Source of the DNA: a bacterium
GTDB lineage: Bacteria > Patescibacteriota > Minisyncoccia > Moranbacterales > GWC2-37-73
DNA length: 64,000 bases
Reading direction: 5' to 3'
Assembly (NCBI GenBank): GCA_037140955.1
Contig: JBAXDL010000005.1
Coordinates: 12,334 to 76,333 of the forward strand
The notes under the pieces were generated by a model that had not been told where the DNA came from, ran no database searches, and saw only the letters and a program-made list of their open reading frames with translations. This document shows positions 1 through 64,000 of the stretch, piece after piece; within the stretch, counting starts at the first letter, position 1; every line of letters starts with the position of its first letter. Made by a program: the position numbers and the translations under genes.

Positions 1-423
1 GAGGATGTGGTGGTGGCTGGAATTTTGCATGACACCATCGAAGACAGCATTTCAGAAAAAAAAGTTACTGTCGAAATGCTAAGTGAAAGATTTGGGCAGG
101 ATGTTTCAATTTTGGTTTTGAGTGTCACCGAGCAGGACAAAAAACTTTCTTGGGATGAAAGAAAAGCTCAAGCAATTGAACATATCAAACATTTCTCAAA
201 TGATTCAGTACTCATAAAATCAGCAGACGTTATTAGTAATGTTTCTGAATTGATTGATGATTATGCTAGGGAAGGTGAGGAAGTTTTTTCTCGTTTCAGT
301 GCCAGTCGTGAAAAAACAATCAACAATCAGCTGAATGTTATGGCTGCAATTTTGAAAAAATGGCCAGAAAGTCCTTTGGCCGAGGACCTTGCTTATTTCA
401 AGGAGAAATTACAAAACATTTAG
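1..423 (+). CDS. HD-domain (RelA/SpoT-like ppGpp-hydrolase type) protein, 5'-truncated at window edge
   Basis: ORF in frame from base 1; 'GILHDTIEDS' HD motif typical of the RelA/SpoT hydrolase domain; the N-terminus lies upstream of the window. Confidence 0.6.
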   Translation, partial: EDVVVAGILHDTIEDSISEKKVTVEMLSERFGQDVSILVLSVTEQDKKLSWDERKAQAIEHIKHFSNDSVLIKSADVISNVSELIDDYAREGEEVFSRFSASREKTINNQLNVMAAILKKWPESPLAEDLAYFKEKLQNI

Positions 424-539
424 TATTATCTTTTGGGTCATTTTTCTATTGACAGAAAGTCTATTTTATTTTATGCTGTTTTAATCGACAAAATGTCGAT
501 TAGGCACAAAGTAACTTAAAAAAAGGGGAGGGATAGCAC

Positions 540-1193
540 ATGACAATCGGGAATAAGAGAGGAATGGAGCTCTTCAAAAGAGCTGGGGCGCTGCTTGAGG
601 GTCATTTCAGGCTCCAAAGCGGCAAAGATGGCATTCATTACATCGCCAAGGATCTTCTTTGGCAAAATGATTATGCCGCAATGGGAGAAATTTGTGACAG
701 TATTGCTACGGATTTTTTCCCAGAAGATATCGATGCTGTTGTTGGTCCGGAAAGTGGTGCAGTGAAATATGCTCAGTTTGTCGCTGAGGCACTGTCGCTT
801 ATGGACAGGCAACTGGTGTATGCAGTCAAGGCAAAGAAATGCCTGATTGGAGAAAAAAAGTTTTTCATTGAAAAGGATGATCTGGATTTGATTGTTGGAA
901 AAAGAGTTCTTATTGTTGAAGATGTCCTGACTACCGGCGAAAGTGTTGCCAAGGTCGTTTCTTTAGTTTCAAAACTTGGTGGAGTTGTTATTGGAGTTGG
1001 GGCCGTTTGGAATCGGGGAGGAGTCACTGCCAGAGACTTGGGAGTGCCACTTCTTATCTCGCAAATAACAGAACAATTTCCAACCTTTGATCCAGGGATT
1101 ACATGTCCTGGATGCTGTGCAGAAATTCCATATGATCTGAAATGGGGTCATGGAAAAAATATTGTCTATACTGAAATGATACTACCAGAATGA
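540..1193 (+). CDS. pyrE: orotate phosphoribosyltransferase-like type I PRTase
   Basis: N-terminal 'GHFRLQSGKDGIHYI' and PRPP-binding 'VLIVEDVLTTGES' motif; unusual Cys-rich C-terminus (CPGCC). Confidence 0.65.
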   Translation: MTIGNKRGMELFKRAGALLEGHFRLQSGKDGIHYIAKDLLWQNDYAAMGEICDSIATDFFPEDIDAVVGPESGAVKYAQFVAEALSLMDRQLVYAVKAKKCLIGEKKFFIEKDDLDLIVGKRVLIVEDVLTTGESVAKVVSLVSKLGGVVIGVGAVWNRGGVTARDLGVPLLISQITEQFPTFDPGITCPGCCAEIPYDLKWGHGKNIVYTEMILPE

Positions 1194-1210
1194 AATTCTG
1201 AGTTGTTAAT

Positions 1211-1249
1211 AAGAGCGTTTGTCAAAATGACAGGCGCTCTTTCTTATTT
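1211..1249 (+). terminator. rho-independent terminator after pyrE-like gene
   Basis: stem aagagcg/cgctctt with inner tgtca/tgaca pairing, followed by tcttattt. Confidence 0.5.
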
Positions 1250-1259
1250 AGCAAAACAC

Positions 1260-1288
1260 TTGACATTTATTAAATATTAGCGTATAGT
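1260..1288 (+). promoter_or_regulatory. sigma70-type promoter (TTGACA-17-TATAGT)
   Basis: near-consensus -35 and -10 boxes with 17-nt spacer, about 135 nt upstream of the 1425 ORF. Confidence 0.5.
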
Positions 1289-1424
1289 TTAAAATCACTA
1301 TGCGTGAAAGTTTTTTAACAAAAAAAGGTGGTGGTGCGATGAAAGATGCTTGATTGTTGCCTAAAAAGAAGGGAAATGTTGAAATTTAAAAAATTAAATT
1401 GCAATCAAAAAAGGAGTGTAAAAA

Positions 1425-1883
1425 ATGAAAAATGAAAAATTTTTCCCTGGCATCTTTTCTTCAAATGAGAAATCGTTTGAATCTATTAACCTCAAATCAA
1501 CCAAACTCTTTTTTCCTGAACTTTGTCCTGAGACGGAAGTCTTGGGCGAAATGTCAGAATTTGAGAAAAAAGCTCTTATCATGATCAACAACTTGCAGTC
1601 AATGAGTGCGAGGCATATGATCAGTAAAAACTTTATCGAGGACATTGAAACTTTCGAAAAAGAACTCGAGGAAGTGAACAGGAAAAATCAAGAGCTGCTC
1701 GACATGGTCGCAAGATCACTCTCGGAAAGATTTTCTGATTGCCATTTTGGCTTTCGGGATGACGGCTTGATTGTGCGTGAAGGTAGTTCCTATTTTGTTG
1801 GCAGAAAAAGAAATAAGGCCATTGAGGCAGTAAAGAATATGCTCGAGAATGAACCTATGCACGTACTGGAAGCAGCAGTTTAG
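1425..1883 (+). CDS. hypothetical protein
   Basis: 152-aa ORF preceded by aaaaggag RBS. Confidence 0.5.
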   Translation: MKNEKFFPGIFSSNEKSFESINLKSTKLFFPELCPETEVLGEMSEFEKKALIMINNLQSMSARHMISKNFIEDIETFEKELEEVNRKNQELLDMVARSLSERFSDCHFGFRDDGLIVREGSSYFVGRKRNKAIEAVKNMLENEPMHVLEAAV

Positions 1884-1949
1884 TCTTTCAAATAATAAGG
1901 CCAGGAAAAACTTCCTGGCCTTAAATTTCTTTAAAAAAGGAGAAGGCCG

Positions 1950-2282
1950 ATGAAAAAGGAAACAAAGTTTATTGTTGTTGCTAAGGGCTCATTCATTAAT
2001 TCATCATTTGGCGAATTTTTGAACACTTTCTATCGCACACAGGGCGAAGAGGCTCATTTCATGTTTGGCAGTGTGCCAAAGGATGGATTTTATGTCTCGC
2101 ATGGAACGATCACTAAAATCAAAAGTACTTTTTTGGAGTGGAAGGAATCGTTCGAATTTTATTCTCAAGAAGGTGATGGTCAAATCAGAAAGTATTCCAT
2201 TCCAAGCAGAAAAAAAACTGCTGAGGAAAAAAGAGTTCAGCTGCAGCTTATGGAGTTGGCAAACAAGAAGAATGATAAGTAA
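1950..2282 (+). CDS. hypothetical protein
   Basis: 110-aa ORF with aaaaaggagaagg RBS. Confidence 0.5.
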   Translation: MKKETKFIVVAKGSFINSSFGEFLNTFYRTQGEEAHFMFGSVPKDGFYVSHGTITKIKSTFLEWKESFEFYSQEGDGQIRKYSIPSRKKTAEEKRVQLQLMELANKKNDK

Positions 2283-2405
2283 GTTCTATCAAAAAATATA
2301 AGACGAGTTGGATATTATTCCTGCTCGTTTTTTTGTACAAAAAAGTTGAATAATCCCATAATTTAAGCTAATATTATGATATTAATAAAAAATACAAAAT
2401 AAAAT

Positions 2406-4277
2406 ATGATTAGATTGCAAACAAAAAAAATTCAATTTATAAAATCGGATAAGTTTTTGTTGGGGTCGCTCTTTGTTGTGCTTGTTTTGCACTATGGAAA
2501 ACTTGTTTCTGCCTCAATTGATTTTTCATTGTTGGCTTTTTTTGCAAGTATTGCAACATTGCCTGTTTTGTATAGTGCCTATGAATCTCTTAGAAAAAAG
2601 AAGATCAATGTGGATTTGCTGGCTGGTGTGGCTCTGACTGTTTCACTGCTCAATCAGCAGTGGGCATCGGCTGTTTTTATTAATCTGATGCTAACTTCTG
2701 CCAGAATTTTTGATTTATATACACAAGACAGTGCACGCGATGCCATCAAGAGTTTGCTCAAACTTCGTCCGGATAGCGTGAAAATAAAAAAGGGAAATGA
2801 AATTGTTGAAGAATTGATTGCCAATATCAAAAAAGATGACCTGATTGTTGTTGAACTTGGCGAACGAATTGCAGTTGATGGTATTGTTGTTAGCGGGCAA
2901 GCCCAAATTGATCAATCATCACTCACTGGAGAGTCATTGCTCGTTGAGAAAAATGTTGGCGATACTGTTTTGAGTTCAACCATGAACATGTCTGGCTCTC
3001 TGATTGTGCGGGCTGAAAAAGTCGGAGAGGACACCACTTTTGAAAAAATGGTCAAATTGGTTGATCAATCACAAAAGGACAAGGCTGGAATTCAAACAAT
3101 AGCTGACAAGTTTACCGCTTGGTACATCACACTAACTTTTTTGGGTGCAATTTTGGTGTATGCTTTTTCAAGAGATTTGAATGTTGTTTTGTCTGTACTT
3201 CTGGTTACTTGCGCCGATGATATTGCGGTTGCTATTCCAATGGCTTTTTCTGCTGGAATGGCAAGTGCTGCCAGAAAAGGGATTATCATCAAGGGCGGTT
3301 CATTTTTGGAAGGCTTGATGCAGGTCAAGACAATTGTGGTTGACAAGACTGGCACATTGACTCGTGGAATGTTAAAAGTTGGTAGCGTGAAAGCATTTGG
3401 CGATAAAAAAGAGGAAGAAATTGTTTCTTTTGCAGCAAGTGCTGATTTTTTTTCGCAGCATCCTGTGGCGCGGGCTATAATTTCATATGCAAACAATAAC
3501 AACATTGAATTTGAAAAAACAGAAGAATTTGAGGAGCATTCAGGACAGGGGAGTCATGCAGTTTTGGGTGGAAAGAAAATTGTTTGTGGTAAACTTGCTT
3601 TTTTGCAAAATGAAGGTGTGAAAATTACTTTGCCTCAGCAGAAAATAATCGACAAAATCAAGAAAGATGGAGTCAGTAGTATGCTTTTGGTTGCCTACGA
3701 GAACAAGCTTGTGGGTCTTATTTTATTAGAGGATGAAGTGCGACCTGAAGCCAAAGAAACAATTAAAAGGTTGTATAAGCTTGGCATTGAAAATATTGTT
3801 ATGCTGACAGGTGATAATAGGAATGTTGCCAAAAATGTTGCAAATGAGCTTGGAATCAAAACCTTCCATGCCAATTTGTTGCCAGAGGATAAAATTAAAT
3901 ATATTAGGAAATATTTGAACAAGAAAAGCAAAGTCGCCATGATCGGGGATGGTGTCAATGATGCTGCTGCTTTGGCTTTGGCTGACATTGGAATCGCAAT
4001 GGGCGCGCTTGGCACAGATGTTGCAATTGAAGCTGCTGATGTGGCTCTCATGAAAGATGATTTTTCCAAGGTGGCTGAGGCAATTGAAATGGGTAGAGCG
4101 GTGGAAAAAATTTCTAGACAGGATTTTTGGTACTGGGGAATTGCAAATTCAATTGGTTTGGTGTTAGTTTTTACGAAAACAATAGGGCCGGAGGGGGCTG
4201 CTGCTTATAACTTTATTACTGATTTTTTCCCACTGCTAAATTCAATGAGAATGTTTGGCTTTAAGTTTAGAAAATAA
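2406..4277 (+). CDS. P1B-type (heavy-metal-like) P-type ATPase lacking an N-terminal metal-binding domain; non-canonical TM6 motif
   Basis: DKTGTLT phosphorylation site, GDGVNDAAAL hinge motif, SQHP motif (P1B hallmark); TM6 aligns to CopA but CPC is replaced by C-A-D (TCADD). Confidence 0.8.
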   Translation: MIRLQTKKIQFIKSDKFLLGSLFVVLVLHYGKLVSASIDFSLLAFFASIATLPVLYSAYESLRKKKINVDLLAGVALTVSLLNQQWASAVFINLMLTSARIFDLYTQDSARDAIKSLLKLRPDSVKIKKGNEIVEELIANIKKDDLIVVELGERIAVDGIVVSGQAQIDQSSLTGESLLVEKNVGDTVLSSTMNMSGSLIVRAEKVGEDTTFEKMVKLVDQSQKDKAGIQTIADKFTAWYITLTFLGAILVYAFSRDLNVVLSVLLVTCADDIAVAIPMAFSAGMASAARKGIIIKGGSFLEGLMQVKTIVVDKTGTLTRGMLKVGSVKAFGDKKEEEIVSFAASADFFSQHPVARAIISYANNNNIEFEKTEEFEEHSGQGSHAVLGGKKIVCGKLAFLQNEGVKITLPQQKIIDKIKKDGVSSMLLVAYENKLVGLILLEDEVRPEAKETIKRLYKLGIENIVMLTGDNRNVAKNVANELGIKTFHANLLPEDKIKYIRKYLNKKSKVAMIGDGVNDAAALALADIGIAMGALGTDVAIEAADVALMKDDFSKVAEAIEMGRAVEKISRQDFWYWGIANSIGLVLVFTKTIGPEGAAAYNFITDFFPLLNSMRMFGFKFRK

Positions 4278-4386
4278 TCATATTGATTAACGCTGACGGA
4301 TATGATACGATGAAATGGTTCAAATGGAAAAAGTAACCTTTAAATAAAAAGTATTAAATAAAATAGTTTAATATTTCAATAAAAAT

Positions 4387-4788
4387 ATGCAAAAAAATAA
4401 AAAGTACATTTTGTTGGCGGCAGCAATGTTGATAATCCTGGGATTGAGTTTTATGTATAAAAACAGAAATTCTGCAAGCAATGCTGATGTTGTTAGTAGC
4501 GTTGATGATGGTGGAATTGTTCTTTTCTTTGGTGACACTTGTCCTCATTGCAAAGAGCTTGCAAAAACACTGGAAGAAAAAAAGATGGCGGAAAAGGTGA
4601 AATTTTCAGAAAAAGAGGTGTATAGGAATGCTGGCAATGCCAAGCTTTTGATGGAAAAGGCCAAAAAATGTGGCTTCAAGGAAAGTGAAGTTGGTGTTCC
4701 GTTTTTGGTGGCTGAAGATGGAAAATGCTATGTGGGAAATCCTGATGTAATTAAATTTTTTGATGATAAAGTAAATGAAAATAAATAA
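4387..4788 (+). CDS. membrane-anchored thioredoxin-fold protein (CPHC active site)
   Basis: N-terminal TM helix then Trx-like 'FFGDTCPHCKEL' motif. Confidence 0.65.
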   Translation: MQKNKKYILLAAAMLIILGLSFMYKNRNSASNADVVSSVDDGGIVLFFGDTCPHCKELAKTLEEKKMAEKVKFSEKEVYRNAGNAKLLMEKAKKCGFKESEVGVPFLVAEDGKCYVGNPDVIKFFDDKVNENK

Positions 4789-5287
4789 AAAACTCATATC
4801 ATTTCTTGCGGTTGTTTCTTCATTTTTGATGGCTTCATCAGCCAAGGCGGTTTGTCCAATTTGCACAGTTGCTGTTGGCGCGGGGGTTGGATTTTCTCGT
4901 TATTTGGGAATTGATGACACAATTGCAGGACTTTGGATTGGCGGCCTGACCGTTTCAATGATCACTTGGACAATTGACTGGATGAATCGAAAAAATATTC
5001 GTTTCAAAATGAGAAAAATAGTAGTTGTTTTGGGGTATTATTTGATGATTGTTCCTCCGTTGTATTGGATGGGGATTATGGGACATCCTTTCAATAAAAT
5101 GCTTGGCATGGACAAGTTGCTGCTTGGGATAATTTTTGGGACAATTGCTTTTTCGATTGGTGCTATTTGGTATTATCAAATCAAGAAGAAAAACAATGGG
5201 CACAGTTATTTTCCTTTTCAAAAGGTTGTCATGCCGGTGTCCCCGTTGATTGTTTTGAGTGTGATATTTTATTTTTTAACTAAATAG
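4775..5287 (+). CDS. polytopic membrane protein with post-signal CPIC motif
   Basis: signal-peptide-like N-terminus, 'AVCPICTV', 3-4 hydrophobic helices; overlaps the previous gene by 14 nt, so probably co-translated. Confidence 0.5.
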   Translation: MKINKKLISFLAVVSSFLMASSAKAVCPICTVAVGAGVGFSRYLGIDDTIAGLWIGGLTVSMITWTIDWMNRKNIRFKMRKIVVVLGYYLMIVPPLYWMGIMGHPFNKMLGMDKLLLGIIFGTIAFSIGAIWYYQIKKKNNGHSYFPFQKVVMPVSPLIVLSVIFYFLTK

Positions 5288-5291
5288 CGAT

Positions 5292-5822
5292 ATGGAAAAT
5301 AAGATTAAAAGTTTGAGCGAATTTGTTGACAAGATTGATCAGATGAAAAAACAGGACAAAATGGATTTGTCTTCTGATCAGGATTTGAGCATTGCAATAA
5401 TGAATTTGATCAGCATTGAAGAACATTTCTTTTTTACTTCTCAAAAAACTGGAAAAGATGGCTATATTGACTTGTTGCAAGAGGTTCGAAAAATGCGAGG
5501 TGATTTGCTGCGAAAAATTATTACAGAATATGAAGGTGAGGTTTGGTGCATTTCTAAGCATCTTTTGGCAGCTTCAATGCGTTTGATGGAAGTTGGCACC
5601 AAGCAAAACGGCATGGGTAAGAAAGAAGAAGCAAAAGAAATGTTCACCAAAGCTTATGATTTGTATGGTATGTTTTGGGGGCTTAATATGAAACTTATTC
5701 CTGTTGATGAAATCAAGAAAATTGATGACAACGCTTTGAATGTGCATGACACCAAGGCAGAGGGTTTTTCTGGTAAGTTGAGAGACTTGGTAAAAAAAGC
5801 TATTGATTGTTGCATCGAATAG
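5292..5822 (+). CDS. hypothetical protein
   Basis: 176-aa ORF. Confidence 0.45.
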   Translation: MENKIKSLSEFVDKIDQMKKQDKMDLSSDQDLSIAIMNLISIEEHFFFTSQKTGKDGYIDLLQEVRKMRGDLLRKIITEYEGEVWCISKHLLAASMRLMEVGTKQNGMGKKEEAKEMFTKAYDLYGMFWGLNMKLIPVDEIKKIDDNALNVHDTKAEGFSGKLRDLVKKAIDCCIE

Positions 5823-5835
5823 GAATATATTTTTC

Positions 5836-6408
5836 AAAATGGAAATTATTAAAAAAAATCTTGGATTGATTGTCTTCACATTTTTTGTGATTGTTTTTGC
5901 GCTTGGATATGTGCAATATGTTTTGCTGCATGGAGGATTGGAATATGTGAAAAATAGATCACTTTTGGGAAAATTCGGAAAATCACTTGGCACGTTTGGT
6001 TTTTTTGCTTTGGCTGTGGTTTATCTTCGCAGTGCACTGAAAATTATGATTCGCAGTGATGAATTTTGGAGCAGGTTAAAGCCTCTTGGTGTAGATGAAT
6101 TTTTGGATTTGAAAAAATGGTCAGTAAAAATTTTTATCATCCTGAACAAAACCCATGCTTATTTTGGAGTGCTGGCAATTGTTAGTATTTTTTTGCATTG
6201 TTATTTGACTGGTAGTTATCGGGACAATTTTTTGTTGCAAGTTGTGCTTGGCTTAATGCTTTTTGAGGGAATTTCTGGTTTTATTATGAGGTTTAAATAT
6301 TCTCCGGTTGAATTGAAAAAGAACGCACTTTTGATTCATCGTCAATTCGTGGTGGCAATACTGCTGCTTGTTTTTGGTGCTTTTGGGCACTTGCTGCTGG
6401 GAGACTGA
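5836..6408 (+). CDS. hypothetical integral membrane protein
   Basis: multiple hydrophobic helices; start chosen at internal ATG (MEIIKK); the longer ORF begins at 5803. Confidence 0.45.
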   Translation, partial: KMEIIKKNLGLIVFTFFVIVFALGYVQYVLLHGGLEYVKNRSLLGKFGKSLGTFGFFALAVVYLRSALKIMIRSDEFWSRLKPLGVDEFLDLKKWSVKIFIILNKTHAYFGVLAIVSIFLHCYLTGSYRDNFLLQVVLGLMLFEGISGFIMRFKYSPVELKKNALLIHRQFVVAILLLVFGAFGHLLLGD

Positions 6409-6485
6409 TTCTTTTGATTTGAGCTTTACTGATAATATGGCTGTGATATACTAAAGATACTAATAAAAAGCTTATTTTTGGTTAT

Positions 6486-7427
6486 ATGAAAAAAATCTCA
6501 ATCATCATTCCTGCTTACAATGAAGAGAAAAATATTCCTTTGGCATATCTTGAATTGCAAAAAGTTTTTGCCAAAGTTTTAGAAAATTATTCTTTTGAGA
6601 TCATTTTTATTAATGATGGAAGTCGCGACAAGACAATTGTTGAAATTGAAAAATTGGCAAAAGAGCATGAAGATGTTAAATTTCTTGATTTTTCGAGAAA
6701 TTTTGGCAAGGAACTTGCGACTTCTGCTGGACTTAATCATTGCCAGGGTGATGCTTGCATCATGCTGGACGCTGATTTGCAACACCCAATAGAGTTGATT
6801 CCAGAATTTATTGCCAAATGGGAGGCTGGCGCAGAGGTCGTTATTGGCATTAGGAATAAAAACAAAAGCACGGGAATATTCAAGAAAATAGGCTCAAGTC
6901 TTTTTTATAAGATAATCAACAAAATAGCAGAAATTGAAGTTACTCCAAATGCTACAGATTTCAGGTTGTTGGACAGGAAGGTTATTGATGAGTTCAACAA
7001 ATTTCATGAGGCAAATCGAATGACTAGGGCCTTGATTGATTGGCTTGGTTTTCATCGCGAGTATATTCATTTTGAAGCCAATGAACGAATTCATGGTGAA
7101 GCGAGTTATAGCTTTTGGAAACTTTTTAAATTAGCTATGAATAGCTTTATTTCGCTTAGTTTGCTTCCCTTGAAATTGGCTGGATATCTTGGGATGAGCA
7201 TCACGCTTGTTTCTGGCTTGGCTGGTTTTTATATTTTGCTTGGAAAATATTTCTATCGAACACCGTTTGCTTCAACCTTCTCTGACTCTGAAAATTTGGC
7301 AATCTTGTTGGTATTTTTGGTTGGAATTATTTTAACTTCCATTGGTTTGATTGCTCTTTATATTGCCAACATTCACAGTGAGGTCATCAATAGGCCGATG
7401 TATGTTGTGCGAAAGAAGAATATTTAA
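6486..7427 (+). CDS. family 2 glycosyltransferase (DPM1/GtrB-like) with C-terminal TM helices
   Basis: 'IIIPAYNEEKNI', 'DADLQHP' GT2 motifs; hydrophobic C-terminal tail. Confidence 0.85.
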   Translation: MKKISIIIPAYNEEKNIPLAYLELQKVFAKVLENYSFEIIFINDGSRDKTIVEIEKLAKEHEDVKFLDFSRNFGKELATSAGLNHCQGDACIMLDADLQHPIELIPEFIAKWEAGAEVVIGIRNKNKSTGIFKKIGSSLFYKIINKIAEIEVTPNATDFRLLDRKVIDEFNKFHEANRMTRALIDWLGFHREYIHFEANERIHGEASYSFWKLFKLAMNSFISLSLLPLKLAGYLGMSITLVSGLAGFYILLGKYFYRTPFASTFSDSENLAILLVFLVGIILTSIGLIALYIANIHSEVINRPMYVVRKKNI

Positions 7428-7440
7428 ATAAGTTTTTTGT

Positions 7441-8553
7441 ATGAAAAAAATTATGCTATTTGGTTTGATGTTTTTAACCCTGCTACTGTTGTTTTTGATG
7501 TCTCATTGGTTTGTGTATTTTTCTTTGGTTAAGTTTTTTGGCGTCAAAACTGTTTTGACGAAAAATGTCATAGCTGGAATTTTGATTGTTTTGGGTGGAA
7601 GTTTTTTTGTTTCAACTTTTTTGTCTCACGTTAGGGATAATGTTTTTTCTCGTGGCTATTATTTTTCTGCTGGCGTGTGGGTTGGGATGCTGGTCAATCT
7701 CTTGTTGTTTTTCGCTATAACCTGGGGGATTTTGTTTGTTGGCTCTAAGATTAATTTTGTTCCAAACAAAATGTTTTTGGCAATTTTGGCTATTATTGCT
7801 GCTGTGATATATTCAGCATATGGTGTTTTTAATGCTTTTAATCCAAAGGTTACAAGTTTGAATGTTGCAATTGATGGTTTGCCAAAAGCCTGGATTGGGA
7901 AAAAAATTGTCCAAATTTCGGATGTGCATCTCGGACATGTGTATAGGGCTGATTATTTGACTCAAGTTGTCAACAAAATTAATGCTCTGAATCCCGAGGT
8001 TGTTGTTATTACCGGTGATCTTTTCGATGGCACAGATGGAAATATTGATTCTTTTTTGGCCCCGATCAACAAGATAAATGCTCCGATATTTTTTTCAATG
8101 GGAAATCATGAGACATATCTTGGACTTGATAATGTGTATGCTGCAATTGGTAAAACAAAAATAACACCACTTCGTGATAGCCTTCAGGTTATTGATGGGT
8201 TGCAATTTATTGGTATTGATTATCCATTGCGAGGGGAGGCTCGTGATATTACGAAAATTATTCCAAAAATGGAAAACTGGGATCAGTTTTCTCCCAGCAT
8301 TCTTTTGATGCATGAACCGCTTCAGATTGAAAATGCAAAAAAAGTTGGTATTTCCTTGCAACTTTCAGGACACACTCACAAGGGGCAATTGTTTCCTTTT
8401 GGTTTGATCACTTCGCTTATTTTTGGTGGCTATGACTATGGTTTCAAGAGAGAGGGTTCATATGCGATTTACACTTCTAGTGGTCTTGGCGGGTGGGGTC
8501 CTCCAATGAGAACAGAGCATGGAAGCGAGATAGTTGAAATAACACTGAGGTAG
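7441..8553 (+). CDS. membrane-anchored calcineurin-like metallophosphoesterase
   Basis: N-terminal TM helices; 'DVHLGH', 'GDLFDG', 'GNHE', 'GHTH' phosphoesterase motifs. Confidence 0.8.
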   Translation: MKKIMLFGLMFLTLLLLFLMSHWFVYFSLVKFFGVKTVLTKNVIAGILIVLGGSFFVSTFLSHVRDNVFSRGYYFSAGVWVGMLVNLLLFFAITWGILFVGSKINFVPNKMFLAILAIIAAVIYSAYGVFNAFNPKVTSLNVAIDGLPKAWIGKKIVQISDVHLGHVYRADYLTQVVNKINALNPEVVVITGDLFDGTDGNIDSFLAPINKINAPIFFSMGNHETYLGLDNVYAAIGKTKITPLRDSLQVIDGLQFIGIDYPLRGEARDITKIIPKMENWDQFSPSILLMHEPLQIENAKKVGISLQLSGHTHKGQLFPFGLITSLIFGGYDYGFKREGSYAIYTSSGLGGWGPPMRTEHGSEIVEITLR

Positions 8554-8578
8554 ATTCTAACAAAAAAGGAGAGTTGTT

Positions 8579-8734
8579 ATGAATGACCGAGTTAGTACTT
8601 TCAAAAGATGTGTAAGTTTGTTTTTGGTGCCGTTTATTTGGGTTGCTTTTATTGGTGGACTGTTGCTTGTTGCTATTGTCGATGTGGTTTCAATGAAACT
8701 ACAAAAATCAGGAAGAGTTGCTTTTGGGCGGTGA
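8579..8734 (+). CDS. small single-TM protein (51 aa), hypothetical
   Basis: strong RBS aaaaaggagag upstream of ATG; hydrophobic core; followed by the 8752-8790 hairpin terminator; not in the ORF track because it is shorter than 60 aa. Confidence 0.35.
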   Translation: MNDRVSTFKRCVSLFLVPFIWVAFIGGLLLVAIVDVVSMKLQKSGRVAFGR

Positions 8735-8751
8735 TTTCAAAAAGTTTCCAG

Positions 8752-8790
8752 TAGGGTTATTCTTTATTTAGAATAACCCTTTTTATTTTT
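8752..8790 (+). terminator. rho-independent terminator
   Basis: gggttattct/agaataaccc stem followed by a T-run. Confidence 0.55.
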
Positions 8791-8854
8791 AAAATATTTA
8801 TAATTCTTGATTGTATTAAATGAGGATTGAATTTTTAATAAGCGCAAAAAATAT

Positions 8855-9637
8855 ATGTTAGTTTTTTCTGCAATCATGCCACATCCACCCATGAGTATTG
8901 CCGGTATTGGCAGTGCTCAAGATTTTAATTTGCTGTCACAAACAATGAAGTCTTTTGAAAAATTGCGCAGTTGCCTGGAAAAGTCTGATCCAGACACTAT
9001 TGTTGTCATTTCTCCTCACGCACATTTGGAGAAATATGCTTTTGTTGTCAATTCAAGTGAAGATCTGATTGGTAGCTTAAATAATTTTGGGCTTGATGGA
9101 AAACATGTTTTCAAAAATAATCTTGAAATTGTGGACATGCTTGATTATGCTTGTATGGCTAATGAAATGCCCTGCTTGCTTTGCGAGGAAGAACTTGATC
9201 ATGGGGCACTTGTTCCTCTTTTGCATCTTACCAAAAATATTAAGCCAAAAATTGTCCATCTGTCCTTTTCCTTGATGGACTACAAAAATCATTATCTTTA
9301 TGGTCAAATAATTCAAGGAGTTTTAGATTTGAGTGGAGCTGGTCGCGTTGCGGTTATTGCTAGTGGTGATCTTTCGCATAAATTGTCCAAAAATTCTCCC
9401 GCTGGCTATTCTTCAATTGCTAAGGATTTTGACAGAGATGTGCTTCACTTTTTGGGGTCTGGCGACTTGGTCAGTTTGATGGGGATGGAAAATGAAACAA
9501 TCAAAAAAGCAGCAGAATGTGGTCTGCGCTCGATCATTATTTTGCTTGGAATTTTGCATGAAAAAAAATATAAATTTGAACTGCTAAGTTATGAAGCACC
9601 ATTTGGAATTGGATATTTGACTGCAAAATTGCTCTGA
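8855..9637 (+). CDS. LigB-family (class III extradiol dioxygenase / Memo-like) protein
   Basis: 'MPHPP', 'ISPHAH', 'LDHGALVPL', 'ASGDLSH' motifs match the YgiD/LigB family. Confidence 0.6.
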   Translation: MLVFSAIMPHPPMSIAGIGSAQDFNLLSQTMKSFEKLRSCLEKSDPDTIVVISPHAHLEKYAFVVNSSEDLIGSLNNFGLDGKHVFKNNLEIVDMLDYACMANEMPCLLCEEELDHGALVPLLHLTKNIKPKIVHLSFSLMDYKNHYLYGQIIQGVLDLSGAGRVAVIASGDLSHKLSKNSPAGYSSIAKDFDRDVLHFLGSGDLVSLMGMENETIKKAAECGLRSIIILLGILHEKKYKFELLSYEAPFGIGYLTAKLL

Positions 9638-9673
9638 TTTTTGTTCTTTCGGTTTGATATAGTTGCATATAAT

Positions 9674-9708
9674 AAAAAAAGTTCTCAGATTGCTCTGAAA
9701 ACTTTTTT
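9674..9708. terminator. hairpin terminator flanked by A-run and T-run
   Basis: aaaaaaagttctcagattgctctgaaaactttttt. Confidence 0.4.
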
Positions 9709-9831
9709 AATATGGTTTGGCACCATTTTTATATTATACTCTTTTTTTGAAAAAAAGTCAAGTATAAAAAAGGGCCAAATTAAGTTATAATTAAATCAAT
9801 AAATTTAACTTTTTTTAAATATATTTTTTAA

Positions 9832-12561
9832 ATGGAAAAACAAATATACAATTTAACAGTAGAAGAAATTTTGCAGAAGTTTGAGGTTAGCGCAAAGGGA
9901 TTGTCTTCAGCTGAAGCGCAAAAGAGATTGAAAGAATATGGCAAAAATGCAGTAGAGAAAAAACAATCATGGAGTTGGTTTTCTCTGCTATTAAATCAGT
10001 TTAATGATGCTTTGGTGTGGATTTTGCTGGTGGCAGCAACACTTGCTTTTTTCTTTGGCGAGTTTCGTGACACGACGATTATTTTGTTGATTGTTTTTAT
10101 TAATGCTGCAATTGGTTTTTTTCAGGAATATAAAGCAGAAAGGACACTTGAGAATATAAAGCGCTTGGCATCTGATCGGGCTGTTGTTTTGCGCGATGGT
10201 CAACGGGTTGAAATCGATGCTGCTTTCTTGGTTCCTGGTGATGTCATTATTCTCGCTTCGGGTGACACGGTGGCGGCAGATGCATATTTGCTTGAGAGTT
10301 ATGATGTATATGCCAATGAATTTATTTTTACTGGAGAGTCAAAATCTAGCAAAAAACAAATCGGAGCAATTGAGGCAGCATCACTGGTGTTGGCTGATAT
10401 GGATAATATGATTTTCATGGGAACATCTTTGACAAGAGGAAGTGCAACTGCGCTTGTGACTGGGACTGGCATGAAAACGCAACTTGGACAGATTGCACAT
10501 ATGGTCACGGAGGTCAAAGATGAAGACACACCACTGCAAAAACAAATGCGAACACTTGGGCGCGATGTTTCCGTGTTGGCAGTTCTGATTGGAACACTTG
10601 TTATGATCGCTGGATATTATAGTAAGATCTCAATGTATGAAAATTTTCTCTTTGCGCTTGCACTTTCTGTTTCGGTTGTGCCAGAAGGTCTTCCAGCAGC
10701 AATCTCAGTGGCGCTTTCATTGGGCATGAAAAAACTTTTGAAATATAATGTGCTGGCAAAAAAATTAAACGCGGTGGAAACTTTGGCCTCTGTTTCTGTG
10801 ATTTGCTCGGATAAAACAGGAACGATTACTCGAAATGAATTGATGGTTACTGACATTGTTGTTGGCGACGATGAAATCACTGTTGATGGACAAGGTTATC
10901 AGGAAGATGGCGATTTCTTTTCTTTTGGACGCAAAATAAACATTGCAAATTATCCTCAATTGGAAAAATTATTTCGTATTGGAGTGATTTGTAATGATAG
11001 TGCGATAACAAAAAAGGATAGTAATATTGCAATTTCTGGTGATCCAACGGAAGGCGCATTGCTGGTGGTGGCAAGAAAATTTCAAAAAAAGAAAGATTAT
11101 TTTCAACTTGATTGGAATAAAATAAATGAAAATCCTTTTTCTTCTGATCGCATGAGAATGAGTGTGATTTGCAAAAACAAAAATTCCAATGAGGTGATGT
11201 CATTTGTGAAGGGCTCTCCTGATGTACTGATTGATCTTTGCTCTTTCAAGCAAGTTGGTGATCAGTTGATTGAGTTTGGTGAGCAAGAAAAGCAAAAAGC
11301 CAAAAATATTTATAATGCAATGTCAAAAAAGGCTTTGCGAGTTTTGGCATTCGCACAAAAGGATCTAAGTCATGTCGAACAAAGCAGTGTCTTGGAAGAG
11401 GCTGAGAATAATTTGATTTGGGTTGGCATGATGGGAATGATTGATCCTCCACGCACTGATGTGCACATGGCAATTGATGAATGCATCAAGTCTGGCATAA
11501 AAGTTATTATGATAACGGGGGACTATGAAATTACAGCCGAGGCTATTGCCAAAAAAGTTGGTCTTTTGAAGTCATCAAATTCGCAAGTTATCAATGGAAA
11601 AACTCTGGACACTCTTTCTGACAAAGAGTTGATTGCAATAATCTTGGAAAAAGAAGTTGCTTTTGCGCGCATTGCGCCTGAACAAAAATTGCGTATTGCA
11701 ACATTGCTCAAAAAAAGTGGTGCGGTGATTGCCATGACTGGAGATGGCGTGAATGATGCGCCAGCACTCAAGCGTGCTGACATTGGCGTGGCAATGGGTG
11801 TCATTGGCACTGATGTTGCCAAGGAAGCTGCTGACATGATTTTGTTGGATGATAATTTTGCTTCTATTGTCAGAGCCATCAAGCAGGGTAGAACGATTTA
11901 TCAAAATTTAAAGAAATTTGTATATTACGTTTTCACTTCAAATGTCAGTGAATTTTTCACCGTTATTATTGGTGTGCTGCTTCAGATTCCAGCTCCAATA
12001 ACCGCTGTGCAAATTTTGGCGATTGACCTTGGAACTGATATTTTTCCGTCATTTTCACTGGGAATGGAAAAGTCTGAGCCAAATATTATGGATAGAAAAC
12101 CCTTTAGTATTAAGGAAAAAGTTATCGATAGTGGTGGTGTTTGGCGTTTGCTGCGAGTTGGGCTAATTATGGCGCTTGGGGCAATAGTGGCCTTTATTTT
12201 GTCTATGAAAAGGGGTGGCTGGGACTTTGGGAATAAAATTGACGTTAGTAGCGTATTATACATTAGGTCCACTTCAGCAGCCTATGCGGTTCTTTCCATG
12301 ACTCAAATGGCAAATTTGATGCAAGCACGCAGTGAGACACTTTCTGTTTTTGCGATTGGTTTTTTCAAAAACATGTATGCGATTGGCGCTATTGTGATTT
12401 CTGTTGGAATGTTGCTAATGTTTATGTACGTTCCATTTTTGCAGAAATATTTGCATATGCTGCCGATTACCTGGAAAGATTGGATTGCTGTTTTGGTTGC
12501 AACTATTGTAGTGTTTGTTTTTGAAGAGGGAAGGAAATCTGAAAAATTGAAAAAAGTATAA
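9832..12561 (+). CDS. P2-type cation-transporting ATPase (Ca2+/Mg2+ family)
   Basis: DKTGTIT, PEGLPA (type II hallmark), GDGVNDAPALKRADIGVAMG; 909 aa with N- and C-terminal TM bundles. Confidence 0.9.
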   Translation: MEKQIYNLTVEEILQKFEVSAKGLSSAEAQKRLKEYGKNAVEKKQSWSWFSLLLNQFNDALVWILLVAATLAFFFGEFRDTTIILLIVFINAAIGFFQEYKAERTLENIKRLASDRAVVLRDGQRVEIDAAFLVPGDVIILASGDTVAADAYLLESYDVYANEFIFTGESKSSKKQIGAIEAASLVLADMDNMIFMGTSLTRGSATALVTGTGMKTQLGQIAHMVTEVKDEDTPLQKQMRTLGRDVSVLAVLIGTLVMIAGYYSKISMYENFLFALALSVSVVPEGLPAAISVALSLGMKKLLKYNVLAKKLNAVETLASVSVICSDKTGTITRNELMVTDIVVGDDEITVDGQGYQEDGDFFSFGRKINIANYPQLEKLFRIGVICNDSAITKKDSNIAISGDPTEGALLVVARKFQKKKDYFQLDWNKINENPFSSDRMRMSVICKNKNSNEVMSFVKGSPDVLIDLCSFKQVGDQLIEFGEQEKQKAKNIYNAMSKKALRVLAFAQKDLSHVEQSSVLEEAENNLIWVGMMGMIDPPRTDVHMAIDECIKSGIKVIMITGDYEITAEAIAKKVGLLKSSNSQVINGKTLDTLSDKELIAIILEKEVAFARIAPEQKLRIATLLKKSGAVIAMTGDGVNDAPALKRADIGVAMGVIGTDVAKEAADMILLDDNFASIVRAIKQGRTIYQNLKKFVYYVFTSNVSEFFTVIIGVLLQIPAPITAVQILAIDLGTDIFPSFSLGMEKSEPNIMDRKPFSIKEKVIDSGGVWRLLRVGLIMALGAIVAFILSMKRGGWDFGNKIDVSSVLYIRSTSAAYAVLSMTQMANLMQARSETLSVFAIGFFKNMYAIGAIVISVGMLLMFMYVPFLQKYLHMLPITWKDWIAVLVATIVVFVFEEGRKSEKLKKV

Positions 12562-12596
12562 GTGTGAAAATTGTTAAATATTTAATTTGATAAATT

Positions 12597-13529
12597 ATGA
12601 TTAAAATGCAAGAAAATGTTTCCCTGTCCACACTGACGTCATTTCGTATTGGTGGAAATGCAAAATTTTATGTTGAAGTTTCAACAATTGAAGAGTTGAA
12701 AGAAGCAGTTGCTTTTGCTAAAGAAAAGGCAATTGATTTTTATGTTTTGGCTGGAGGCACAAATTTGTTGGTTAGTGATGATGGCTATGACGGTCTTATT
12801 GTTCGAATGAAAATGAATGCAGTGATCGTCAATGGCGAGGAATTGGAAGCGCAAGCTGGCGCAGCACTCATTAAGGCGATAAACACGGCCGCTCAAGCTG
12901 GTCTTACTGGTATGGAAAAAATGGCCGGAATTCCCGGAACAGTTGGTGGTGCTATTAGGGGAAATGCTGGTGCCTTTGGAACAGAAGTAAAATCTTGCAT
13001 CAAGAGCGTCACCGCTTTTGATTGTGAAAAAATGGAAACAAAAAGTTTTGATCTTGCGGAGTGTGATTTTAAATATAGAGAAAGTATTTTCAAGCACAAC
13101 ACAAATTTGATTGTCGTTTCTGCTATTATTGATTTGAAAAAATCAGATGCAACAGAAGTTCAGAAATTAACCCAAGAAACAATTGCCATGCGCGCAAGCA
13201 AGGGATTACATGGGGTCAGAAGTGCTGGATCATATTTCATGAATCCTGTTACTGAAAATGAAAAACTTTTAACTGATTTTGAAAAAGAAAAAGGTGTCCC
13301 TGCCAGAAACAATACTCTTCCGGCTGGTTGGGTGATTGAGCAGGCTGGACTTGCTGGCAAAAAAATGGGTGGTGCAGCAATAAGTGAACTGCATGCTAAT
13401 TATATTGTCAATGACACTGGAGATGCTAAAGCAGCTGATGTTATTATGCTAGTAGGTTATATCAAGCAACAGGTTAGGGATCAGTTTGGAATTCAACTGA
13501 ATGAAGAGGTGAACTATCTTGGATTTTAA
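12597..13529 (+). CDS. murB: UDP-N-acetylenolpyruvoylglucosamine reductase
   Basis: FAD-binding 'FRIGGNAKFY', 'GGTNLL'; type II MurB length. Confidence 0.85.
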   Translation: MIKMQENVSLSTLTSFRIGGNAKFYVEVSTIEELKEAVAFAKEKAIDFYVLAGGTNLLVSDDGYDGLIVRMKMNAVIVNGEELEAQAGAALIKAINTAAQAGLTGMEKMAGIPGTVGGAIRGNAGAFGTEVKSCIKSVTAFDCEKMETKSFDLAECDFKYRESIFKHNTNLIVVSAIIDLKKSDATEVQKLTQETIAMRASKGLHGVRSAGSYFMNPVTENEKLLTDFEKEKGVPARNNTLPAGWVIEQAGLAGKKMGGAAISELHANYIVNDTGDAKAADVIMLVGYIKQQVRDQFGIQLNEEVNYLGF

Positions 13530-13581
13530 TAATCTGATATAATTCATTTGGTTTCGACTAATTTCTTAAATACAAAAACAT

Positions 13582-13950
13582 ATGACAAGCACGACTGAAA
13601 ATGTAAGATTTTTGTTTAAAGGGGTTGAGGTGGAAAAGAAAACCAGGTATTATATTGAAAAACACTTGAGCAGTTTGGACAACAAGTTCATGGAGGATGT
13701 TACTTTGACTGAAGTTGAAATAGACATCGACAAGAAGGGAAAATTTCGAGCAGAGATCATGATTAAAACACCAAGAAATCTTTTCCGTGCAGAAAACACG
13801 ACTGAAAGTATTGAGGCTTCGGTTGATCTTTGCATCAAGGAATTGCAAGAGCAAATAACTCACCAGAAAGATAGAGTCCGAACAATTAGAAAAAGAGGAG
13901 CACTTTCACTGAAAAAGAAAACTGTGGTTGCAAAAGAAGCTCGCTTCTAA
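13582..13950 (+). CDS. hpf: ribosome hibernation promoting factor / RaiA family
   Basis: YfiA/HPF fold signature 'VEIDIDKKGKFRAEIMIK...'. Confidence 0.75.
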   Translation: MTSTTENVRFLFKGVEVEKKTRYYIEKHLSSLDNKFMEDVTLTEVEIDIDKKGKFRAEIMIKTPRNLFRAENTTESIEASVDLCIKELQEQITHQKDRVRTIRKRGALSLKKKTVVAKEARF

Positions 13951-13974
13951 TTGGCAGAAAAATATAAATCAAAA

Positions 13975-14004
13975 AAAGAAGATATTAACGTGTCTTCTTT
14001 TTTA
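13975..14004 (+). terminator. rho-independent terminator after hpf
   Basis: agaaga/tcttct stem followed by a T-run. Confidence 0.55.
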
Positions 14005-14044
14005 ATTATGAAATAAATATGGTATAATTGCATGGTAATTAATT

Positions 14045-14632
14045 TTGAAAATAAAAATGGATAAAACAATAAAAATAGGACTTATCGCGGTTGTTGTTTT
14101 GGGTCTTGTCAGTGGAGCATTCTTGTTTTTTGGTAGAAAAAAAGCACCAGCGCCTCTGCCAGCAAAAAAAGTGCAAGCAACAGCTCCAATAAATAGTTCA
14201 AGTCTGACACCGGCTGAGCAAAAACCAACAACCTTGCCATCTCAAGCTGCAAATGCAGGCACTCCAACACCAAGCACCACTGCTCCAGTTGCAAAGCCAG
14301 CTGTGAGTAAAGCACCTGTTGCTGCATCTAAAGATGATGCAAGGAAAAAAATAGTTACTAGTCAATGGGCACAATGTGCTGGAAAAACAATGCCAGCAAC
14401 AACAAATTTGATTTGGAGTATTAAAATTCTTGAAGGTATTCCTGTTGGTGGAACATATGCCAAAGGAACTCTTAATGGTGATGCAGGCTTTCCCGTGCAA
14501 ATTACAATAAAAAAGACCAGCACCATTGTTGATAAAATAAAAGCCATGCTTGTTACTGACAAAATGGCATTTCTGCGTGGAACATGTGGTGGTTTTTCTG
14601 CTAGCGGAGCTGTGATGTTGGAAGTTTTTTAA
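14045..14632 (+). CDS. secreted/anchored Ala-Pro-Thr-rich protein, hypothetical
   Basis: N-terminal TM/signal, low-complexity APT linker, globular C-terminus. Confidence 0.5.
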   Translation: MKIKMDKTIKIGLIAVVVLGLVSGAFLFFGRKKAPAPLPAKKVQATAPINSSSLTPAEQKPTTLPSQAANAGTPTPSTTAPVAKPAVSKAPVAASKDDARKKIVTSQWAQCAGKTMPATTNLIWSIKILEGIPVGGTYAKGTLNGDAGFPVQITIKKTSTIVDKIKAMLVTDKMAFLRGTCGGFSASGAVMLEVF

Positions 14633-14670
14633 TTGGATAAAAAATAAGATTTGATTTTCTTGAGATAGAT

Positions 14671-14708
14671 AAAGAGGCGGTCCGTTTGGATCGCCTCTTG
14701 TTTTTTTG
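14671..14708 (+). terminator. rho-independent terminator
   Basis: agaggcg/cgcctct stem followed by a T-run. Confidence 0.6.
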
Positions 14709-14725
14709 GTTAAATAATTTCTGAC

Positions 14726-15196
14726 CTATTTTTTATCACCTCCTTTTTTGTGATAGTGCACAACAATTGCTGTGGTGCACTTACTGAAAACTCGTCCGCT
14801 GCCTGGCATTATTTTTTCGATAGCGAATGAGGGAGTTAAATACTCCTTTCTGTCTACTACCACATCAGGGGACTTCATGAGTAGTTCATCAATCTTGTTT
14901 TCAAGTTCCCAATAATAACATCTATCTGTTTCGTTGGTTTTTGTGAATACGACGGTTTTGTCGTTATCACGCTCTCTAGCAGTAGCAACTGCTTTCTGAT
15001 ATGCAGCCACTTCCTCCCTGGAAAGCTCCTTTTTTATGGGAGTCTTTACCGGTGCACCATTCTGTGGCAGCGTTGTTGCAAAATTCTCACTACAGCTTTG
15101 TCCAGCTGGGCATGGCTCAGTTGCTAAGACAAAACTTGCGCCCAATATTATAAAAAACACAGCCATCACAAGTACCACCAAAATATTTTTTTTCAT
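14726..15196 (-). CDS. secreted hypothetical protein
   Basis: signal peptide; RBS aaaaggagaag upstream on the minus strand. Confidence 0.55.
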   Translation of the reverse strand: MKKNILVVLVMAVFFIILGASFVLATEPCPAGQSCSENFATTLPQNGAPVKTPIKKELSREEVAAYQKAVATARERDNDKTVVFTKTNETDRCYYWELENKIDELLMKSPDVVVDRKEYLTPSFAIEKIMPGSGRVFSKCTTAIVVHYHKKGGDKK

Positions 15197-15420
15197 GAAC
15201 TTCTCCTTTTTTGTGCCTCATTTGAGGCTAGAATATGTTATATTGCTATAACTTTTTATTATACTCTTTTTTTGTTATTTTGTCAACCATATTGTTTGTT
15301 AAAATTTTCGCTTTACGCTGCGTTTTTTTTGGTGTAGAATGAACAAAGAAATAAAGTTTCAAATTGAATTGAACTCTGCACAATTACTCGACCATTTTCC
15401 TTTTTTGGAAGAAGAAGTAT

Positions 15421-15503
15421 GTGTCATTCCGGGCTTGACCCGGAATCTAGTTTGAATTATTAATTAAAGTGTAACATAGATTCCCGCTTTCGCGGGAATG
15501 ACA
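15421..15503. repeat. nested palindromic element: two 8-bp-stem hairpins (ATTCCGGG..CCCGGAAT and ATTCCCGC..GCGGGAAT) that are themselves inverted copies
   Basis: tgtcattccgggcttgacccggaatctag [26 nt] tagattcccgctttcgcgggaatgaca; followed by ttattttttttg. Confidence 0.5.
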
Positions 15504-15577
15504 ATAGCTATTATTTTTTTTGAACATTTGAATTTGTTTAGAAATTAAAAATTAGAAATTAAAAATTTTATACCATT

Positions 15578-18223
15578 ATGACACTATTTAGCAAAATATT
15601 TGGTTCAAATGAAAGAGAAGTGAATAAGCTCAGGCCAATCGTGGAAACCATTAATTCGCTTGAAGAAAAAATGATTCCACTTTCAGATGAGGAGTTGAGA
15701 GATAAGGCCAAGGAATTCAGGCAAAGAGTTGAAAAAGGAGAAACTTTGGATCAAATTTTGCCAGAAGCCTTTGCTGTTGTTCGTGAAGTTGCCAAGCGAG
15801 TTAATAATACTCGTCATTTTGATGTGCAGATGTTGGGAGGAATCGCATTGCATCATGGAAAAATAACCGAAATGAAAACTGGAGAAGGAAAGACTCTGAC
15901 TTCAACACTTCCGATTTATTTGAATGCAATTGAAAACAAGGGTGTGCATGTGGTGACTGTTAATGATTATTTGGCAAAGCGAGATTGCAACTGGATGGGT
16001 TCAATTTATCATGCGCTGGGGCTTTCCACTGCTTGCATCATGCATGATGTTTCATATATTTATGAACCACAAGTTTTTGACACTGATGAAGTTAGTGTTG
16101 AAATGGAAAACCTTTCCGAGATCAGCAGAAAAGAAGCTTATGCTGCTGATATTACCTATGGAACAAATAATGAATTTGGTTTTGATTATCTGCGAGACAA
16201 CATGGTACAAAATCATGAACAAATGTCACAACGAGAACTAAATTATGCAATTGTTGATGAAGTTGATTCTATTTTGATTGATGAGGCTCGTACTCCACTG
16301 ATTATTTCTGCACCTGACAGTGAGTCAACCAAATTGTATCAACGTTTTGCACAATTGGTTCCTCGTCTTTTGGAAAAAGAAGACTACGAGGTTGATGAGA
16401 AAATGAAAGCAGTGACTTTGACTGAAAATGGAATTGCAAAAGTGGAAAGAGATTTAGGCGTTGGAAATATCTATGAACTTGGGAAGATAAACTACGTTCA
16501 TCACCTGGAGCAATCTCTTCGCGCTGAAGCTTTGTTCAAGTTGGACAAGGATTATGTGGTCAAAGATGGTCAGGTTATTATTGTGGATGATTTTACTGGA
16601 CGTCTTATGGAAGGACGTCGCTATAGTGATGGTTTGCATCAAGCAATTGAAGCAAAAGAAGGGGTTGAGGTTCAAAAAGAATCTCGCACTTTGGCCACCA
16701 TCACCTTTCAAAATTATTTTCGCATGTACAAAAATTTGGCCGGAATGACAGGAACAGCCTCAACTAGCGCCGAGGAATTTTCAAAGGTGTACAAAATTGA
16801 TGTGATGGAAATTCCAACGAACAAAGTTTTGATTCGTAAAGATTTGCCTGATGTCGTTTATAAAACAGAAAAAGGAAAATTTGATGCAATTGTGCAAACA
16901 ATCAAGGAGGCACATTCAGTTGGGCAACCATTTTTGGTTGGAACAATTGCTATTGAGAAATCGGAATATTTGAGCGCACTTCTTTCTCGTGAGGGAATTG
17001 CTCATGAAGTTTTGAATGCAAAGCATCACGAAAGAGAAGCTGCGATTATTGCTGGAGCTGGTCAAAAAGGTGCGGTGACAATTGCCACAAACATGGCTGG
17101 GCGAGGAACTGACATTAAACTCGGAGAAGGGGTGAGAGAAGTTGGTGGGTTGTATATTATTGGCACTGAACGACATGAAGCCAGGCGAATTGACAATCAA
17201 CTTCGAGGAAGAGCTGGACGTCAAGGTGATCCAGGTGCTACTCAGTTTTATGTTTCACTAGAGGATGAATTGATGCGAAGATTTGGAGGTGACAGGTTGA
17301 AAAACATGATGGACACGCTTGGTCTTCCTGAGGATCAACCTATTCAAAATGCAATAATCTCACGCACAATTGAAAGTGCCCAGTCAAAAATTGAAGGGTA
17401 TAATTTTGATATTCGAAAACATGTGCTTGATTATGATGATGTGATGAACAAGCAACGAGAGGTTGTGTACAAAAAACGCAAAGAAATTTTGGCATCGAGT
17501 GATATGAAAGCGGAGGTGATGCAATATGTTGAAGAGGAAATAGAGAGAACTATTTCTGTGCATTGCACTGGCGAGGAATATCAATGGAACATTGAGATGA
17601 TTGCAACTGAATTGCAAAATATCTTTGCATTCAACGAGCAAGACAAAAAGAAGCTTGAACAAGTTCGCGATGACAAGTCAAAAAACACAGTTGAAAAAAT
17701 TTCTCTCATGATGGACTATGTCATGGGCAGATCAAAAGAAGCTTATATTCAAAAAGAAAAAGAAATAGGCGTGGATGTTTTGAGGCAAATCGAAAAAGCG
17801 ATCGTTTTGCAAACAATCGACACCCTTTGGATGAATCATTTGGATGAAATTGATTATTTGCGACAAGGCATCGGGCTTCGTGGTTATGGTCAGCGTGATC
17901 CATTGATTGAATACAAGCGAGAGGCTTTTCATATGTTTTCAAATTTGATGGAAAACATGAGATCGACAACTGTGCGCACTATTTTCAAAGTTTCTGTTAT
18001 GTCTGCTGCTCCTTCGGCCGCAGCTTCTGTTGCGCCAAAAAATATTCAATTTCATGGAGCCCAGGATAATGTTTCTGCCATTGGAGAGGTTAGTGAGGGT
18101 GGCGCTCAAGCAAATGAAAGTCACACTGCTCAAAAACCAATCATAAACAGAGAGAGTGTTGGAAGAAATGACAAATGTCCTTGTGGTAGTGGAAAAAAAT
18201 TCAAGAATTGCTGCGGAAAATAA
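15578..18223 (+). CDS. secA: preprotein translocase ATPase SecA
   Basis: DEAD-like motor motifs and a C-terminal Zn finger 'CPCGSGKKFKNCCG'. Confidence 0.95.
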   Translation: MTLFSKIFGSNEREVNKLRPIVETINSLEEKMIPLSDEELRDKAKEFRQRVEKGETLDQILPEAFAVVREVAKRVNNTRHFDVQMLGGIALHHGKITEMKTGEGKTLTSTLPIYLNAIENKGVHVVTVNDYLAKRDCNWMGSIYHALGLSTACIMHDVSYIYEPQVFDTDEVSVEMENLSEISRKEAYAADITYGTNNEFGFDYLRDNMVQNHEQMSQRELNYAIVDEVDSILIDEARTPLIISAPDSESTKLYQRFAQLVPRLLEKEDYEVDEKMKAVTLTENGIAKVERDLGVGNIYELGKINYVHHLEQSLRAEALFKLDKDYVVKDGQVIIVDDFTGRLMEGRRYSDGLHQAIEAKEGVEVQKESRTLATITFQNYFRMYKNLAGMTGTASTSAEEFSKVYKIDVMEIPTNKVLIRKDLPDVVYKTEKGKFDAIVQTIKEAHSVGQPFLVGTIAIEKSEYLSALLSREGIAHEVLNAKHHEREAAIIAGAGQKGAVTIATNMAGRGTDIKLGEGVREVGGLYIIGTERHEARRIDNQLRGRAGRQGDPGATQFYVSLEDELMRRFGGDRLKNMMDTLGLPEDQPIQNAIISRTIESAQSKIEGYNFDIRKHVLDYDDVMNKQREVVYKKRKEILASSDMKAEVMQYVEEEIERTISVHCTGEEYQWNIEMIATELQNIFAFNEQDKKKLEQVRDDKSKNTVEKISLMMDYVMGRSKEAYIQKEKEIGVDVLRQIEKAIVLQTIDTLWMNHLDEIDYLRQGIGLRGYGQRDPLIEYKREAFHMFSNLMENMRSTTVRTIFKVSVMSAAPSAAASVAPKNIQFHGAQDNVSAIGEVSEGGAQANESHTAQKPIINRESVGRNDKCPCGSGKKFKNCCGK

Positions 18224-18338
18224 GAATATCAAAATAAGAACACTATTTCTTATAGGCATCTACTGAATTAAAGTTGGTTACTTGGAAAGCTCACAATGAA
18301 AGTTTGTGAAGCTTTTCTTTTTTATGTATAATTGAGAT

Positions 18339-18797
18339 ATGAAATATTTATCATTTGAAAAATCCGTTGGCGCGGTTGTTTATCGAAAAGTTGGAAATGA
18401 GATCTTGTTTCTTTTGTTGCAATATCGTTCTTGGCAATGGGATTTTCCAAAGGGGCATGTGGAAAAAAATGAAAATGAAAAGCAAACTCTTTGCAGGGAA
18501 GTTTTGGAGGAAACCGGCATTGATGATCTTGTAATTTTGCCAAAGCCTCGAGTTTCTGTGCATTATTTTTATCGTGCTAAGGGAAATGAAAAAAATGAAA
18601 GAATTTTAAATAAAAGAGGTGTATATATTTTCAAGAATGCTGTTTATTATGCTGCGCAAACAAATACTGAAAATGTTTCAATTGATTTCGAAAACAAAGC
18701 CTACGCCTGGCTTAACTTTGATCAGATTTGCAAAAAACTCACGAATAATGGCTCAAAAAAGGTAATAAATGAAGTTTATGCAGCGTTAAAGGAATAA
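18339..18797 (+). CDS. NUDIX hydrolase
   Basis: Nudix box 'GHVEKNENEKQTLCREVLEETGI'. Confidence 0.8.
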   Translation: MKYLSFEKSVGAVVYRKVGNEILFLLLQYRSWQWDFPKGHVEKNENEKQTLCREVLEETGIDDLVILPKPRVSVHYFYRAKGNEKNERILNKRGVYIFKNAVYYAAQTNTENVSIDFENKAYAWLNFDQICKKLTNNGSKKVINEVYAALKE

Positions 18798-18906
18798 TTT
18801 CCCCGGAAGTGGTTCAATGGTTATTTGTCAAAACATATTTTTTGCTTTACTCTTGAATTAAAGTAGTTCTTGAAAATACAATAAAACGAACAAGGGGGGG
18901 GTAATA

Positions 18907-19248
18907 ATGTTAAATTCTACTATCAAGAAGAAGGAGAAGCATTTCGTTAGTATTTTTGCTCATACAAATCTTGCAAAAGATGTTTGTGAAAATGTAATAA
19001 TTGATTGCCTGAAAGACCTTGATCATCAAAAAATCTCTGTCGCTGTCCATGTTGAGCAGGACACTGGATTAAAGCTTCGCAGTGGTGCTTGTATTACACA
19101 TTTGTTTGTGGTTGGGGATACTGATGGTCGCGGATGGGTCAATAGTGGCATGCGTGATCTTTGTGCCTGTCTTGAGAGAAGTGGGTATTACATTCAAACA
19201 ATGAATTCTTCTCATTCTTTTATTTCTAGAGCTGAAGATGAAGAGTAG
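18907..19248 (+). CDS. hypothetical protein
   Basis: 113-aa ORF with RBS 'gggggggtaataATG'. Confidence 0.45.
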   Translation: MLNSTIKKKEKHFVSIFAHTNLAKDVCENVIIDCLKDLDHQKISVAVHVEQDTGLKLRSGACITHLFVVGDTDGRGWVNSGMRDLCACLERSGYYIQTMNSSHSFISRAEDEE

Positions 19249-19262
19249 AAAATGTTTTTACT

Positions 19263-19293
19263 ATGGGCTCACGATGTGCGCCCATTTTTTTGT
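19263..19293 (+). terminator. rho-independent terminator
   Basis: atgggc...gcccat stem followed by tttttttg. Confidence 0.5.
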
Positions 19294-19335
19294 AGATATT
19301 GCATGTTTGGTTTTTTTGATATAAAATTAAATTTA

Positions 19336-19471
19336 TGAATCCGGTAGTGAAAATTCAAAAGAAGGGAATATCGGATTGTTTCTGGAATGTTTTTAATCCA
19401 ATATGTAGCATTTTTATATAATTAAGAATTTTTTGAGCAAAGCTCATTTGAATTTCTACTACCGGATGAAT
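19336..19471. repeat. about 22-bp imperfect inverted repeat bracketing the secD 5' leader and start codon
   Basis: atgaatccggtagtgaaaattc ... gaatttctactaccggatgaat; the right arm contains the secD ATG. Confidence 0.5.
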
Positions 19472-21142
19472 ATAAAGAAAAAATTACAATTAAAATTTGG
19501 TGGGATTATTGTTTTGGCTTTAATGTGCGGCTTGTTTTCATATCCTCAAATTGTTAGCAAGGCTCCTCCTGTCTATGATTTTTTCAACAAGTTCAAGCTC
19601 AATCTCGGTCTTGATTTGCAAGGGGGATTTCATTTGGAATATAAGGCTGATGTTTCTAATATTGATTCAACAAAAGTTGCCGAGGCTATGCAAGGTGCGC
19701 AGACCGTCATCGAAAGACGAGTTAACGCTTTTGGTGTTGGCGAGCCATTGGTTCAAACAGCAAAAAGTGGACAAGAGAATCGTATTATTGTTGAATTGCC
19801 AGGAATAAAGGATATAGAAGAGGCAAAAACAAAAATCAAAGATGCTCCATTGTTGGAATTTAAAGAAGAAGGTCCGGTTGATGCTCAAGTTCAGCAAATG
19901 TTTGATCAAGCAAATCAGCAGGCAAAAGAAAAGGCTGCAAAAATTCTTGATGAGGTGAAAAATGGTGGTGATTTTGCGCAACTTGCAAAAGACAATAGTG
20001 AGGATCCAGGCTCAAAAGACAAAGGTGGTGATTTGGACTTTGTGAAAAAAGGAGCCTTTGTTCCTGAATTTGATAAAGTTTTGTTTGATTCAAATTTGAA
20101 GAATGGGGATATTTATCCTGATTTGGTTGAATCAACTTATGGATGGCATATTATCAAATTCATTGAATCTCGCGGTGAGGGTGCTGATTTGGAAGTTCAT
20201 GCTCAGCATATTCTTTTTTTGAAAAAAGATCCTTCTCAATATGATCAGTTCAAATATCAAACAACAGGATTGACTGGAAAAAATTTGAAAAGTGCTACTG
20301 CGCAATACTCTCAAGGACAAGGCCTTGGTGAGCCAGAGGTTGCTTTGCAATTTGATGAAGAAGGAACAAATCTTTTTGCTGAGTTGACCAAGAAAAACCT
20401 TGGCAAAAAAATAGCCATCTTTCTTGATGGAGAGTTGCAAATAGCTCCAACTGTTCAGGTTGAAATTACTAATGGTCAAGCGGTTATTACCGGAAATTAT
20501 ACTTTCAAAGAAGCAAAGGATATTTCTGACAGATTGAATCAAGGAGCGCTTCCAGTTCCTTTGACCTTGGTTGGACAACAGAGTGTTGAGGCAACTCTTG
20601 GGGCTGATTCGCTGCGAAGCATTTTGATTGCTGGTGCAATTGGACTTGGTGCAGTGATTGTCTTCATGCTTATCTTCTATCGCTTCTTGGGATTGGTAGC
20701 CTCACTGGCTTTGCTTATTTATACTGTTGCAATGATTACGCTTTTCAAGATGACTGGAATTACTTTGACACTTTCTGGTATTGCAGGGTTTGTGCTTTCA
20801 ATTGGAATGGCGGTGGACGCAAATATTTTGATTTTTGAAAGAACAAAAGAAGAAATTAGAGGTGGTCGCTCAATTGCAAACTCATTGGAAGAAGGATTCA
20901 AGCGTGCTTGGACTTCAATTCGTGATGGAAATGTTTCTTCATTGCTCACTTCTGGAATTTTGTACTTGATGGGAACTGGATTTGTGAAAGGATTTGCGGC
21001 TGCACTTTTCATTGGAGTAGTGGTTTCCATGTTTACTGCGGTGGTGATTACTCGTACAATGCTTAAGTTTATTATTAGTGATTGGATTCATGGAAGAACA
21101 TGGATGGTTGGAGTTAGAAAAAAGGATATTAAAAATGGATAA
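19466..21142 (+). CDS. secD: protein-export membrane protein SecD with an embedded parvulin (PpiC/PrsA-type) PPIase domain
   Basis: SecD P1 start 'GLDLQGGFH', C-terminal TM bundle 'GMAVDANILIFER'; internal segment 'NGGDFAQLAKDNSEDPGSKDKGGDLDFV...STYGWHIIK' matches the parvulin fold; the track ORF starts at an alternative TTG (19433). Confidence 0.85.
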   Translation: MNIKKKLQLKFGGIIVLALMCGLFSYPQIVSKAPPVYDFFNKFKLNLGLDLQGGFHLEYKADVSNIDSTKVAEAMQGAQTVIERRVNAFGVGEPLVQTAKSGQENRIIVELPGIKDIEEAKTKIKDAPLLEFKEEGPVDAQVQQMFDQANQQAKEKAAKILDEVKNGGDFAQLAKDNSEDPGSKDKGGDLDFVKKGAFVPEFDKVLFDSNLKNGDIYPDLVESTYGWHIIKFIESRGEGADLEVHAQHILFLKKDPSQYDQFKYQTTGLTGKNLKSATAQYSQGQGLGEPEVALQFDEEGTNLFAELTKKNLGKKIAIFLDGELQIAPTVQVEITNGQAVITGNYTFKEAKDISDRLNQGALPVPLTLVGQQSVEATLGADSLRSILIAGAIGLGAVIVFMLIFYRFLGLVASLALLIYTVAMITLFKMTGITLTLSGIAGFVLSIGMAVDANILIFERTKEEIRGGRSIANSLEEGFKRAWTSIRDGNVSSLLTSGILYLMGTGFVKGFAAALFIGVVVSMFTAVVITRTMLKFIISDWIHGRTWMVGVRKKDIKNG

Positions 21143-21171
21143 TTAAAAACTTCAAATTTCAAATCAAAAAA

Positions 21172-22074
21172 ATGTTTAATATAATTTCAAAAACTAAATA
21201 CGCATATATTTTTTCTGGCATTGTTTCTATTGCCAGCATTTTGAGTCTTCTTGTTTGGGGATTGAAATATGACATTGATTTTACTGGTGGAACTCGCATG
21301 GTTGTCAAATTTGCGCAAGAAACTCCGGCCAAGGATGAGGTGATTGATGCTTTGAAGGGTTTTGATTTGAAAAGTTTGACCCTGCAAGGCATCGAAGGAA
21401 ATTCAATGGTGATTCGTTATGCCTCAGAGGATGACAAATTGAATTCTGATGTTTGGCAGGCAGTGGTGACAAAATATCCCGAAGCTACTCAATCAAGTGT
21501 TGATTTTTTCAATTCTTCTGTTTCAGGGGAGCTTAAATCAAAATCCGTTAATGCTCTCATCTTGGCAATTTTGGCTATTATGGCATATATTGCATGGGCT
21601 TTTCGCAAAGTGTCACATCCGGTTGAATCATGGAAATATGGCGCTGGAGCTGTGATTGCCTTGGTGCATGATGTTTTGATTACAACTGGATTTTTTTCCT
21701 TTCTGGGTCATTTTTATGGCGTAGAAATTGGAATTCCATTTATTGCGGCATTGCTTACCATCTTGGGTTTTTCAGTACATGACACTATTGTGGTGTATGA
21801 CAGAACTAGGGAAAACTTGCTGCGAAGTTCACACAAAACTCCTTTTCCTGAGGTTGTGAATCAAAGTTTGAATGAAACATTGGTTCGCTCAATAAACACC
21901 TCGCTTACTGTAATCATAACCTTGTTGGCAATCTATCTTTTTGGGGGAGTTGCGATTAAGTATTTTGCCTTGGCGCTGCTTGTTGGTGTTACCTTTGGAA
22001 CATATTCCTCAATTTTTATTGCGACTGCTTTATTGGTGACAAGTTATGAGTTGACGATAAAATATAAAAAATAA
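21172..22074 (+). CDS. secF: protein-export membrane protein SecF
   Basis: 'GIDFTGGT', 'VVYDRTREN' SecF motifs. Confidence 0.9.
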   Translation: MFNIISKTKYAYIFSGIVSIASILSLLVWGLKYDIDFTGGTRMVVKFAQETPAKDEVIDALKGFDLKSLTLQGIEGNSMVIRYASEDDKLNSDVWQAVVTKYPEATQSSVDFFNSSVSGELKSKSVNALILAILAIMAYIAWAFRKVSHPVESWKYGAGAVIALVHDVLITTGFFSFLGHFYGVEIGIPFIAALLTILGFSVHDTIVVYDRTRENLLRSSHKTPFPEVVNQSLNETLVRSINTSLTVIITLLAIYLFGGVAIKYFALALLVGVTFGTYSSIFIATALLVTSYELTIKYKK

Positions 22075-22215
22075 TTTAAATATAAATAATTTCGAAGTCT
22101 GAATTTTGAATTTTGAATCAAATCTGAATGATATAATGTTTTAAATATTAAAAATTAAATCATTGGAAATTAATTCAAAATTCAAAATTAGAAATTCAAA
22201 ATTAATAAAATCTAT

Positions 22216-22494
22216 ATGGGAATTTTAGATGTATTTGGCAAAAAAGATGACAAGAAAAAAAGTGCAAATCCGCTTGATCCTGAGAACATGGGATTCATGC
22301 AAAAAATGGCCATGAAAAAGTTGGAAAAAATGAGTCCAGCTGAAAGAGAGGCTTTGATGCGAAAAGTTATGACTCCTGAAAATATTCAAAAAAATAAGGA
22401 TGATATTCTCAAAACTCTTGAACAAATGAAAAAATCAGGACAGATGAATGATCATCAAATTTTTGAAGCAAAAAAGAGATTGGGAATTTTGTAG
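22216..22494 (+). CDS. small Lys/Met-rich hypothetical protein
   Basis: 92-aa ORF immediately after secDF. Confidence 0.45.
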   Translation: MGILDVFGKKDDKKKSANPLDPENMGFMQKMAMKKLEKMSPAEREALMRKVMTPENIQKNKDDILKTLEQMKKSGQMNDHQIFEAKKRLGIL

Positions 22495-22512
22495 AAAATT
22501 TTGTGAGAAATT

Positions 22513-22549
22513 TAAAACCCAACAGATTTTTGTCTGTTGGGTTTTTTTA
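22513..22549. terminator. bidirectional rho-independent terminator
   Basis: aacccaacaga/tctgttgggtt stem with flanking A-run and T-run between convergent genes. Confidence 0.65.
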
Positions 22550-23368
22550 CTTGCCATTTTTGGCATGATACATTTTTTTGTCAGCAATAGCAATTTCTTC
22601 TGATATGTCATTATCTTCGTTGAAGAGATGAATTCCAATGGAGATTGAAAGTGGAATTTCTTTTTGTTCATAAAAGAATCTAACACTTTTGACAGAATTG
22701 CTTATTCTGTTTGTCAGTTCTGTTACCTTTTTCGTGCCAGCTTCGTTGACTTTCTTTTCCTTGTTGAATGTCATTGGCTTTACTGGAATTACCAAGAAAA
22801 ACTCATCTCCTCCAATTCTGAAAAGTCTGTCCTCACTTCGTACATGCTCAGAAATGATCTTTGTAATTGTTGTGATAGCAGCATCGCCCGCATTATGTCC
22901 AAAAACATCATTGATGTGCTTTAACTTATCAATATCGAAGAATAAAAAATATAAGTCCTCTTGATGTCTCTTGGCTCTTGCGGATGATTGTCTGATGGTG
23001 TCGTGCAACAAAACTCTATTATATGCACCCGTCATTGAATCTTTGATTGAAAGCTCTTCTAGCTTTATCTGCAATTCCTCCAGTTGAATATTTTTCTCCC
23101 TTAATTCAATGTTTACTCTTTCAAACTCAAAGTAATCCTGCATTACGATTGTTGACTGCTGAGAAATTTTCATAAACAAAACAAGAGAAAAAATGCCGGT
23201 ACAGAAAAGTTTTGATTGCCAATTTTGTAATTGAGTCATGATATAAAAATGACCATGAAACACTGAAAAACCAATAATTAGGGATAGTGCAATTTGAATA
23301 GCAAGCCTATTCCTGTTTGAAAGTGAAAGTACCCACCAACGGCTAAGTGACAGTAGAATTCTATTCAT
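22547..23368 (-). CDS. membrane-anchored diguanylate cyclase (GGDEF domain with RxxD I-site)
   Basis: N-terminal TM helices, coiled coil, 'RSEDRLFRIGGDEFF'. Confidence 0.85.
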   Translation of the reverse strand: MNRILLSLSRWWVLSLSNRNRLAIQIALSLIIGFSVFHGHFYIMTQLQNWQSKLFCTGIFSLVLFMKISQQSTIVMQDYFEFERVNIELREKNIQLEELQIKLEELSIKDSMTGAYNRVLLHDTIRQSSARAKRHQEDLYFLFFDIDKLKHINDVFGHNAGDAAITTITKIISEHVRSEDRLFRIGGDEFFLVIPVKPMTFNKEKKVNEAGTKKVTELTNRISNSVKSVRFFYEQKEIPLSISIGIHLFNEDNDISEEIAIADKKMYHAKNGK

Positions 23369-23532
23369 GGCTCAATGGCCCTCCTTTTTTAAATAACTCA
23401 TAATAAGTGATATCTAAATATAGTAATTTTTCTTCGTCTTGTCAATAAGCAATGATTAATTGTTTTTGACTTTTTGCCTTGTTGGCCTTAGAATAAGGTT
23501 ATTGATAAGGTAATGTTAAATAAAAAATACCT

Positions 23533-24564
23533 ATGTTTAAGGAAAAAATTGAAGCAATAAAAAATGAGGCATTGGATGAAATTTCAAAAACAGCTGATGA
23601 AGTTGTTTTGGTTGAGCTAAGGGTTAAATTTTTGGGCAGAAAAAGTGATTTTATTGGTATCTTGAAAAGCTTGAAGGACATGTCAGAGCAAGAAAAAAAA
23701 GAAGTTGGTCAATTGGCAAATCTTGCTAAATCAGAAATTGAGAATTCTTTTTTGCAAAAAGAACAAGAGCTTAAAAATAAAAGTTTTGATTTTGCTGCTG
23801 AAAAAATAGATGTTTCCATGCCGGCCAAAAAAATTCAAAGTGGTCACATGCATCCACTCAGTTTGATTCAATATGAAATAGAGGATATTTTCACTGCTAT
23901 GGGATTTGAAGTGGCTGATGGTCCAGAAGTTGAAACTGAATTTTATAATTTTGATGCTCTTAATATCCCTAAGGATCATCCTGCTCGCGACATGCAAGAC
24001 ACTTTTTGGGTGAAGTCTGAAAATCCAGAGGAAAAAGTTGTGATGCGCACGCAAACATCTGATGTGCAAATTCGCTATATGGAAAAACACACTCCGCCAT
24101 TTCGCATCATTGCGCCAGGCAGGGTTTTTCGTCGCGAATCAACCGATACTACTCATGATCACACCTTTCATCAGTTTGAAGCCTTGATGGTGGGGCAGGA
24201 TATTACAGTGGGAAATCTGAAATTTGTGGCTGAGCAGTTTTTTTCAAGCTTTTTCAAGACCAAAGTTGAAATCAGATTGCGTCCAAGTTTTTTTCCATTC
24301 ACTGAGCCAAGTTTTGAATTTGACATCAACTGCGTTGTTTGTTCTGGGAAAGGTTGTTCTTCATGCAAGTGGGCTGGTTGGTTGGAATTGGGCGGGGCTG
24401 GCATCGTGAATCAAAATGTTTTTGAAGCAGTGGGATATCCAAGAGGAAAATATCAAGGTTTTGCCTGGGGATTTGGATTGGAAAGATTAGCCATGATGAA
24501 ATACAAAATAGATGACGTTAGACTTTTCCATGGTGGAGACCTTAGATTTATTCGTCAATTTTAG
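23533..24564 (+). CDS. pheS: phenylalanine--tRNA ligase alpha subunit
   Basis: class II aaRS motifs; 'FRPSFFPFTEPS', 'GWLELGGAG'. Confidence 0.95.
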   Translation: MFKEKIEAIKNEALDEISKTADEVVLVELRVKFLGRKSDFIGILKSLKDMSEQEKKEVGQLANLAKSEIENSFLQKEQELKNKSFDFAAEKIDVSMPAKKIQSGHMHPLSLIQYEIEDIFTAMGFEVADGPEVETEFYNFDALNIPKDHPARDMQDTFWVKSENPEEKVVMRTQTSDVQIRYMEKHTPPFRIIAPGRVFRRESTDTTHDHTFHQFEALMVGQDITVGNLKFVAEQFFSSFFKTKVEIRLRPSFFPFTEPSFEFDINCVVCSGKGCSSCKWAGWLELGGAGIVNQNVFEAVGYPRGKYQGFAWGFGLERLAMMKYKIDDVRLFHGGDLRFIRQF

Positions 24565-24623
24565 ATTGAAGAATTTAAAATTTAGAACTTTGGATTTGAT
24601 TTAAAATTTAAAATTTAGAATTT

Positions 24624-27032
24624 ATGAAGTATAGCTATAATTGGCTCAAGGAACTCTCTGAAACAAAAAAAACAGCCACGCAGGTTGCTGATCTCATAAC
24701 AAAGCATTCTTTTGAAGTTGAATCGGTGGAAAAAATCGGATCTGATTTTGCTGGAATTGTGGTTGGAAAAATTTTGGAAATTTCCAAGCATCCCAATGCG
24801 GACAAACTGCAACTGACAAAGGTTGAGATTGGACAGGAATCTCCTTTGGACATTGTCTGTGGCGCTCACAACATTAGCGTGGGCGATCATGTTCCTGTTG
24901 CGACTGTTGGCACTAAATTGCCAAATGGAATTGAAATCAGAGAGGCTGAAATCAGAGGAATGAAATCTTTTGGAATGCTTTGCGCTGAAGATGAAATTGG
25001 TCTTGGAAAAAGTCACGCTGGAATTTTGATATTAGACAAGGAAATAGGAATAGGCACACCTTTGTCAGAAGTTTTTGCTAATAATGATGAAATTTTGGAT
25101 ATTAAGGTTTTGCCAGACAGAGCACATGATGCTGTTTCGCATGTTGCCATGGCCAGAGAAATTGTGGCACTTGAAGGTGGGCAGTTGGACTATGACTATG
25201 ACGGTCTGATTTTGGAGGGCAATGGAGAGGCAAATCTTGAAATTAAAATTGAAAATAGTGATCTTTGTCCCAGGTATATTGGAGCAAGACTTTCTGGTGT
25301 TACGGTTAAAAAATCTCCTGATTGGATGATTGCACGCTTGGAAGCTTGTGGTCTTAATGCAATCAACAACATCGTTGATGCGACGAATTATGTCATGCTA
25401 GAGCTCGGACAACCATTGCATGCTTTTGATGCTGATGTGGTTGGTAGTACCATTGTCACCAGACTTGCTAAGGATGAGGAAGAAATTGTCTTGCTGGATG
25501 GCAATGTTAAAAAACTTGCCTCAAGTGATATTGTTATTGCAAACAATGAGAAAGTTTTAGCTTTGGCTGGAATTATGGGCGGAAAGGATTCTGGAATTTC
25601 AGATCAAACAGAAAATATAATTCTGGAGGCAGCAAATTTTAAGGCAATTTCAATTAGAAGAACTCGCTCAAGATTGAACATGCTTAGTGATGCCTCCATG
25701 CGCTTTGAAAAAGAGCTTGATCCAAATCTAGCTGAAAAGGCTATGGTCAGGGTTATTGAAATTCTTGAACACACCGCCAATGCATCCTTTGAAGGATTTG
25801 TGGATGTGTATCCTGAAAAAGTGTCGCCGTGGAAAATAGAATTGGAAAAAGAATATATCGACAAATTGTTGGGGACCACCGTTCCTGCTGGTGTGAGTGA
25901 GAAAATTTTGAGTTCACTTGGCATTGAAATTGAAAGCAAGGATGAAAAAGTCTTAATAGTAACAATTCCAACATATAGAATTGATTTGAAATCACAAGAG
26001 GATTTGATTGAGGAAATAGGGAGAATTTATGGTTATGAAAAAATTCAAAATGTGGCACCACTTGTGCCAGTCACTGCTGCCAAACAAAACGAAGCAAGAA
26101 TTTTCGAGCGTAATGTGAAGAAACTTTTGATTGCCAGTGGTTTTTCTGAGGTTTTGAATTATTCTTTTTATTCTTTGCAAGATCAGAAAAATTCTCATTT
26201 TGAGCACATAAAACACTATGAGCTTGAAACACCGATGAATCCTGATCAAAACTTGCTACGCGTGAGCTTGCTTCCTAATATTTTCAAAAAAATTAGAGAA
26301 AATCTCAAAAATTATGGCGAGTTTAGTATTTTTGAAATAGGAAAGGTTTATTTGCCAAGCACGGAGCAATTGCCGCAAGAAAAATCAATGCTGGTTGGCG
26401 CAATGGTCTTTCCGAAAAAAGTCGCAAAAAAAGAAAAGCAAGATTTGCGTTTGGAATCAAACTTCTTTGAGTCAAAGTCTTTTATTAATAATCTTTTGCT
26501 TCAAATTGGAATCAGTGATCAATATTATGACAATTTTGACATTGATAATGGTGAAAATTCAAAACTTCTCTGGCATCAAGGAAGAAGTGCTGAAATAAAA
26601 ATAACAGGAAGTGGCAAATCATTGGGTCTTGTTGGTGAAATAAGTCCAAATGTTTTGAGAAAATATGACATTTCAAATAGGGTTGTTGTTTTTGAATTTG
26701 AAATGGAAAAAATGCTAGAAATTTCACGCAGCGAAAGGGAATATGCTCCAATTGGAAAATATCCAGTGGTGACTAGAGATATTTCACTGCTAGCACAAAA
26801 AAATGTGCGCATTGATGAAATTTTGATGATTATTCAGCGTGCAGGAGGAGATTTGGTGCTTGATGTTGATCTTTTCGATGCAATAGATTTTTCTGATGAC
26901 TCTTCGAGTTTTGCTTTTCACATTATTTTGGGAGCAAGTGAGCGAACATTGAATGGAAAAGAGGTTGATGAACTCATGAATGCGATTGTTGAAAAATTGG
27001 AAAGTGAATTGCAAGTCAAACTTCGCAGATAA
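24624..27032 (+). CDS. pheT: phenylalanine--tRNA ligase beta subunit
   Basis: tRNA-binding N-domain, B3/4 and B5 domains, FDX-ACB C-terminus. Confidence 0.95.
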   Translation: MKYSYNWLKELSETKKTATQVADLITKHSFEVESVEKIGSDFAGIVVGKILEISKHPNADKLQLTKVEIGQESPLDIVCGAHNISVGDHVPVATVGTKLPNGIEIREAEIRGMKSFGMLCAEDEIGLGKSHAGILILDKEIGIGTPLSEVFANNDEILDIKVLPDRAHDAVSHVAMAREIVALEGGQLDYDYDGLILEGNGEANLEIKIENSDLCPRYIGARLSGVTVKKSPDWMIARLEACGLNAINNIVDATNYVMLELGQPLHAFDADVVGSTIVTRLAKDEEEIVLLDGNVKKLASSDIVIANNEKVLALAGIMGGKDSGISDQTENIILEAANFKAISIRRTRSRLNMLSDASMRFEKELDPNLAEKAMVRVIEILEHTANASFEGFVDVYPEKVSPWKIELEKEYIDKLLGTTVPAGVSEKILSSLGIEIESKDEKVLIVTIPTYRIDLKSQEDLIEEIGRIYGYEKIQNVAPLVPVTAAKQNEARIFERNVKKLLIASGFSEVLNYSFYSLQDQKNSHFEHIKHYELETPMNPDQNLLRVSLLPNIFKKIRENLKNYGEFSIFEIGKVYLPSTEQLPQEKSMLVGAMVFPKKVAKKEKQDLRLESNFFESKSFINNLLLQIGISDQYYDNFDIDNGENSKLLWHQGRSAEIKITGSGKSLGLVGEISPNVLRKYDISNRVVVFEFEMEKMLEISRSEREYAPIGKYPVVTRDISLLAQKNVRIDEILMIIQRAGGDLVLDVDLFDAIDFSDDSSSFAFHIILGASERTLNGKEVDELMNAIVEKLESELQVKLRR

Positions 27033-27226
27033 AAGAAAAAAAGGATATTTTTTCATCCCAAAACAGTCAGAACTTTCAAGTCCGGCTGTTTTTTTGTCAG
27101 CTATTGACAAAAAAATAATATGTGTTAATATAATTTGAAATCAAGAGAGATTAATTTTGGCTCTAAATTTATGAAAACAAGCTGTTTCTGCCGGAGGGGA
27201 GATGCAAACTTTGTTTATACTGACAA

Positions 27227-28291
27227 ATGGAAAAAATAACAGATAAAAACAGCCAAGCAGTTGAGTCTGAAAAGGCGATATTTTCAGATGCACTGAAAAG
27301 TACCGTGAAAGATTTTTCACAAAGAAGTCAGGAGATAATTTTTTCTCGCTGGGGGGTTTTCAGTTCTCATTCTTTGACTTTGGAAGAGATTGGAAAAAAA
27401 TATCAAATTACTCGTGAGAGAGTTAGGCAAGTTATTCGCGAGGTTTTGAAAAAAGTTAAAGAAAAAAAGGATCAAACTGTTTTTCGTGAAATAGAAGAAA
27501 AAATTATTTTGGCGCTTAGAAATAATGGTGGTATAATGGAGGAGCAAAAACTTTTGTCTGTGCTTGTGGGAAAGCAAAAAAGTGAGCAAGCAGCAGTTTC
27601 ATTTTTTCTGGAATGTTTTGATAGTATTTGCAAAAATCAAATCAAGGGAGAACTTAAAGTTGCATATTCTTTGCCAAGTTTTGAAATTGAAAAATGGCGA
27701 AATGTGAAAAATGATTTGATTTTGGTTTTGAAACAACAGGCAAAACCTCTTTCAGTTGAAAAACTTTTTGAACTGACAAAAGCAAAGTCTGGTGAATTTG
27801 ATTTGAACATTGAAACATTCACACAATATCTTGAAATTTCAGAAGAGATCAAACAAAACACTTTTGGAAAATGGGGAATTGCAAAATGGAAAGAAATTTC
27901 TCCAAAAGGAACGCGTGAAAAGGCTTATCTTGTTTTGAAAGAGGTAGCCAAGCCTTTGCATTTTCGGGATATTGCCAAAAAGATTGATCAATATCATTTG
28001 AACAAAAAGAAAACTCATGCTCAAACAGTGCACAATGAATTGATCAAGGACAAAAATTTCGTGTTGGTGGGAAGGGGGATCTACGCGCTGGTTGAATGGG
28101 GATATCGCAGTGGAACAGTCAAGGATGTGATTGAAGAGATTTTGAAAAAAAATAAGGCTCCACTCAGCAAGGAAGAAGTACTAGAAATGGTTTTAAAAAT
28201 CAGACGTGTGAAAAAATCGACTATTGTGATAAACTTGAATAACTACTTTGCCAAATCAAAAACAGGCACATATTCAATTAAAAAATCTTAA
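27227..28291 (+). CDS. DNA-binding protein with N-terminal sigma-70 region-4 HTH and C-terminal HARE-HTH domain
   Basis: 'LTLEEIGKKYQITRERVRQVIREVLKK' (sigma r4-like); C-terminal 'FVLVGRGIYALVEWGY' matches the HARE-HTH motif (RpoE-delta N-domain type). Confidence 0.6.
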   Translation: MEKITDKNSQAVESEKAIFSDALKSTVKDFSQRSQEIIFSRWGVFSSHSLTLEEIGKKYQITRERVRQVIREVLKKVKEKKDQTVFREIEEKIILALRNNGGIMEEQKLLSVLVGKQKSEQAAVSFFLECFDSICKNQIKGELKVAYSLPSFEIEKWRNVKNDLILVLKQQAKPLSVEKLFELTKAKSGEFDLNIETFTQYLEISEEIKQNTFGKWGIAKWKEISPKGTREKAYLVLKEVAKPLHFRDIAKKIDQYHLNKKKTHAQTVHNELIKDKNFVLVGRGIYALVEWGYRSGTVKDVIEEILKKNKAPLSKEEVLEMVLKIRRVKKSTIVINLNNYFAKSKTGTYSIKKS

Positions 28292-28311
28292 AGTCACTCA
28301 AAAACAAAAAA

Positions 28312-29589
28312 ATGGACATTCTTCTAACTTCACTAGCTCAAATACCTGAAGATTTAAAAATGGTGTCGCAAGTAATAAATCACACTTGGTTTATTATTTT
28401 GCCACCACTTTTTTATTTTATCTTTAAAATTTTTTGGATTACACATATTCAAAATGCTTATTGGGCCTCTGCTAGTTGGGTTTTGTTGGAGCTTATTCCT
28501 CCAAAAAATATTGAAAAAAGCCCTAAGCCAATGGAGGCACTTTTTGTTGGCTTTGCAGGTGTGGAAAAAGGTTTTGACGTGGCTGAAACATATATCAGTG
28601 GAATGTTTGCTGATTCAATGAGTTTGGAGATGGTTAGTGATCAAGGGACAGTGCATTTTTACATCCGCAGCATGAAAAAATATCGCCATTTGGTGGAGGC
28701 TTCGCTCTATGCTCAATATCCCGATGTCGAAATCATTGAAGTTCCTGATTATGTTAATGATGTTCCCAAGGTTATTCCTAATGAAAAATGGGATTTGTGG
28801 GGAGCTGACATTGCATTTCAAAGTGATCCAGCTTATCCAATCAAAACGTATAAAGCTTTTGAAGAAGAAATTTCTGGCACCATGATTGACCCTTTGTCGA
28901 GTTTGTTGGAAGTTATGGGTAAATTGGGTCCAGGACAGCAGATGTGGCTACAGTGGGTGATTTCTCCAACATCTCCAGCTTGGGCTGGAAAAGAAGGGAA
29001 AAAATTGACTGACAAATTGAAGGGAAAAGAAAAGAAAGTCGTTTCTGTTCCGGAAAGATTGGTTAAGGATTTTTTGGATGTTGTCACAAACCTTTTCAAC
29101 GCCTTGCTAGGGCCGGTTGAATTTGCTGCAGAAAAGAAAAAAGAAGAAGCAGCATTGGACACAAGACTTTCTCCGGGAGAAAGAGATGTGCTCAAGGCCG
29201 TGGAGGATAATCTTGGAAAATTGCAATTTTACACCAAGGGAAGATTTATATATCTAGGTCGACGAGAAAATTATGACAAAGCGCTTGGAATTTCATCTTT
29301 TTGGGGAAGTCTCAAGCAATTTAATGACAACAATCTTAACAGCATGAAGCCTGATGGTGATTCAAAAACTTTTGCAAATTATTTCAACCAACGAAGTCGT
29401 TTGCGTTATCGTCAACGAAAAATATTAAGACGCTATCGCACTAGAAACAGGGATGGTGCAACATTGGTCTTTAGTACTGAAGAATTGGCCACACTTTTTC
29501 ATTTCCCTGATATGAACGTGATGGCTCCATCATTCACGCGCGTGGAAGCGAAGCGTGGTGGTGCTCCTTCAAATTTGCCGATTGAATAA
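28312..29589 (+). CDS. membrane-anchored hypothetical protein (two N-terminal TM helices), partner of the downstream ATPase
   Basis: 425-aa ORF 20 nt after the previous gene and 40 nt before the next; no recognisable catalytic motif. Confidence 0.55.
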   Translation: MDILLTSLAQIPEDLKMVSQVINHTWFIILPPLFYFIFKIFWITHIQNAYWASASWVLLELIPPKNIEKSPKPMEALFVGFAGVEKGFDVAETYISGMFADSMSLEMVSDQGTVHFYIRSMKKYRHLVEASLYAQYPDVEIIEVPDYVNDVPKVIPNEKWDLWGADIAFQSDPAYPIKTYKAFEEEISGTMIDPLSSLLEVMGKLGPGQQMWLQWVISPTSPAWAGKEGKKLTDKLKGKEKKVVSVPERLVKDFLDVVTNLFNALLGPVEFAAEKKKEEAALDTRLSPGERDVLKAVEDNLGKLQFYTKGRFIYLGRRENYDKALGISSFWGSLKQFNDNNLNSMKPDGDSKTFANYFNQRSRLRYRQRKILRRYRTRNRDGATLVFSTEELATLFHFPDMNVMAPSFTRVEAKRGGAPSNLPIE

Positions 29590-29629
29590 AGAGATAAATT
29601 AAAAATTAACTACAACGCTAGTTAACCAT

Positions 29630-31726
29630 ATGGCTCAAAAAAACGAAATTGCATTTTTTGCAAAAACAAATTTTAGAAATCAAGAAAGAGTTTTCGGCAT
29701 CAAAACTGATGATCGCACTCGACACATGTATATCATTGGAAAGACCGGTATGGGAAAAACAAACCTGCTGGAAAATTTGGTGGTGCAGGACATTAGAAAC
29801 GGTCATGGTATTTGTTATATTGATCCACATGGTGACACGGCTGAAAAATTGCTTAGAGCGATTCCCGCTGAACGCATTAATGATGTTATTTATTTGAATC
29901 CTTCTGATCAAAATTATCCTTTGGCTTTCAACGTGATGGAATCGGTTGATCCTGACTATCGTCACTTGGTGGCATCGGGCTTGATTGGTGTTTTCAAAAA
30001 AATCTGGGCTGATTCCTGGGGACCACGCTTGGAGTATATTTTGCGTAATGCAATTTTGGCACTTTTGGAATATCCTGGGAGCACCTTGCTGGGTGTGACC
30101 AGGATTTTGGTGGACAAGAAATATCGCGAAAGAGTGGTTGAAAAGGTGACTGATCCGGTGATTAGGCAATTTTGGGTGGATGAATTTCCAAAATGGAGTG
30201 ACAAGGTTTTGCAAGAAGTTGTTTCTCCGATTCAAAACAAGGTTGGACAATTCTTGTCATCTTCTTTGATTCGAAACATTGTTGGTCAAACAAAATCTTC
30301 TTTTGACATTCGAAATGCAATGGACACGCAAAAGATTTTGATCATCAATCTTTCCAAAGGAAGAATTGGTGAAGACAATGGTGCGCTTTTGGGAGCCATG
30401 ATGATCACCAAGATTCAATTGGCAGCCATGGGACGCGTGGACATAGCGGAGGCTGATCGTAAAGATTTTTATTTATATGTTGATGAGTTTCAAAATTTTG
30501 CCACAGAATCTTTTGCCAACATTTTGTCTGAAGCTCGAAAATATCGCTTGAATTTGATTTTGGCAAATCAATATATCACTCAAATTGATGAAAAAGTTCG
30601 TGATGCTATTTTTGGTAATGCTGGCACGATCATTTCTTTTCGTGTGGGTGCGATGGATGCTGAATTTTTGGAAAAAGAATTTATGCCAGTTTTTGTGCAA
30701 AATGACATCGTGAATTTGCCAAAATATAACATATATTTGAAGCTCATGATTGATGGAATTGCAGGTGATGCTTTTTCTGCTACTGTTTTGCCACCTGTTT
30801 ACATCGGTGACACGGCTGAAAATGAGGAAAAGATTATTGCAGCTTCGCGTGAGCGTTATGCTTCTAGTAAGGAAGAAGTTGAAGACAAAATTTCACGTTG
30901 GGCTGGTGTGATGCCTGCAGCAGGCTTTACTACTGTCAACAAGGCTCCTGAGCAAGTTGCTCAAAATCCAAATAATATTAAATATGTTCATCCGGTGAGC
31001 AGCCCTCAGCAAAGATCAAATTCAATACAGAATTTTGCTCCAAAAGCAGTTGCTGCCCCAGTTGCACTAAAAGCTCAGCAACCAGTGCGAAATGTTGCCT
31101 CAAGCGCTCCTGTAAGCGCTCCAGTGCCTATTGCTGCTCCTTTGTCTCAAAAATCAGTGCAGCGGCCAGTTGAAGAACAAAAAAAGCCCTATGTGCAGGA
31201 TGATTTGGGGGAATATAATGAAATTCCAAAAAATGAGGCTGTACAATCAATTGCAGCTGAGCCAGAAGAAAATCATGACTATTATGTGAAGCCAATTGAT
31301 GATCGGCCAAAATTTGATGCTGTTTGCGACATGTGCGCGGACAATATTCAAATTCCTTTTGCTCCAGATGGAAAAAGACCAACTTTTTGCAAGGATTGCT
31401 TGAAAGAATATCAACGCATGAATGCTAAGGAGAAATTGAAGCAGGAAGAGAAAATAAAGCGACAGCAAGAAGAAGCGCAGGTTCAAGAGGTGCCAACTGC
31501 TTCGCCAGCAAAAACATATCCAAAAAAGTTTGAAAGCAAGTCTGCTACAAATCAAGCGCCAAGACAAGAAAGAAAAACCGAACACAAGGCTTTTGTTTCT
31601 AAGGATAGGCCCATGTCACTTTCGCAAATGCAGCATATTGCACCCAAGCAATTCAAGCCAACTCGCGTCCGTCCACAAATAAACTTGAGTGAAGTGAGAG
31701 AAATGATTAATAAAAACAAAGAATAG
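29630..31726 (+). CDS. FtsK/HerA-superfamily P-loop ATPase (T4 coupling-protein / DUF87-like) with low-complexity linker and C-terminal C4 zinc ribbon
   Basis: 'RHMYIIGKTGMGKT' Walker A in T4CP-like context, 'IDPHGD', Walker B 'YVDEFQNF', 'RKYRLNLILANQ'; C-terminal 'CDMCADN...FCKDC'. Confidence 0.7.
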   Translation: MAQKNEIAFFAKTNFRNQERVFGIKTDDRTRHMYIIGKTGMGKTNLLENLVVQDIRNGHGICYIDPHGDTAEKLLRAIPAERINDVIYLNPSDQNYPLAFNVMESVDPDYRHLVASGLIGVFKKIWADSWGPRLEYILRNAILALLEYPGSTLLGVTRILVDKKYRERVVEKVTDPVIRQFWVDEFPKWSDKVLQEVVSPIQNKVGQFLSSSLIRNIVGQTKSSFDIRNAMDTQKILIINLSKGRIGEDNGALLGAMMITKIQLAAMGRVDIAEADRKDFYLYVDEFQNFATESFANILSEARKYRLNLILANQYITQIDEKVRDAIFGNAGTIISFRVGAMDAEFLEKEFMPVFVQNDIVNLPKYNIYLKLMIDGIAGDAFSATVLPPVYIGDTAENEEKIIAASRERYASSKEEVEDKISRWAGVMPAAGFTTVNKAPEQVAQNPNNIKYVHPVSSPQQRSNSIQNFAPKAVAAPVALKAQQPVRNVASSAPVSAPVPIAAPLSQKSVQRPVEEQKKPYVQDDLGEYNEIPKNEAVQSIAAEPEENHDYYVKPIDDRPKFDAVCDMCADNIQIPFAPDGKRPTFCKDCLKEYQRMNAKEKLKQEEKIKRQQEEAQVQEVPTASPAKTYPKKFESKSATNQAPRQERKTEHKAFVSKDRPMSLSQMQHIAPKQFKPTRVRPQINLSEVREMINKNKE

Positions 31727-31735
31727 TACTAGTTT

Positions 31736-31767
31736 AAAAAACAACCATCTTATGGTTGTTTTTTTTA
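31736..31767 (+). terminator. strong rho-independent terminator closing the 27227-31726 operon
   Basis: aaacaaccat/atggttgttt stem followed by a T8 run. Confidence 0.7.
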
Positions 31768-31772
31768 AACTA

Positions 31773-31801
31773 TTGACACAATATCAGCATTAATCTATAT
31801 T
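31773..31801 (+). promoter_or_regulatory. sigma70-type promoter (TTGACA-17-TATATT)
   Basis: consensus -35 box, 17-nt spacer, -10 TATATT upstream of the 31914 gene. Confidence 0.45.
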
Positions 31802-31913
31802 GTATTATTGGTTGCAATGATGCAATGCAATGTCCCTTGTTCTTTGATATTTTCGCTGTTATCTGTCAACCCTAAACTGAAGTTGCCCTGCCAAGCAGGG
31901 AAAGGAATTTACC

Positions 31914-32435
31914 ATGAGTATTGTAAATTGGATTGCGTTTGTTGGCCTCTTTTTTGTTATTTTTGCTGGAAATGTTTGGATTGATAAATCAATCATGAAA
32001 AAATGGGTGTTAAAAAGAGGAATAGGTTCGTTTTTCCTCTATGCAGCGTTTGCATTCCTACTTTCCAATTTTTCTGATATTGGTTCATATCTGCACGTTG
32101 AAAAAAATGTGCCATTTGAATGGAAAGAGAATATTTTGGCAAAACAAAGCATCGAAGAAGTTTCTATGAGCAAAGAGAGAGAAGGACATTTATTTTTGGG
32201 TTGTGGAAGTTTTCGTGAACGTGAAACGTTTCGCTACACGGCCAATAATGAAGATGGCTCATATCATCGCGACAAGGTGTACACTTCTGAGTGTGTGGTC
32301 CTGAAGGCTGAAGATGAGAATAGCCAACGGATTGAAAAGGTGCAGGTGGTGCGAGAATACAAGAATAAATCTGACAAGAGTTGGTTCGGGACCAAGATGG
32401 ACAAGAAGGATTCGTTCTATAGGATATATCTATAG
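31914..32435 (+). CDS. hypothetical membrane protein
   Basis: 173-aa ORF with two N-terminal hydrophobic helices. Confidence 0.45.
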   Translation: MSIVNWIAFVGLFFVIFAGNVWIDKSIMKKWVLKRGIGSFFLYAAFAFLLSNFSDIGSYLHVEKNVPFEWKENILAKQSIEEVSMSKEREGHLFLGCGSFRERETFRYTANNEDGSYHRDKVYTSECVVLKAEDENSQRIEKVQVVREYKNKSDKSWFGTKMDKKDSFYRIYL

Positions 32436-32530
32436 GACAAAAAAGTGTAAGTAAATCGAGAGAGATTGAGTTTTAAGTGTGAGTGTTAGTAAATACAAGC
32501 ACTGAGCGTTAGATTAAGCAGCAGGGACCT

Positions 32531-32562
32531 AGAGGCATTGAAAATTCAATGCCTCTTTTTTA
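32531..32562 (+). terminator. rho-independent terminator
   Basis: agaggcattgaa/ttcaatgcctct stem followed by a T-run. Confidence 0.65.
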
Positions 32563-32607
32563 TAAAAATATTTTACAAATGGTGGCATTTCAAGGTAGCA
32601 TTAACAT

Positions 32608-33924
32608 ATGAAACAAAAAACAGCACTCGAAATTTTGAAAATGGGACATAATGTTTTTTTGACTGGTCCAGCCGGTTCTGGCAAAACATTTTTGCTAAAT
32701 GAGTATATTGATTATCTCAAGAAAAATGGCATTGGCGTGGCAGTGACTGCTTCCACTGGGATTGCAGCGACACACATGAATGGTCAAACAATTCATTCAT
32801 GGTCAGGCATGGGGATCAGTGATGTTTTCTTGGAGGATGATTTTGCTAAACTAAAAAAAAGATATTATCATTGCGAACGCTTTAGGCACACCAAAGTGCT
32901 TATTATTGATGAAGTTTCAATGCTTCACGCTCATCAGTTGGACATTGTGAACAATATTTGCAAAAACTTTAAAAACCCAAAACTTCCTTTTGGTGGCTTG
33001 CAGGTTATTTTGTGTGGAGATTTTTTTCAATTGCCGCCGGTTGTGCGAAACGGAAAAAAGGCGCAATTTGTGATTGAATCTGAGGCTTGGATTGAAATGG
33101 ATCCAAAAATTTGTTACTTGGAAGAGCAGCACAGGCAAGAGGATTCTGCTATGTTGAAAATTTTGGCTGATATTCGAGGTAGAGCTTGCGACGAAGAGAC
33201 TATTGATCTTATTTGTTCCCGCCAAAACAAAAATATTAAAAATGGTATTACACCAACAAAGCTGTACACTCATAATGCTAACGTTGATGGTATTAATAAT
33301 TTGGAGCTTAAAAAAATAAATGAAGAACCTAAAATTTTTCAAATGACAACTGCTGGCATTGAACAATTGGCGGCGGTGGTGAAGAAGGGTTGTCTTGCTC
33401 CTGAAACATTGACGTTGAAAAAAGGAGCTGTGGTGATGTTTGTGAAAAACAATTTTGAAAAAGGTTATGTTAATGGAACTCTTGGAAAAATTAAGGATTT
33501 TGATCAAAGCGGGATGCCAATCGTGAAAACCTTTGCCGGCAAAGACATTGTGGCTCTGGCAGAAAAATGGTCAATTGAGGAGGATGGTGAGATGTTGGCA
33601 TCGGTTAGTCAAATTCCGCTGCGCTTGGCCTGGGCGATTACTGTGCACAAAAGTCAGGGAATGACGCTTGATGCTGTTGAAATGGATCTGGGACGTTCTT
33701 TTGAATATGGCATGGGATATGTTGCTCTTTCGCGAGTGAGGACACTTGATGGTATAAAATTGCTAGGAATAAATGATATTGCTTTGGAGGTCAATCCAAT
33801 AGTATTTGAACTGGACAAGGTGCTCAAGGAATTGTCGAATGCGAATTCAAAAGCGACCTTGAAAATGAAAATTAGTGAAAAAAAATCTTTGCAAAAAAAG
33901 TTTTTAGAAAAATGCATAAACTAG
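32608..33924 (+). CDS. Pif1/RecD-like SF1B DNA helicase (AAA_30 + UvrD_C_2 architecture)
   Basis: Walker A 'GPAGSGKTF', 'VLIIDEVSML', 'ILCGDFFQLPPV', 'AITVHKSQGMTLD'. Confidence 0.8.
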   Translation: MKQKTALEILKMGHNVFLTGPAGSGKTFLLNEYIDYLKKNGIGVAVTASTGIAATHMNGQTIHSWSGMGISDVFLEDDFAKLKKRYYHCERFRHTKVLIIDEVSMLHAHQLDIVNNICKNFKNPKLPFGGLQVILCGDFFQLPPVVRNGKKAQFVIESEAWIEMDPKICYLEEQHRQEDSAMLKILADIRGRACDEETIDLICSRQNKNIKNGITPTKLYTHNANVDGINNLELKKINEEPKIFQMTTAGIEQLAAVVKKGCLAPETLTLKKGAVVMFVKNNFEKGYVNGTLGKIKDFDQSGMPIVKTFAGKDIVALAEKWSIEEDGEMLASVSQIPLRLAWAITVHKSQGMTLDAVEMDLGRSFEYGMGYVALSRVRTLDGIKLLGINDIALEVNPIVFELDKVLKELSNANSKATLKMKISEKKSLQKKFLEKCIN

Positions 33925-34020
33925 GCATGAATAATGGTTGATATTATAGTAATTTTTTCTATTGTTGTTTTTTGAAAAATTTGTTATAATAAAAATATCA
34001 AAAAACTTTTAAACAAAAAT

Positions 34021-34530
34021 ATGAAAATAAAAAAACAAGCACCAAAGAAAACAAAAACTGTTCCAAAGAAAAAAGTTGTTTCCAAAGTTCGCACAGTAAC
34101 TTTGACAAAAAAAGTTGTCAAAAAAACAAAGACTGCTCCAGTAGCAAAAGCTGCCCTCAAAAAACACAAAACAATTGCAGCAATAAGAATTGATAGTAGA
34201 AAAGAGGTTACTAGTGTTTTTTCAACTAGTGAAAAAAGAGAACTTAGACATTCCTTGAAACGTTGGACGTATATGGTTCTTGCTTTGACTGTTGGAATTT
34301 TGTCTGCTGGCTTCGTGACTGGTATTTTGGAAAAAATTTATATTGAAAATAATCTTAGAATGGGGCATGAATTGCTGACACATCAATTTTTGGGAATGAG
34401 CATGTTTCTTCTGCCGGTGGCATATATAGTAATCTTTGGAATTGGAATTTGTTTTGGAATCTGGCTTGGCTTTTGGGGTTGGCGGGTGGTATATATCGAA
34501 CACAACCATCGTATTTTTCGCAAAAAATAA
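34021..34530 (+). CDS. protein with histone-H1-like Lys-rich N-terminus and C-terminal TM helices
   Basis: 'KKQAPKKTKTVPKKKVVSK...KKVVKKTKTAP' followed by two hydrophobic helices. Confidence 0.5.
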   Translation: MKIKKQAPKKTKTVPKKKVVSKVRTVTLTKKVVKKTKTAPVAKAALKKHKTIAAIRIDSRKEVTSVFSTSEKRELRHSLKRWTYMVLALTVGILSAGFVTGILEKIYIENNLRMGHELLTHQFLGMSMFLLPVAYIVIFGIGICFGIWLGFWGWRVVYIEHNHRIFRKK

Positions 34531-34650
34531 GTTCTTATAAAGCAGTCTCAAGAAAAAGAGGCTGCTTTTGTTTTGTAAGAAAAATTGATATACTGTTGAC
34601 AAAATCATTAAAACAAGGTATAAATCTCAATACCAGCTAAACTAAACACA

Positions 34651-34740
34651 GAAAGGGGGAAGATGAGTTGTAACTTAAAAAAAGGGGGAGGATGCATTGA
34701 AATTGGCGCTGTCAAAAAAGAAAGGGGAGGTTATGATTAA
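34651..34740 (+). promoter_or_regulatory. leader with three tandem strong SD sequences and a 25-codon uORF that overlaps the main start
   Basis: aaagggggaagATG (34663), aaagggggaggATGcatTGA (34692), aaaggggaggttATG (34733); the uORF stop TAA at 34738-34740 overlaps the main ATG. Confidence 0.45.
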
Positions 34741-35770
34741 CATTGATTTGGATATGGGCATTCACACCATGCGAATGCCACATGGAATCAAGAAGCTTTT
34801 TTTGGATATGATCCAATCATTGGACATTACCCAGGGAAATTTTAAGATTCACTTGGGCAAGAACATTCGAGGAGTTAGTCAGAAGGGTATAAAATTCATT
34901 AAGGTTCTGCCACAGTATTGCGCCATTTGGGTCAAGGCGCAGCCTTCCGGCAAGGAAGGCCGTCATGAATGCACGGTATATTTTCCAGATATTTATAAGA
35001 ATGATCTTGGAAAGTTTGGCGAGCTTCTGCAGTCAAAAGTTGGTCAGGAAGATTGGGCTGATGAAGAGGTTATTCCTGAAGAGGAAATTGCTACAACTAT
35101 GGATGATGTTAAAGCTACCATAATTGATGTTGAACATGTTGAGAATGCTATTATTAGACAGCAACAATATCAAGCTGAAGCATTAATCTTGAGTGCGGAA
35201 ATGCTATCTCTCATTGTCGGTGATATTTTTGAAAAAAAAGGCACTGGCTGGATTTTCAAGAGTGCATTGTTCAAGATTTTGAATAATTTGAAACTGCAAT
35301 ACGCTACTAATAAGTTGATTGGAAGACTTTTCCATTTGGGATATCTTGAAAGAGATCCTGAGAATCTTGAAAAAAGAAGTCGACTGACTCAATCGGCATG
35401 TCTGCTTATCAATGCTCCGATCCCGCTTGACACTGGACACAAGATTGTCATTGGAAGTAGTGAAGATGACTTGAAAGTTTATAATGCTGTAGATTTTCTT
35501 CGAAGGTCGAACGCAATTTATAAAAAGCTTTTAATTAATCAGTCAAAGGCTTTTGATGAACTCGAAAAGCTTAAGTGTGCCGATGAGAAATTGCAAAAAA
35601 GAATCTCACGTCTTGCGGAATTGATGGAAGTGAAGATGCAGGAAAATCTGGTCATGATTAATGAAAAAAGTCTTGAGATAGAAAAAATTTCACAAGGCAT
35701 AACGCCTCGCTTGATTGAGGCATCAAAAAGATTTGAGATTATTATGGCAGATGATCTGCCTCCAGAATAA
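34733..35770 (+). CDS. hypothetical protein
   Basis: 345 aa from an ATG with ideal RBS aaaggggagg; the track ORF begins at an alternative TTG (34697). Confidence 0.55.
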   Translation: MINIDLDMGIHTMRMPHGIKKLFLDMIQSLDITQGNFKIHLGKNIRGVSQKGIKFIKVLPQYCAIWVKAQPSGKEGRHECTVYFPDIYKNDLGKFGELLQSKVGQEDWADEEVIPEEEIATTMDDVKATIIDVEHVENAIIRQQQYQAEALILSAEMLSLIVGDIFEKKGTGWIFKSALFKILNNLKLQYATNKLIGRLFHLGYLERDPENLEKRSRLTQSACLLINAPIPLDTGHKIVIGSSEDDLKVYNAVDFLRRSNAIYKKLLINQSKAFDELEKLKCADEKLQKRISRLAELMEVKMQENLVMINEKSLEIEKISQGITPRLIEASKRFEIIMADDLPPE

Positions 35771-35792
35771 ATTTGTTTAATGTTTATTGTTA

Positions 35793-35827
35793 TAAGCGCA
35801 ACTAAAAAGTTGCGCTTATTTTTTTTG
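35793..35827 (+). terminator. rho-independent terminator
   Basis: taagcgcaact/agttgcgctta stem followed by a T9 run. Confidence 0.7.
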
Positions 35828-35869
35828 AAAAAATTGGTGTTTTCTTGTTTTTAATCGTATGATTGTGGA

Positions 35870-36376
35870 ATGAAAAAGAAAATTATTGTCGTTAATGACA
35901 AAATGCAAAAAAATTATAGTTACGAACTTTCGCAGCCTATGGGGAAAAATTTTGATCCTCTTTTTGCGCCAGAGTTGACACCAAGGCAAATGCTGGAACT
36001 CGGTGTTTTTGGTGGAAAATACATGACAGATTGTCAAAATGAATTTCCGCATGATTGGTTTTCTTTTGCCAAATTGAGCAGCAAAAAACGCGATAAAAAT
36101 CTAAATTTTTTTGGAGTTAATGCTAGTCAGTCTTTGAAGGAATGGCGCCGCAATGGCTGGATTGAGGTTAATGATCCACGCGGGTGGTTTCAATGGTATT
36201 GTAGATATTATATGGGAAGGCGCTGCGGCGATGATATGCGGCAGATAAAGCGCTGGAGGGCTTTTATTAGGCACTATAGTGCGGTTAAGAATAATTGCTT
36301 TGCTTTTGATTTTTCTTGTCGAACTCGTCAACGTCAGGCACTTTTGCATTGGGCCTATGACAGTCGAAAAATATGA
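35870..36376 (+). CDS. conserved hypothetical protein with Trp/Arg/Tyr-rich C-terminal motif
   Basis: 168 aa; 'RGWFQWYCRYYMGRR...RQIKRWRAF'; family not recognised. Confidence 0.5.
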   Translation: MKKKIIVVNDKMQKNYSYELSQPMGKNFDPLFAPELTPRQMLELGVFGGKYMTDCQNEFPHDWFSFAKLSSKKRDKNLNFFGVNASQSLKEWRRNGWIEVNDPRGWFQWYCRYYMGRRCGDDMRQIKRWRAFIRHYSAVKNNCFAFDFSCRTRQRQALLHWAYDSRKI

Positions 36377-36410
36377 TTTTTTGCCTTAGTGTGGCCAAGA
36401 TATGTTGTTA

Positions 36411-36439
36411 TTGACAATTTTACTAAAAAATGTTACTAT
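36411..36439 (+). promoter_or_regulatory. sigma70-type promoter (TTGACA-17-TACTAT)
   Basis: consensus boxes about 70 nt upstream of the M16 peptidase start. Confidence 0.5.
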
Positions 36440-36480
36440 TAAACGTCCTAAAAAGGATTGTTAACTTAAAAACCCAAAGT

Positions 36481-36501
36481 CCACGGACTATAAAAAGGAG
36501 G
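36481..36501 (+). promoter_or_regulatory. conserved 5'-UTR motif (CCACGGACTATAAAAAGGAGG), copy 1
   Basis: 17/17 identity to the core ACGGACTATAAAAAGGA at 37923-37942 upstream of the next peptidase gene. Confidence 0.5.
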
Positions 36502-36507
36502 TTTCAC

Positions 36508-37782
36508 ATGCAAACAGGACTCGAAGGAACACATCGGTTGCACGACACTGCCAGGTTTGCAAGATGTCGGCTAAGTAATGGGATTACAGTTTGGCTGCAA
36601 AAGACGGATATCATGGTTGACCATGAAGGATATTTGTCGATGTTTTTCAAGAACGTTGGATCAGCTAATGATCCGAGAGGCTTGGATGGTCTGGCTCATT
36701 TTTTGGAGCACATGCTATTCAGGAAAAGCTTCACCCATGACAGCGAAACAGCATTGAAAGATTTTGTTGTAAGCAATGGGGGAGAAATTAATGCTCGCAC
36801 CAATGCAGAATTCACTGAGTATTATGTCATGTTGGACACTGCTCATTTTTCAGAGGCCTTGCAATCATTGCATTCCTTGGTTTGTGAGCCAGTTTTCGAT
36901 CTCCAGGATGTTGTCTTGGAATCAAAAATTATTTTACAAGAATTTTTGAAATCAAAGGCTCGTAGCAGCTTCCTTGTAGGTGAGCACATCAGAAGATTCT
37001 TGTTGGCTAAAAACGATCCATTTAATCATGCTGTGCTTGGAAATCCCGCAACGATCAAGAGGATTTCTCAGCAGGATATTTATGATTTTTATCATAAATA
37101 TTATCACACCGGAAATGCAAATATCATTTGCGGTGGGAGCTTTGCTAGAATTCCAAATGTCTTGGAGGAGCTCGAAATGGCATTTGGCATGATGTGCAAA
37201 GGTAAGACATGTGAACCAGTTTTTTATGCTGGCAGTGCAATCAAGAGTGGAAATCATCGCTTTTTGGATAAGCGATATCCAAATGAAAATTTGAGTATAC
37301 AATATTGTTTGCCAGTACTTACCTATGAAGAAAGAATTCCACTCATGCTTTTGCTGGAATCATTAGCAGGCAGGACAGGTGCACCATTTGACACTGAAGT
37401 AAGGATTATGCGCGGTTTGACCTATCATATTGATGCGGAAGTCATCACCAACCATTTTGAGTCATTGATTGACGTCGAATGCGAACTTGATTCAAACAAT
37501 TTTGAATTGGTGAATGAAATATTCCTGGAAAAACTAGCAACCCTTTCAGAGGAATGTATTTTGAAATATGTTAAGTCAATTCAGCAGGAGAGGCTTATTA
37601 AATTTCAGCATCCCATTAGTGCATGTAAAAGTGTTGTTTCGGAAATAGTTTATTTTGGTAAGTCAATCTCTTGTCGCGAGCATGAAAGGCTCATTGACGA
37701 GACAGATATTACTGACATCTTTGCCTGGAAAAATGAACTCCAATCAACAAGGCAGAGAGTCTTGGAATTAAGAATAAAATAG
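36508..37782 (+). CDS. M16-family (pitrilysin/insulinase-like) zinc peptidase
   Basis: inverted zinc motif 'HFLEHMLF' (HxxEH) plus downstream 'NARTNAEFTEYY'; start placed at the ATG with GGAGG RBS (the longer ORF begins at 36430). Confidence 0.8.
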   Translation: MQTGLEGTHRLHDTARFARCRLSNGITVWLQKTDIMVDHEGYLSMFFKNVGSANDPRGLDGLAHFLEHMLFRKSFTHDSETALKDFVVSNGGEINARTNAEFTEYYVMLDTAHFSEALQSLHSLVCEPVFDLQDVVLESKIILQEFLKSKARSSFLVGEHIRRFLLAKNDPFNHAVLGNPATIKRISQQDIYDFYHKYYHTGNANIICGGSFARIPNVLEELEMAFGMMCKGKTCEPVFYAGSAIKSGNHRFLDKRYPNENLSIQYCLPVLTYEERIPLMLLLESLAGRTGAPFDTEVRIMRGLTYHIDAEVITNHFESLIDVECELDSNNFELVNEIFLEKLATLSEECILKYVKSIQQERLIKFQHPISACKSVVSEIVYFGKSISCREHERLIDETDITDIFAWKNELQSTRQRVLELRIK

Positions 37783-37794
37783 TTTTTTGTGCAT

Positions 37795-37829
37795 GGACCG
37801 CTTCGAATTTTCGAAGCGGTCCATTTTTT
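37795..37829 (+). terminator. rho-independent terminator
   Basis: ggaccgcttcgaa/tcgaagcggtcc perfect stem followed by attttttg. Confidence 0.75.
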
Positions 37830-37830
37830 G

Positions 37831-37859
37831 TTGACATATCAAAAAAAATAAGGCATAAT
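37831..37859 (+). promoter_or_regulatory. sigma70-type promoter (TTGACA-17-CATAAT)
   Basis: consensus -35 box directly after the terminator. Confidence 0.45.
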
Positions 37860-37922
37860 TTAAAATCAAAAAGAAAAATAGTCTAACGATTGTCTTTTAA
37901 ATGGTACTTTAAAAATCTAGAG

Positions 37923-37942
37923 TCTACGGACTATAAAAAGGA
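37923..37942 (+). promoter_or_regulatory. conserved 5'-UTR motif (TCTACGGACTATAAAAAGGA), copy 2
   Basis: see copy 1 at 36481. Confidence 0.5.
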
Positions 37943-37943
37943 A

Positions 37944-38627
37944 ATGGAGGGGATTATGAGGAAAAGAGATGGAATGTCGCTATGGAAGCTGATAGAATAT
38001 ACTCTTCAAATGTCTAATGTTTTAATTCATGAAAATGTTAGTCAGGAAAAACTCTCTAAAATAAGGGATCATTTTAACAGAAGGGAGTATGAAAAAGTTA
38101 TTATTGGACTAATGGAAACCATAGACTTGGAAACAAAAATACAGCTTGATTTTATGCCTGATAATTTTATTTTGGATGAATTGAAGAAGATGTCTGGCTA
38201 TGAATGGGCTTTGAAGTCAGCATCCATGATGGGCCTATCGTTTTCTGTTTTTTCCTACAAAAAACCGGCCTATGTTTTGGTTGGCGATGAGATGCCATGC
38301 TTTCGATCAAGAATTTTTCAAGAGCACGTCACACAAATGAGAATTGGCGAATCTGTAAAGTTTGAGTCCTTTGAAAGTTTTGTCACAATTGTCATGCACG
38401 AACTTATGCATATAGTTTTGTTTTCTCGTCAGCATCCACTGCGAAGAAATGAGCTGGCGACAGACATTGGCATTTTGCTGGCTGGATATGGAGATATTGC
38501 AAAGCTTGGAAGAATAGGGCAAAGTGCTAGATTTGGATATTTAAATTGTAAAGAATTTGCATTTGTTCATCGTCTGGTTGAATTGATTAAATTTTTTAAG
38601 CGCAAAAAAAAGATTAAAAATAACTAA
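37944..38627 (+). CDS. putative HExxH zinc metallopeptidase
   Basis: 'VMHELMHIV' HExxH motif; the start may instead be 37956. Confidence 0.55.
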   Translation: MEGIMRKRDGMSLWKLIEYTLQMSNVLIHENVSQEKLSKIRDHFNRREYEKVIIGLMETIDLETKIQLDFMPDNFILDELKKMSGYEWALKSASMMGLSFSVFSYKKPAYVLVGDEMPCFRSRIFQEHVTQMRIGESVKFESFESFVTIVMHELMHIVLFSRQHPLRRNELATDIGILLAGYGDIAKLGRIGQSARFGYLNCKEFAFVHRLVELIKFFKRKKKIKNN

Positions 38628-38636
38628 TAAAAAAAC

Positions 38637-38680
38637 AAAGGACTTATCTAAATAGATAAGTCCTTTTTGCTTTTTTAAAG
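38637..38680. terminator. bidirectional terminator between convergent genes
   Basis: aaaggacttatcta/tagataagtccttt perfect stem followed by ttgctttttt. Confidence 0.7.
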
Positions 38681-39100
38681 CTAGCTCAATCGCATGGAAA
38701 TGAGCCTTACTGGTCTTGTTTGATGAGTTGAATTGCCATAAAACTTGTGTTGAAAAATGAAATCTTCCCAGAAATCTGTTCCTTGCACATTTTTTTTGAT
38801 CAAATAACCGCCATTCTTGTCTCTGTATGTTGTTACGTTTATGTTCTCTATGATCTTAAAGTCTCCTCTTGTTGTTGTGCCTTCGGCATAGACAAGGCCT
38901 TCAATGCTAGTGTCATACTTCAGTGGAGTTTCTTCTGGAGCAAGAAAAGCAAAATAGAAAGGGAATTTCATGTCTTCATATTTTCCAAACACAATCACTT
39001 TCATACCTTTTTTGACATCTTGCACGCTCGGAAAGCCATTATTTTTTTTAATGTGCATGTTTTTCTCCTCCATGATTTGAGTTATGGCAATTTTTGCCAC
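38681..39100 (-). CDS. hypothetical protein
   Basis: 139-aa ORF. Confidence 0.45.
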   Translation of the reverse strand: MAKIAITQIMEEKNMHIKKNNGFPSVQDVKKGMKVIVFGKYEDMKFPFYFAFLAPEETPLKYDTSIEGLVYAEGTTTRGDFKIIENINVTTYRDKNGGYLIKKNVQGTDFWEDFIFQHKFYGNSTHQTRPVRLISMRLS

Positions 39101-39245
39101 TTGTTTGCTTGCATTATAATGTTTTTGTTTTTCAAAGTCAATTCTGGCTGATATTGCTTGAGTAATACAAAAAAGAAGCGTAGAATGTTAACATGTATTG
39201 GTATATTACATTAGATATTAAAATCTTAAACTAAAAAATATAAAC

Positions 39246-39809
39246 ATGAAAACACTTATTATTCTGGCTCATCCAAGCAAATATGGTTTTTCGCGGAGAA
39301 TAGCCAATGAATATGCTAAGGGCGCCAAAGAAAAAGGCATGGAGGTTGAAATTTTGGATTTATATCAAGATGAAAATAAGCAAGATTTTTTGATTTTTGA
39401 TGATATCAAAAGCGTGCCACCTGATCCAAGTGTCACAAGGATGCAAGAGAAAATAACAGCTGCAGATGAATTGGTTTTTGCTTTTCCTCTTTGGTGGTTT
39501 GCTGAGCCTGCAGTTTTAAAAAATTTTTGGGACAAAAACATGACAACTCATTATGCTTATCAATATGTTTCAGGCAAACCAGTCGGATTGCTTTTGGGAA
39601 AAACTGCCAGAGTTTTTGTTACTTCTGATGGATCAAAGATGATTCACTGGTTGCTTTTAAATCCAGTAAAAACAATTTGGTGGTTGGCCAGGTTGAGATT
39701 TTGCGGTATTCAGATGAAGTCTTTTGTACTTTTTGATGACATGTTCAAAAGAAGCGAAGCAAATAAGAGCAATCAGCTCAAGAAGGTTTTTGAGATTGCA
39801 AAAAATTAA
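39246..39809 (+). CDS. flavodoxin-like fold NAD(P)H-dependent oxidoreductase (FMN reductase / NQO-like)
   Basis: 'MKTLIILAHPSKYGFSRRIANEY' and 'FAFPLWWF' typical of the Flavodoxin_2 family. Confidence 0.75.
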   Translation: MKTLIILAHPSKYGFSRRIANEYAKGAKEKGMEVEILDLYQDENKQDFLIFDDIKSVPPDPSVTRMQEKITAADELVFAFPLWWFAEPAVLKNFWDKNMTTHYAYQYVSGKPVGLLLGKTARVFVTSDGSKMIHWLLLNPVKTIWWLARLRFCGIQMKSFVLFDDMFKRSEANKSNQLKKVFEIAKN

Positions 39810-39863
39810 TTAATTTTTTTTGATGATGATAGTTTGACTTATTGTTGCGAATTTTTAAAATAT

Positions 39864-39941
39864 TTATGCGGATATTGTTTTTTTGCGGCTTCCGTGTGAA
39901 CAAAGTGAACGAAAGGCAAGTAAAAAAACAATATCTGCATA
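39864..39941 (+). repeat. intergenic structured repeat element, copy 1 (terminal inverted repeats and conserved core)
   Basis: ttatgcggatattgttttttt | gcggcttccgtgtgaacaaagtgaacgaaaggcaagt | aaaaaaacaatatctgcataa. Confidence 0.8.
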
Positions 39942-39973
39942 AAATGAAGTTGTATAATTGATAAAATTTTAGT

Positions 39974-40573
39974 ATGGATTCAAAAATAAAAAAGATTTTA
40001 GTGAAAATTGATGAGCTTAATGACGCATTGAAAAAGGAACATCTGCGCGTGGCTGAAAAATATGGCTTTTTTGTTAAAAAGAAAAAAGTTATTTTTTTGG
40101 AGAAAATTCGTAAACAAAACAAACGTTTTCGCATGCCAGCCTGGAAATATGCTGTTCCAAAAAGCATCAGACATATTGCTTCAATGCCTTTTATATATTC
40201 CATGTTGATCCCTGCTGTTATTTTGGATGTTTTCATTACGATATATCAGTTTTTTGCTTTCCCTTTATATGGAATTCCAAAAGTAAAAAGATCAGAATAC
40301 TTTGTCTATGATCGAAGATTTCTTGATTATTTGAATGTTATTCAAAAAGTTCACTGCGTGTATTGCACCTATGTGAATGGGCTTTTTGCTTATGCTGTGG
40401 AAATTGGAGCTAGAACTGAGAGGTATTGGTGTCCAATCAAAGCTGCTAGCAAACCAAAGGCATATCATGGTTGGTACAAAGAATTTGCTGACTATGGTGA
40501 TCCAGAAGAATGGACTTGCAAATTCAACGATCATGAGGCTTTTGCTGATACTGTTAAGAAAAAGGTAAAATAA
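39974..40573 (+). CDS. hypothetical membrane protein with CxxC...CP motifs
   Basis: 199 aa with a central hydrophobic segment; 'HCVYCTY...YWCPIK'. Confidence 0.45.
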   Translation: MDSKIKKILVKIDELNDALKKEHLRVAEKYGFFVKKKKVIFLEKIRKQNKRFRMPAWKYAVPKSIRHIASMPFIYSMLIPAVILDVFITIYQFFAFPLYGIPKVKRSEYFVYDRRFLDYLNVIQKVHCVYCTYVNGLFAYAVEIGARTERYWCPIKAASKPKAYHGWYKEFADYGDPEEWTCKFNDHEAFADTVKKKVK

Positions 40574-40580
40574 ACAAACA

Positions 40581-42098
40581 ATGAATCAACTTGTTATTAG
40601 AAAATTAAAAGAGTGGCGCGCGCAGATTGCAAGTCGAGATAATCTTGAGCTTTTTCGTGTTATTCCAAACAAAACAATTGATGATCTTGGTGAACTTTTG
40701 CCAATCAACAAAGAAGAACTCCTTGCAATTAAGGGCATTAAGGATAAAAAATTTGAAAAATATGGCAGACAGATTCTGGCTATCATTAATGAAACAATTG
40801 CCAATGAAAATGCGCCAATTGTGCCGGCTGTGGAGGTTGAAGATGGAAACAAGAGAAATGAAAAAATATATTCAGTTAGTTCATATTTAGATAGGATTAA
40901 TGATGATATTGCAAGAATCAGTGCTGGAATTTGTGGTGAGGTTTCAAGTGTGAGCTTCAAGGGGCATTTGTATTTTTCTTTGAAGGACAAAAATGATGGA
41001 AGCGTGCTGTCATGTTTTATGTGGGCAAGGGATTATGAAAACAGTGGCATCGAGATGCGCGAAGGCGAGGAGCTTATTATTCATGGTTTTCCTGAGATCT
41101 ATAAGCCAAATGGAAAATTCACGTTTAGAACCAGTGCCATTGAGTTGGTTGGTGAGGGAGCGCTCAAAAATGCTTATGAAGAATTGAAAAGAAAATTGTC
41201 AGCAGAAGGATTGTTTGATGAAGCAGTAAAAAAGCCAATGCCTGATTTTCCTTCGCGCATCGGCTTGATAACCTCCAGAGATGGCGCAGTTACTAATGAT
41301 TTTTTGAACAATATTGGCAGGTTTGGATATCAAATAAAATTCGTTAATTCTAGGGTTGAAGGTGCTATGGCTGTTGGCGACTTGATTGGTGCGGTGGAAT
41401 ATTTCAAAGACAAGGACATTGATTTGTTGGTTATTATTCGAGGAGGTGGCAGTTTGGAGAGCCTGCAGGCTTTTAATAATGAAATTTTGGTTCGCAAAAT
41501 TGCAGATTTGGACGTGCCCGTGATTTGTGGCATTGGACATGACAAGGATGTTCCGCTTTTGTCTTATGTTGCAGATTTAGCAGTTTCAACACCATCGATT
41601 GTAGCCAAGGAGCTTAATCGCAGTTGGGAAAAGGCTGTCGACAGACTTGATTATCACGAATTGAATATTCTAAATACTTTTGATGCAGTCCTTAAAAAAT
41701 CAGAGCGAAAATTGGAAAACAGTGTGATTGAAATTAAAGATTTTTATCAAGCTATCTTTCGAAAATTTGATTTTTATCATCAGGCGCTTGTAAATATTAT
41801 TGGCAATGTTAGTTATCTTATTAAAAAAGATCTTGAAATGGTGGAAAAAATTCCTCAGAAATTGCTGGTTGATTTTGGTAGATTGATTTTTTCGACCAAC
41901 AAATCACTTGATAATTATGAAAAGTCTTTAAGGCAGAATAATCCAGAACGCCAACTTGCCTTGGGATATAGTATTATCAGTGTTGATGGTAAAATTGTGA
42001 AATCAATCAGTGAAATTTCTGTTGGCTGTGAAATTGTCAACAAAATGAGCGATGGTCAAATAATTTCAATTGTAAAAAAGGTGGATAAAAAGAATTAA
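40581..42098 (+). CDS. xseA: exodeoxyribonuclease VII large subunit with N-terminal HhH-type extension
   Basis: OB-fold, then 'IIRGGGSLESLQAFNNE', 'CGIGHDKDVPL'. Confidence 0.85.
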   Translation: MNQLVIRKLKEWRAQIASRDNLELFRVIPNKTIDDLGELLPINKEELLAIKGIKDKKFEKYGRQILAIINETIANENAPIVPAVEVEDGNKRNEKIYSVSSYLDRINDDIARISAGICGEVSSVSFKGHLYFSLKDKNDGSVLSCFMWARDYENSGIEMREGEELIIHGFPEIYKPNGKFTFRTSAIELVGEGALKNAYEELKRKLSAEGLFDEAVKKPMPDFPSRIGLITSRDGAVTNDFLNNIGRFGYQIKFVNSRVEGAMAVGDLIGAVEYFKDKDIDLLVIIRGGGSLESLQAFNNEILVRKIADLDVPVICGIGHDKDVPLLSYVADLAVSTPSIVAKELNRSWEKAVDRLDYHELNILNTFDAVLKKSERKLENSVIEIKDFYQAIFRKFDFYHQALVNIIGNVSYLIKKDLEMVEKIPQKLLVDFGRLIFSTNKSLDNYEKSLRQNNPERQLALGYSIISVDGKIVKSISEISVGCEIVNKMSDGQIISIVKKVDKKN

Positions 42099-42124
42099 AA
42101 AAGTGAGAATATGTTGTTGCTAAA

Positions 42125-42208
42125 TTTTCATACTGATATTGTTTTTTTGTGGCTTCCGTATGAGCGCAGTGAATGAAAGGCAAGTAAAAAATAATATCAG
42201 TATGAAAA
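42125..42208 (+). repeat. intergenic structured repeat element, copy 2 (between xseA and xseB)
   Basis: ttttcatactgatattgttttttt | gtggcttccgtatgagcgcagtgaatgaaaggcaagt | aaaaaataatatcagtatgaaaa. Confidence 0.8.
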
Positions 42209-42243
42209 TTAAAAAATTAAATTCATAAGCTCTAAAAAAATAT

Positions 42244-42450
42244 ATGGAAAGTTCAAATTTGTCAGAATCATTAAAAAAATTGGAAGAAATTACTCAATGG
42301 TTTTCAAATCAACAAGATGTTGATGTGGAACAGGGACTTGAAAAGGTCAAGGAAGGAGTCAGGCTTGTCAAAGAAAGTCGTGCCAGATTGCAAGAGGTTG
42401 AAAATGAGTTCCAAGATGTGAAAAAAGACCTTGAAGCTGGCCTGGAATAG
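42244..42450 (+). CDS. xseB: exodeoxyribonuclease VII small subunit
   Basis: 68-aa helical protein 'LEEITQWFSNQQDVDVEQGLEKVKEGVRL' matches XseB. Confidence 0.8.
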   Translation: MESSNLSESLKKLEEITQWFSNQQDVDVEQGLEKVKEGVRLVKESRARLQEVENEFQDVKKDLEAGLE

Positions 42451-42503
42451 CTTTTATTTTGCATGTTTACAAGGCTTGCTAGCAATGCTATTATTTAGTG
42501 ACT

Positions 42504-43601
42504 ATGAGCACCAATAAGCCAAAAAAACGGGTAATTGTGGGCATGAGTGCCGGAGTTGATTCTTCTGTGGCTGCAGCACTATTGAAAGAACAAGGATATG
42601 ATGTCGTTGGTGTTTTTCTGCATTTTTGGAAAGAACCAGGTCAGAGTTCATTGATTGAAAACAAATGTTGCTCAATTGAGTCTCAGCAAGATGCCAGAAA
42701 AATTGCTCAAATTTTAGATATTCCACTCTATACAGTCAATGCTGCAAAGGAATTTAAGAAGGAAATTGTGGATTATTTTCTGGAAGAAATCAAGGCCGGA
42801 AGAACTCCAAATCCATGTGTGGTTTGTAATGAAAAGATTAAATTCAATTTTTTGTTTAAAAAAATGCTAGAAATGGATGCTGATTTTGTGGCAACTGGTC
42901 ATTATGCTAAATTGCAAAAAGTTGGAGATAAATTTCATTTGTACATTCCAACTGACAAAGAAAAAGATCAGACATATTTTTTGCACACGCTTGGTGAAAA
43001 ACAGCTTGCAAGAATCTTGTTTCCTCTGGGCGAGCTCAAAAAACCCGATGTCCGCAGAATGGCTGAAAAATTGAAATTGCCTGTTTTTGATAAGGAAGAT
43101 TCGCAAGGTCTTTGTTTTACTTCCGAAAAAACTCCTAATGAATTTTTGAAGCGTAATTTGAAATTGTCTGCTGGTGACATTGTTACAACTGAAGGTAAAA
43201 AAATTGGCACGCATTCTGGTTTGGAGCTGTATACTATTGGGCAGCGAAAAGGCGTGAACATTGGTGGTGATGGGCCATATTTTGTGGTTCAGCGAGATTT
43301 TGGCAATAATGTTTTGGTGGTCACGAACGACACTGTAAATGAAAAGATTTTCAAGAAAAATATGTCAGTGCAAATAAAGAATTGGTTGGGAGCTGAAATT
43401 GTTACTCCCTTGGAGCTTAATATTAAAATACGTTATAGACATCAAGCTGTGCGTGGTATAATCAAAAGTAGCAAGAAGAATAATGAAGGTTTGCTGATTG
43501 AGGTTGATTTTATTGAAGCGCAAAAAGCTGTTACCCCTGGCCAATCTGCAGTTTTTTATTCAGACAGTGAAGAGCTTTTGGGTGGTGGAGTTATTATCTA
43601 G
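42504..43601 (+). CDS. mnmA: tRNA-specific 2-thiouridylase
   Basis: PP-loop 'VGMSAGVDSSVAA', catalytic cysteines, 'YFLHTL'. Confidence 0.9.
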   Translation: MSTNKPKKRVIVGMSAGVDSSVAAALLKEQGYDVVGVFLHFWKEPGQSSLIENKCCSIESQQDARKIAQILDIPLYTVNAAKEFKKEIVDYFLEEIKAGRTPNPCVVCNEKIKFNFLFKKMLEMDADFVATGHYAKLQKVGDKFHLYIPTDKEKDQTYFLHTLGEKQLARILFPLGELKKPDVRRMAEKLKLPVFDKEDSQGLCFTSEKTPNEFLKRNLKLSAGDIVTTEGKKIGTHSGLELYTIGQRKGVNIGGDGPYFVVQRDFGNNVLVVTNDTVNEKIFKKNMSVQIKNWLGAEIVTPLELNIKIRYRHQAVRGIIKSSKKNNEGLLIEVDFIEAQKAVTPGQSAVFYSDSEELLGGGVII

Positions 43602-43764
43602 CGTAACGAGTGAAATGATTTGTCAGCAGACAAGCATTTCCGAGTGAGCGACGATACTAAAAGGTTTAATGCCCCGAGGCTTGCCTCGAAGACCCAATGG
43701 GTTCAGGGCTTGCCCTGGGGTATATGCCTTTTATTGTTTAATAAATTTTTTAAAATAAAAAAAT
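43602..43764 (+). other. GC-rich structured intergenic segment: candidate compound terminator or small RNA
   Basis: three short hairpins (cgagg-cttg-cctcg, accc-aat-gggt, caggg-cttg-ccctg) closed by atgccc/gggtat, then gccttttatt. Confidence 0.3.
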
Positions 43765-44022
43765 ATGGATGTTGATCACACGCTTGAACTTCGAAAAAGA
43801 CATATGCAAAATGAATTGATCTTGAAAGATTCCGACAATAGAAAAAATGAACGTGACATGCAGACAGCCGAGCTTGGAATAAAGGATGTTAAGCACAAGA
43901 TTCTACAGTTGCAAAATGATTTGGTGGTCAAGGAACTTGCTATGAAAAAATTAGGTGAAAAGAAAATTCAACTTCAGGCAGAAATGATTAAGCTTAAACA
44001 TCAAATTGCAAATCCTAATTAA
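43765..44022 (+). CDS. small coiled-coil hypothetical protein
   Basis: 85-aa ORF with heptad-like Leu spacing. Confidence 0.45.
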   Translation: MDVDHTLELRKRHMQNELILKDSDNRKNERDMQTAELGIKDVKHKILQLQNDLVVKELAMKKLGEKKIQLQAEMIKLKHQIANPN

Positions 44023-44048
44023 GTTTTTGAATATATTTTTCTGGTTTC

Positions 44049-44120
44049 ATGTAGATATTGTTTTTGCGGTTTACATGTGAACGCAGTGAGTGAAAGGTAA
44101 GCAAAAAAATAATTTAGCAT
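44049..44120 (+). repeat. intergenic structured repeat element, copy 3 (degenerate arms)
   Basis: atgtagatattgttttt | gcggtttacatgtgaacgcagtgagtgaaaggtaagc | aaaaaaataatttagcat. Confidence 0.65.
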
Positions 44121-44163
44121 AAAAAAGTTAATTTTATACGCTTTATAATTTATAAATAAATTT

Positions 44164-45993
44164 ATGACAGCAAACGAACTGCGCACAAAATATTTGGATT
44201 TTTTTCGCTCAAAGGGTCACACTATAATTCCGTCAGCATCTTTGCTTCCTCGCGAAACAGATGCTTCAACATTGTTTACCACTGCTGGTATGCATCCATT
44301 GGTACCATATCTTCTGGGTGAGCAACATCCTGGTGGTAAGCGTGTGGCAAATGTGCAAAAGTGTGTGCGCACTGGTGACATTGATGATGTGGGCGACAAT
44401 CGTCATTGCACTTTTTTTGAAATGATGGGGAACTGGAGTTTTGGGGATTATTTTAAAAAAGAAGCTATTGCTTGGAGTTTTGAATTTTTGACTGACCCAA
44501 AATGGCTAGGACTTGATCCAAAGAGATTGTATGTCACTGTTTTTAAAGGTGAAGATGGAATTCCGCGCGACCAGGAAGCTATTGAGTTTTGGAAAAAAAC
44601 TTTTCATGATGCGCATATTTATGCTGGAATTGCAGGTGAAGACGAAATGGTTGCAGATGAGATCAGAATAGTCCCGCTTGGAAAAGATGATAATTTTTGG
44701 ATTGCTGGTGCAACTGGTCCTTGTGGGGGAGATACTGAGATTTTTTATGACATGCGTCCGGAGGAGGGAGAGTTGAATGGAAAATTTGGCGACCTGGTTG
44801 ATAGTTTTAGGATTATGGAGGTTTGGAATAATGTTTTCATGGAATTTAACAAAACTGCTAAAGGAAAATATGAAAAATTGCCAAAGCCAAATGTTGACAC
44901 CGGCATGGGTGTGGAGCGAACACTGGCTGTGCTTGCTGGTGAATATACAATTTTTGAAACTGAATTGTTTGCTCAAATTTTTGAAAAAATAACAGAAATT
45001 TCAGATTGCGGATATCGTGACAATCTGGAAACAGAAAAAGCTTTCCGCATCATTGCCGATCATGTTCGCGCGAGTGTTTTCATGTTGGCTGATGGGGTGA
45101 CACCAATAAACACTGGTGCGGGATATGTTTTGAGGCGCTTGATTCGTCGCGCAGTGCGCTATGGAAAATTGATTGGTTTGGAAAAAGATTTTACTGTTGC
45201 TGTTGCGGAGGTTGTGATTCAAAAATTTGGTGATTTTTATCCTGAATTAAAAAAGAAACGCGAAAATATTTTTGCTGAACTGAAAAAGGAGGAGGAGAAA
45301 TTTCGAAAAACCCTGGAAAATGGACTCAGACAATTCAACAAGCTTTCTGTCGCAACAATCTCAGGAAAAGATGCTTTTGATTTGTATCAAACTTATGGAT
45401 TTCCATTAGAGCTTACTGTTGAGCTTGCCAAGGAAAAGGGCGTGGTTGTTGACCAGCAGGAAGCTGACAAGGAAATGAAAAAGCATCAAGAACTTTCTCG
45501 TACGGCATCGGCTGGCATGTTCAAGGGTGGCCTTGCTGATTCTGGCCAGGAAACGGCCAGATTGCACACAGCAGCTCATCTTTTGCTTGCTTCACTTCGT
45601 CAAGTTTTGGGAAATGAGGTTTTTCAAAAAGGTTCCAACATCACACCAGAGCGATTGAGGCTTGATTTTTCGTATGGACAAAAAATGACGCCAGAACAAT
45701 TGGTTAAAGTTGAAAGTCTTGTTAATGCCGCTATAGAGGCCAATTTGGATGTTGCAAATGAAGAAATGACTCTCGAAAGAGCGAGAGAAATTAATGCCAT
45801 GGGTGTTTTTGAGGCTAAGTATGGGGAAAAAGTCACAGTTTACTCTATCGTTAATGATGGAGGTGAGATTGTCAGTCGTGAGATTTGTGGTGGTCCACAC
45901 GCCAAAAATACGGCTGAATTGGGACATCTTAAGATCGCAAAAGAAGAAGCTTCTTCAGCTGGAGTGAGAAGAATAAAGGCAATTCTTGAATAA
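44164..45993 (+). CDS. alaS: alanine--tRNA ligase, short form lacking the C-Ala/DHHA1 domain
   Basis: class II catalytic core, 'HTAAHLL' and 'CGGPH' editing motifs; ends after the editing domain at 609 aa. Confidence 0.9.
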   Translation: MTANELRTKYLDFFRSKGHTIIPSASLLPRETDASTLFTTAGMHPLVPYLLGEQHPGGKRVANVQKCVRTGDIDDVGDNRHCTFFEMMGNWSFGDYFKKEAIAWSFEFLTDPKWLGLDPKRLYVTVFKGEDGIPRDQEAIEFWKKTFHDAHIYAGIAGEDEMVADEIRIVPLGKDDNFWIAGATGPCGGDTEIFYDMRPEEGELNGKFGDLVDSFRIMEVWNNVFMEFNKTAKGKYEKLPKPNVDTGMGVERTLAVLAGEYTIFETELFAQIFEKITEISDCGYRDNLETEKAFRIIADHVRASVFMLADGVTPINTGAGYVLRRLIRRAVRYGKLIGLEKDFTVAVAEVVIQKFGDFYPELKKKRENIFAELKKEEEKFRKTLENGLRQFNKLSVATISGKDAFDLYQTYGFPLELTVELAKEKGVVVDQQEADKEMKKHQELSRTASAGMFKGGLADSGQETARLHTAAHLLLASLRQVLGNEVFQKGSNITPERLRLDFSYGQKMTPEQLVKVESLVNAAIEANLDVANEEMTLERAREINAMGVFEAKYGEKVTVYSIVNDGGEIVSREICGGPHAKNTAELGHLKIAKEEASSAGVRRIKAILE

Positions 45994-46055
45994 TCATTGA
46001 CATTTTTCCTTTGTTTGGGTATACTTATTTAGTAACAATTATCTTATATACGATC

Positions 46056-46364
46056 ATGTTGGCAATTATTAAAACAGGTGGAAAGCAATACAAAGTGGCT
46101 GTTGGAGACAAAATCAAGATTGAAAAGCTTGAAGGAGAGGCTGGATCAGTTATTTCTTTTGATGAAGTGCTTTTTATTGGTGATGAAAAGGATGCAAAAA
46201 TTGGAACTCCTTTTATTGCTGGTGCTAAAGTTGAAGGAACATTGATTGAACAAGGACGTCACAAAAAAGTTTGGGGAATCAAGCACAAAGCAAAAAAGCG
46301 CTATAAAGTAAAATTTGGTCACAAGCAACTTTATACTGAAGTTGAAATCACAAAAATTGCCTAA
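46056..46364 (+). CDS. rplU: 50S ribosomal protein L21
   Basis: 'MLAIIKTGGKQYKV' canonical L21 N-terminus; start moved to the internal ATG (track ORF begins at 46011). Confidence 0.85.
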   Translation: MLAIIKTGGKQYKVAVGDKIKIEKLEGEAGSVISFDEVLFIGDEKDAKIGTPFIAGAKVEGTLIEQGRHKKVWGIKHKAKKRYKVKFGHKQLYTEVEITKIA

Positions 46365-46379
46365 TCTGAAATCCTTTAA

Positions 46380-46409
46380 AAACACTCAGAGAAATCTGAG
46401 TGTTTTTTT
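46380..46409 (+). terminator. rho-independent terminator after rplU
   Basis: aacactcaga/tctgagtgtt stem followed by a T7 run. Confidence 0.7.
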
Positions 46410-46414
46410 GATAT

Positions 46415-46460
46415 TTTTTATAAAAATAAAGCTGCCTATTGAATTTTCAATAGGCAGCTT
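46415..46460 (-). terminator. rho-independent terminator for the minus-strand block
   Basis: aagctgcctattgaa/ttcaataggcagctt stem followed on the minus strand by tatttttat. Confidence 0.6.
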
Positions 46461-46469
46461 GAGTGTCTT

Positions 46470-46910
46470 TTAGGGAATAGATAATCCTTGAAAGCTTAAT
46501 TCTGCAATCATTGTTCCATCTGATTTTTTTATGTCAGATTCGAAAAAATAAAACCCTCTTTTATGATTGATAAGTTTTGTAAATGCTACTACTGTGTCGC
46601 CATTGTGAACTGATTTTTTCATTTTGAATTCAACCCGTGACATGAATGGGCGTCCCGTGATTTTCATGTCATAGGCAATGATAAATCCAAGTTGTTGTGC
46701 CATTTCAATAAGCATTACGCCAGGAAAAGCATGTGGATGCCACTGCATGAAAGGATTACTGTCGCTAATATGCATTGTTGCACTTGCACTTGGTTTGCCG
46801 AGATGATTTAGTAGGAAAACCTCTCTGAGCATCAAAAACGGACCGGAATATGTTTTTGACATAATGTTGGCAACCTGCGATTGATTGAGCGATCTCATTT
46901 CTCTGTGCAT
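46470..46910 (-). CDS. FabZ/FabA-like hotdog-fold dehydratase
   Basis: 'HFPGVMLIEMAQQLG' matches the FabZ catalytic region. Confidence 0.65.
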   Translation of the reverse strand: MHREMRSLNQSQVANIMSKTYSGPFLMLREVFLLNHLGKPSASATMHISDSNPFMQWHPHAFPGVMLIEMAQQLGFIIAYDMKITGRPFMSRVEFKMKKSVHNGDTVVAFTKLINHKRGFYFFESDIKKSDGTMIAELSFQGLSIP

Positions 46911-46960
46911 GGGTGATACCTCCTTTTGGTTGGGCTAATTTTATTGTCAAAGAAATGTTA

Positions 46961-47548
46961 TTATAGCAAGACCTTCCTGTTTGTCAATGCCTCAGAAAGG
47001 GTCAACTCATCAGCGTATTCAAGGTCTGCCCCAGTTGAAAGTCCGCGCCCAAGGCGAGTTATTTTGATGTTTAAAGGTTGAATTTTTCTTTTTAAATATA
47101 GTGCAGTCGCATCTCCTTCAGTGGTTGGGTTGGTAGCTAAAATAACTTCAGTGATTTGTTCGTTTTCAATGCGGCTAATAAGTTCAGGAATTCGCAATTC
47201 TGCTCCTGGATTTCCAACTTGAATGACACCACCAAGAACGTGGTACAATCCAGTATATATCTTTGTTCTTTCGAGTGAAATAATGTCGAGTGGCTCCTCA
47301 ACAACACAGACTGAATGTTGGTCGCGAGTATGATCTTTGCAATATTGGCATAATTCACTTTCTGCAATATTAAAACACTTCTTGCAAACTTTCATGTTTT
47401 TTATTTCCAAAAGGTTTTCTGCAAAGTCACGAATTTTTTCAATATCTTGCTTAAAAAGAAATAGCACAAGACGTTCGGCCATTTTTGGCCCAACTGAAGG
47501 GAGAGAAGAGAGGTTTTTTATTAATTTTTGGAATGCTTTTGGATACAT
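46961..47548 (-). CDS. recR: recombination protein RecR
   Basis: HhH 'LPSVGPKMAERL', C4 zinc finger, Toprim domain. Confidence 0.9.
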   Translation of the reverse strand: MYPKAFQKLIKNLSSLPSVGPKMAERLVLFLFKQDIEKIRDFAENLLEIKNMKVCKKCFNIAESELCQYCKDHTRDQHSVCVVEEPLDIISLERTKIYTGLYHVLGGVIQVGNPGAELRIPELISRIENEQITEVILATNPTTEGDATALYLKRKIQPLNIKITRLGRGLSTGADLEYADELTLSEALTNRKVLL

Positions 47549-47636
47549 AAGGATAGTCTATAAAGTCAAAAGTCTATCAAGTCCATCAAGTTTTTTTAAA
47601 TGGGTGCTTTATGGACTTTTAGCTTTTTGCTTTTAG

Positions 47637-49034
47637 CTATTGCGGTTGTTGGTGTATTTTTTCAAGTGATCGGAAAGATGCAGAATTTTCCTGGAAGAAG
47701 GCGTTTACTTCACCAACAGGCCCATTACGATGCTTGGCAATGATTATTTTTACAATACCTTTGTTTGGTGTGTCAGGCTTTTCACGATCTTCGCGATATA
47801 GGAAAAGAACAACATCAGCATCCTGCTCAATAGAACCGGATTCTCGAAGATCAGAAAGTTTTGGAATTTGTGGGGAACGAGCTTCAACGGCTCGGGAAAG
47901 CTGTGAGAGGGCAATGATGGGAATGTTTAATTCTCGTGCTAGATTTTTGAGACCGCGAGAAATCTCGGAAATTTCTTGTACGCGATTGTCTCCGCCGCGA
48001 CCTTCCATAAGTTGCAAATAGTCGATCACGATTAGTCCCAGGTTATTGTCAGCCTGAAGGCGACGTGCCATGGTGCGCATTTCCATAATGTTAGCACTAG
48101 CTGTATCATCAATAAAAATCTTGGCTTCAGAAAGAATTCCCATAGCCTCACCAATTCTTTGAAAATCATTGTTCTCGCCTTCGCTTTGCATGCGTCCTGT
48201 TCGCAGGCGCCACAAATCAACATTAGCCTCAGCTGCTAACATACGATCGACAAGCTGATCGGCACCCATTTCCAATGAAAACATTGCTACTGCTGTGTTT
48301 TCTCGCACCGCCACATGGCGTGCGATGTCCAAGGCAAGCGAAGTTTTTCCAACTGATGGTCTGGCTGCCAAAATAATAAGATCTGATTTTTGAAGTCCGG
48401 CCAGAATGTTATCAAGATCAATAAAGCCGGTTGGAATTCCTCGAAATTTGTTGCCGTCGCGATGCAGTTCATCAATACGATTGAAAGCAGCTTCCAAAAT
48501 TGATTTGATTGGCAGAAAATCTTGTTTGATATATTTTTGAGAAACAGCAAAAAGTTTTTGTTCAGCTTCATCAAGAATTTTTTCCACATCATCTCCTTCA
48601 CGAAAACCAGCCTCAATGATTTCACTGGCTGCCATGATCAACCTGCGCAAAAGTGCCTTTTTTTGCACAACTTTTGCATAATGCACGATGTGAGAAGCTG
48701 ATGGAACACTGCCAACCAAAGATGCAAGATAGCTGGAGCCACCAATTTGTTCTAGTTGTTTTTTTTCATCAAGCTTATTTGAAATGCTAAGCACATCCAA
48801 TGGTTCTCGTTGTTCATAGAGCTCAAGCATTGATTCATATATTTGGTTGTGGATGTCCTTATAAAAATCTCCAACCTTAAGAAGATCCGCAATCTTGATG
48901 ACAGCATCCTTTTCCAGCATCAAAGAACCAAGGATGGACATTTCAGCCTCATTGTTGTGTGGAGGTGTGCGAAGAGGGTCAAAATTGTTGACCAGTGGTG
49001 TTTTTGGTTTGTATTCTTTGTATTCTCGAGCCAT
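47637..49034 (-). CDS. dnaB: replicative DNA helicase DnaB
   Basis: 'NNEAEMSILGSLM', Walker A 'ARPSVGKTSLAL', RecA-like C-domain. Confidence 0.95.
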   Translation of the reverse strand: MAREYKEYKPKTPLVNNFDPLRTPPHNNEAEMSILGSLMLEKDAVIKIADLLKVGDFYKDIHNQIYESMLELYEQREPLDVLSISNKLDEKKQLEQIGGSSYLASLVGSVPSASHIVHYAKVVQKKALLRRLIMAASEIIEAGFREGDDVEKILDEAEQKLFAVSQKYIKQDFLPIKSILEAAFNRIDELHRDGNKFRGIPTGFIDLDNILAGLQKSDLIILAARPSVGKTSLALDIARHVAVRENTAVAMFSLEMGADQLVDRMLAAEANVDLWRLRTGRMQSEGENNDFQRIGEAMGILSEAKIFIDDTASANIMEMRTMARRLQADNNLGLIVIDYLQLMEGRGGDNRVQEISEISRGLKNLARELNIPIIALSQLSRAVEARSPQIPKLSDLRESGSIEQDADVVLFLYREDREKPDTPNKGIVKIIIAKHRNGPVGEVNAFFQENSASFRSLEKIHQQPQ

Positions 49035-49240
49035 TTTCAGAAAGTATGATTTATATTATGTGAAAGTTTTTGTTTAGCGTTTCTTTATTATAGCAACTTT
49101 GCAACTAAAATCAACAGCATAATATGCTATTTTTGTGGGTAAGAAGTGTGTAATTTTTTCATTTGACTGATTTGTTTTAGTATGGTGAAAAAAAATAAAA
49201 AGAGGACTGCGCAGTGCAGTCCTCTTTTTGCTTGTGGGTT

Positions 49241-50671
49241 TTAATTTGCTGGTCTTATTCTTTGTCCGTCTTTGGTGTCTTCCAAAATGAAACCATGTTC
49301 TTCAATAAGAAGTCGCAGTTTGTCAGATTTTTCAAAATCTTTGGCATTTCTAGCTTCTTCGCGCTCTTTGACCAAGTTTAATATTTCTTCTGGGATTATT
49401 GCCTGGCCTTGCAAAACAAATCCGAAAACTGAGTTTATTTTTTTCCACAAAGTTAGAATTTTTTTGGCATCAACTGAGGACAGTGAATTTTCTGAGATTT
49501 TTTTGTTGATGTTGCCAATAAGCTCATAGGTTGTGCTTAGTGCAAGGGGAGTGTTTAAGTCATCATCCATGGCAAGTTCAAAATTTTCTTTGAAATCACT
49601 GGCATTGAAAAAATCATCACAAGAAATGTTTTGAGTCGCAATTATTTCCAAATTCAAAACAAAATCATTAATTTTTTGTAGATTTTTGTGTGCTTGTTCG
49701 ATGGCATCCCAAGAAAAATCCATCTGTGATCGATAACTTGAAGATAGTAGTAATAAGCGTAAATCCATTGCGCTAAAACCTTTTTCTTTGATGTCTTCCA
49801 GTGTGAAAAGATTTCCTTTTGATTTGCTCATCTTTTTTCCTTCAAACAAAAGATGGCGAGTGTGTAGCCAATAGCGAACATATTGTTTTCCACTGTAACA
49901 CTCGGTTTGTGCTATCTCAGCTTCATGATGGGGGAAGATGTTGTCCTCGCCGCCGGTGTGAATGTCAATCGTGTTGCCGAGGTATTCAGTGCTCATGGCA
50001 GAGCATTCAATGTGCCAGCCGGGATAGCCAACTGACCAAGGAGATTCCCATTTCATGATGTGTCCTTCTGGTGCCTTGATCCAAAGCGCAAAATCCCAAG
50101 CATTGATTTTGTCAGGATGCTCCTCTATTCTTGCTCCTATTTTCAGATTATTAAGTGTATTGCCAGAAAGTTTTCCATAGTCTCCAAATTTTGTGACATC
50201 AAAAAAAACATTGCCATTTTTCTCATAGGCAAAACCTTTTTCAAGTAAACCTTCAATAATTTTGATCATTTGTGGCACGTGCGCAGTGGCGCGTGGAAAA
50301 AAATGAGCAGGAAGAATGTTTAATTCTTTTTCTACTTGGCGAAAATATTCTTCATAAAATCTGGCAATTTCTTCTGGACTCTTTTTTTCTTTGGCAGCAG
50401 CTTTGATCATCTTGTCTTCTCCTGAATCTCCCTGGGCAACATCATCTTCACTAAGATGTCCAACATCAGTGATGTTTTTGATGAGGCGGACTTCAAAACC
50501 AATATATTCAAGATAGCGTCTTGTTAAATCTGAAAGAAGGTACGCTCGCATGTTGCCAATGTGCACGCGTCCATAAGCCGTTGGACCACAAGTATACATG
50601 CCAACCTTTCCTGGGTTGAGTGAGACAAATTCTTGTTTGCTTTTAGTGAGCGTGTTGTATAGATTAAGCAT
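49241..50671 (-). CDS. cysS: cysteine--tRNA ligase
   Basis: 'CGPTAYGRVHIGN' (HIGH) and 'KMSKSKGN'. Confidence 0.95.
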   Translation of the reverse strand: MLNLYNTLTKSKQEFVSLNPGKVGMYTCGPTAYGRVHIGNMRAYLLSDLTRRYLEYIGFEVRLIKNITDVGHLSEDDVAQGDSGEDKMIKAAAKEKKSPEEIARFYEEYFRQVEKELNILPAHFFPRATAHVPQMIKIIEGLLEKGFAYEKNGNVFFDVTKFGDYGKLSGNTLNNLKIGARIEEHPDKINAWDFALWIKAPEGHIMKWESPWSVGYPGWHIECSAMSTEYLGNTIDIHTGGEDNIFPHHEAEIAQTECYSGKQYVRYWLHTRHLLFEGKKMSKSKGNLFTLEDIKEKGFSAMDLRLLLLSSSYRSQMDFSWDAIEQAHKNLQKINDFVLNLEIIATQNISCDDFFNASDFKENFELAMDDDLNTPLALSTTYELIGNINKKISENSLSSVDAKKILTLWKKINSVFGFVLQGQAIIPEEILNLVKEREEARNAKDFEKSDKLRLLIEEHGFILEDTKDGQRIRPAN

Positions 50672-50767
50672 GACGGTTTTTAAATTTAAACTAACCCAAA
50701 TTAATCATAGTTATTTATAATATATGGGATTTGTGCAAAATACAAGATGAGTTTTGGGTGGAGATTT

Positions 50768-51676
50768 TTATAGCCATTTTTTGACCCAAAAAAGAATGAT
50801 TGTGAAGATTGAGATTATGAGCATTATGGCAGTATGAATCCAGAATCCTTCGTTGTTGTGACTCAGTGGAATGTTGGTGCTCATGCTCATGACATTGGAG
50901 TATAGTGTCATTGGCAAAAAGATGGCGGAGAAAATCGTAAGAACTTTCATGGTCAGGTCAAGTTTATTTGAAAGCAGGGAGTTGTTTGTTTCCTCCATAG
51001 ATTCAATTGTTTCCTTGTTGCTTTCCAATGCATTCCAAAGGCGAATATTGGTTCCTGTCAGGTCCTGAAAATAGGCAGAAAGTTCAGGTGCAATCAATGG
51101 TGACTTCATTTGTGCAAGAGATTCAATGATGTGACGCTGAGGTTTGAGTGTTCTTCGAAAATTCAAGATGTCGCGCTTTACCACGGAAATTTCAAAAACC
51201 ATCTCCTTTTCTTTGTTGTTGAAGACTTGTTCCTCAATGTTTTCTAGCTTTTCGTGGATATGATCAATGCGTGGAAAACAAGATTCCAAAAGGAGTTCCA
51301 GGATGTTGTACAAAAGATGGGCGGGTGTTTTGTTCATGTATAATCTTCTCTTGCCTTCACTATTTTGCAATTGTGCAAAAAAATCTTCTAGTTGGAAAAT
51401 TTCTTTGTTGTGGCCAGTGATCAAGTGGTCTTTGGTGATGACGATGTCCAATTCTCCTGGATATGTTGTTCTGGCTTTGGTGTCAAAAAGTGGAATATGA
51501 ATGGTCAAAAAAATACAATTGTCATATTGAGTTGCCTTTGGACGATAGGTTGGCGTGACAAATTCTTCAATGGTAAGTGGGTGAATGTCAAAGTTTTCTT
51601 GCAGATACAAGACATCATCAGCACTTGGATCTGAAAAATCAATCCAGGTTATGTTTTTGAATGCGACAGTTTTCAT
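50768..51676 (-). CDS. CorA-like divalent cation transporter with variant pore motif
   Basis: CorA-like length and two C-terminal TM helices; canonical YGMN replaced by 'VMSMSTNIP'. Confidence 0.6.
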   Translation of the reverse strand: MKTVAFKNITWIDFSDPSADDVLYLQENFDIHPLTIEEFVTPTYRPKATQYDNCIFLTIHIPLFDTKARTTYPGELDIVITKDHLITGHNKEIFQLEDFFAQLQNSEGKRRLYMNKTPAHLLYNILELLLESCFPRIDHIHEKLENIEEQVFNNKEKEMVFEISVVKRDILNFRRTLKPQRHIIESLAQMKSPLIAPELSAYFQDLTGTNIRLWNALESNKETIESMEETNNSLLSNKLDLTMKVLTIFSAIFLPMTLYSNVMSMSTNIPLSHNNEGFWIHTAIMLIISIFTIILFWVKKWL

Positions 51677-51762
51677 TTTTGTTTTTTGAGAAGTTATGCT
51701 TGATAAATTAATTATACCTTAAAATGACAAATTGACAAAGTGTTTGCAAATGCCTATCGTGA

Positions 51763-52008
51763 GTGTATATGAAAAAAGTTTTATTGCTTGTTATTAAGAT
51801 TTATCAAAAGATTTTCTCACTTGATCATGGAATTCCATCATATTTTTTTGGTGGAAGAATTTGTCGTTTTCATCCTTCTTGCAGTCATTATACCTATCAG
51901 GCTGTGGAAAAATTCGGTGTTTTGCGCGGATCTATGCTTGGCGTTAAGCGCTTTTTGCGTTGTCATCCTTGGAATGATGGTGGCTATGATCCAGTGCCGA
52001 AGAAATAG
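51763..52008 (+). CDS. yidD: membrane protein insertion efficiency factor
   Basis: '[25 protein letters not shown]' is the YidD signature. Confidence 0.85.
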
Positions 52009-52144
52009 TTGGTGATTTTTTTAAACGTATCAATTAAATTTGATACTCTTTACATAATTTGAAAAAACTGTATAATATTTAAATTGATATAGTGGTTGTT
52101 TTAAAAATAAATAGGGGACACATCCCCAAAAAAAGGAGGTAGTT

Positions 52145-52366
52145 ATGTCACAAACAGAAAGAGAAAAGGGGTATGACAAATTCATTGAAAAGCTGCATCA
52201 AGGTTGCTCAAGTAATTTTAGTATCATTGAGTGTTCACATTCTGGAGAAGTTGAAATGTCAAAAAGGGATAATCCATTTCGACCTGACAACTTGACTGAT
52301 CACTTGAATTCATTTGCAAAAAGAAATGGTCTCAAGAGTTTTAGTGTAAGCAGTACGTCACAATAA
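52145..52366 (+). CDS. small hypothetical protein
   Basis: 73 aa; strong RBS aaaaaggaggtag. Confidence 0.45.
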   Translation: MSQTEREKGYDKFIEKLHQGCSSNFSIIECSHSGEVEMSKRDNPFRPDNLTDHLNSFAKRNGLKSFSVSSTSQ

Positions 52367-52442
52367 AAAGGAGGTGGAACAGTTTTTATGCACATTGGCG
52401 CTGGATATTATTTTTCTTTTTAAAATGAAAAAGGAGAAAAAC

Positions 52443-52769
52443 ATGAAAAAAGTTATCGTGAAAGGTTCCATTTCTGAATTGCTTGCCGTTGTGGCCAAAG
52501 ATGGTTGCAATGGGAACGTGAGAGATCTTTGCAAGGCATTGCCTGAAAAAGTCTATTGTCATCACATGAAACAATCAATTCCACTTTCTATTGCACCAGC
52601 ATTGACACCTCATCACAGCAAGCATCTTGATTTTTCGCAGCATCTTGTGTGTGAGGTTGACTGTGGTCGCTCTTGTCAATCCTATAACATCAAGGGAATG
52701 ACAGTTAGTGAAATGGTCAAAATGGATCACTTTCCGCTTGAAAATCATAACTCCGACATTTTTGCTTAA
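52443..52769 (+). CDS. small Cys-rich hypothetical protein
   Basis: 108 aa from the ATG with aaaaggagaaaaac RBS; 7 Cys and several His. Confidence 0.45.
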   Translation: MKKVIVKGSISELLAVVAKDGCNGNVRDLCKALPEKVYCHHMKQSIPLSIAPALTPHHSKHLDFSQHLVCEVDCGRSCQSYNIKGMTVSEMVKMDHFPLENHNSDIFA

Positions 52770-52789
52770 AAGCAATTTTAAGCAAACAA

Positions 52790-52828
52790 AAAGGTCTTTA
52801 CATAGCATTGTGAAGACCTTTTTTCTTT
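52790..52828 (+). terminator. rho-independent terminator
   Basis: aaggtcttta/tgaagacctt stem followed by ttttcttttg. Confidence 0.55.
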
Positions 52829-52852
52829 TGAAAGAGCCATTTTTTGATAATA

Positions 52853-52879
52853 TTAGCACTCGGACTTGACGACTGCTAA
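52853..52879 (+). promoter_or_regulatory. CIRCE operator (HrcA binding site) upstream of hrcA
   Basis: TTAGCACTC-N9-GACTGCTAA (one mismatch in right arm); overlaps the -35 box and precedes TATAAT at 52889. Confidence 0.8.
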
Positions 52880-53001
52880 TCGATGTAATATAATACAGAT
52901 ACTAAGAGTCCATAAAGCTGAAAGTCGAAAGCAAAAAGCATATTAAGAAGTATTTCTTGCTTTAAGGACCTTATAGACTTTTAGCTTTAGACTATTTTTT
53001 T

Positions 53002-53748
53002 ATGAACGAACGCCAAGAAAAAATTTTATCAACCATCATTGAAGAATACACCAAAACAGCTATTCCTGTTGGTAGTGGAGTTTTGGTTGGTAAATATAAA
53101 TTCAAGGTTAGCACTGCCACCATTCGAAATGACATGATGGTTTTGGAAAATGATGGATATTTGTATCAGCCACATATTAGTGCAGGAAGAATTCCAACAG
53201 ACAAGGGTTATCGATATTTTGTGGAAGAGGTGATGAAGGATAAGGTTCTCTCGAAAGAACAGCAACAAGAAATGCAGCGTGAGTTTTTGAAGCTAAAAGC
53301 TCAAAACACACGTTTGACCAGAACAACTGCAAAATTACTTTCTAATATTAGTGGAAATTTTGCAATTAGCGGCTTGATTGATAATGACGAATTTTCTGAT
53401 TTTGGAATGAGGGAATTGATGGAAGAGCCAGAATTTAAGGAATTGGATGAGATGTGTCGCTTGGTTGAAATGCTTGACTATGTTGATGAGAAATTTGATC
53501 AGCTCACTAAAGACATTAAGGATGGCGAGACAAAAATCTTTATTGGCAAGGAGAATCCCATAGATGGAACGGCAAATTGCTCTATGATCGTGTCGCCATA
53601 TCGCTTGAGCTCTGGCGAAAAAGGAATTTTGGCACTAATTGGACCAAAGCGTATGGAATATGCAAAAAACAAATCAATGATTGAATATGTGAAAAAATTA
53701 TTAGGAGCAAGCATGGTGATTATAATTATGATAAATATTTATTTATAA
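53002..53748 (+). CDS. hrcA: heat-inducible transcription repressor HrcA (short, 248 aa)
   Basis: N-terminal wHTH 'ILSTIIEEYTKTAIPVGSGVL' and the CIRCE context. Confidence 0.85.
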   Translation: MNERQEKILSTIIEEYTKTAIPVGSGVLVGKYKFKVSTATIRNDMMVLENDGYLYQPHISAGRIPTDKGYRYFVEEVMKDKVLSKEQQQEMQREFLKLKAQNTRLTRTTAKLLSNISGNFAISGLIDNDEFSDFGMRELMEEPEFKELDEMCRLVEMLDYVDEKFDQLTKDIKDGETKIFIGKENPIDGTANCSMIVSPYRLSSGEKGILALIGPKRMEYAKNKSMIEYVKKLLGASMVIIIMINIYL

Positions 53749-53761
53749 AATTTAAAAATTT

Positions 53762-54322
53762 TTGAAAATTATGTCAAAAGAACACAAAAAAAAGAAAGAA
53801 GAAGTAATTGAATCAGAAGAAGAAATTGTTGATGCAAATTCTCAAACTATTGACGAGGCAACTGATGAGTTTGAAGAGCTGAGAAAAAAAGCTGCTGAAA
53901 ATTTGGAGGGATGGCAACGTCTGCAAGCTGAATTTGAAAATTACAAAAAAAGAACAGCAGAGTCACAAAAGGACATGATAAAATATGCGACCCAAAACAT
54001 TGTTCTTGAGATTCTACCGGTGATTGATAATTTTCACGCCTCAACCGATCACATTCCAGAAGATCAAAAGGAAAATCCTTGGGTAACCGGGATCATGTAT
54101 ATTCAAAAGCAGCTTGAAAACGTGCTGACGGAAAATGGAGTGGAGGAGATTGTTGCCAATGTTGGAGATAATTTTGATCCAATATATCACGAGGCAATTG
54201 AAGACAAGGAGTGCGAAGATTGCAAAAATGAAAAATATGTAAACAAGATTAAGAAAGTTTTGACAAAGGGGTATAAGATTAGTGATAGAGTTATTCGTGC
54301 GGCAAGAGTGGTAGTTGAATAG
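53762..54322 (+). CDS. grpE: nucleotide exchange factor GrpE
   Basis: 'LQAEFENYKKR' and C-terminal beta-domain. Confidence 0.9.
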   Translation: MKIMSKEHKKKKEEVIESEEEIVDANSQTIDEATDEFEELRKKAAENLEGWQRLQAEFENYKKRTAESQKDMIKYATQNIVLEILPVIDNFHASTDHIPEDQKENPWVTGIMYIQKQLENVLTENGVEEIVANVGDNFDPIYHEAIEDKECEDCKNEKYVNKIKKVLTKGYKISDRVIRAARVVVE

Positions 54323-54584
54323 ATTGGAATGCGCATTGTTTGTGACAAAGAAAAAAGCCCAGATGGGCATAAGTTAAATATCCCATTGGGCAAAGCAGGC
54401 AAACATTGTGCCAAACTCTATGGTCAGTATACAGCATTTAACACGCAAAAGACAATAGGTGATCACACAACAATCAATAAGTAATTGGATTTAATAATAA
54501 GATAATAATTAAGTTAAAAAATAAGTAATAAAATAATAACAATTTGCAAATAACTAATGTGCAAATTGATTATTGAAAAAATAT

Positions 54585-56501
54585 ATGAGTAAAATACTCG
54601 GAATCGATTTGGGAACAACAAATAGTGCTATGGCCATCGTTAGCGGTGGAAAGCCTGAAATTTTGGAAAACAAGGAGGGGAACCGCACCACACCTTCAAT
54701 GGTTGCAATTTCAAAAACAGGTGAGCGCCTTGCAGGACTCTTGGCCAAGCGTCAATCAGTAACAAATCCGGCCAATACTTTGTATTCTATTAAGCGATTA
54801 ATTGGACGAGCATATCATGATGCGGAAGTTCAACGTGATGAAAAATTGATGCCATATAAGATTGTCCATGCTGGTGAGAATGTCAAAGTTACTATGGGTG
54901 ATAAGGATTATTCTCCGCAAGAAATCTCTGCTATGATTTTGGGAAAACTCAAAGCTGACGCAGAAGAAAAACTTGGTGAAAAAATCACTGACGCTGTGAT
55001 CACTGTCCCAGCATATTTTGATGATGCCCAAAGAAAAGCAACCAAGGAAGCTGGAGAAATTGCAGGTTTCAATGTTCGTCGCGTGATCAATGAACCAACA
55101 GCTGCGGCTTTGGCGTATGGTTTTGACAAGAAAGCTGATGAAAAAATTGCAGTATATGATTTGGGCGGAGGAACTTTCGATATTTCAATTTTGGAAGTTG
55201 GTGGAGACACGGTTGAAGTGAAATCTACTAATGGTGACACTCATCTTGGTGGTGATGACTTTGATCAGATCATCATTCAATGGATTATTGATGAATTCAA
55301 AAAACAAGAAGGAATTGATCTTTCCAAGGATCCGCTTTCATTGCAAAGAATCAAGGAAGCTGCCGAAAAAGCTAAGATTGAGCTTTCAACTGCTGCTGAA
55401 ACCGAAATCAACCAACCATTCATCACTTCTGATGCCTCAGGTCCTAAGCATTTGGTGATGAAAATGAGTCGCGCAAAATTGGAAGAATTGGTTGGCGAGC
55501 TTGTGCAGAAAACTTTAGAGCCATTAAAGAAGGCACTAAGTGATGCAAAATTGACCGTTGGTGAGATTAATGAAGTTGTGATGGTTGGAGGAATGACTCG
55601 CATGCCGTTGGTTTTGCAAACAGTTGAAAAATTCTTTGGCAAAAAACCAAACATTACAGTTAATCCTGATGAAGTTGTGGCGCTTGGTGCAGCAATTCAA
55701 GGGGGAGTTTTGGAGGGAAGCGTGAAGGATGTGCTTTTGTTGGATGTGACACCTTTGACTTTGGGAATTGAAACAATGGGTGGAATTTCAACTCCATTGA
55801 TTGATCGAAACACCACAGTGCCAACTTCAAAGACTCAAACATTTTCAACTGCTGCTGACAATCAGCCTGGTGTGGAAATTCATGTGCTGCAAGGGGAGCG
55901 AGAGGTTGCTTCTGGCAACAAAACTCTTGGAAAGTTCTTGCTTGATGGAATCCCACCAGCACCGCGTGGAGTGCCACAAATTGAAGTTGAGTTTGACATT
56001 GATGCTAATGGAATTTTGAATGTGACTGCTAAAGACAAGGCAACTGGAAAATCACAATCAATCAAAATTGAAGCATCAAGTGGTCTTTCAAAAGAAGAAA
56101 TTGAAAAAATGAAAAAAGATGCTGAAATGCATGCCGAAGAGGACAAGCAAAAGAAAGAATTGGTTGAGGCTCGCAACATGGCTGATACACTTGTTTATAC
56201 AACTGAAAAAGCTATTAAGGATGCTGGTGAGAAAATAACTGAAGAGGAAATAAAACCAGTCAAAGAAGCAATTGAAGAATTGAACAAGGTGAAAAACGGT
56301 GATGACTTGAATGAGATCAAGGCCAAAACTGAAACACTTTCGCAAGCTGCGCAAAAAATTGGTGAAAAATTGTATGCTGCTGCTGAGCAAGCAAAGAAGG
56401 ATGAAACTGAATCCAATGCTGGAGCTGAGGGCGAAACAGTGAAAGAGGCTGAGGTTGAAGGTGAAAAAACAGAAGAGAAAAAAGACGAAGAAAAGAAATA
56501 A
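54585..56501 (+). CDS. dnaK: molecular chaperone DnaK (Hsp70)
   Basis: '[14 protein letters not shown]', 'DLGGGTFD'; start moved to the MSKI ATG (track ORF begins at 54573). Confidence 0.97.
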
Positions 56502-56526
56502 TTTTTCTTCAAAATGCAAAATGAAA

Positions 56527-56560
56527 AAGGCGGGGACATTTTTGTCCTCGCCTTTTTTTG
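56527..56560. terminator. bidirectional terminator
   Basis: aaaggcggggac/gtcctcgccttt stem followed by a T-run. Confidence 0.65.
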
Positions 56561-56563
56561 CCT

Positions 56564-56914
56564 TTATACTGTCATTAATACTTTTTCATGAATCTCGTTG
56601 AGATGCTTGATGATTTTCATGCGCAGATGCTTTTTGACTGGAATTGCACTGAGTTTTTTTTCAAAATCTTTTACGGTGACACGGAGAAACAATTCCATAC
56701 ATTTGCCAATCTTCTCCTTTTCCAAATCTTCCTTGACGCAGTTTGCGATGCTAATAAGATTTCCAATAGAAACCTTATCTCGCTCGCTTGACTCTCTGTA
56801 GTGTTGGTTACTTGTGCCTTGGATAAGTTCTTCCAGGGCATGTTGAATTTCAACACAGTTCTTTTTGATTTTTTCAATTACTTCAAAAATCCTAAGTCTG
56901 TCTCTGTTGTCCAT
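56564..56914 (-). CDS. hypothetical protein
   Basis: start placed at the internal ATG with aaaggag RBS (MDNRDRL...); the longer ORF runs to 57001. Confidence 0.45.
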   Translation of the reverse strand: MDNRDRLRIFEVIEKIKKNCVEIQHALEELIQGTSNQHYRESSERDKVSIGNLISIANCVKEDLEKEKIGKCMELFLRVTVKDFEKKLSAIPVKKHLRMKIIKHLNEIHEKVLMTV

Positions 56915-57080
56915 TTCTTTCTCCTTTTCTGTTGGTAATGTGCCTGGCGTGGTGCTTGGTTGCTGATTAAGCATTGAAACATACAATATGATTGCTGTCA
57001 ATGTTAAGCTTTACTAGCACGCAAAGGAAAATAGGAATATAATTCAAATATCAAATTCATTGCTTGTAAGTAAAAAATAA

Positions 57081-57875
57081 ATGCAAAGATTGTTAAAAAT
57101 TATTAAAATAATTTCGCTTATTATTTTTTTGACGGGTGTTATTTTTGGTTTGGAATTTTTTTGGCAAAAAAAGTCAAAAAATGCTGAAATAGTTGTGCCA
57201 AAGACTGAACAAGTTGAGTTAATTGCTGAGTCAGAAGTTGCAATCAAAAATATTGAGCCTGAAATCAAAAAAGAATCTTTGCCGCAAGAATTTTTGATTC
57301 AAGTTCCATTTTCTTCGCAGGCGCCAACTGGAAATTGGAAAAAGCAGCTATTTCAGGATGGTTGCGAAGAAGCCTCAGTTGTCATGGCTATAGCATGGAC
57401 TAAAAATAAAAAATTAACACCGGCGGGAGTTGAAAAGGAAATTATTGGGATTTCAAATTGGGAAAAGAGAATTTTTGGTTATGCTGTGGATGCCTCGTTG
57501 GTTGATGTGACAAGGATTGTTAATGAGTTCTATGGATATAAAAATGTTAAAATTATTTCAGGTGAAAATGCGCAAAATATCAAAGAGGAATTGGCAAAAA
57601 AATGTGTTTTGCTGGTGCCAGTTGACGGAAAAATTTTGGCAAACCCGCATTATACTTTTCCTGGTCCTGAGCAGCATATGCTTGTCCTGAAAGGTTTTGA
57701 TGACGAGCAAAAACAATTTATTGCAAATGACCCGGGAACAAAATTTGGCGAAAATTATGTCTATGATTATGACAAATTTGTTGCCGCTATTTGGAGTTAT
57801 CCATCTGGAAAAGAACATGCAAAATATCCAACCAATGGTAAAGTTGAGAAAAATATCATTTCAATTTGTAAATAA
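57081..57875 (+). CDS. secreted papain-like (C39_2-type) cysteine peptidase, putative
   Basis: N-terminal TM/signal; 'SSQAPTGNWKKQLFQDGCEEASVVMAI' (Q/C pattern), downstream His in 'PEQHMLVLKG'. Confidence 0.5.
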   Translation: MQRLLKIIKIISLIIFLTGVIFGLEFFWQKKSKNAEIVVPKTEQVELIAESEVAIKNIEPEIKKESLPQEFLIQVPFSSQAPTGNWKKQLFQDGCEEASVVMAIAWTKNKKLTPAGVEKEIIGISNWEKRIFGYAVDASLVDVTRIVNEFYGYKNVKIISGENAQNIKEELAKKCVLLVPVDGKILANPHYTFPGPEQHMLVLKGFDDEQKQFIANDPGTKFGENYVYDYDKFVAAIWSYPSGKEHAKYPTNGKVEKNIISICK

Positions 57876-57900
57876 TATTTTGTCTGACTTAAGTTTAATG

Positions 57901-57980
57901 CTCCTGCTGATATTGTTTTTTTGCTTGCCTTTTATTCGCTTCGCTCATACGGAAGCCGCAAAAAACAACATCAGTAGGAG
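57901..57980 (-). repeat. intergenic structured repeat element, copy 4 (inverted orientation)
   Basis: ctcctgctgatattgttttttt | gcttgccttttattcgcttcgctcatacggaagccgc | aaaaaacaacatcagtaggag; the core is the reverse complement of copies 1-3. Confidence 0.8.
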
Positions 57981-58057
57981 TATGTGCCAAAGATTGATTA
58001 TAAAAATATTTCTCAAAAGTGTGATATAATGGAAGAAATTAATCTTAATAATAAATT

Positions 58058-59113
58058 ATGAAACGCGATATAATTGAAATTGCCATTGGATCAGTGACTG
58101 TTATTTTTGCTTTTTGTTTTTGGCTGTTTGTGAAAAATGCCATTGTTGTTTCAACTGCAAGCACCTGGCTTGGACCAATTGTGGTGGCTTCATTTTTTTT
58201 GGTTTTTCTTTGTCTTAGCATCTTGCTTTTTCGTAGAATGATTTTTTTGGAAATTGTTTTGCTGCTCTCCTTGGCAACAAGTGCCTTTTTTGCTTTCAAT
58301 TGGTTGCAATTCGTCGTCATTGCCTTGGGTCACATCTTCATGTTTATTGCTGCTCGAAAAATCAGAAATGATATGGAACTTAATATTAAAATATCCCCAG
58401 TAAAATCTTTGCAAGCTGGAAAGACCTATCTTATTTTTGCAATATCGATCGTTGTGTGTATGCAGTATTTTTTGATTATTCGAGGATTTGAAGGTGAGAA
58501 AAAAGTGCCATATTTTGATGCTGGATTTGTTACTAAAAAAATTGCCATTCCTTTTTTGTCTTCGGTCAGTCCACAATTCAAGGCTTTGGAGAATGAGAAG
58601 TTGACTGTGGATGAGTTTGTTTTGCAATCGCAAAGTCAAATGGCAAAGGATGGTTTGACACAGGAAGAAGAAAAAATGCTGGATGAGCAATTGCCTGAAA
58701 AAATGACAGTTGCACAAAAAGAAATAATCAAAAAACAGGCCAGGGAAAATTTTTCAAACACTCAAGCTCAGATTACAGAAAAAAATAAAGTTTTGATTCT
58801 TGAAGCTGGCAGGAGACAATTTTCTGACATGGTCGGCACAAAAGTGACTGGCAATGAAAAGATTGGTGATGTTTTCACTGGACTTATAAACAATAGAGTT
58901 AATGGATATTTCAATCCAAAGGTTGGCGATGGCCAGAGCAATTCAACTCTTCCAATGATTTTGGCGATTGTTTTGTTTTTGATCGTCTTTCCTTTGGCTG
59001 TCTTGCTGTGCACTTTTTTGTTTTGGATTACTGGTTTTGTTTTGTATGTTCTGATCAAGTCAAAAGTTTTAGAGGTGAAATCCGTGATGATTTCCAAGGA
59101 AGTTTTGCAGTAA
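58058..59113 (+). CDS. hypothetical polytopic membrane protein
   Basis: 351 aa with TM helices at both ends. Confidence 0.5.
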   Translation: MKRDIIEIAIGSVTVIFAFCFWLFVKNAIVVSTASTWLGPIVVASFFLVFLCLSILLFRRMIFLEIVLLLSLATSAFFAFNWLQFVVIALGHIFMFIAARKIRNDMELNIKISPVKSLQAGKTYLIFAISIVVCMQYFLIIRGFEGEKKVPYFDAGFVTKKIAIPFLSSVSPQFKALENEKLTVDEFVLQSQSQMAKDGLTQEEEKMLDEQLPEKMTVAQKEIIKKQARENFSNTQAQITEKNKVLILEAGRRQFSDMVGTKVTGNEKIGDVFTGLINNRVNGYFNPKVGDGQSNSTLPMILAIVLFLIVFPLAVLLCTFLFWITGFVLYVLIKSKVLEVKSVMISKEVLQ

Positions 59114-59135
59114 AAACGGCTCTTTTTTGAAAAAA

Positions 59136-59162
59136 TTAGCACTCAGTCATGGGGATTGCTAA
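59136..59162 (+). promoter_or_regulatory. CIRCE operator upstream of dnaJ
   Basis: TTAGCACTC-N9-GATTGCTAA, followed by a TATAAT -10 box. Confidence 0.75.
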
Positions 59163-59217
59163 TTTTTTATTTTTGCTTTATAATAAATTGGTAATAAAAT
59201 TTAGTAAATTTATATAT

Positions 59218-60300
59218 ATGGCAAAGGATTATTATGATATTTTAGGGGTAAATAAAAACTCTACTGATGATGAAATAAAAAAGGCCTATCGAAAATTGGC
59301 ACACAAATATCATCCTGACAAGGCTGGTGGTGACAATGAGAAATTCAAGGAGATAAATTCGGCCTATCAGGTTCTTTCTGACAAGTCAAAGCGTCAACAA
59401 TATGACCAATTTGGCTCTGGTTTTGAACAGCGAGGTGGTGGATTTAGCGGAGGAGGCTTTAGCGGATTTTCATCGGCTGGTGGGCAAGATTTTGATTTTG
59501 GAGAGGGATTTGAGGACATTTTTTCTAATATTTTTGGCGGTGGAGGAGGTTCGCGAAATGCTGACATGCGCAGAGCTGGCAACGATATTCAGGTTGACAC
59601 TGAAATCACTTTTGAGGAAATGGTTGCTGGTGCTGTTCGGGAAATAAAATTATATCAAAAATTTCTTTGCGACTCTTGTCACGGTTCTGGCGGAGAGGCT
59701 GGATCAAAAGAGGAAGCTTGTCCAACTTGTCATGGTTCTGGTCAGGTGCACAAAAGTGTGAGCAGTTTTTTTGGCTCATTTTCACAGGCCTATGTTTGTC
59801 CAACTTGCCAAGGTATGGGAAAAACTTTTTCTCAAAAATGTCGCAAATGTCATGGAGATGGAAGGGTCAAACAGGAACGTAAGATTTCAGTGAAGATCCC
59901 TGCTGGAATTTCAAATGGACAAACAATTTCAATGCAAGGAGAGGGAGAGGCTGGTGAGCGCGGAGCAAAAAATGGAAATTTGTTTATTGTTGTGCATGTT
60001 ATTGCTCATGATTTGTTCACTCGCGAAGGAAATAATATTCTTTCAATTGAGCATATTCCATTTTCAAAAGCAGCGCTTGGTGACAAGATTGATGTGAAAA
60101 CCATAGATGAAACAGTGAAAATGAAAATTCCAGCTGGAACTCAGTCGGGAGAATTGTTTCGCATTAAGGGCAAAGGCGTGCCAAGTTTGGGGCGAGATTC
60201 TCGTGGTGATCATTTGGTAAAAATCGTTGTTGATGTTCCAAGAAACACTTCAAGAGAGCAAAAAAGAGTAATTGAGCAATTGCAGCAAGCAGGTTTGTAG
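59218..60300 (+). CDS. dnaJ: molecular chaperone DnaJ
   Basis: J-domain 'DYYDILGV...HPD', G/F region, four CxxCxGxG zinc motifs; start at MAKDYY. Confidence 0.95.
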
Positions 60301-60366
60301 TATAAATATTTTGTTTTTGTGAAAAGCTTCATCCTAAGGGGTGGGCTTTTTTTATTTATTATTATC

Positions 60367-60470
60367 GCATCAAGACTATTTGTTTTTGGGCACGTCACTG
60401 GTCGAAATCTATGACCACTGACTCTTGATTACTTTCATAATCAACGGCCCAAAAACAAATAGTCTTGATG
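60367..60470. repeat. perfect 25-bp inverted repeat enclosing two internal hairpins (104 nt)
   Basis: gcatcaagactatttgtttttgggc ... gcccaaaaacaaatagtcttgatgc; inner cactggtc/gaccactg and ttgatta/taatcaa stems. Confidence 0.75.
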
Positions 60471-60596
60471 CTAATGTGTGGTGTAATCTTGCTGTGTTTA
60501 TCATACATCACTATAACTATAAAAAAGAAGACAAAAAAACATAAAAGCGGTATAATTAAAAAGTAAATTGCAAAAAATAAAACTAAAATTAAAAAT

Positions 60597-62654
60597 ATGT
60601 TGAATAATCTTTTTGCTCCAAAATCAATCGCCATTGTTGGTGCTTCAAGCAAAAAAGGGAAAATAGGAACAGTGCTGGTTGATAATATTGCAAAGCTGGG
60701 ATATAAGGGCACGGTTTTCTATGTTAATCCGTCTTATAAGATTCTGAAGTTAAAGCGCTGCTACAGCGAATTGCATGATATTGAAAAACATGTTGACTTG
60801 GCAATAATTGCCGTGCCAGCCAAATTTGTGAATGATGTTATTGAAAAAAGCGCACATAAAATAAAAAATTTTGTGGTCATTTCTGCTGGCTTTTCAGAGA
60901 CAAATGCTGATGGGGTCAAAAGGGAACAAGCACTTTTGAAATTGGCAAAAAAACATGATTTGAATATTTTGGGTCCAAATTGTTTGGGCTTTATTTCAAC
61001 GGCAATAAAATTGAATGCTTCTTTTGCCGGTGGGATGCCTAATGCTGGAAATATTGCTTTTGTTTCTCAATCAGGGGCTTTGGCAGTGGCACTTATGGAC
61101 AGGGCGCAACAAGAACATATTGGTTTTTCTAATGTTATTTCTGTTGGAAACAAAATGCAACTTGATGAATCGCTATTGCTTGAATATCTTGCCAAGGATA
61201 AACAAACTAAGGTGATTGGAATGTATCTTGAAGGCATTGCTGATGGACAGAGGTTTATTGAAACAGCCAGGAGAATATCAAAAATAAAACCAATTGTAAT
61301 TCTAAAGGCCGGAAAAACAGAGAAGGCGCAAAAGGCTATTTCTTCTCACACTGGTGCCTTGGCTGGAAGTGATGATATTGTTGAGATTGCCTTTGAAAAA
61401 GCAGGTGTCATTAGGTCTAATAATTTAGAAGAATTTTTCGACTTGCTAACTTTGATTTCATTCGAGGAACCACCCAAGAATCAAAAAGTGGCCGTGATCA
61501 CCAATGCCGGCGGGGCTGGTGTACTCACTACAGATGCTTTTTTGGGAAAAGAGCTAGTGTTGGAAGATTTTTCAAAAAAAATAAAAGAGCAAATGCAAAA
61601 ATTTTTGCCAGAGGAATCATCACTTGAAAATCCTGTTGATTTACTTGGCGACGCAGCGGAAGACAGGTACAAGAATATTCTGGATGTTTTGAGTTTGCAA
61701 AAAATAGGCACAATTGTTTCAGTGCTTACCCCGCAACAACAAACTCCAGTTGAGAAAATAACAGATGTTATAATTGAAAACAAAAAACAAAGCCCAGCTG
61801 TGGTTGCAACAATTTTCATCGGAGGAACAAGGGTTAACAAATCGATTGAAAAATTAAAGAAAAATTCAATTTTAAATTTTGCTAATCCCGACAGTGCAAT
61901 TTTGGCTCTGGATAAATATTACAAATGGAGTGTTTTCAAAAAAGAAAAAGAAAGTGATGATGTTTGGCAGGCAAATGTTGCTCGTCAAAAACAAGTTGCC
62001 AAAATTATCATCGATGCCAAAGCTGAAAAAAGAACAGCACTATTCTTCTCTGAAGCAAGTTTGGTGATGAAGAAATATGGAATTTTGTCAACTGAACATT
62101 TTGAAATTATTCCTGGTCAAAATTTGCCAGAAATTAAAAATTTTCCAGTTGTGCTGAAAGTTGATAGTGATAAAGTGTTGCACAAGTCAGATAGACAGGC
62201 ATTAATACTTAACATTAAAGACAAAAATTCACTTGAAATAGCTGTAAGCAAGTTGAGAATTGATTTTGCTGAGGAGCGTTTGCTTGTGCAAACAATGCAG
62301 GACAAGCAAGTAGAAATTATTTTAGGCATAAAACGCGATAGTATTTTTGGTCCAGTTGTGGTCTATGGACTTGGTGGTATTTATACTGAAATTTTCAAAA
62401 TGGTTAACTTTATGATTCCTCCAATGTCGCTGGATAGTATTAAAAAGCAAATATTGAAAAGTAAAATAAGCTTCTTGTTTTTAGGTGCGCGTGGTCAAAA
62501 ACCCTATGACCTTGACGAATTTTCAAATGTTATTTTTGGGCTGATGAATTTTGCGCTTGAAAATGATGATGTACTTGAGTTTGATATTAATCCATTGTTT
62601 ATATATAATGATAAAAGAAAATCATGTGGAGTTGATATTAAAATAGTTATTTAG
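60597..62654 (+). CDS. ADP-forming acetyl-CoA synthetase (fused CoA-binding and ATP-grasp domains)
   Basis: 'IAIVGASSKKGKIG', 'ILGPNCLG', 'VSQSGAL' (succinyl-CoA-synthetase-alpha-like) plus C-terminal ATP-grasp. Confidence 0.85.
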   Translation: MLNNLFAPKSIAIVGASSKKGKIGTVLVDNIAKLGYKGTVFYVNPSYKILKLKRCYSELHDIEKHVDLAIIAVPAKFVNDVIEKSAHKIKNFVVISAGFSETNADGVKREQALLKLAKKHDLNILGPNCLGFISTAIKLNASFAGGMPNAGNIAFVSQSGALAVALMDRAQQEHIGFSNVISVGNKMQLDESLLLEYLAKDKQTKVIGMYLEGIADGQRFIETARRISKIKPIVILKAGKTEKAQKAISSHTGALAGSDDIVEIAFEKAGVIRSNNLEEFFDLLTLISFEEPPKNQKVAVITNAGGAGVLTTDAFLGKELVLEDFSKKIKEQMQKFLPEESSLENPVDLLGDAAEDRYKNILDVLSLQKIGTIVSVLTPQQQTPVEKITDVIIENKKQSPAVVATIFIGGTRVNKSIEKLKKNSILNFANPDSAILALDKYYKWSVFKKEKESDDVWQANVARQKQVAKIIIDAKAEKRTALFFSEASLVMKKYGILSTEHFEIIPGQNLPEIKNFPVVLKVDSDKVLHKSDRQALILNIKDKNSLEIAVSKLRIDFAEERLLVQTMQDKQVEIILGIKRDSIFGPVVVYGLGGIYTEIFKMVNFMIPPMSLDSIKKQILKSKISFLFLGARGQKPYDLDEFSNVIFGLMNFALENDDVLEFDINPLFIYNDKRKSCGVDIKIVI

Positions 62655-62702
62655 AGATAACCGTAGGATTGAATAGGGGATAAAAATATAATATACAAAA
62701 TT

Positions 62703-64000
62703 GTGGCTAAATGGATTTTTAAGGAATTGAAAGAACTTCCAGAATCTTTTCCGACCGAATTGAAAACACTCGTTTCAAAAATTTTATTTTCCAGGGGATT
62801 TTCCAGCGAAAAGGAAATTTTGCAATTTATTAATCCTGACTATAAAACAGATTCTCTTTCGCCGTTTGCTTTTGTTGACATGGAAAAGGTGGTGGAAAGG
62901 ATTGGTAAGGCTCGAGATGAAAAAGAAAATGTTATTATTTTTGGAGATTATGATGCTGATGGTGTCACTTCTTCCGCTATCTTGAAAGAAACATTTGATC
63001 TTTTAGGTATCAAATCATCGGTATATATTCCAAATAAGCAAACTGAAGGTTACAGCTTGAGTGGCGATGCCATTGATGTTTTTGCCGGAGAAAAAGTGTC
63101 ACTTATTATTAGTGTTGATTGCGGAATAACAAGTATTGATGAAGTTGAAAAGGCAAATTCATTTGGAATTGATGTTATCATTACGGATCATCATCATGTG
63201 CCTGAAAAATTGCCGCCAGCTTTTGCAATAATAAATCCGCATCAGATTAATTGCGGATATCAATTTGAAAATTTGGCAGGAGTCGGGGTTGCTTTCAAAG
63301 TTGTGCAGGCTGTTTTTGAAAGATTGATGCCGGACAAAATTGAATTTTCAAAATGGATGCTTGATTTGGTGGCAATTGGAACTATTGCCGATTGTGTGCC
63401 ACTTGTTGGCGAAAATAGACTTTTTGTGAAGTATGGTTTGGTTGTTCTTTCAAAAACCAGAAGAACAGGACTTTTGGAAATGTTTAAGGTTGGAAATATT
63501 GTCATCAATGAACTTGAAATTCCTGACACAAAAAAAGTTTCTTTTTATATCGCACCTCGCATTAATGCTGCTGGCAGGGTTAATCATGCCAGCTTGTCCT
63601 ATAATCTTGTGATGGAGAAAAATCCAATTCTTGCTCGTGATTTTGCATTAGAATTGGAGGAAAGTAACACGCACAGGCAAAAAATCACAGAGGTTATTGT
63701 TGATGAGGTGAAAATCTTGGCGGAAAGCAAATTCAAGGACAAAAAGTTTATTTTTGCCGAAAGTGAGCATTTTCAAATTGGAATTGTGGGCTTGGTGGCT
63801 GGAAAAATAACTCAAAAATATAACAAACCAACTGCTATTTTTCAAAAAAATGAAAAAATAAGCAAAGGATCTTTCCGTAGTATTCCACAGATAAACATTA
63901 TTGAAACGATTGGTGAGTGTAGTGAATTGCTTGAAAGATTTGGTGGTCATTCTCAAGCTGCTGGCGTGAGTGTGGCTAATGAGAATTTGGAAAAGTTTTG
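62703..64000 (+). CDS. recJ: single-stranded-DNA-specific exonuclease RecJ, 3'-truncated at window edge
   Basis: DHH motifs 'IIFGDYDADGVTSSA', 'ITDHHH'; frame open to the end of the window; start uncertain (GTG 62703), so absent from the ORF track. Confidence 0.8.
   Translation, partial: MAKWIFKELKELPESFPTELKTLVSKILFSRGFSSEKEILQFINPDYKTDSLSPFAFVDMEKVVERIGKARDEKENVIIFGDYDADGVTSSAILKETFDLLGIKSSVYIPNKQTEGYSLSGDAIDVFAGEKVSLIISVDCGITSIDEVEKANSFGIDVIITDHHHVPEKLPPAFAIINPHQINCGYQFENLAGVGVAFKVVQAVFERLMPDKIEFSKWMLDLVAIGTIADCVPLVGENRLFVKYGLVVLSKTRRTGLLEMFKVGNIVINELEIPDTKKVSFYIAPRINAAGRVNHASLSYNLVMEKNPILARDFALELEESNTHRQKITEVIVDEVKILAESKFKDKKFIFAESEHFQIGIVGLVAGKITQKYNKPTAIFQKNEKISKGSFRSIPQINIIETIGECSELLERFGGHSQAAGVSVANENLEKF

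Follow-up and report, generated by a model that had tools for sequence, protein, structure and literature searches.

The 64,000-nucleotide stretch of DNA analysed here (the window) encodes a P1B-type P-type ATPase, by fold and by family, in which the ion site has very probably been rebuilt with a changed selectivity. In M4, the protein carries Cys-Ala-Asp-Asp (CADD) opposite the Cys-Pro-Cys of CopA and ZntA, and it belongs to a large, previously undescribed clade, here named the CADD clade after this motif. Classification and substrate prediction of P1B pumps use the M4 Cys-Pro-x motif together with a few residues of M5 and M6; the CADD clade, strongly conserved and from the Candidate Phyla Radiation, breaks this rule at nearly all of these ligand positions together, toward the oxygen ligands typical of pumps for Ca2+, Mn2+, and Na+. 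Our best reading overall, to which we give about an even chance, is that a sulfur site has been rebuilt as an oxygen-rich, P2-like site and that a harder divalent cation is pumped.

Family, fold, and catalytic motifs

The gene and its catalytic motifs lie at the following positions of the window:

2406..4277, + strand: CADD-clade P1B-fold P-type ATPase gene, a complete open reading frame of 623 aa plus stop
2925..2936, + strand: TGES, the A-domain dephosphorylation motif, invariant in the family alignment
3342..3356, + strand: DKTGT phosphorylation motif (D313), from the family alignment
3453..3464, + strand: SQHP, the P1B-type S-x-H-P of the nucleotide-binding domain, residues 350-353 (family consensus SEHP)
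3807..3818, + strand: TGDN, P-domain motif, from the family alignment
3945..3962, + strand: GDGVND, P-domain hinge motif, from the family alignment

A preliminary description of this gene had placed it in the P1B type with SQHP and DKTGT intact, and all of this stands. Against the NCBIfam models, the protein passed TIGR01525 (heavy metal translocating P-type ATPase; 499.9 bits, cutoff 346.25) and also TIGR01512 (Cd/Zn-type; 408 bits, cutoff 313.5), and failed TIGR01511 (P1B-1, Cu+; 370.9 bits, cutoff 397). The closest PDB chains found with HMMER were CopA, sCoaT, and ZntA (top match 3rfu, E = 5.6e-86), and the top Foldseek matches were all P1B structures, with 4bbj (CopA) best and 4umw (ZntA) second. 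The AF2 model (pLDDT 82.5) has eight transmembrane helices (residues 3-31, 36-63, 69-82, 86-116, 232-255, 258-290, 554-589, and 595-618), matching the MA, MB, and M1-M6 set of P1B pumps, and lacks M7-M10; M4 is unwound at residues 268-270, where its helix is broken, and M6 is kinked at residue 606.

Pfam identified the E1-E2_ATPase and Hydrolase domains in the pump and neither Cation_ATPase_N nor Cation_ATPase_C, both of which are present in a neighbouring P2-type pump encoded 5.5 kb downstream in the window. The heavy-metal-associated (HMA) domain, already reported as missing from the N terminus, gave no Pfam match in the pump, and a CxxC or His-rich N-terminal extension was found in none of the CADD-like homologues checked; a cytosolic metal-binding domain is a common, non-obligatory P1B trait. 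TGES, DKTGT, SxHP, TGDN, and GDGxND are all intact in the pump and invariant family-wide, with S350 and H352 of the S-x-H-P invariant and P353 conserved in at least 90% of the family. The pump is apparently catalytically competent and would run an ordinary E1/E2 phosphoenzyme cycle.

The ion site in M4, M5, and M6

The residues that set this pump apart are as follows:

3198..3248, + strand: M4 (TM6 in the Arguello numbering) segment LLVTCADDIAVAIPMAF, residues 265-281, the counterpart of ..CPCALxxxTP.. in CopA/ZntA
3210..3221, + strand: C269-A270-D271-D272; C-A-D alone is 3210-3218, and the conserved unit is C-A-D-D
4146..4148, + strand: N581 in M5, aligned with ZntA K693, CopA N785, and the Asn of the P2-pump SNVSE; Asn in 150 of 151 family members
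4209..4232, + strand: M6 motif N602-F-I-T605-D606-F-F-P609, in the pattern of P2-pump M6, D/N-x-x-T-D-x-x-P

The placement of C-A-D opposite the CPC of CopA, first proposed for a span (3200-3232) that lies inside the M4 segment, beginning two bases into it, was confirmed by HMMER against PDB chains and by MAFFT, with the motif extended to C-A-D-D. In the HMMER alignments, CAD and the closing Pro-Met of the segment fall on CPC and Pro-Met of LpCopA (3rfu), and CAD lies opposite the SPC of sCoaT (7qbz). A MAFFT alignment that includes the E. coli proteins ZntA and CopA equates C269 with C392/C479, A270 with P393/P480, and D271 with C394/C481. From D271 to D313 there are 42 residues, the same spacing as from C394 to D436 in EcZntA, and at this distance from the phosphorylated Asp, CopA and ZntA have Cys, P2 pumps and MgtA have Glu, and KdpB has Thr. 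Among 151 family members, the four positions of CADD are conserved in 149 (C), 150 (A), 150 (D), and 148 (D).

The P1B CPx/xPC pattern (CPC, CPH, SPC, or PCP, with SCA/CSC in subgroups 6/7) is absent: there is no Pro, the third-position Cys is missing, and the first Cys is kept. Realignment found no canonical CPx or xPC motif elsewhere in this helix. CPC itself, which the preliminary description had called invariant, is not so in P1B pumps, where SPC, CPH, PCP, SCA, CSC, and APC are also described (PMC13460109). Pro-less M4 motifs (CSCA, YSCG, and GACG) were likewise present among the P1B representatives.

The changes extend to M5 and M6. N602 lies opposite ZntA D714, CopA M813, and sCoaT H657, and D606 opposite CopA S817; in the alignment to 7qbz, where N602 is matched to H657, D606 is matched to T661, and NFITD stands opposite HEGST. 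MAFFT gave equivalences to the ligand positions C392, P393, C394, K693, and D714 of EcZntA and C479, C481, N785, M813, S816, and S817 of EcCopA, and the changed residues of the pump fall on known ligand positions of both. The K693-D714 counter-ion pair of ZntA, the role of which has been described (PMC8880997), is lost, both positions being Asn here.

A second set of equivalences links the same residues to P2 pumps. Aligned by hhalign with the P2 pump of the window (probability 99.9), the family profile sets A270-D271 against P-E of PEGL and N581 against the Asn of SNVSE; in M6, N602/T605/D606/P609 lie opposite D/T/D/P in DLGTDIFP. The CADD site thus matches this P2 pump position for position, and it corresponds to E309, N796, T799, and D800 among the SERCA Ca2+ ligands E309, E771, N796, T799, D800, and E908 (PMC3145875). 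The P2-type ion-site pattern, an M4 acid 42 residues before the phosphorylated Asp plus M6 D/N-x-x-T-D-x-x-P, is present in the pump. By homology to P1B and P2 sites of known structure, the putative ligand residues probably cluster in space, and we infer that the changed residues bind the ion. The aspartate had earlier been taken to suggest altered ion selectivity, and this suggestion is strengthened because the whole site appears rebuilt to a P2-type pattern (CADD in M4, Asn for the ZntA Lys in M5, and NFxTDFxP in M6).

Each known system shares part of this arrangement. ZntA/CadA (P1B-2, Zn2+/Cd2+/Pb2+; CPC, M5 Lys, M6 Asp-x-Gly) have in common with the CADD pump the 8-TM fold, SxHP, the M4-to-DKTGT spacing, and the first M4 Cys and second M4 Pro of CPCxxxxxxP. 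Relative to ZntA, however, Pro393 is replaced by Ala and Cys394 by Asp with an extra adjacent Asp, K693 and D714 are both replaced by Asn, a new Thr-Asp-x-x-Pro appears one turn further along M6, and there is no HMA domain at the N terminus. The P1B-2 combination of CPC, M5 Lys, and M6 DxG is therefore not found, although the generic TIGR01512 model was passed. P1B-4 pumps (sCoaT, CtpD, PfeT; SPC, HEGxT; Co2+/Zn2+/Fe2+) likewise lack a classical N-terminal metal-binding domain, measure ~620-680 aa, and have one M4 Cys (PMC8880997), and the HMMER alignment is full length, reaching the last helix (residues 34-620 of the query, 66-675 of 7qbz). In contrast to P1B-4, the CADD Cys stands at position one of the triplet and not three, there is no Pro, His, or Glu, M4 has two adjacent Asp, and the pumps form a separate clade; SPC plus HEGxT is absent. 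Of the YN motif of CopA (P1B-1, Cu+; CPC, YN, MxxSS), the CADD pump retains only the Asn, as N581, with Ala in place of the Tyr. It further has Asn for Met813, Thr/Asp for Ser816/Ser817, and Asp for the second Cys, and it lacks HMA, so that the P1B-1 motifs do not apply.

P2 pumps (SERCA site II, SPCA/PMR1, LMCA1) share the M4 acid, the M5 Asn, and the M6 D/N-x-x-T-D-x-x-P. The CADD pump is nevertheless not a P2 family member, having 8 and not 10 transmembrane helices and a P1B-type SxHP site; the Pro of PEGL is Ala, its Glu is Asp, a Cys stands two residues before the acid, and the end of M6 (LNSxRL) is P1B-like. A chimera with a P2 C terminus was considered and rejected, given this P1B-type end of M6 and a tree that puts the whole core inside P1B. 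P1B-6 (SCA) and P1B-7 (CSC), which are poorly characterised, also have an M4 triplet without the canonical Pro (PMC13460109), but they keep Cys and no acid 42 residues before the phosphorylated Asp and lack NxxTDxxP in M6. CADD does not match P1B-5, -6, or -7 (PCP, SCA, CSC), which are set apart here by motif only.

The CADD clade and its genomic setting

CADD or a near variant was present in all 297 collected relatives (identity to the query 34-100% where measured), as had been put forward for checking with the first observation; the motif is exact in 289 and begins with C in 295. The last membrane helix carries N-x-x-T/S-D-x-x-P in 291 of these 297, while NxxTDxxP occurs in 0 of 112 other P1B representatives, and the replacement residues are at least 97% conserved among the relatives. 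Since an identical protein was recovered from four independent sources (NCBI, JGI, Logan, and ENA) and 297 homologues have a CADD-like motif, sequencing error or chance is excluded as the origin of CADD.

In a neighbour-joining tree, which is distance-based and uses a reference set without curated P1B-1 to P1B-7 sequences, the CADD clade is monophyletic inside P1B (37 of 40 bootstraps). It forms a clade of its own; placement within a characterised subgroup sharing the motif, which would have undercut the early suggestion of a non-canonical pump, was not seen. No stable sister group was found in this tree; the clade excludes representatives that carry TPCP, CSCA, or YSCG, and sequences with P1B-6/-7-like motifs do not join it stably. 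In a profile search, the change of motif to CPC at the clade boundary is abrupt, and the bordering group combines CPC with "AHxxPD". The members with a named source all come from Patescibacteria, the taxonomy being that of the source names only. A scan of genome contigs with back-translated patterns of one protein, a poor probe, returned only three distant CPC-type loci. By its motifs, the clade is one that fits none of the seven described P1B subgroups, and neither motif nor clade is described in the literature searched (P1B-6/-7; P-type ATPases of Patescibacteria, CPR, and Parcubacteria; FUPA families; newer P-type classes).

Across eight other clade loci, there was no conserved operon partner and no adjacent metal regulator, and the thioredoxin-like gene downstream in the window does not adjoin the 80%-identical orthologue. 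One tRNA aside, neither the window nor seven related loci gave an Rfam match at or above the gathering score of its family; a permissive riboswitch scan upstream of the gene gave chance-level matches only, and promoter and terminator counts were not above the shuffled expectation. The gene looks constitutive and housekeeping, since neither neighbours nor a metal regulator are conserved and a riboswitch is absent. A KdpB-like, partner-dependent pump was also rejected, as a conserved partner is absent and the protein is closer to ZntA/CopA than to KdpB.

Candidate cargo

In the proposed site, the sulfur ligands of the intramembrane site would have given way to oxygen-rich ligands as follows: (i) in M4, Cys-Pro-Cys would be replaced by Cys-Ala-Asp-Asp, placing D271 at the universal site that precedes the phosphorylated Asp by 42 residues; (ii) in M5, the counter-ion Lys of ZntA (Asn in CopA) would be replaced by Asn581; and (iii) in M6, the ZntA Asp and CopA Met/Ser positions would be taken by Asn602, Thr605, and Asp606, followed by Pro609. 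Because an M4 acid with N-x-x-T-D-x-x-P in M6 is the arrangement of P2 Ca2+/Mn2+/Na+ pumps, the pump would export a harder divalent cation than the classical P1B cargo Cu+/Ag+/Cd2+/Pb2+. Our single best guess would be Ca2+ and/or Mn2+ at one SPCA/LMCA1-like site, a specific assignment that we put a little below even. Proton counter-transport is likely, given the loss of the built-in Lys counter-ion and the presence of three carboxylates. A bolder and rather unlikely version is that the clade has re-created SERCA/SPCA "site II" (M4 acid plus M6 Asn/Asp) on a minimal 8-helix, 620-aa scaffold and serves Parcubacteria-type Patescibacteria as a housekeeping exporter of Ca2+ (and/or Mn2+), probably with proton counter-transport.

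Several observations sit uneasily with Ca2+/Mn2+. Thiolates are not ligands for Ca2+ or Mg2+, and the conservation of Cys269 in 149 of 151 members therefore argues for a borderline metal (Fe2+, Zn2+, or Co2+) or for a non-ligand role of this residue. P2 pumps use the M4 Pro to expose backbone carbonyls, and this Pro is missing in the CADD pump. The P2 pump of the window may already serve for Ca2+, despite an ion site that resembles that of Na,K-ATPase.

Fe2+ and Zn2+ are a serious rival cargo because the Cys is retained. The pump may be a transition-metal exporter in the P1B-2/P1B-4 range (Zn2+, Fe2+, Co2+, or Ni2+), with Cys269 and carboxylates as ligands (cf. the Cys2Asp site of ZntA) and a role in metal homeostasis or in the metallation of exported enzymes, a possibility that we hold tentatively. 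Besides the almost invariant Cys269, the score above the Cd/Zn-type cutoff speaks for it, as does one lineage (L012/L013) in which the pump follows the genes for VanY and two M14 carboxypeptidases on the same strand at a distance of 9 nt, VanY and M14 carboxypeptidases being Zn enzymes. The missing HMA domain, the one M4 Cys, and ligand positions on sCoaT H657/T661 are P1B-4-like (PMC8880997), and P1B-4 pumps export Fe2+ (PMC10654040). However, the pump has neither the second Cys nor the Lys of ZntA nor the His/Glu of sCoaT, and up to seven O/S side chains at the site suggest a coordination number above that of tetrahedral Zn2+. The M6 motif is moreover that of P2 pumps, found in none of the other P1B representatives, and the gene neighbourhood is not conserved and holds no adjacent metal-sensing regulator.

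A cargo of monovalent cations or protons (Na+, K+, or H+), for membrane energisation or Na+/K+ homeostasis in cells with minimal bioenergetics, is very unlikely. Acid-rich M4/M6 sites with D/N-x-x-T-D do occur in Na,K- and H,K-ATPases, the P-type H+ pumps AHA2/Pma1 depend on one M6 Asp, the gene looks housekeeping, and an AI-2E/UPF0118-family transporter gene adjoins the pump in two unrelated loci. Yet we know of no P1B-lineage pump that moves monovalent alkali cations on its own; KdpB, a P1A relative, needs KdpA, and no conserved partner is present here. It would be unusual for a single monovalent ion to be bound by three carboxylates, and a P2 pump whose site resembles that of Na,K-ATPase is already encoded in the window. 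A degenerate, non-transporting pump (pseudo-transporter or sensor) or an assembly or annotation artefact, which the loss of the canonical CPC and the M4 Pro might suggest, is effectively refuted by the conservation of the replacement residues down to 34% identity, along with the intact catalytic motifs, the confident model with its unwound M4, and the four matching sources.

If the cargo is a hard cation, as in the P2-like reading, selectivity would be swappable between P-type subfamilies by about six residues on a fixed scaffold, and the pump would offer a compact natural template for studying and engineering selectivity; if it is Ca2+, this would be the first heavy-metal-lineage P-type ATPase to move an alkaline-earth cation. 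Either case would bear on the cation balance of ultra-small, transporter-poor bacteria. CADD genes are labelled "Cu+/Cd2+/Zn2+-exporting ATPase" in the automatic JGI annotations, and with a hard-cation substrate such labels, which feed metagenome counts of metal-resistance genes, would need correction.

Family assignment and the M4 motif

The pump and its M4 segment (M4 is TM6 in Arguello numbering) are located as follows.

2406-4277, + strand: P1B-type pump ORF, 623 aa (translation)
3198-3248, + strand: M4 segment LLVTCADDIAVAIPMAF, residues 265-281
3210-3221, + strand: M4 motif C269-A270-D271-D272 (CADD)

The family HMM, the topology, and the nucleotide-site motif all place the protein in the P1B family, with a P1B fold. 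It contains E1-E2_ATPase and HAD hydrolase domains (Pfam) and scores 499.9 bits against NCBIfam TIGR01525, "heavy metal translocating P-type ATPase" (cutoff 346), 408 bits against the Cd/Zn-type TIGR01512 (above the cutoff of 313.5), and 371 against the Cu-type TIGR01511 (under the cutoff of 397). The solved structures nearest in sequence are LpCopA (3rfu), sCoaT (7qbz), AfCopA, and ZntA. The preliminary description had placed C-A-D opposite the CPC of CopA, and this placement was borne out in three ways: (i) the M4 segment aligned without gaps to CopA "LIIACPCALGLATPM" and to the sCoaT SPC segment (HMMER); (ii) MAFFT alignment with E. coli ZntA and CopA (both from NC_000913) paired C269 with C392/C479, A270 with P393/P480, and D271 with C394/C481; and (iii) the triplet's third residue precedes the phosphorylated Asp by 42 residues in the pump, ZntA, CopA, KdpB (Thr), and MgtA (Glu), an invariant spacing that fixes the register at M4. 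The lack of an N-terminal heavy-metal-associated (HMA) domain, also remarked on earlier, agrees with the absence of a Pfam HMA match in the pump. SQHP and DKTGT are intact, as first read, and so are TGES, TGDN, and GDGVND; judged by this full set, the P-type catalytic apparatus is intact on a P1B scaffold.

Structural modeling, suggested in the same description for the transmembrane metal site, was carried out for the protein with AF2 on 67 family sequences (mean pLDDT 82.5, pTM 0.75). The model has eight membrane helices, with breaks in M4 at residues 268-270, that is, at the motif, and in M6 at residue 606. Interruption of TM4 by proline(s) is a general feature (PMC10654040); from the break at 268-270, M4 is predicted to unwind at the canonical binding site despite the lost Pro. 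Foldseek against the PDB ranked P1B pumps first (CopA 4bbj, ZntA 4umw, AfCopA 7r0g, sCoaT 7qbz), followed by KdpB and then P3 and P2 pumps.

The CADD clade and its ion site

The CADD motif is a clade signature and no one-off substitution. CADD or a near variant occurs in every one of the nearest 120 database clusters (54-100% identity), and 119 have the conserved last-helix motif AA(Y/F)NFxTDFxPxxNS. When 1.84 billion representatives were searched exhaustively with HMMER, the motif was kept down to ~34-40% identity, followed by an abrupt switch to CPC, SPC, APC, etc. Two profile searches seeded with the most divergent members placed the boundary similarly; in the second, all matches down to 646 bits carried C(A/V)D(D/E) and N(F/L)xx(T/S)D(F/L)xP, and the next matches were proteins that combine CPC, an HMA domain, and "AHxxPD" in M6. 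Altogether, the searches yielded 297 motif carriers (289 CADD, 3 CADE, and 1 each of SAED, SADD, CIDE, CAVD, and CVDE), 291 of them with the M6 motif; beyond the P domain, [ND]xx[TS]DxxP occurred in 0 of 112 non-CADD P1B representatives. In a neighbor-joining tree (159 core sequences, MgtA as root), the CADD clade was monophyletic in 37 of 40 bootstraps; ZntA and CopA lay nearer to it than KdpB or MgtA did, and it had no stable sister group. The source-attached organism names are Patescibacteria without exception (Moranbacteria/Moraniibacteriota, Parcubacteria group, Minisyncoccia, Paceibacterota, Azam-, Lipton-, Niyogi-, Komeili-, Uhr-, and Portnoybacteria).

Two other non-canonical P1B groups were seen among proteins from outside the window (database handles P0233, P0262, P0434, P0444, P0462, and P0413-P0418). 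One, including a Flavobacterium, combines S-P-(I/T/A)-E in M4, with the acid one residue past the usual Cys position, and "H-x-x-P-D" in M6. The other (CPC, HMA, and "AHxxPD" M6; Nitrospirota, Jordarchaeum) borders the CADD clade in profile scores and has the M6 Asp in common with it.

Putative ion-site residues: conservation among 151 full-length clade members and equivalents (sCoaT from HMMER alignment to the PDB chain)
C269: 149/151; ZntA C392, CopA C479
A270: 150/151; ZntA P393, CopA P480
D271: 150/151; ZntA C394, CopA C481
D272: 148/151; ZntA A395, CopA A482
P278 (second P1B proline): 151/151; ZntA P401, CopA P488
N581: 150/151; ZntA K693, CopA N785
N602: 151/151; ZntA D714, CopA M813, sCoaT H657
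T605: 147/151; CopA S816
D606: 151/151; CopA S817, sCoaT T661
P609: 148/151; ZntA V721, CopA V820

By alignment, the changed positions correspond to metal-ligand or built-in counter-ion positions of characterized P1B pumps. The CopA ligand set was reportedly worked out by Arguello and co-workers; the roles of ZntA K693-D714 and sCoaT H657 have been described (PMC8880997). All the substitutions run in one direction: the S/N ligands Cys, Met, and His, or a cationic Lys, give way to the O ligands Asp, Asn, and Thr, and the thiophilic site is replaced by Cys, three Asp, two Asn, and Thr at positions homologous to P1B and P2 ligands. The whole ion site thus appears rebuilt, M4, M5, and M6 together.

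A second P-type ATPase, encoded 5.5 kb downstream, served as alignment partner.

9832-12561, + strand: P2-type ATPase, 909 aa, with Cation_ATPase_N and Cation_ATPase_C domains

It has PEGL in M4, SNVSE in M5, and DLGTDIFP in M6. In a profile-profile alignment with the CADD family (hhalign probability 99.9), A270-D271 paired with P-E of PEGL and N581 with the SNVSE Asn; in M6, N602, T605, D606, and P609 matched the D, T, D, and P of DLGTDIFP, respectively. The SERCA counterparts of these positions, E309 (M4) and N796, T799, and D800 (M6), bind Ca2+ (PMC3145875). Three of them, E309, N796, and D800, are said to form site II, the sole site of SPCA and LMCA1-type pumps (the Toyoshima structure of 2000 and later work). 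The CADD pump is therefore P2-like in its ion-site pattern (M4 acid, M5 Asn, M6 N/T/D/P positions), and its site would be expected to work like that of a P2 pump. However, membership in the P2 family is excluded: it has eight helices and a P1B SxHP nucleotide site, it lacks the P2 terminal domains, and the end of its M6 carries the P1B-type LNSxRL motif. The window's P2 pump scores below every NCBIfam equivalog cutoff (best model PMR1/SERCA-type), and its M5/M6 (TSNVSE, IDLGTDIFPS) resemble those of Ca2+ pumps less than those of the alpha subunits of Na,K- and non-gastric H,K-ATPases; it is a candidate bacterial pump of the Na+/K+ type.

Subgroup placement and candidate cargo

The described M4 motifs are CPC (P1B-1, P1B-2), CPH (P1B-3, since merged into P1B-1), SPC (P1B-4), PCP (P1B-5), SCA (P1B-6), and CSC (P1B-7) (PMC13460109, PMC7558416). 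Compared by these described motifs, no subgroup has a third-position acid or the M6 NxxTDxxP, unlike the CADD clade, and the pump lacks the CPx/xPC hallmark of P1B as well as the signature of every subgroup. A Pro-less M4 triplet is not unique to it, as SCA and CSC (PMC13460109) and others exist; the novelty lies in the Cys-to-Asp change coupled with coordinated M5/M6 changes. A full-text literature search found no description of the CADD motif or clade. Since the pump is P1B by HMM, topology, and nucleotide site, with no CPx/xPC or subgroup signature, the clade is best filed as a new P1B subgroup, so far undescribed, whose ion site is P2-like. Source labels ("cation-translocating" or "heavy metal translocating" P-type ATPase, "Cu+/Cd2+/Zn2+-exporting ATPase") are probably wrong in detail. 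This should surprise P-type ATPase specialists and is directly testable, yet P1B motif diversity was already known to be broad and the cargo is only inferred.

C269, D271, D272, N581, N602, T605, and D606 would make up a single occluded cation site where M4 unwinds, and the ion it prefers would be harder than any of Cu+, Ag+, Cd2+, and Pb2+. To our knowledge, every characterized P1B pump transports outward, and by this likeness the CADD pump would too. Protonation and H+ counter-transport would likely accompany dephosphorylation, in P2-pump fashion, because the Lys-Asp counter-ion pair has become Asn-Asn and three carboxylates are gained. The earlier reading of altered selectivity or a non-canonical substrate is supported and extended, with selectivity as something we infer. 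Our single best guess, held tentatively, is Ca2+ and/or Mn2+ at an SPCA-like site II. The near-invariant Cys269 is the main argument against these ions and keeps Fe2+, Zn2+, Co2+, or Ni2+ in play as a serious, if somewhat less probable, rival; two members have Ser there (SAED, SADD), which shows that the position can do without a thiol. Transport of monovalent cations or H+ is conceivable but improbable. A dead pump or artifact is effectively excluded by conservation.

Genomic surroundings

The window (36.9% G+C) encodes SecA, a SecDF-PPIase fusion, aminoacyl-tRNA synthetases, DnaK, and ADP-forming acetyl-CoA synthetase, consistent with a Patescibacteria genome; no Rfam family, tRNA included, reached gathering score in its 64 kb. 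Across eight other clade loci sampled, there was no conserved neighbor, partner subunit, or metal-sensing regulator, and no riboswitch was found across the window and seven related loci; the CADD gene therefore looks like that of a constitutive, stand-alone housekeeping pump. Promoter and terminator scans were uninformative. Three genes follow the pump:

4387-4788, + strand: membrane-anchored thioredoxin-like protein, CPHC, directly downstream
4775-5287, + strand: 170-aa multi-pass membrane protein, CPIC after the signal sequence, no Pfam match, overlapping the thioredoxin-like gene
5292-5822, + strand: 176-aa protein, C-terminal CCIE, no Pfam match

Their synteny with the pump is absent in an 80%-identical orthologue (locus L014). 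An AI-2E/UPF0118 transporter (PF01594) adjoins the pump in two lineages (locus L010, 6989-8029, and the contig of protein P0036), and a small DUF333 protein lies near it in two loci (L010, 4577-4966; L015, 412-840); in otherwise unrelated neighborhoods and a small sample, these recurrences are weak. In one Paceibacterota lineage, the pump comes last in a same-strand run with gaps of 3-18 nt:

L012 2181-6842 and L013 554-5215, same strand: VanY, M14 carboxypeptidase, M14 carboxypeptidase, pump

VanY and the two M14 enzymes are members of peptidase families that depend on Zn; this may hint that exported enzymes are supplied with metal.

Two further genes of the window were noted:

19433-21142, + strand: SecD/SecF-type protein
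29630-31726, + strand: TraG/VirD4/TrwB-like type IV coupling-protein homologue, 698 aa, with a treble-clef zinc finger

In the former, an unusual fusion, a PPIC-type peptidyl-prolyl isomerase domain (Rotamase_3) is inserted between SecD_1st and the P1 head subdomain. The latter lies amid an otherwise housekeeping chromosomal stretch.

Follow-up and report, generated by a model that had tools for sequence, protein, structure and literature searches.

A hairpin doublet with the features of CGTC-tagged REPs lies upstream of secA in a Moranbacteria-like member of the Patescibacteria

Two small palindromes stand before secA in the 64-kb stretch of Patescibacteria DNA analysed here (hereafter, the window), and they raise the question of whether they belong to secA, as an attenuator or terminator-like leader structure, or to a family of small palindromic repeats of the REP or MITE kind. 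The original prediction allowed for both. Its description of the structure largely holds. The repeat finder recovers two internally palindromic hairpins upstream of secA, each with a perfect 8-bp stem, and they are mirrored copies of one another as had been described, inverted in orientation and with both their outer arms (TGTCATTCC/GGAATGACA) and their inner arms (GGAATCTA/TAGATTCC) in mirror arrangement (repeat finder entries I15, I23, and I24). The compound structure is thus real, while its dimensions shift by one nucleotide throughout: it starts at 15422 and measures 82 nt rather than 83, its spacer is 25 nt rather than 26, and 74 nt rather than 75 separate it from the secA ATG at 15578 (Table 1). 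In minus-strand order (15503-15476), the right unit reads TGTC-ATTCCCGC-GAAA-GCGGGAAT-CTAT. Because the two units are mutually inverted, each DNA strand has one forward unit at its 5′ end. Matches to ATTCC-N(8-16)-GGAAT occur five times in the 64-kb window, against 0.75 expected, and the only true hairpins among them are these two. Folded as single-stranded DNA, the left unit reaches -8.5 kcal/mol (z = -5.1) and the right unit -9.0 kcal/mol (z = -4.2), and the 88-nt element has a z-score of about -4.8 on either strand.

Table 1. Features of the doublet and of the region upstream of secA, in window coordinates.
Feature	Position	Strand	Description
Whole doublet	15422-15503	+	82 nt; head-to-head heterodimer, tags outside, CTAG/CTAT tails toward the spacer
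Left REP unit	15422-15450	+	tag, 8-bp stem, 5-nt loop CTTGA, tail CTAG; from sequence and repeat finder
Left unit, tag	15422-15425	+	TGTC
Left unit, stem	15426-15433 / 15439-15446	+	ATTCCGGG / CCCGGAAT
Spacer	15451-15475		25 nt, AT-rich; differs from copy to copy
Right REP unit	15476-15503	-	TGTCATTCCCGCGAAAGCGGGAATCTAT; TGTC tag, 8-bp stem, 4-nt loop GAAA, CTAT tail
Right unit, stem (plus-strand reading)	15480-15487 / 15492-15499	+	ATTCCCGC / GCGGGAAT; tail ATAG, loop TTTC
Right unit, tag (plus-strand reading)	15500-15503	+	GACA
Promoter-like TTGACA-17-TATAAT	15286-15258	-	perfect; serves the upstream hypothetical gene
Promoter-like TTTACG-17-TAGAAT	15312-15340	+	for secA; 9/12 consensus match; common to the window and seven relatives
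Hypothetical gene	14726-15196	-	156 aa; upstream of and divergent from secA
secA CDS	15578-18223	+	881 aa; SecA_DEAD and other SecA domains, E = 5e-126

The anatomy of the doublet is that of the CGTC-tagged REPs. In the parts of Di Nocera, De Gregorio, and Rocco (2013; PMC3733652) on which we draw, these REPs carry the tag CGTC, often TGTC, with a CCTC variant also accepted; their stems of 8-9 bp open with A-T and T-A pairs and are followed by a short unpaired tail with the consensus CCA; and their loops are of 4 nt in family 1, which includes dRS3, and of 5 nt in families 2-4. The same parts of that paper describe mostly head-to-head (HH) dimers with the tags outside and spacers of 20-100 bp, heterodimers being frequent, and present the elements as lacking a dedicated transposase and as known from Proteobacteria, Chlorobi, Bacteroidetes, Spirochaetes, and Thermotogae. 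The window doublet shares the TGTC tags (15422-15425 on the plus strand, 15503-15500 on the minus strand), the 8-bp stems opening with AT, the loops of 4 and 5 nt, the HH heterodimeric arrangement with tags outside, a spacer length within the described range, and an extragenic position. It differs in its host, a member of the Patescibacteria, and in its tails, which are CTAG and CTAT instead of CCA. As to dispersal, the window holds one copy in 64 kb, the related contig L273 holds three in 22.6 kb, and metagenome contigs hold up to five. Judged by stem and loop lengths only, the left unit looks like family 2 and the right unit like family 1.

The right unit also connects the doublet to a hairpin with a studied enzyme. 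Chenal et al. (2025; PMC11893778) describe the Neisseria dRS3 (ATTCCC-N8-GGGAAT) as the core of a 28-nt oriented hairpin, the NTS (CGTCATTCCCGCGMAVGCGGGAATCYRG), which SsnA, a small nuclease of the GIY-YIG type, binds and cuts in single-stranded form; the ssn gene encodes a single-domain GIY-YIG protein (cd10448) and is often flanked by the motif. A degenerate Ssn-related motif (SRM), HGTCWYN(0-2)YYVSBRHN(0-5)WNVSBRGN(0-2)RNCYNB, is reported from several phyla in the portions of that paper used here. The right unit of the window doublet is an exact dRS3 and agrees with the NTS at 26 of 28 bases, with mismatches at the first and last base, whereas the NTS definition allows only one mismatch. 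Read on the minus strand (15503..15476), it is the sole SRM match in the window, and one match arose in 4 of 30 dinucleotide shuffles. Like the NTS and SRM, it is a hairpin whose conserved 5′ flank gives it an orientation; unlike them, the window doublet is not part of an array, and an ssn gene was found neither in the window nor close to any of the copies studied. The left unit falls outside the strict SRM pattern, and its stem and loop differ from those of the NTS. On sequence grounds, then, we identify the doublet as a head-to-head heterodimer of CGTC-tagged REPs, a family that includes the Neisseria dRS3/NTS and the SRM hairpins, and the REP-like half of the original prediction fits the published definitions of both the CGTC-tagged REP dimer and the dRS3/NTS/SRM hairpin.

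Other known repeats resemble the doublet less closely. NIMEs (PMC1797815) also consist of inverted dRS3-type hairpins around a short, variable spacer of lower GC and are also intergenic, but they form long arrays with RS spacers of ~50-150 bp and were described as specific to Neisseria, whereas the window, from an unrelated phylum, has a lone doublet whose spacer measures 25 nt. REPINs (Bertels and Rainey 2011, PMC3116915) likewise comprise two inverted REPs with a short spacer that can form two hairpins or one long fold, and are dispersed, non-autonomous, and without target-site duplication; they differ in having a GTAG tag and an IS200/IS605-like Y1 (RAYT) transposase, while the tag here is TGTC and the window has no Y1 gene. 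A classic MITE, that is, a derivative of a DDE transposon, was considered and rejected: inverted ends are present, but target-site duplications were not found, and 90 of the 96 copies have no flanking direct repeat of any kind.

Within the 64-kb window, neither the covariance model described below nor the search pattern finds a further doublet; beyond it, copies are many, both in metagenomes and in the relative L273. A pattern for the window-type heterodimer (TGTCATNCC-NNN-CTTGA-NNN-GGNATC, then 10-40 nt, then GATTCCCGC) matched at least 120 metagenome contigs, whose GC content ranges from 32 to 61% among the 80 examined, and the window's exact left unit (a 25-mer) recurs in many metagenome doublets. 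The small palindromic repeat envisaged by the original prediction is borne out by this recurrence of the same doublet at at least 120 unrelated metagenome loci and at other intergenic sites of a close relative. Similar units occur at further unrelated loci, including two doublets in one Sungiibacteriota contig, and a loop-agnostic doublet pattern finds Neisseria-type and mixed doublets on 66 viral or proviral contigs. Some contigs hold several copies, with five in 12.5 kb of L205 and four each in L155, L173, and L245. Among the 120 matches listed, 20 are found no more than 150 nt from the end of a contig, where at most 10.4 would be expected; this roughly twofold excess is as expected of repeats, which break assemblies.

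The hairpins of these copies are maintained. When 58 doublets are aligned, 59 double-compensatory cells appear at the four stem pairs not fixed by the search pattern, and 99.8% of cells are paired; only these four pairs are informative, and columns fixed by the pattern say nothing. The covariation values were reached by 0 of 500 shuffles, and slid controls collapse. The spacer columns, in contrast to the stems, are variable, with lengths of 8-40 nt across the aligned doublets. Most related copies end in CCAG, versus CTAG and CTAT in the window doublet. A covariance model built from the 58 doublets, the window doublet among them, scores the latter at 78.2 bits (E = 2e-17), with the next best hit in the window at 15.5 bits. 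This is a multi-copy, intergenic family, spread across many lineages, whose hairpins are kept by compensatory changes. That score, and near-identical sequence at at least 120 other loci, leave next to no probability for a chance pair of palindromes or for a bidirectional terminator between divergent genes. The doublet does lie between genes in AT-rich DNA, and T-run hairpins often serve as terminators elsewhere in the window, but the genes on either side of the doublet diverge, with a perfect TTGACA-17-TATAAT on the minus strand, so no gene ends at the doublet and nothing there needs terminating.

The copies are mostly intergenic and show no orientation bias relative to flanking genes (24 co-directional, 22 opposite), and a bias with respect to GC skew is weak, 26 of 70 loci being positive on the element's sense strand. 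On the 5′ side their flank is rich in T, and directly past the element stands an A or a G; across 96 copies the downstream flank is not T-rich, and a T-run is not part of the other copies. All-against-all ORF clustering at 80 doublet loci found no recurrent neighbour gene, and the top ORF clusters around doublets are translations of the repeat. When translated, the doublet gives recurrent peptide strings such as HSRESGNP, VIPA.AGIQ, and GFRVKPGMT (L161, L164, L168, L192, and L211), and such spurious, doublet-derived clusters are likely a source of false ‘hypothetical protein’ families in databases. We also observe a three-hairpin variant, in which the loop of the right unit is enlarged by a nested CTTGA-type hairpin (for example GATTCCCGC-TGGAGTTTATCCCGCACTTTGATGCGGG-GCGGGAATGACA); it occurs in L014 (2803-2895) and in L160, L176, L189, L192, L202, L221, and L224.

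How, then, does the window copy stand with respect to secA? The window is 37% GC with uniformly positive GC skew, and its SecA shares 87-90% identity with proteins that carry the label Candidatus Moranbacteria, which makes the organism a Moranbacteria-like member of the Patescibacteria; the nearest species-representative SecA proteins are 65-66% identical, and no doublet is found in the leaders of their genes. The doublet sits in the 381-nt region that separates secA from the divergent hypothetical gene. As the promoter-like TTTACG-17-TAGAAT is common to the window and the seven relatives with alignable leaders, the doublet is placed in the secA 5′ UTR, most probably ~75-157 nt into a leader of ~230 nt, counted from the predicted transcription start. 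The original prediction had a T-run following the second hairpin. A run of eight T is present (15514-15521), but it begins 14 nt past the second stem and 10 nt past the outer pairing, and so does not stand directly behind the hairpin. An intrinsic terminator, which requires a GC-rich stem with a U-run directly after it, is not supported for this reason, and a terminator consensus scan makes no call at the doublet. As RNA, the 181-nt region folds at -39.6 kcal/mol (z = -2.8 against shuffles), into either two hairpins or a compound four-way structure. A permissive Rfam search of 14500-16500 returned only sub-threshold noise over the doublet (WsnRNA46 at 22 bits, cut-off 65.3; FtrB at 23, cut-off 66).

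Several other features of this locus are recorded here in their own right. A 12-bp GC-rich hairpin with T-runs lies at 14672-14699, between the convergent genes at 14045-14632 (+) and 14726-15196 (-); it is the sole terminator call in 14600-15800 and is likely a bidirectional terminator. The secA start codon lacks an evident Shine-Dalgarno sequence; just before it, a 14-nt tandem repeat (TTAGAAATTAAAAA, two copies) occupies 15538-15565. Tracts like aaattagaaattaaaaatt precede secA in doublet-carrying relatives (L149 9960-9990; L150 9965-9995) and also follow secF (window ~22100-22200), and in this clade the TTAGAAATTAAAAA and aaattagaaattaaaaatt tracts may serve as an A/U-rich signal, either for translation initiation or UP-like. 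Further along, in the SecD gene (19433-21142), the periplasmic P1 region contains an inserted peptidyl-prolyl isomerase (rotamase) domain of the PPIC type, a fusion kept in all the Moranbacteria relatives compared. Amid housekeeping genes, 29630-31726 and 32608-33924 encode a TrwB/TraG-like type IV coupling protein that has a zinc finger and a PIF1-like helicase, perhaps left over from a conjugative or DNA-uptake module.

We compared the secA leaders of eight genomes with SecA 87-92% identical and the same gene order (L147-L150 and L271-L274), seven of which have alignable leaders. The secA leader holds a doublet in only three of the eight (L149, L150, and L273), oriented as in the window; L147, L148, L271, and L272 have none there, and L274 has none in the 155 nt readable upstream of secA. 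In a neighbour-joining tree of SecA, the carriers do not form a clade. Among L149, L150, and L273 the leader upstream of the doublet is 79-80% identical, while the spacers of the secA-leader doublets are only 37-54% identical, about background, and the stems differ between relatives yet stay paired. The three copies of L273 comprise, besides that in its secA leader, a doublet downstream of hpf that has exactly the left unit of the L149 secA-leader doublet, and a solo unit just past secF. The window sites that correspond to these two are empty. Patchy presence, unrelated spacers, and the extra copies of L273 fit the gain, loss, and exchange of a mobile or recombining family, and the pattern does not fit an ancestral conserved regulatory structure. 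The original prediction had proposed a search both for other copies and for conservation in related secA leaders: consistent conservation is absent, yet copies elsewhere are many. Its first suggestion, of an attenuator or terminator-like leader for secA, is not supported, given the absence of the doublet from five of eight relatives' leaders (that of L274 being readable over 155 nt), the separation of the T-run from the stem, and the lack of orientation bias in the family.

The four known secA-leader doublets (those of the window, L149, L150, and L273) share one orientation and nearly one position, which could also be read as selection for a role in the leader; it is also conceivable that the secA leader is a preferred site for doublets. 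We have therefore weighed the possibility that the repeat has been recruited to serve in the secA leader as RNA, affecting mRNA stability, pausing or partial termination, or translation, and we consider it unlikely. The doublet lies downstream of a promoter-like motif common to the window and seven relatives and so is probably transcribed, its RNA fold is steadier than that of shuffles, the T8 run follows the outer pairing by 10 nt, and REPs in general are often transcribed and can act as RNA elements, according to the parts of PMC3733652 on which we draw. Such a role sits poorly, however, with a structure that five of the eight close relatives do without, on which the terminator scan is silent and for which Rfam gives no match above noise, in a family with neither T-rich downstream flanks nor a preferred orientation relative to genes. 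As a separate observation, the secA leaders of four relatives contain a small hairpin followed by a T-run (ttagccctatgaattagggtttt; L149 9781-9803, L150 9727-9749, L271 9828-9850, and L273 9797-9819), upstream of the site of the doublet and missing from the window leader. Of the two, this hairpin seems to bear the closer resemblance to a leader terminator or attenuator.

To our knowledge, SsnA of Neisseria is the only enzyme shown to bind and cut a dRS3/NTS-type motif. A Pfam scan of all ORFs in the window found no GIY-YIG, Y1 (RAYT-type) transposase, or IS110-type genes, and tblastn with an approximate GIY-YIG consensus, a weak probe, found none in the window, in the relatives, or beside doublets. 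A hidden Markov model built from 120 CPR GIY-YIG proteins and run against six-frame translations recovered its positive controls and found nothing in the 64-kb window, in ~170 kb of relatives' DNA, or beside the 120 listed metagenome doublets; one weak match (E = 0.0095) lies in L211, 9 kb from the doublet of that contig. The CPR GIY-YIG genes of L034, L275, and L276 are not flanked by TGTC or CGTC hairpins. With no Ssn gene found and the CPR GIY-YIG genes unflanked, a link to an Ssn-type nuclease would be drawn by analogy only, from the identity of the motif with the Neisseria substrate.

The small CPR GIY-YIG genes (~90-100 aa) have a conserved palindrome of their own downstream (AAATTCTCTACRGGG..CCCTGTAGRGAATTT; gene and palindrome coordinates are L034 318-362, L276 3298-3335, and L275 295-564 and 3001-3294), an arrangement that is like the pairing of Ssn nuclease and hairpin but with a different motif. 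They sit between housekeeping genes, many of them on very short contigs. In L275 the gene lies between hrcA and grpE, which are adjacent in the window (53002-54322).

A further possibility is that the hairpins are the target or crossover site of a site-specific recombinase or integrating element. The precedent comes from Neisseria, where dRS3 is the integration site of filamentous (Nf) prophages via a phage transposase/recombinase (PMC11893778, PMC1797815). The right unit is an exact copy of this documented phage recombinase target and proposed recombination site, similar doublets occur on proviral contigs, and relatives differ in their spacers at one and the same locus, as exchange by recombination would predict. 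The window, however, contains no integrase, IS110/Piv-type, or other recombinase gene, no inserted element is seen beside any examined copy, and no neighbour gene recurs at the 80 loci, and we regard this reading as quite improbable.

We instead favor, with a probability of roughly 70%, the reading that the doublet is one copy of a dispersed, non-coding CGTC-REP family that acts at the DNA level and is tolerated in the secA leader. Each unit consists of a short hairpin in the DNA, preceded on its 5′ side by the unpaired tag TGTC and followed by the 3′ tail CYAG. Under this reading, the family would work as single-stranded DNA, and a small enzyme, specific for both structure and sequence, would recognize hairpin and tag together. 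Gain, loss, and exchange of copies would be coupled to replication, repair, or recombination, and the family would probably not spread by classic cut-and-paste transposition. Copies lack target-site duplications and any gene-orientation preference, and the doublet is present in the secA leaders of some relatives and absent from those of others. The position in the secA 5′ UTR most likely reflects an insertion tolerated in a long AT-rich leader, and any effect of a stable leader structure on the secA mRNA would be a by-product. A dedicated secA attenuator or terminator is not supported.

Moranbacteria-like Patescibacteria have genomes of ~0.5-1 Mb and are usually thought to be repeat-poor. The kind of element that we describe is already known, from CGTC REPs, dRS3/NTS/SRM hairpins, and NIME-like and REPIN-like doublets, and as it stands the window doublet is an ordinary element of a described type. 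What is new is its host group. Neither Patescibacteria nor the CPR is mentioned in the portions of PMC3733652 and PMC11893778 used here, the supplementary tables of the latter aside, and the present copies extend CGTC REPs and dRS3/NTS/SRM hairpins to the Candidate Phyla Radiation, in Moranbacteria-like genomes and in Sungiibacteriota. New, too, are the recurrence of one heterodimer, combining a unit with the 5-nt CTTGA loop and a unit with a 4-nt loop, on contigs of very different GC, and the lack of a detectable Ssn gene near doublets. A speculative secA riboregulator is hereby replaced by a named repeat family, and annotators therefore have no need to mark these hairpins as a leader element particular to secA.

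Beyond this, we offer a conjecture with the odds well against it: Moranbacteria-like Patescibacteria may keep an active CGTC-REP family without an Ssn-type GIY-YIG nuclease, and the secA 5′ UTR is perhaps a recurrent insertion hot spot. If the secA 5′ UTR were such a hot spot, this would point either to a target preference or to a structure co-opted to tune secA expression. If the family were active without Ssn, a different enzyme recognizing the hairpin would be implied, and should the cognate enzyme indeed be something other than an Ssn nuclease, the family would offer a route to a new enzyme for the recognition of hairpin DNA.

Follow-up and report, generated by a model that had tools for sequence, protein, structure and literature searches.

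Classical coupling proteins (T4CPs) such as TrwB of R388, VirD4, TraD and DotL (PF10412, PF02534, PF12696) have two membrane helices of their own, an all-alpha domain, a P-loop motor in which the Walker A and Walker B motifs lie about 240 residues apart, and a C-terminal extension to which, in the known cases, adaptors or accessory proteins bind. In the 'long' T4CPs, represented by proteins of Peribacillus, Embleya and phage G (gp156), a DUF8128-like N-terminal domain is followed by the T4CP ATPase in one fused polypeptide, encoded on mobile elements beside VirB4-like, VirB6, PrgI and relaxase genes. FtsK/SpoIIIE and Streptomyces TraB, whose motors belong to the same ATPase superfamily, likewise combine an anchor, a low-complexity linker, a hexameric-type motor and winged-helix readers. 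Among 2,918 Patescibacteria genomes 5,713 VirD4-like T4CPs have been counted, merely 148 of them near virB4, and the authors allow for exaptation of these proteins (PMC12102498); in Southlakia epibionticum a t4cp homologue is not essential in co-culture (PMC12857230). The gene trio described here, from a very small bacterium of the candidate phyla radiation, belongs to these orphan Patescibacterial T4CPs, reported in 2025. Its second and third genes repeat the domain order of the 'long' T4CPs and have the same EELAT.FH.P junction motif, but the Patescibacterial version is split, unlinked to transfer genes and joined to a gene for a sigma4/winged-helix protein. We consider it fairly probable that these two genes represent a split coupling protein that has been domesticated and fixed in the chromosome and is co-transcribed with the first gene.

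The three open reading frames lie on the plus strand of the window, as we call the whole 64,000-nt stretch of DNA analysed here, and encode 354 aa (gene 1, 27,227–28,291; sigma-70 region 4 followed by four winged helices), 425 aa (gene 2, 28,312–29,589; DUF8128, PF26449, the putative N-terminal half of that coupling protein, anchored in the membrane) and 698 aa (gene 3, 29,630–31,726; a VirD4/TrwB-type ATPase with linker, zinc ribbon and basic tail). The gaps of 20 nt (28,292–28,311) and 40 nt (29,590–29,629) given in a preliminary description of this DNA were recovered exactly, and the three genes are best read as one transcription unit with its own promoter and terminator hairpin. The promoter-like site (27,104–27,131, plus strand) consists of TTGACA, a 16-nt spacer and TAATAT with an upstream TG, matching the consensus at 10 of 12 positions with an extended -10, and is located 3' of a terminator-like hairpin closing pheT. 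The pattern TTGACA-N15-19-TAnnnT recurs within the 200 nt that precede gene 1 in 61 of 72 related loci, the spacer sequence being almost identical among Moranbacteria. At the other end, the terminator proposed earlier was supported by folding: an intrinsic-terminator hairpin at 31,736–31,764 (plus strand) has a 13-bp stem, a 3-nt loop, an A-tract before it and a U-tract after it (dG -12.5 kcal/mol, z -4.06), and none of 200 shuffles folded equally well. A consensus terminator scan did not call this 3' hairpin because its stem contains few G-C pairs. The GC content of the operon is the same as that of its surroundings.

Gene 3 is a VirD4/TrwB-type T4CP ATPase without a membrane segment, its best Kyte-Doolittle value being 1.27 (19-aa window). 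All four motifs quoted in the preliminary description are present in its ATPase domain (29,675–30,904; aa 16–425): RHMYIIGKTGMGKT at aa 31–44, including the Walker A motif GKTGMGKT at aa 37–44 (29,738–29,761), IDPHGD at aa 64–69, the Walker B motif YLYVDEFQNF at aa 281–290 (30,470–30,487) and RKYRLNLILANQ at aa 303–314, so that the spacing of the two Walker motifs is that of classical T4CPs. These are also its nearest matches: the Pfam families TrwB_AAD_bind (41.5 bits, cut-off 20.5) and TraG-D_C (28.1 bits, cut-off 22), the TraD families at the top of the NCBIfam matches, and DotL (1.3e-7) and TrwB (2.5e-7) in a PDB profile search, the same two proteins giving the best PDB sequence matches. 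No FtsK chain and no VirB4/TrwK appeared among the PDB matches, and Pfam gave no FtsK_SpoIIIE match at E 0.01 or better, placing the ATPase outside FtsK proper. The HerA-like affinity suggested at first is thus secondary, although a weak DUF87 match was found, and NCBIfam models of the archaeal DNA-import ATPases CedD (2e-7) and CedB (1e-3) matched the P-loop region weakly. Between Moranbacteria and Komeili- or Falkowbacteria the ATPase domain is 60–62% identical.

The C-terminal extension of gene 3 begins with an Ala/Pro/Val/Gln-rich low-complexity linker (30,905–31,303; aa 426–558), which varies in length and sequence among orthologues. It is followed by a zinc ribbon (31,304–31,408; aa 559–593) that matches PF23477 zf_Tbcl_2 (E 1.6e-8) and TIGR04272 'CxxC-x17-CxxC' (E 1.4e-9); its presence had been recognised beforehand, with a spacing of 18 residues that has to be corrected to 17 (C566-x2-C569-x17-C587-x2-C590). 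Of 72 full-length orthologues taken from the genome collection and the encoding contigs, 67 have the ribbon, against about half of the wider gene 3 family, where it does not co-vary with gene 1. The protein ends in a basic Lys/Glu/Gln-rich tail (31,409–31,723; aa 594–698) that closes with APKQFKP..RPQINLSEVREMI; Moranbacteria have the motif ..KKFK..R.RP.VNL.EVR.LI here and distant lineages VD[IV].DLR.AL..SL, also in proteins without the zinc ribbon. Compared with classical T4CPs, gene 3 differs in its zinc-ribbon tail, in the lack of a membrane segment, in having its anchor on a separate protein resembling the VirB4 N-terminal domain, in having no T4SS or relaxase genes in its neighbourhood, and in being chromosomal, vertically inherited and extremely conserved.

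The idea that the 425-aa protein supplies the anchor held up, and gene 2 is in fact the N-terminal domain that gene 3 lacks, both deriving from one ancestral protein. It has a single predicted transmembrane helix (28,384–28,449; aa 25–46, TWFIILPPLFYFIFKIFWITHI; Kyte-Doolittle 1.75, 19-aa window), within a long N-terminal helix of the model (aa 2–53). One helix on a separate protein speaks against the favoured reading, and six such helices would not form a DNA pore. The globular alpha/beta domain that follows (28,477–29,511; about aa 56–400) contains no Walker motif, and in the model its fold resembles the N-terminal domain of VirB4/TrwK, which TrsD-like proteins have as a stand-alone unit, not the NurA- or Sir2-like partner once considered. 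The likeness is one of predicted structure: gene 2 is not detectably similar in sequence to any chain in the PDB and has no CagE_TrbE_VirB Pfam match, and the partner ATPase is VirD4-like by sequence, with TIGR00929 reached merely at E 1e-3. EccE of the mycobacterial ESX type VII secretion system scored much weaker against gene 2 and shows no sequence similarity to it, and other ESX components are absent. The C-terminal segment of gene 2 (29,467–29,586; EELATLFHFPDMNV..RVEAKRGGAPSNLPIE) is near-invariant, its last 22 residues (aa 404–425) are disordered in the model (pLDDT <50), and it may be a docking element for the ATPase.

Comparison with fused relatives shows that genes 2 and 3 correspond, at the level of sequence, to two halves of one T4CP split into two polypeptides, and the ancestor is most simply a 'long' T4CP from conjugative elements of the Gram-positive type, with both halves in a single chain. 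In phrog_5156 (824 positions), positions 62–257 match gene 2 (E 1e-8) and 407–805 match gene 3 (E 1e-62). The N-terminus of phage G gp156 (825 aa) aligns with DUF8128 (hhalign 95.9%, E 6e-9) and its C-terminus with gene 3 (29% identity, E 1e-44). Residues 54–313 of an 870-aa T4CP from a Peribacillus plasmid align with DUF8128 positions 100–421 (97%, E 1e-10); this alignment takes in EELAT.FH.P and stops about 30 residues ahead of the gene 3-matching part, so the C-terminal segment of gene 2 lies about 30 residues ahead of the ATPase domain in the fused protein. N-terminal similarity to DUF8128 is weak in an 812-aa T4CP of an Embleya plasmid (E 1e-3) and in a haloarchaeal protein (E 8e-3). The loci that encode the fused proteins are genuine conjugation loci and also contain VirB4-like, VirB6-like, PrgI, relaxase-like and TcpE genes, and the nearest relatives outside the Patescibacteria are on plasmids and phages.

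Gene 1 encodes a predicted DNA binder that possibly also binds RNA polymerase. The pairing of sigma-70 region 4 with a HARE-HTH noted earlier is real, while its supposed rarity is not: among the best 120 homologues 4 have the HARE-HTH alone and all others have both domains, and the architecture is widespread in this lineage. Aravind and Iyer are said to have described bacterial proteins with a HARE-HTH and a sigma-like module in Cell Cycle in 2012. Region 4 (4.1 and 4.2; 27,275–27,490; aa 17–88) is colinear with region 4.1–4.2 of primary sigma factors, matches Sigma70_r4 at aa 31–79 (Pfam, E 3e-10) and RpoD/SigA region 4 in the PDB profile search (E about 1e-14), and retains the recognition helix TLEEIGK..ITRERVRQV, in which T62, R63, E64, R65, R67 and Q68 are invariant among 28 orthologues. 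For all its likeness to sigma-70 factors in this region and its TRERVRQ helix, gene 1 lacks regions 1.2, 2 and 3 and therefore cannot be a sigma factor. In the AF2 model (pLDDT 87) region 4 is followed by four winged helices, of which the third is the HARE-HTH (27,917–28,099; aa 231–291; PF05066, E 1.4e-12, 48.3 bits, cut-off 25.9), the most conserved part of the protein, with H264–Y293 almost invariant. This domain is shared with the RNA polymerase delta subunit, but the acidic C-terminal tail of delta is absent and gene 1 scores 30.4 bits against the delta model, under its cut-off of 42; three further winged helices set it apart from sigma and delta alike. Its own C-terminus is rich in Lys, as is typical of many T4SS substrates.

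The trio is found in the same order in about 160 independent Patescibacterial loci, often 3' of secD-secF, and since this order recurs so widely it is not a chance arrangement; conservation of the three genes as a set is strong. Each of the 80 Moranbacteria genome loci shows this order as far as its contig reaches, and so do Komeilibacteria, Falkowbacteria and one long unclassified metagenome contig. Among 80 diverse metagenome loci gene 3 follows DUF8128 directly in 58 of 61; gene 1 immediately precedes DUF8128 in 51 of 59 and is missing beside the DUF8128-ATPase pair in the other 8. The gap between genes 2 and 3 has a median of 35 nt and is 20 nt or less in 43% of cases. The trio remains intact while flanking genes vary between loci. 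Measured against the window, diverged loci have a median identity of 64% in the ATPase domain, 54% in SecA, 47% in SecD, 44% in SecF and 35% in genes 1 and 2, so that the ATPase is better conserved than SecA, SecD, SecF and also PheT. These comparisons show very strong purifying selection on a trio that is, on the same evidence, part of the core chromosome, vertically inherited and nearly unchanged across the bacterial group. The genes of more than 600 aa in the window are all housekeeping, and the identified neighbours are secDF, pheST and similar genes. The earlier statement that the module has no housekeeping function is consequently doubtful, given its place in the core chromosome, usually 3' of secD-secF, and an ATPase more conserved than SecA. 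An association with relaxase or integrase genes was not seen: tblastn found no T4SS or relaxase genes in 1.88 Mb of related loci and the window, and VirB4, VirB6, relaxase, integrase and other transfer genes are absent near the trio. The non-essentiality of the Southlakia t4cp fits a core function poorly, assuming that this gene is orthologous to the trio.

If the trio is a domesticated split coupling protein, gene 2 would contribute one membrane helix together with a VirB4 N-terminal-domain fold on the cytoplasmic side, and gene 3 the VirD4/TrwB-type P-loop motor with its flexible linker, zinc ribbon and conserved peptide at the C-terminus. In a gene 2-gene 3 complex, the invariant tail at the end of gene 2 would dock the ATPase ring at the membrane. 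Gene 1 would bind DNA, probably by reading -35-like TTGACA elements with the recognition helix of sigma region 4.2, which is intact, and could serve as a nucleic-acid-recognition adaptor comparable to relaxosome accessory proteins or the winged helices of FtsK gamma and TraB, with the gene 3 tail as docking site for adaptor or substrate. ATP hydrolysis would then pass the substrate, whatever its nature, to a membrane channel encoded elsewhere. That channel may be a separately encoded Patescibacterial T4SS, at less than even odds; that the trio acts instead as a T4SS-independent DNA pump seems to us slightly less likely still. Classical conjugative transfer of ssDNA by the trio is unlikely because no relaxase was found nearby.

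The first of these options, in which genes 2 and 3 serve in trans as coupling protein for a T4SS located elsewhere in the genome and recruit protein or DNA substrates to the pilus-bearing apparatus, with gene 1 as adaptor or cargo, is possible, if short of an even chance. Patescibacterial T4SS loci generally lack a T4CP while homologues abound elsewhere in the same genomes (PMC12102498). In other systems T4CP genes often lie far from virB4, the nearest fused relatives are genuine conjugative T4CPs with VirB4 as partner, the VirB4-like domain of gene 2 would suit the inner-membrane platform of VirB4, and the Lys-rich end of gene 1 resembles many T4SS substrates. Against this, the T4SS of Southlakia is essential and its t4cp is not, the window and related loci contain no T4SS genes, and the presence of virB4 in this genome is an assumption; the version in which the sigma4/delta-like gene 1 protein is delivered to the host and acts on host RNA polymerase is without direct support. 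A membrane-anchored DNA pump like FtsK/SpoIIIE or TraB, working in chromosome or nucleoid handling at division or in DNA uptake with ComEC, we judge rather unlikely. By analogy the parts fit, with gene 2 as anchor, gene 3 as motor and Pro/Gln/Ala-rich linker and gene 1 as winged-helix readers, and core-genome position, vertical descent, extreme conservation, the lack of relaxase and T4SS genes nearby and the weak CedD and CedB matches all agree with it. However, matches to FtsK_SpoIIIE and FtsK chains are missing, the readers are on a separate protein and the order of parts differs, a canonical ftsK is mentioned, for Saccharibacteria at least, in TM7x transcriptome papers, comEC is dispensable in Southlakia, and the DNA specificity of gene 1 is deduced from its conserved sigma-4.2 residues only.

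Two further readings are much harder to reconcile with this conservation. An anti-phage module of the HerA/DUF87 or MADS type, in line with the defence role entertained in the preliminary description, is very improbable: the PADLOC mad8 profile matches gene 3 (E 3.6e-18), HerA profiles and DUF87 match it weakly, and the C-terminal sigma region of MzaA has a match in gene 1, but only one of eight MADS genes has a counterpart, the MzaA match is generic sigma region 4 (51.8 bits, cut-off 800), methyltransferase, nuclease, NurA and Sir2 are absent, and a universal, syntenic, vertically inherited trio among housekeeping neighbours is the opposite of patchy, fast-turnover defence islands. The family also has a single partial match in 2.9 million viral contigs. 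This, with the intact reading frames in about 160 loci, the conserved split point and tail motif, an ATPase 58–96% identical across lineages where SecF is 38–51% identical, the unremarkable GC content and the lack of integrase, relaxase and transfer genes, makes a decaying remnant of an integrated conjugative element or prophage scarcely credible, even though a split gene can signal decay and the nearest outside relatives are on plasmids and phages. It is unlikely, to a far lesser degree, that gene 1 is an RNA-polymerase-associated sigma4/delta hybrid functionally unrelated to genes 2 and 3, merely sharing or regulating their promoter. Sigma region 4 and the delta HARE-HTH both derive from RNA polymerase subunits, JGI names of gene 1 homologues include 'RNA polymerase delta subunit', some DUF8128-ATPase pairs lack gene 1, and the unusually conserved promoter is compatible with autoregulation; yet gene 1 keeps its place in all Moranbacteria and most diverse loci while other neighbours vary, lacks sigma regions 2 and 3, and falls under the delta cut-off. 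Gene 1 could still be a transcription factor merely co-transcribed with the split coupling protein, and the frequent linkage to secD-secF, and to secA, could point to protein rather than nucleic acid substrates.

Gene 3 (29630-31726, + strand, 698 aa), the last gene of the trio, has the VirD4/TrwB-type P-loop nucleotide-binding domain of a type IV coupling protein (T4CP), with Walker A and Walker B, and carries no N-terminal membrane anchor in the same polypeptide. TrwB_AAD_bind (PF10412) matched at 41.5 bits against a cut-off of 20.5 (aa 26-333) and TraG-D_C (PF12696) at 28.1 bits against 22, with DUF87 giving a weaker match than either of these Pfam families. As regards the all-alpha domain that interrupts the nucleotide-binding domain of T4CPs, the PF10412 alignment places gene 3 aa 26-333 on profile positions 11-304, Walker A and Walker B lying ~240 residues apart. 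Conjugative TraD families were the top NCBIfam matches (TraD, 3e-14); the VirB4 model TIGR00929 reached an E value of 1.2e-3 only. When PDB was searched with the single gene 3 sequence, TrwB and DotL were the best matches, and a 13-sequence gene 3 profile recovered DotL (1.3e-7) and TrwB (2.5e-7) and neither an FtsK chain nor VirB4. FtsK/SpoIIIE was rejected as an identity for gene 3 on this profile search and because PF01580 was not among the matches at E ≤0.01. All the motifs named in the preliminary description were found, namely Walker A GKTGMGKT (aa 37-44), IDPHGD (aa 64-69), Walker B YLYVDE (aa 281-286) and RKYRLNLILANQ (aa 303-314), and its statement that the ATPase has no TM segment agrees with a best Kyte-Doolittle window of 1.27.

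The ATPase domain (aa 16-425) is followed by an Ala/Pro/Val/Gln-rich linker, a zinc ribbon (aa 559-593; Pfam zf_Tbcl_2 and TIGR04272) and a basic tail with a conserved terminal peptide. The ribbon had been described as CxxC-x18-CxxC; it is present, but the cysteines C566, C569, C587 and C590 set the spacing at x17, in agreement with TIGR04272 and zf_Tbcl_2. It occurs in 67 of the 72 full-length gene 3 orthologues from the genome-collection and encoding-contig loci, and in only about half of the wider gene 3 family. Co-variation of the ribbon with gene 1 was rejected, since loci with gene 1 had the ribbon in 24 cases and lacked it in 20, and those without gene 1 had it in three and lacked it in three; the ribbon is an accessory feature. 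A short amphipathic motif persists at the end of the tail (VNL.EVR.LI here, VD[IV].DLR.AL..SL elsewhere), and a second motif, ISL.EAL...P..F, is also recurrent in the gene 3 tail. In known T4CPs, as TraD-TraM and DotL-IcmSW illustrate, it is on the C-terminal tail that adaptors or accessory proteins dock.

The closest non-Patescibacterial relative found for gene 3 is a stand-alone 395-aa ATPase on a Sulfitobacter mediterraneus plasmid (locus L085, 7953-9140), which is 42% identical to gene 3, has neither N-domain nor tail, and has transposase genes just downstream. It may reflect horizontal transfer.

Gene 2 (28312-29589, + strand, 425 aa) belongs to a family without a named function: an identical protein carries the precomputed Pfam assignment PF26449 (DUF8128), as do most of its listed homologues. 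The family is large, with 1,771 representatives after clustering at 50%, and its named members are all entered as "hypothetical protein". Our local Pfam-A copy, which differs in version from the precomputed annotation, gave no family for gene 2, probably because the library is older. Clusters of distant DUF8128 members consisted for the most part of metagenome proteins without a name; one DUF8128 protein is labelled Planctomycetes and is probably mis-binned or mislabelled. The suggestion that gene 2 could bear the membrane anchor was upheld by a single hydrophobic window at aa 25-46 (1.75), and this helix would anchor gene 3 in trans.

In an AlphaFold2 model of gene 2 (pLDDT 75.5, pTM 0.71), a long N-terminal helix with the membrane segment precedes an alpha/beta domain and a tail (aa 404-425) that is disordered in the model, yet near-invariant in sequence. 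The protein has no P-loop. An independent Foldseek search gave TrwK chains as all of the best 13 matches (probability 0.94-1.0), followed by EccE3. The 60 matches listed in the fold comparison included no TrwB, FtsK, HerA or lone VirB4 C-terminal ATPase-domain structure, so the match is to the VirB4 N-terminal domain, and the model thus predicts that gene 2 has this fold. The fold comparison alone was informative here, the DUF8128 profile having returned nothing meaningful against PDB sequences (best E 1.2). Gene 2 likewise had no CagE_TrbE_VirB Pfam match, no PDB sequence match and no PADLOC match; genes 2 and 3 have neither a VirB4-type sequence signature nor a VirB4-type C-terminal ATPase.

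The key result is that genes 2 and 3 are a single protein cut in two, for which there are four lines of evidence. Both genes align in order on the 824 positions of phrog_5156, a PHROGs family of unknown function, gene 2 at 62-257 (E 1e-8) and gene 3 at 407-805 (E 1e-62). In the fused gp156 of Bacillus phage G (825 aa) the C-terminal half shares 29% identity with gene 3 (E 1e-44) and the N-terminal part matches the DUF8128 profile with 95.9% probability (E 6e-9); gp155, directly before it, is VirB4-like. The clearest case is an 870-aa "DUF87" protein from a Peribacillus plasmid, residues 54-313 of which align to DUF8128 100-421 (97% probability, E 1e-10). This alignment contains EELAT.FH.P, the part matching gene 3 begins about 30 residues beyond it, and the gene is followed by those for a replication-relaxation-family protein, a conjugal transfer protein and a TcpE homologue. 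Lastly an 812-aa T4CP from an Embleya plasmid, 33% identical to gene 3, lies in a complete Gram-positive-type transfer cluster with TrbL/VirB6-like, PrgI, VirB4-like, relaxase-like and NlpC/P60 genes; DUF8128 similarity is weak at its N-terminus (E 1e-3), as it is in a haloarchaeal version of 1,193 aa.

From the homology of both halves to fused proteins it follows that the ancestor was a "long" coupling protein, in which a VirB4-NTD-like front half preceded a VirD4-like motor, and which in the Patescibacterial lineage is divided between two adjacent genes. Fusions of the phrog_5156 type share with genes 2 and 3 the colinear DUF8128-like N-domain and T4CP ATPase. They differ in that a mobile element encodes them as one polypeptide, with VirB4 and a relaxase as neighbours, whereas genes 2 and 3 are separate and lie on a core chromosome. 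The phage G pair gp155-gp156 (locus L086, 2220-6362) puts a VirB4-like ATPase and a fused DUF8128-T4CP, that is, a T4SS-type ATPase pair, into a jumbo phage, and weaker homologues of the ATPase were seen in ~40 other Bacillus phages. In a collection of 2.9 million viral contigs there was one partial match to the family, and a viral origin in the Patescibacterial lineage was rejected on this count.

Gene 1 (27227-28291, + strand, 354 aa) opens the trio, and the intergenic gaps of 20 nt and 40 nt bear out the tight spacing previously reported. The terminator expected after gene 3 was likewise located, as a 13-bp hairpin with a U-run at 31736-31764 (dG -12.5 kcal/mol, z-score -4.06), for which a simple terminator scan made no call because its G-C pairs are few. 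A promoter on the + strand (TTGACA-16-TAATAT with an extended -10, 27104-27131) stands 3' of a terminator-like hairpin that closes pheT. This promoter, the pheT-closing hairpin and the 3' hairpin together make the trio a transcription unit of its own. Its surroundings are those of a chromosome: GC is ~37% across the window with no local anomaly, and the neighbours are the housekeeping genes secA, secD, secF, pheS, pheT, alaS, dnaK and dnaB, together with two P-type ATPases, an exonuclease VII and a Pif1 helicase. A 176-kb metagenome contig carries proteins identical to those of the window, and all the closest relatives are labelled Candidatus Moranbacteria, Parcubacteria or Patescibacteria. 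The window is therefore core chromosome of a member of the Patescibacteria (CPR) and no mobile island.

The order gene 1-gene 2-gene 3 was kept in 80 Moranbacteria-type genome loci wherever the contig allows, which answers the proposed gene-neighbourhood check. The loci from this genome-collection scan are all of Moranbacteria type, its search patterns having been derived from close relatives. Upstream of the trio these loci have pheT (26), secF (2), an M16 peptidase (2) or no gene detectable with the window proteins (51). A scan seeded on the EELAT motif yielded 80 further loci from diverse metagenomes, in which gene 2 is 31-51% identical; gene 3 lay directly downstream in 58 of the 61 with room for it and gene 1 directly upstream in 51 of 59, and secF followed further upstream in 26 of 35, sometimes preceded by secA. 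The gap between genes 2 and 3 had a median of 35 nt and was ≤20 nt in 43%. In one long unclassified metagenome contig, as in Komeilibacteria and Falkowbacteria, the arrangement is secD-secF-gene 1-gene 2-gene 3.

Across diverged loci, median identity to the window proteins was 64% for the gene 3 ATPase domain, 54% for SecA, 47% for SecD, 44% for SecF, and 35% for both gene 1 and gene 2; even across classes, when Moranbacteria are compared with Komeili-/Falkowbacteria, the ATPase domain retains 60-62% identity. The three genes are transcribed together and passed on vertically, and purifying selection on them is very strong. A rare uncoupling of the gene 2/gene 3 pair was seen in the metagenome locus L168 (200-5238), where dnaG-rpoD come after DUF8128 and the ATPase is missing. 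Many of the Moranbacteria-type loci (L009, L013, L018, L019 and many more) come from MAG records titled 'uncultured Bdellovibrionales bacterium', which are probable mislabels.

The pairing of sigma region 4 with a HARE-HTH that had been noticed in gene 1 was recovered, with region 4 at aa 17-88 and the HARE-HTH internal, at aa 231-291, where another winged helix follows it. Residues 17-88 are colinear with region 4.1-4.2 of primary sigma factors (profile E ~1e-14) and keep the recognition helix TLEEIGK..ITRERVRQV. T62, R63, E64, R65, R67 and Q68 show no variation among 28 orthologues and correspond to the sigma-70/SigA region 4.2 positions that read the -35 hexamer; gene 1 would thus bind TTGACA-like DNA. 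Gene 1 is not itself a sigma-70 family sigma factor, because regions 2 and 3 are missing and only region 4 is present, and the NCBIfam sigma models were all far below cut-off. It was also rejected as an RNA polymerase delta subunit, TIGR04567 scoring 30.4 bits against a cut-off of 42 and the HARE-HTH being internal, not N-terminal. Comparison with the 'replication-relaxation' relaxases found after fused T4CPs gave a probability of 0.2% and no similarity, which rules out a degenerate relaxase as the identity of gene 1.

A search for the remaining parts of a transfer system gave a uniform answer. No VirB4-, VirB6-, PrgI- or relaxase-like gene was detected by tblastn in the window and 1.88 Mb of related loci, a comparison in which the Embleya T4CP query matched 155 loci, and the large ORFs of the window included no T4SS (VirB4, VirB6) or relaxase gene. 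The relaxase association that the preliminary description had proposed to look for is thus lacking in the window and these loci, as is the linkage to a T4SS or relaxase expected of a T4CP. Two parts of its interpretation were not supported. The HerA and DUF87 matches of gene 3 are weak only and the profiles do not support membership, and for a defence role there is only a domain-level PADLOC match to mad8 and the weak HerA matches, among housekeeping neighbours. HerA-NurA and MADS-type defence were rejected: MADS is an eight-gene operon, and beyond the mad8 domain match it has no counterpart here. Overall, the observation made in that description was borne out and its interpretation supported in part only.

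In its make-up the module combines a split T4CP with a sigma4/winged-helix protein, and it lies apart from T4SS and relaxase genes. It would work like a coupling protein and descends from one, but lacks two defining features of classical T4CPs, a membrane anchor of their own and linkage to a T4SS or relaxase. In the working that we propose, the tail of gene 2 would hold the ATPase ring at the membrane, gene 1 would be an adaptor that recognises nucleic acid, the tail of the gene 3 ATPase would offer a docking site, and the motor would drive its substrate into a channel whose genes lie elsewhere. A DNA pore needs more than the single helix that each gene 2 protomer brings, so a separate channel would be required. 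A Patescibacterial T4SS may act in trans as the partner of the gene 2/3 pair, in keeping with a 2025 survey in which Patescibacterial T4SS loci are usually without a T4CP (PMC12102498); however, the T4SS of Southlakia is essential and its t4cp is not, and that t4cp may or may not be an orthologue of the trio. The pair may also have a role independent of any T4SS. The same survey counted thousands of "orphan" VirD4-like genes in Patescibacteria, far from virB4, left their role open, and raised exaptation as a possibility (PMC12102498).

The recurrent secDF/secA neighbourhood could be no more than inherited synteny, or else a sign of protein substrates; in a speculative variant, the cargo would be gene 1. 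We think it rather unlikely that the trio is a Patescibacteria-specific cellular machine, of a new kind, for membrane-anchored handling of nucleic acid or effectors without a relaxase, and not a leftover of conjugation. On that reading a conjugation-derived ATPase may have been split, fixed beside Sec genes and wired to a sigma4/winged-helix reader of promoter-like DNA. If true, such a machine might transfer DNA between the epibiont and its host, or might hold the nucleoid in place and pump it, and in the boldest version its own sigma4/delta-like protein would be delivered into the host and target the RNA polymerase there.

Much of bacterial diversity belongs to the Patescibacteria, which rely on host cells, and their exchange of material with these hosts is little understood. 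With the split coupling protein described here, the orphan T4CP gains a defined anatomy (a split T4CP with a DUF8128 half, a fixed partner and a position after secDF), and the question of what Patescibacterial orphan T4CPs do becomes testable on three proteins, although nothing categorically new is involved. DUF8128 gains a structural and evolutionary assignment, and the combination of a VirD4-type motor with a VirB4-type N-domain informs the divergence of the two T4SS ATPases. In the literature library searched, there was no mention of DUF8128/PF26449, nor of HARE-HTH in the Candidate Phyla Radiation. We found no earlier description of the VirB4 N-terminal-domain fold of DUF8128, of DUF8128 as the detached N-terminal half of an orphan T4CP, of the fused versions as coupling proteins of Gram-positive-type conjugative elements and a jumbo phage, of the firm tie between the gene 2/3 pair and a sigma4/HARE-HTH protein, in many cases with secDF as well, or of conservation of the motor beyond that of SecA.

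Several further features of the locus were observed. The promoter region of the operon (27104-27140; TTGACAAAAnTTTnATATGTGTTAATATAATTTGAAAC) is near-identical in Moranbacteria, spacer included, upstream of gene 1 in the related loci L003-L029, and is much better kept there than flanking intergenic DNA; regulation may act at this site, conceivably through gene 1. An inverted repeat, TTGTCA-gctat-TGACAA (27094-27110), overlaps the -35 hexamer and was observed in the window genome and identical contigs only. Just 3' of the trio lies a Pif1-family helicase gene (32608-33924), which is a neighbour in the closest relatives only (L003, L012) and so stands outside the module. For four ORFs 3' of the trio (31914-32435, 34021-34530, 34697-35770 and 35870-36376) no Pfam family reached its curated cut-off, one of them showing only a sub-threshold DUF3450 match in a coiled-coil-like region; their conservation does not extend beyond the nearest relatives. 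The exonuclease VII large subunit (40581-42098) has an N-terminal HRDC domain, an unusual fusion.

On the other side of the trio, a GGDEF-domain gene on the opposite strand (22547-23368, - strand) and pheS-pheT separate secF from the trio in the window genome and its closer relatives, and in other lineages gene 1 lies directly 3' of secF; the GGDEF gene and pheS-pheT look as if inserted into an ancestral order in which the trio adjoined secDF. In SecD (19433-21142) a parvulin-type PPIase (Rotamase) domain separates the first periplasmic segment from the P1 head, and a chaperone-like isomerase is thus part of this Sec accessory subunit. The same architecture is found in SecD of Komeili-/Falkowbacteria (loci L083, 3041-4726, and L084, 2575-4617).
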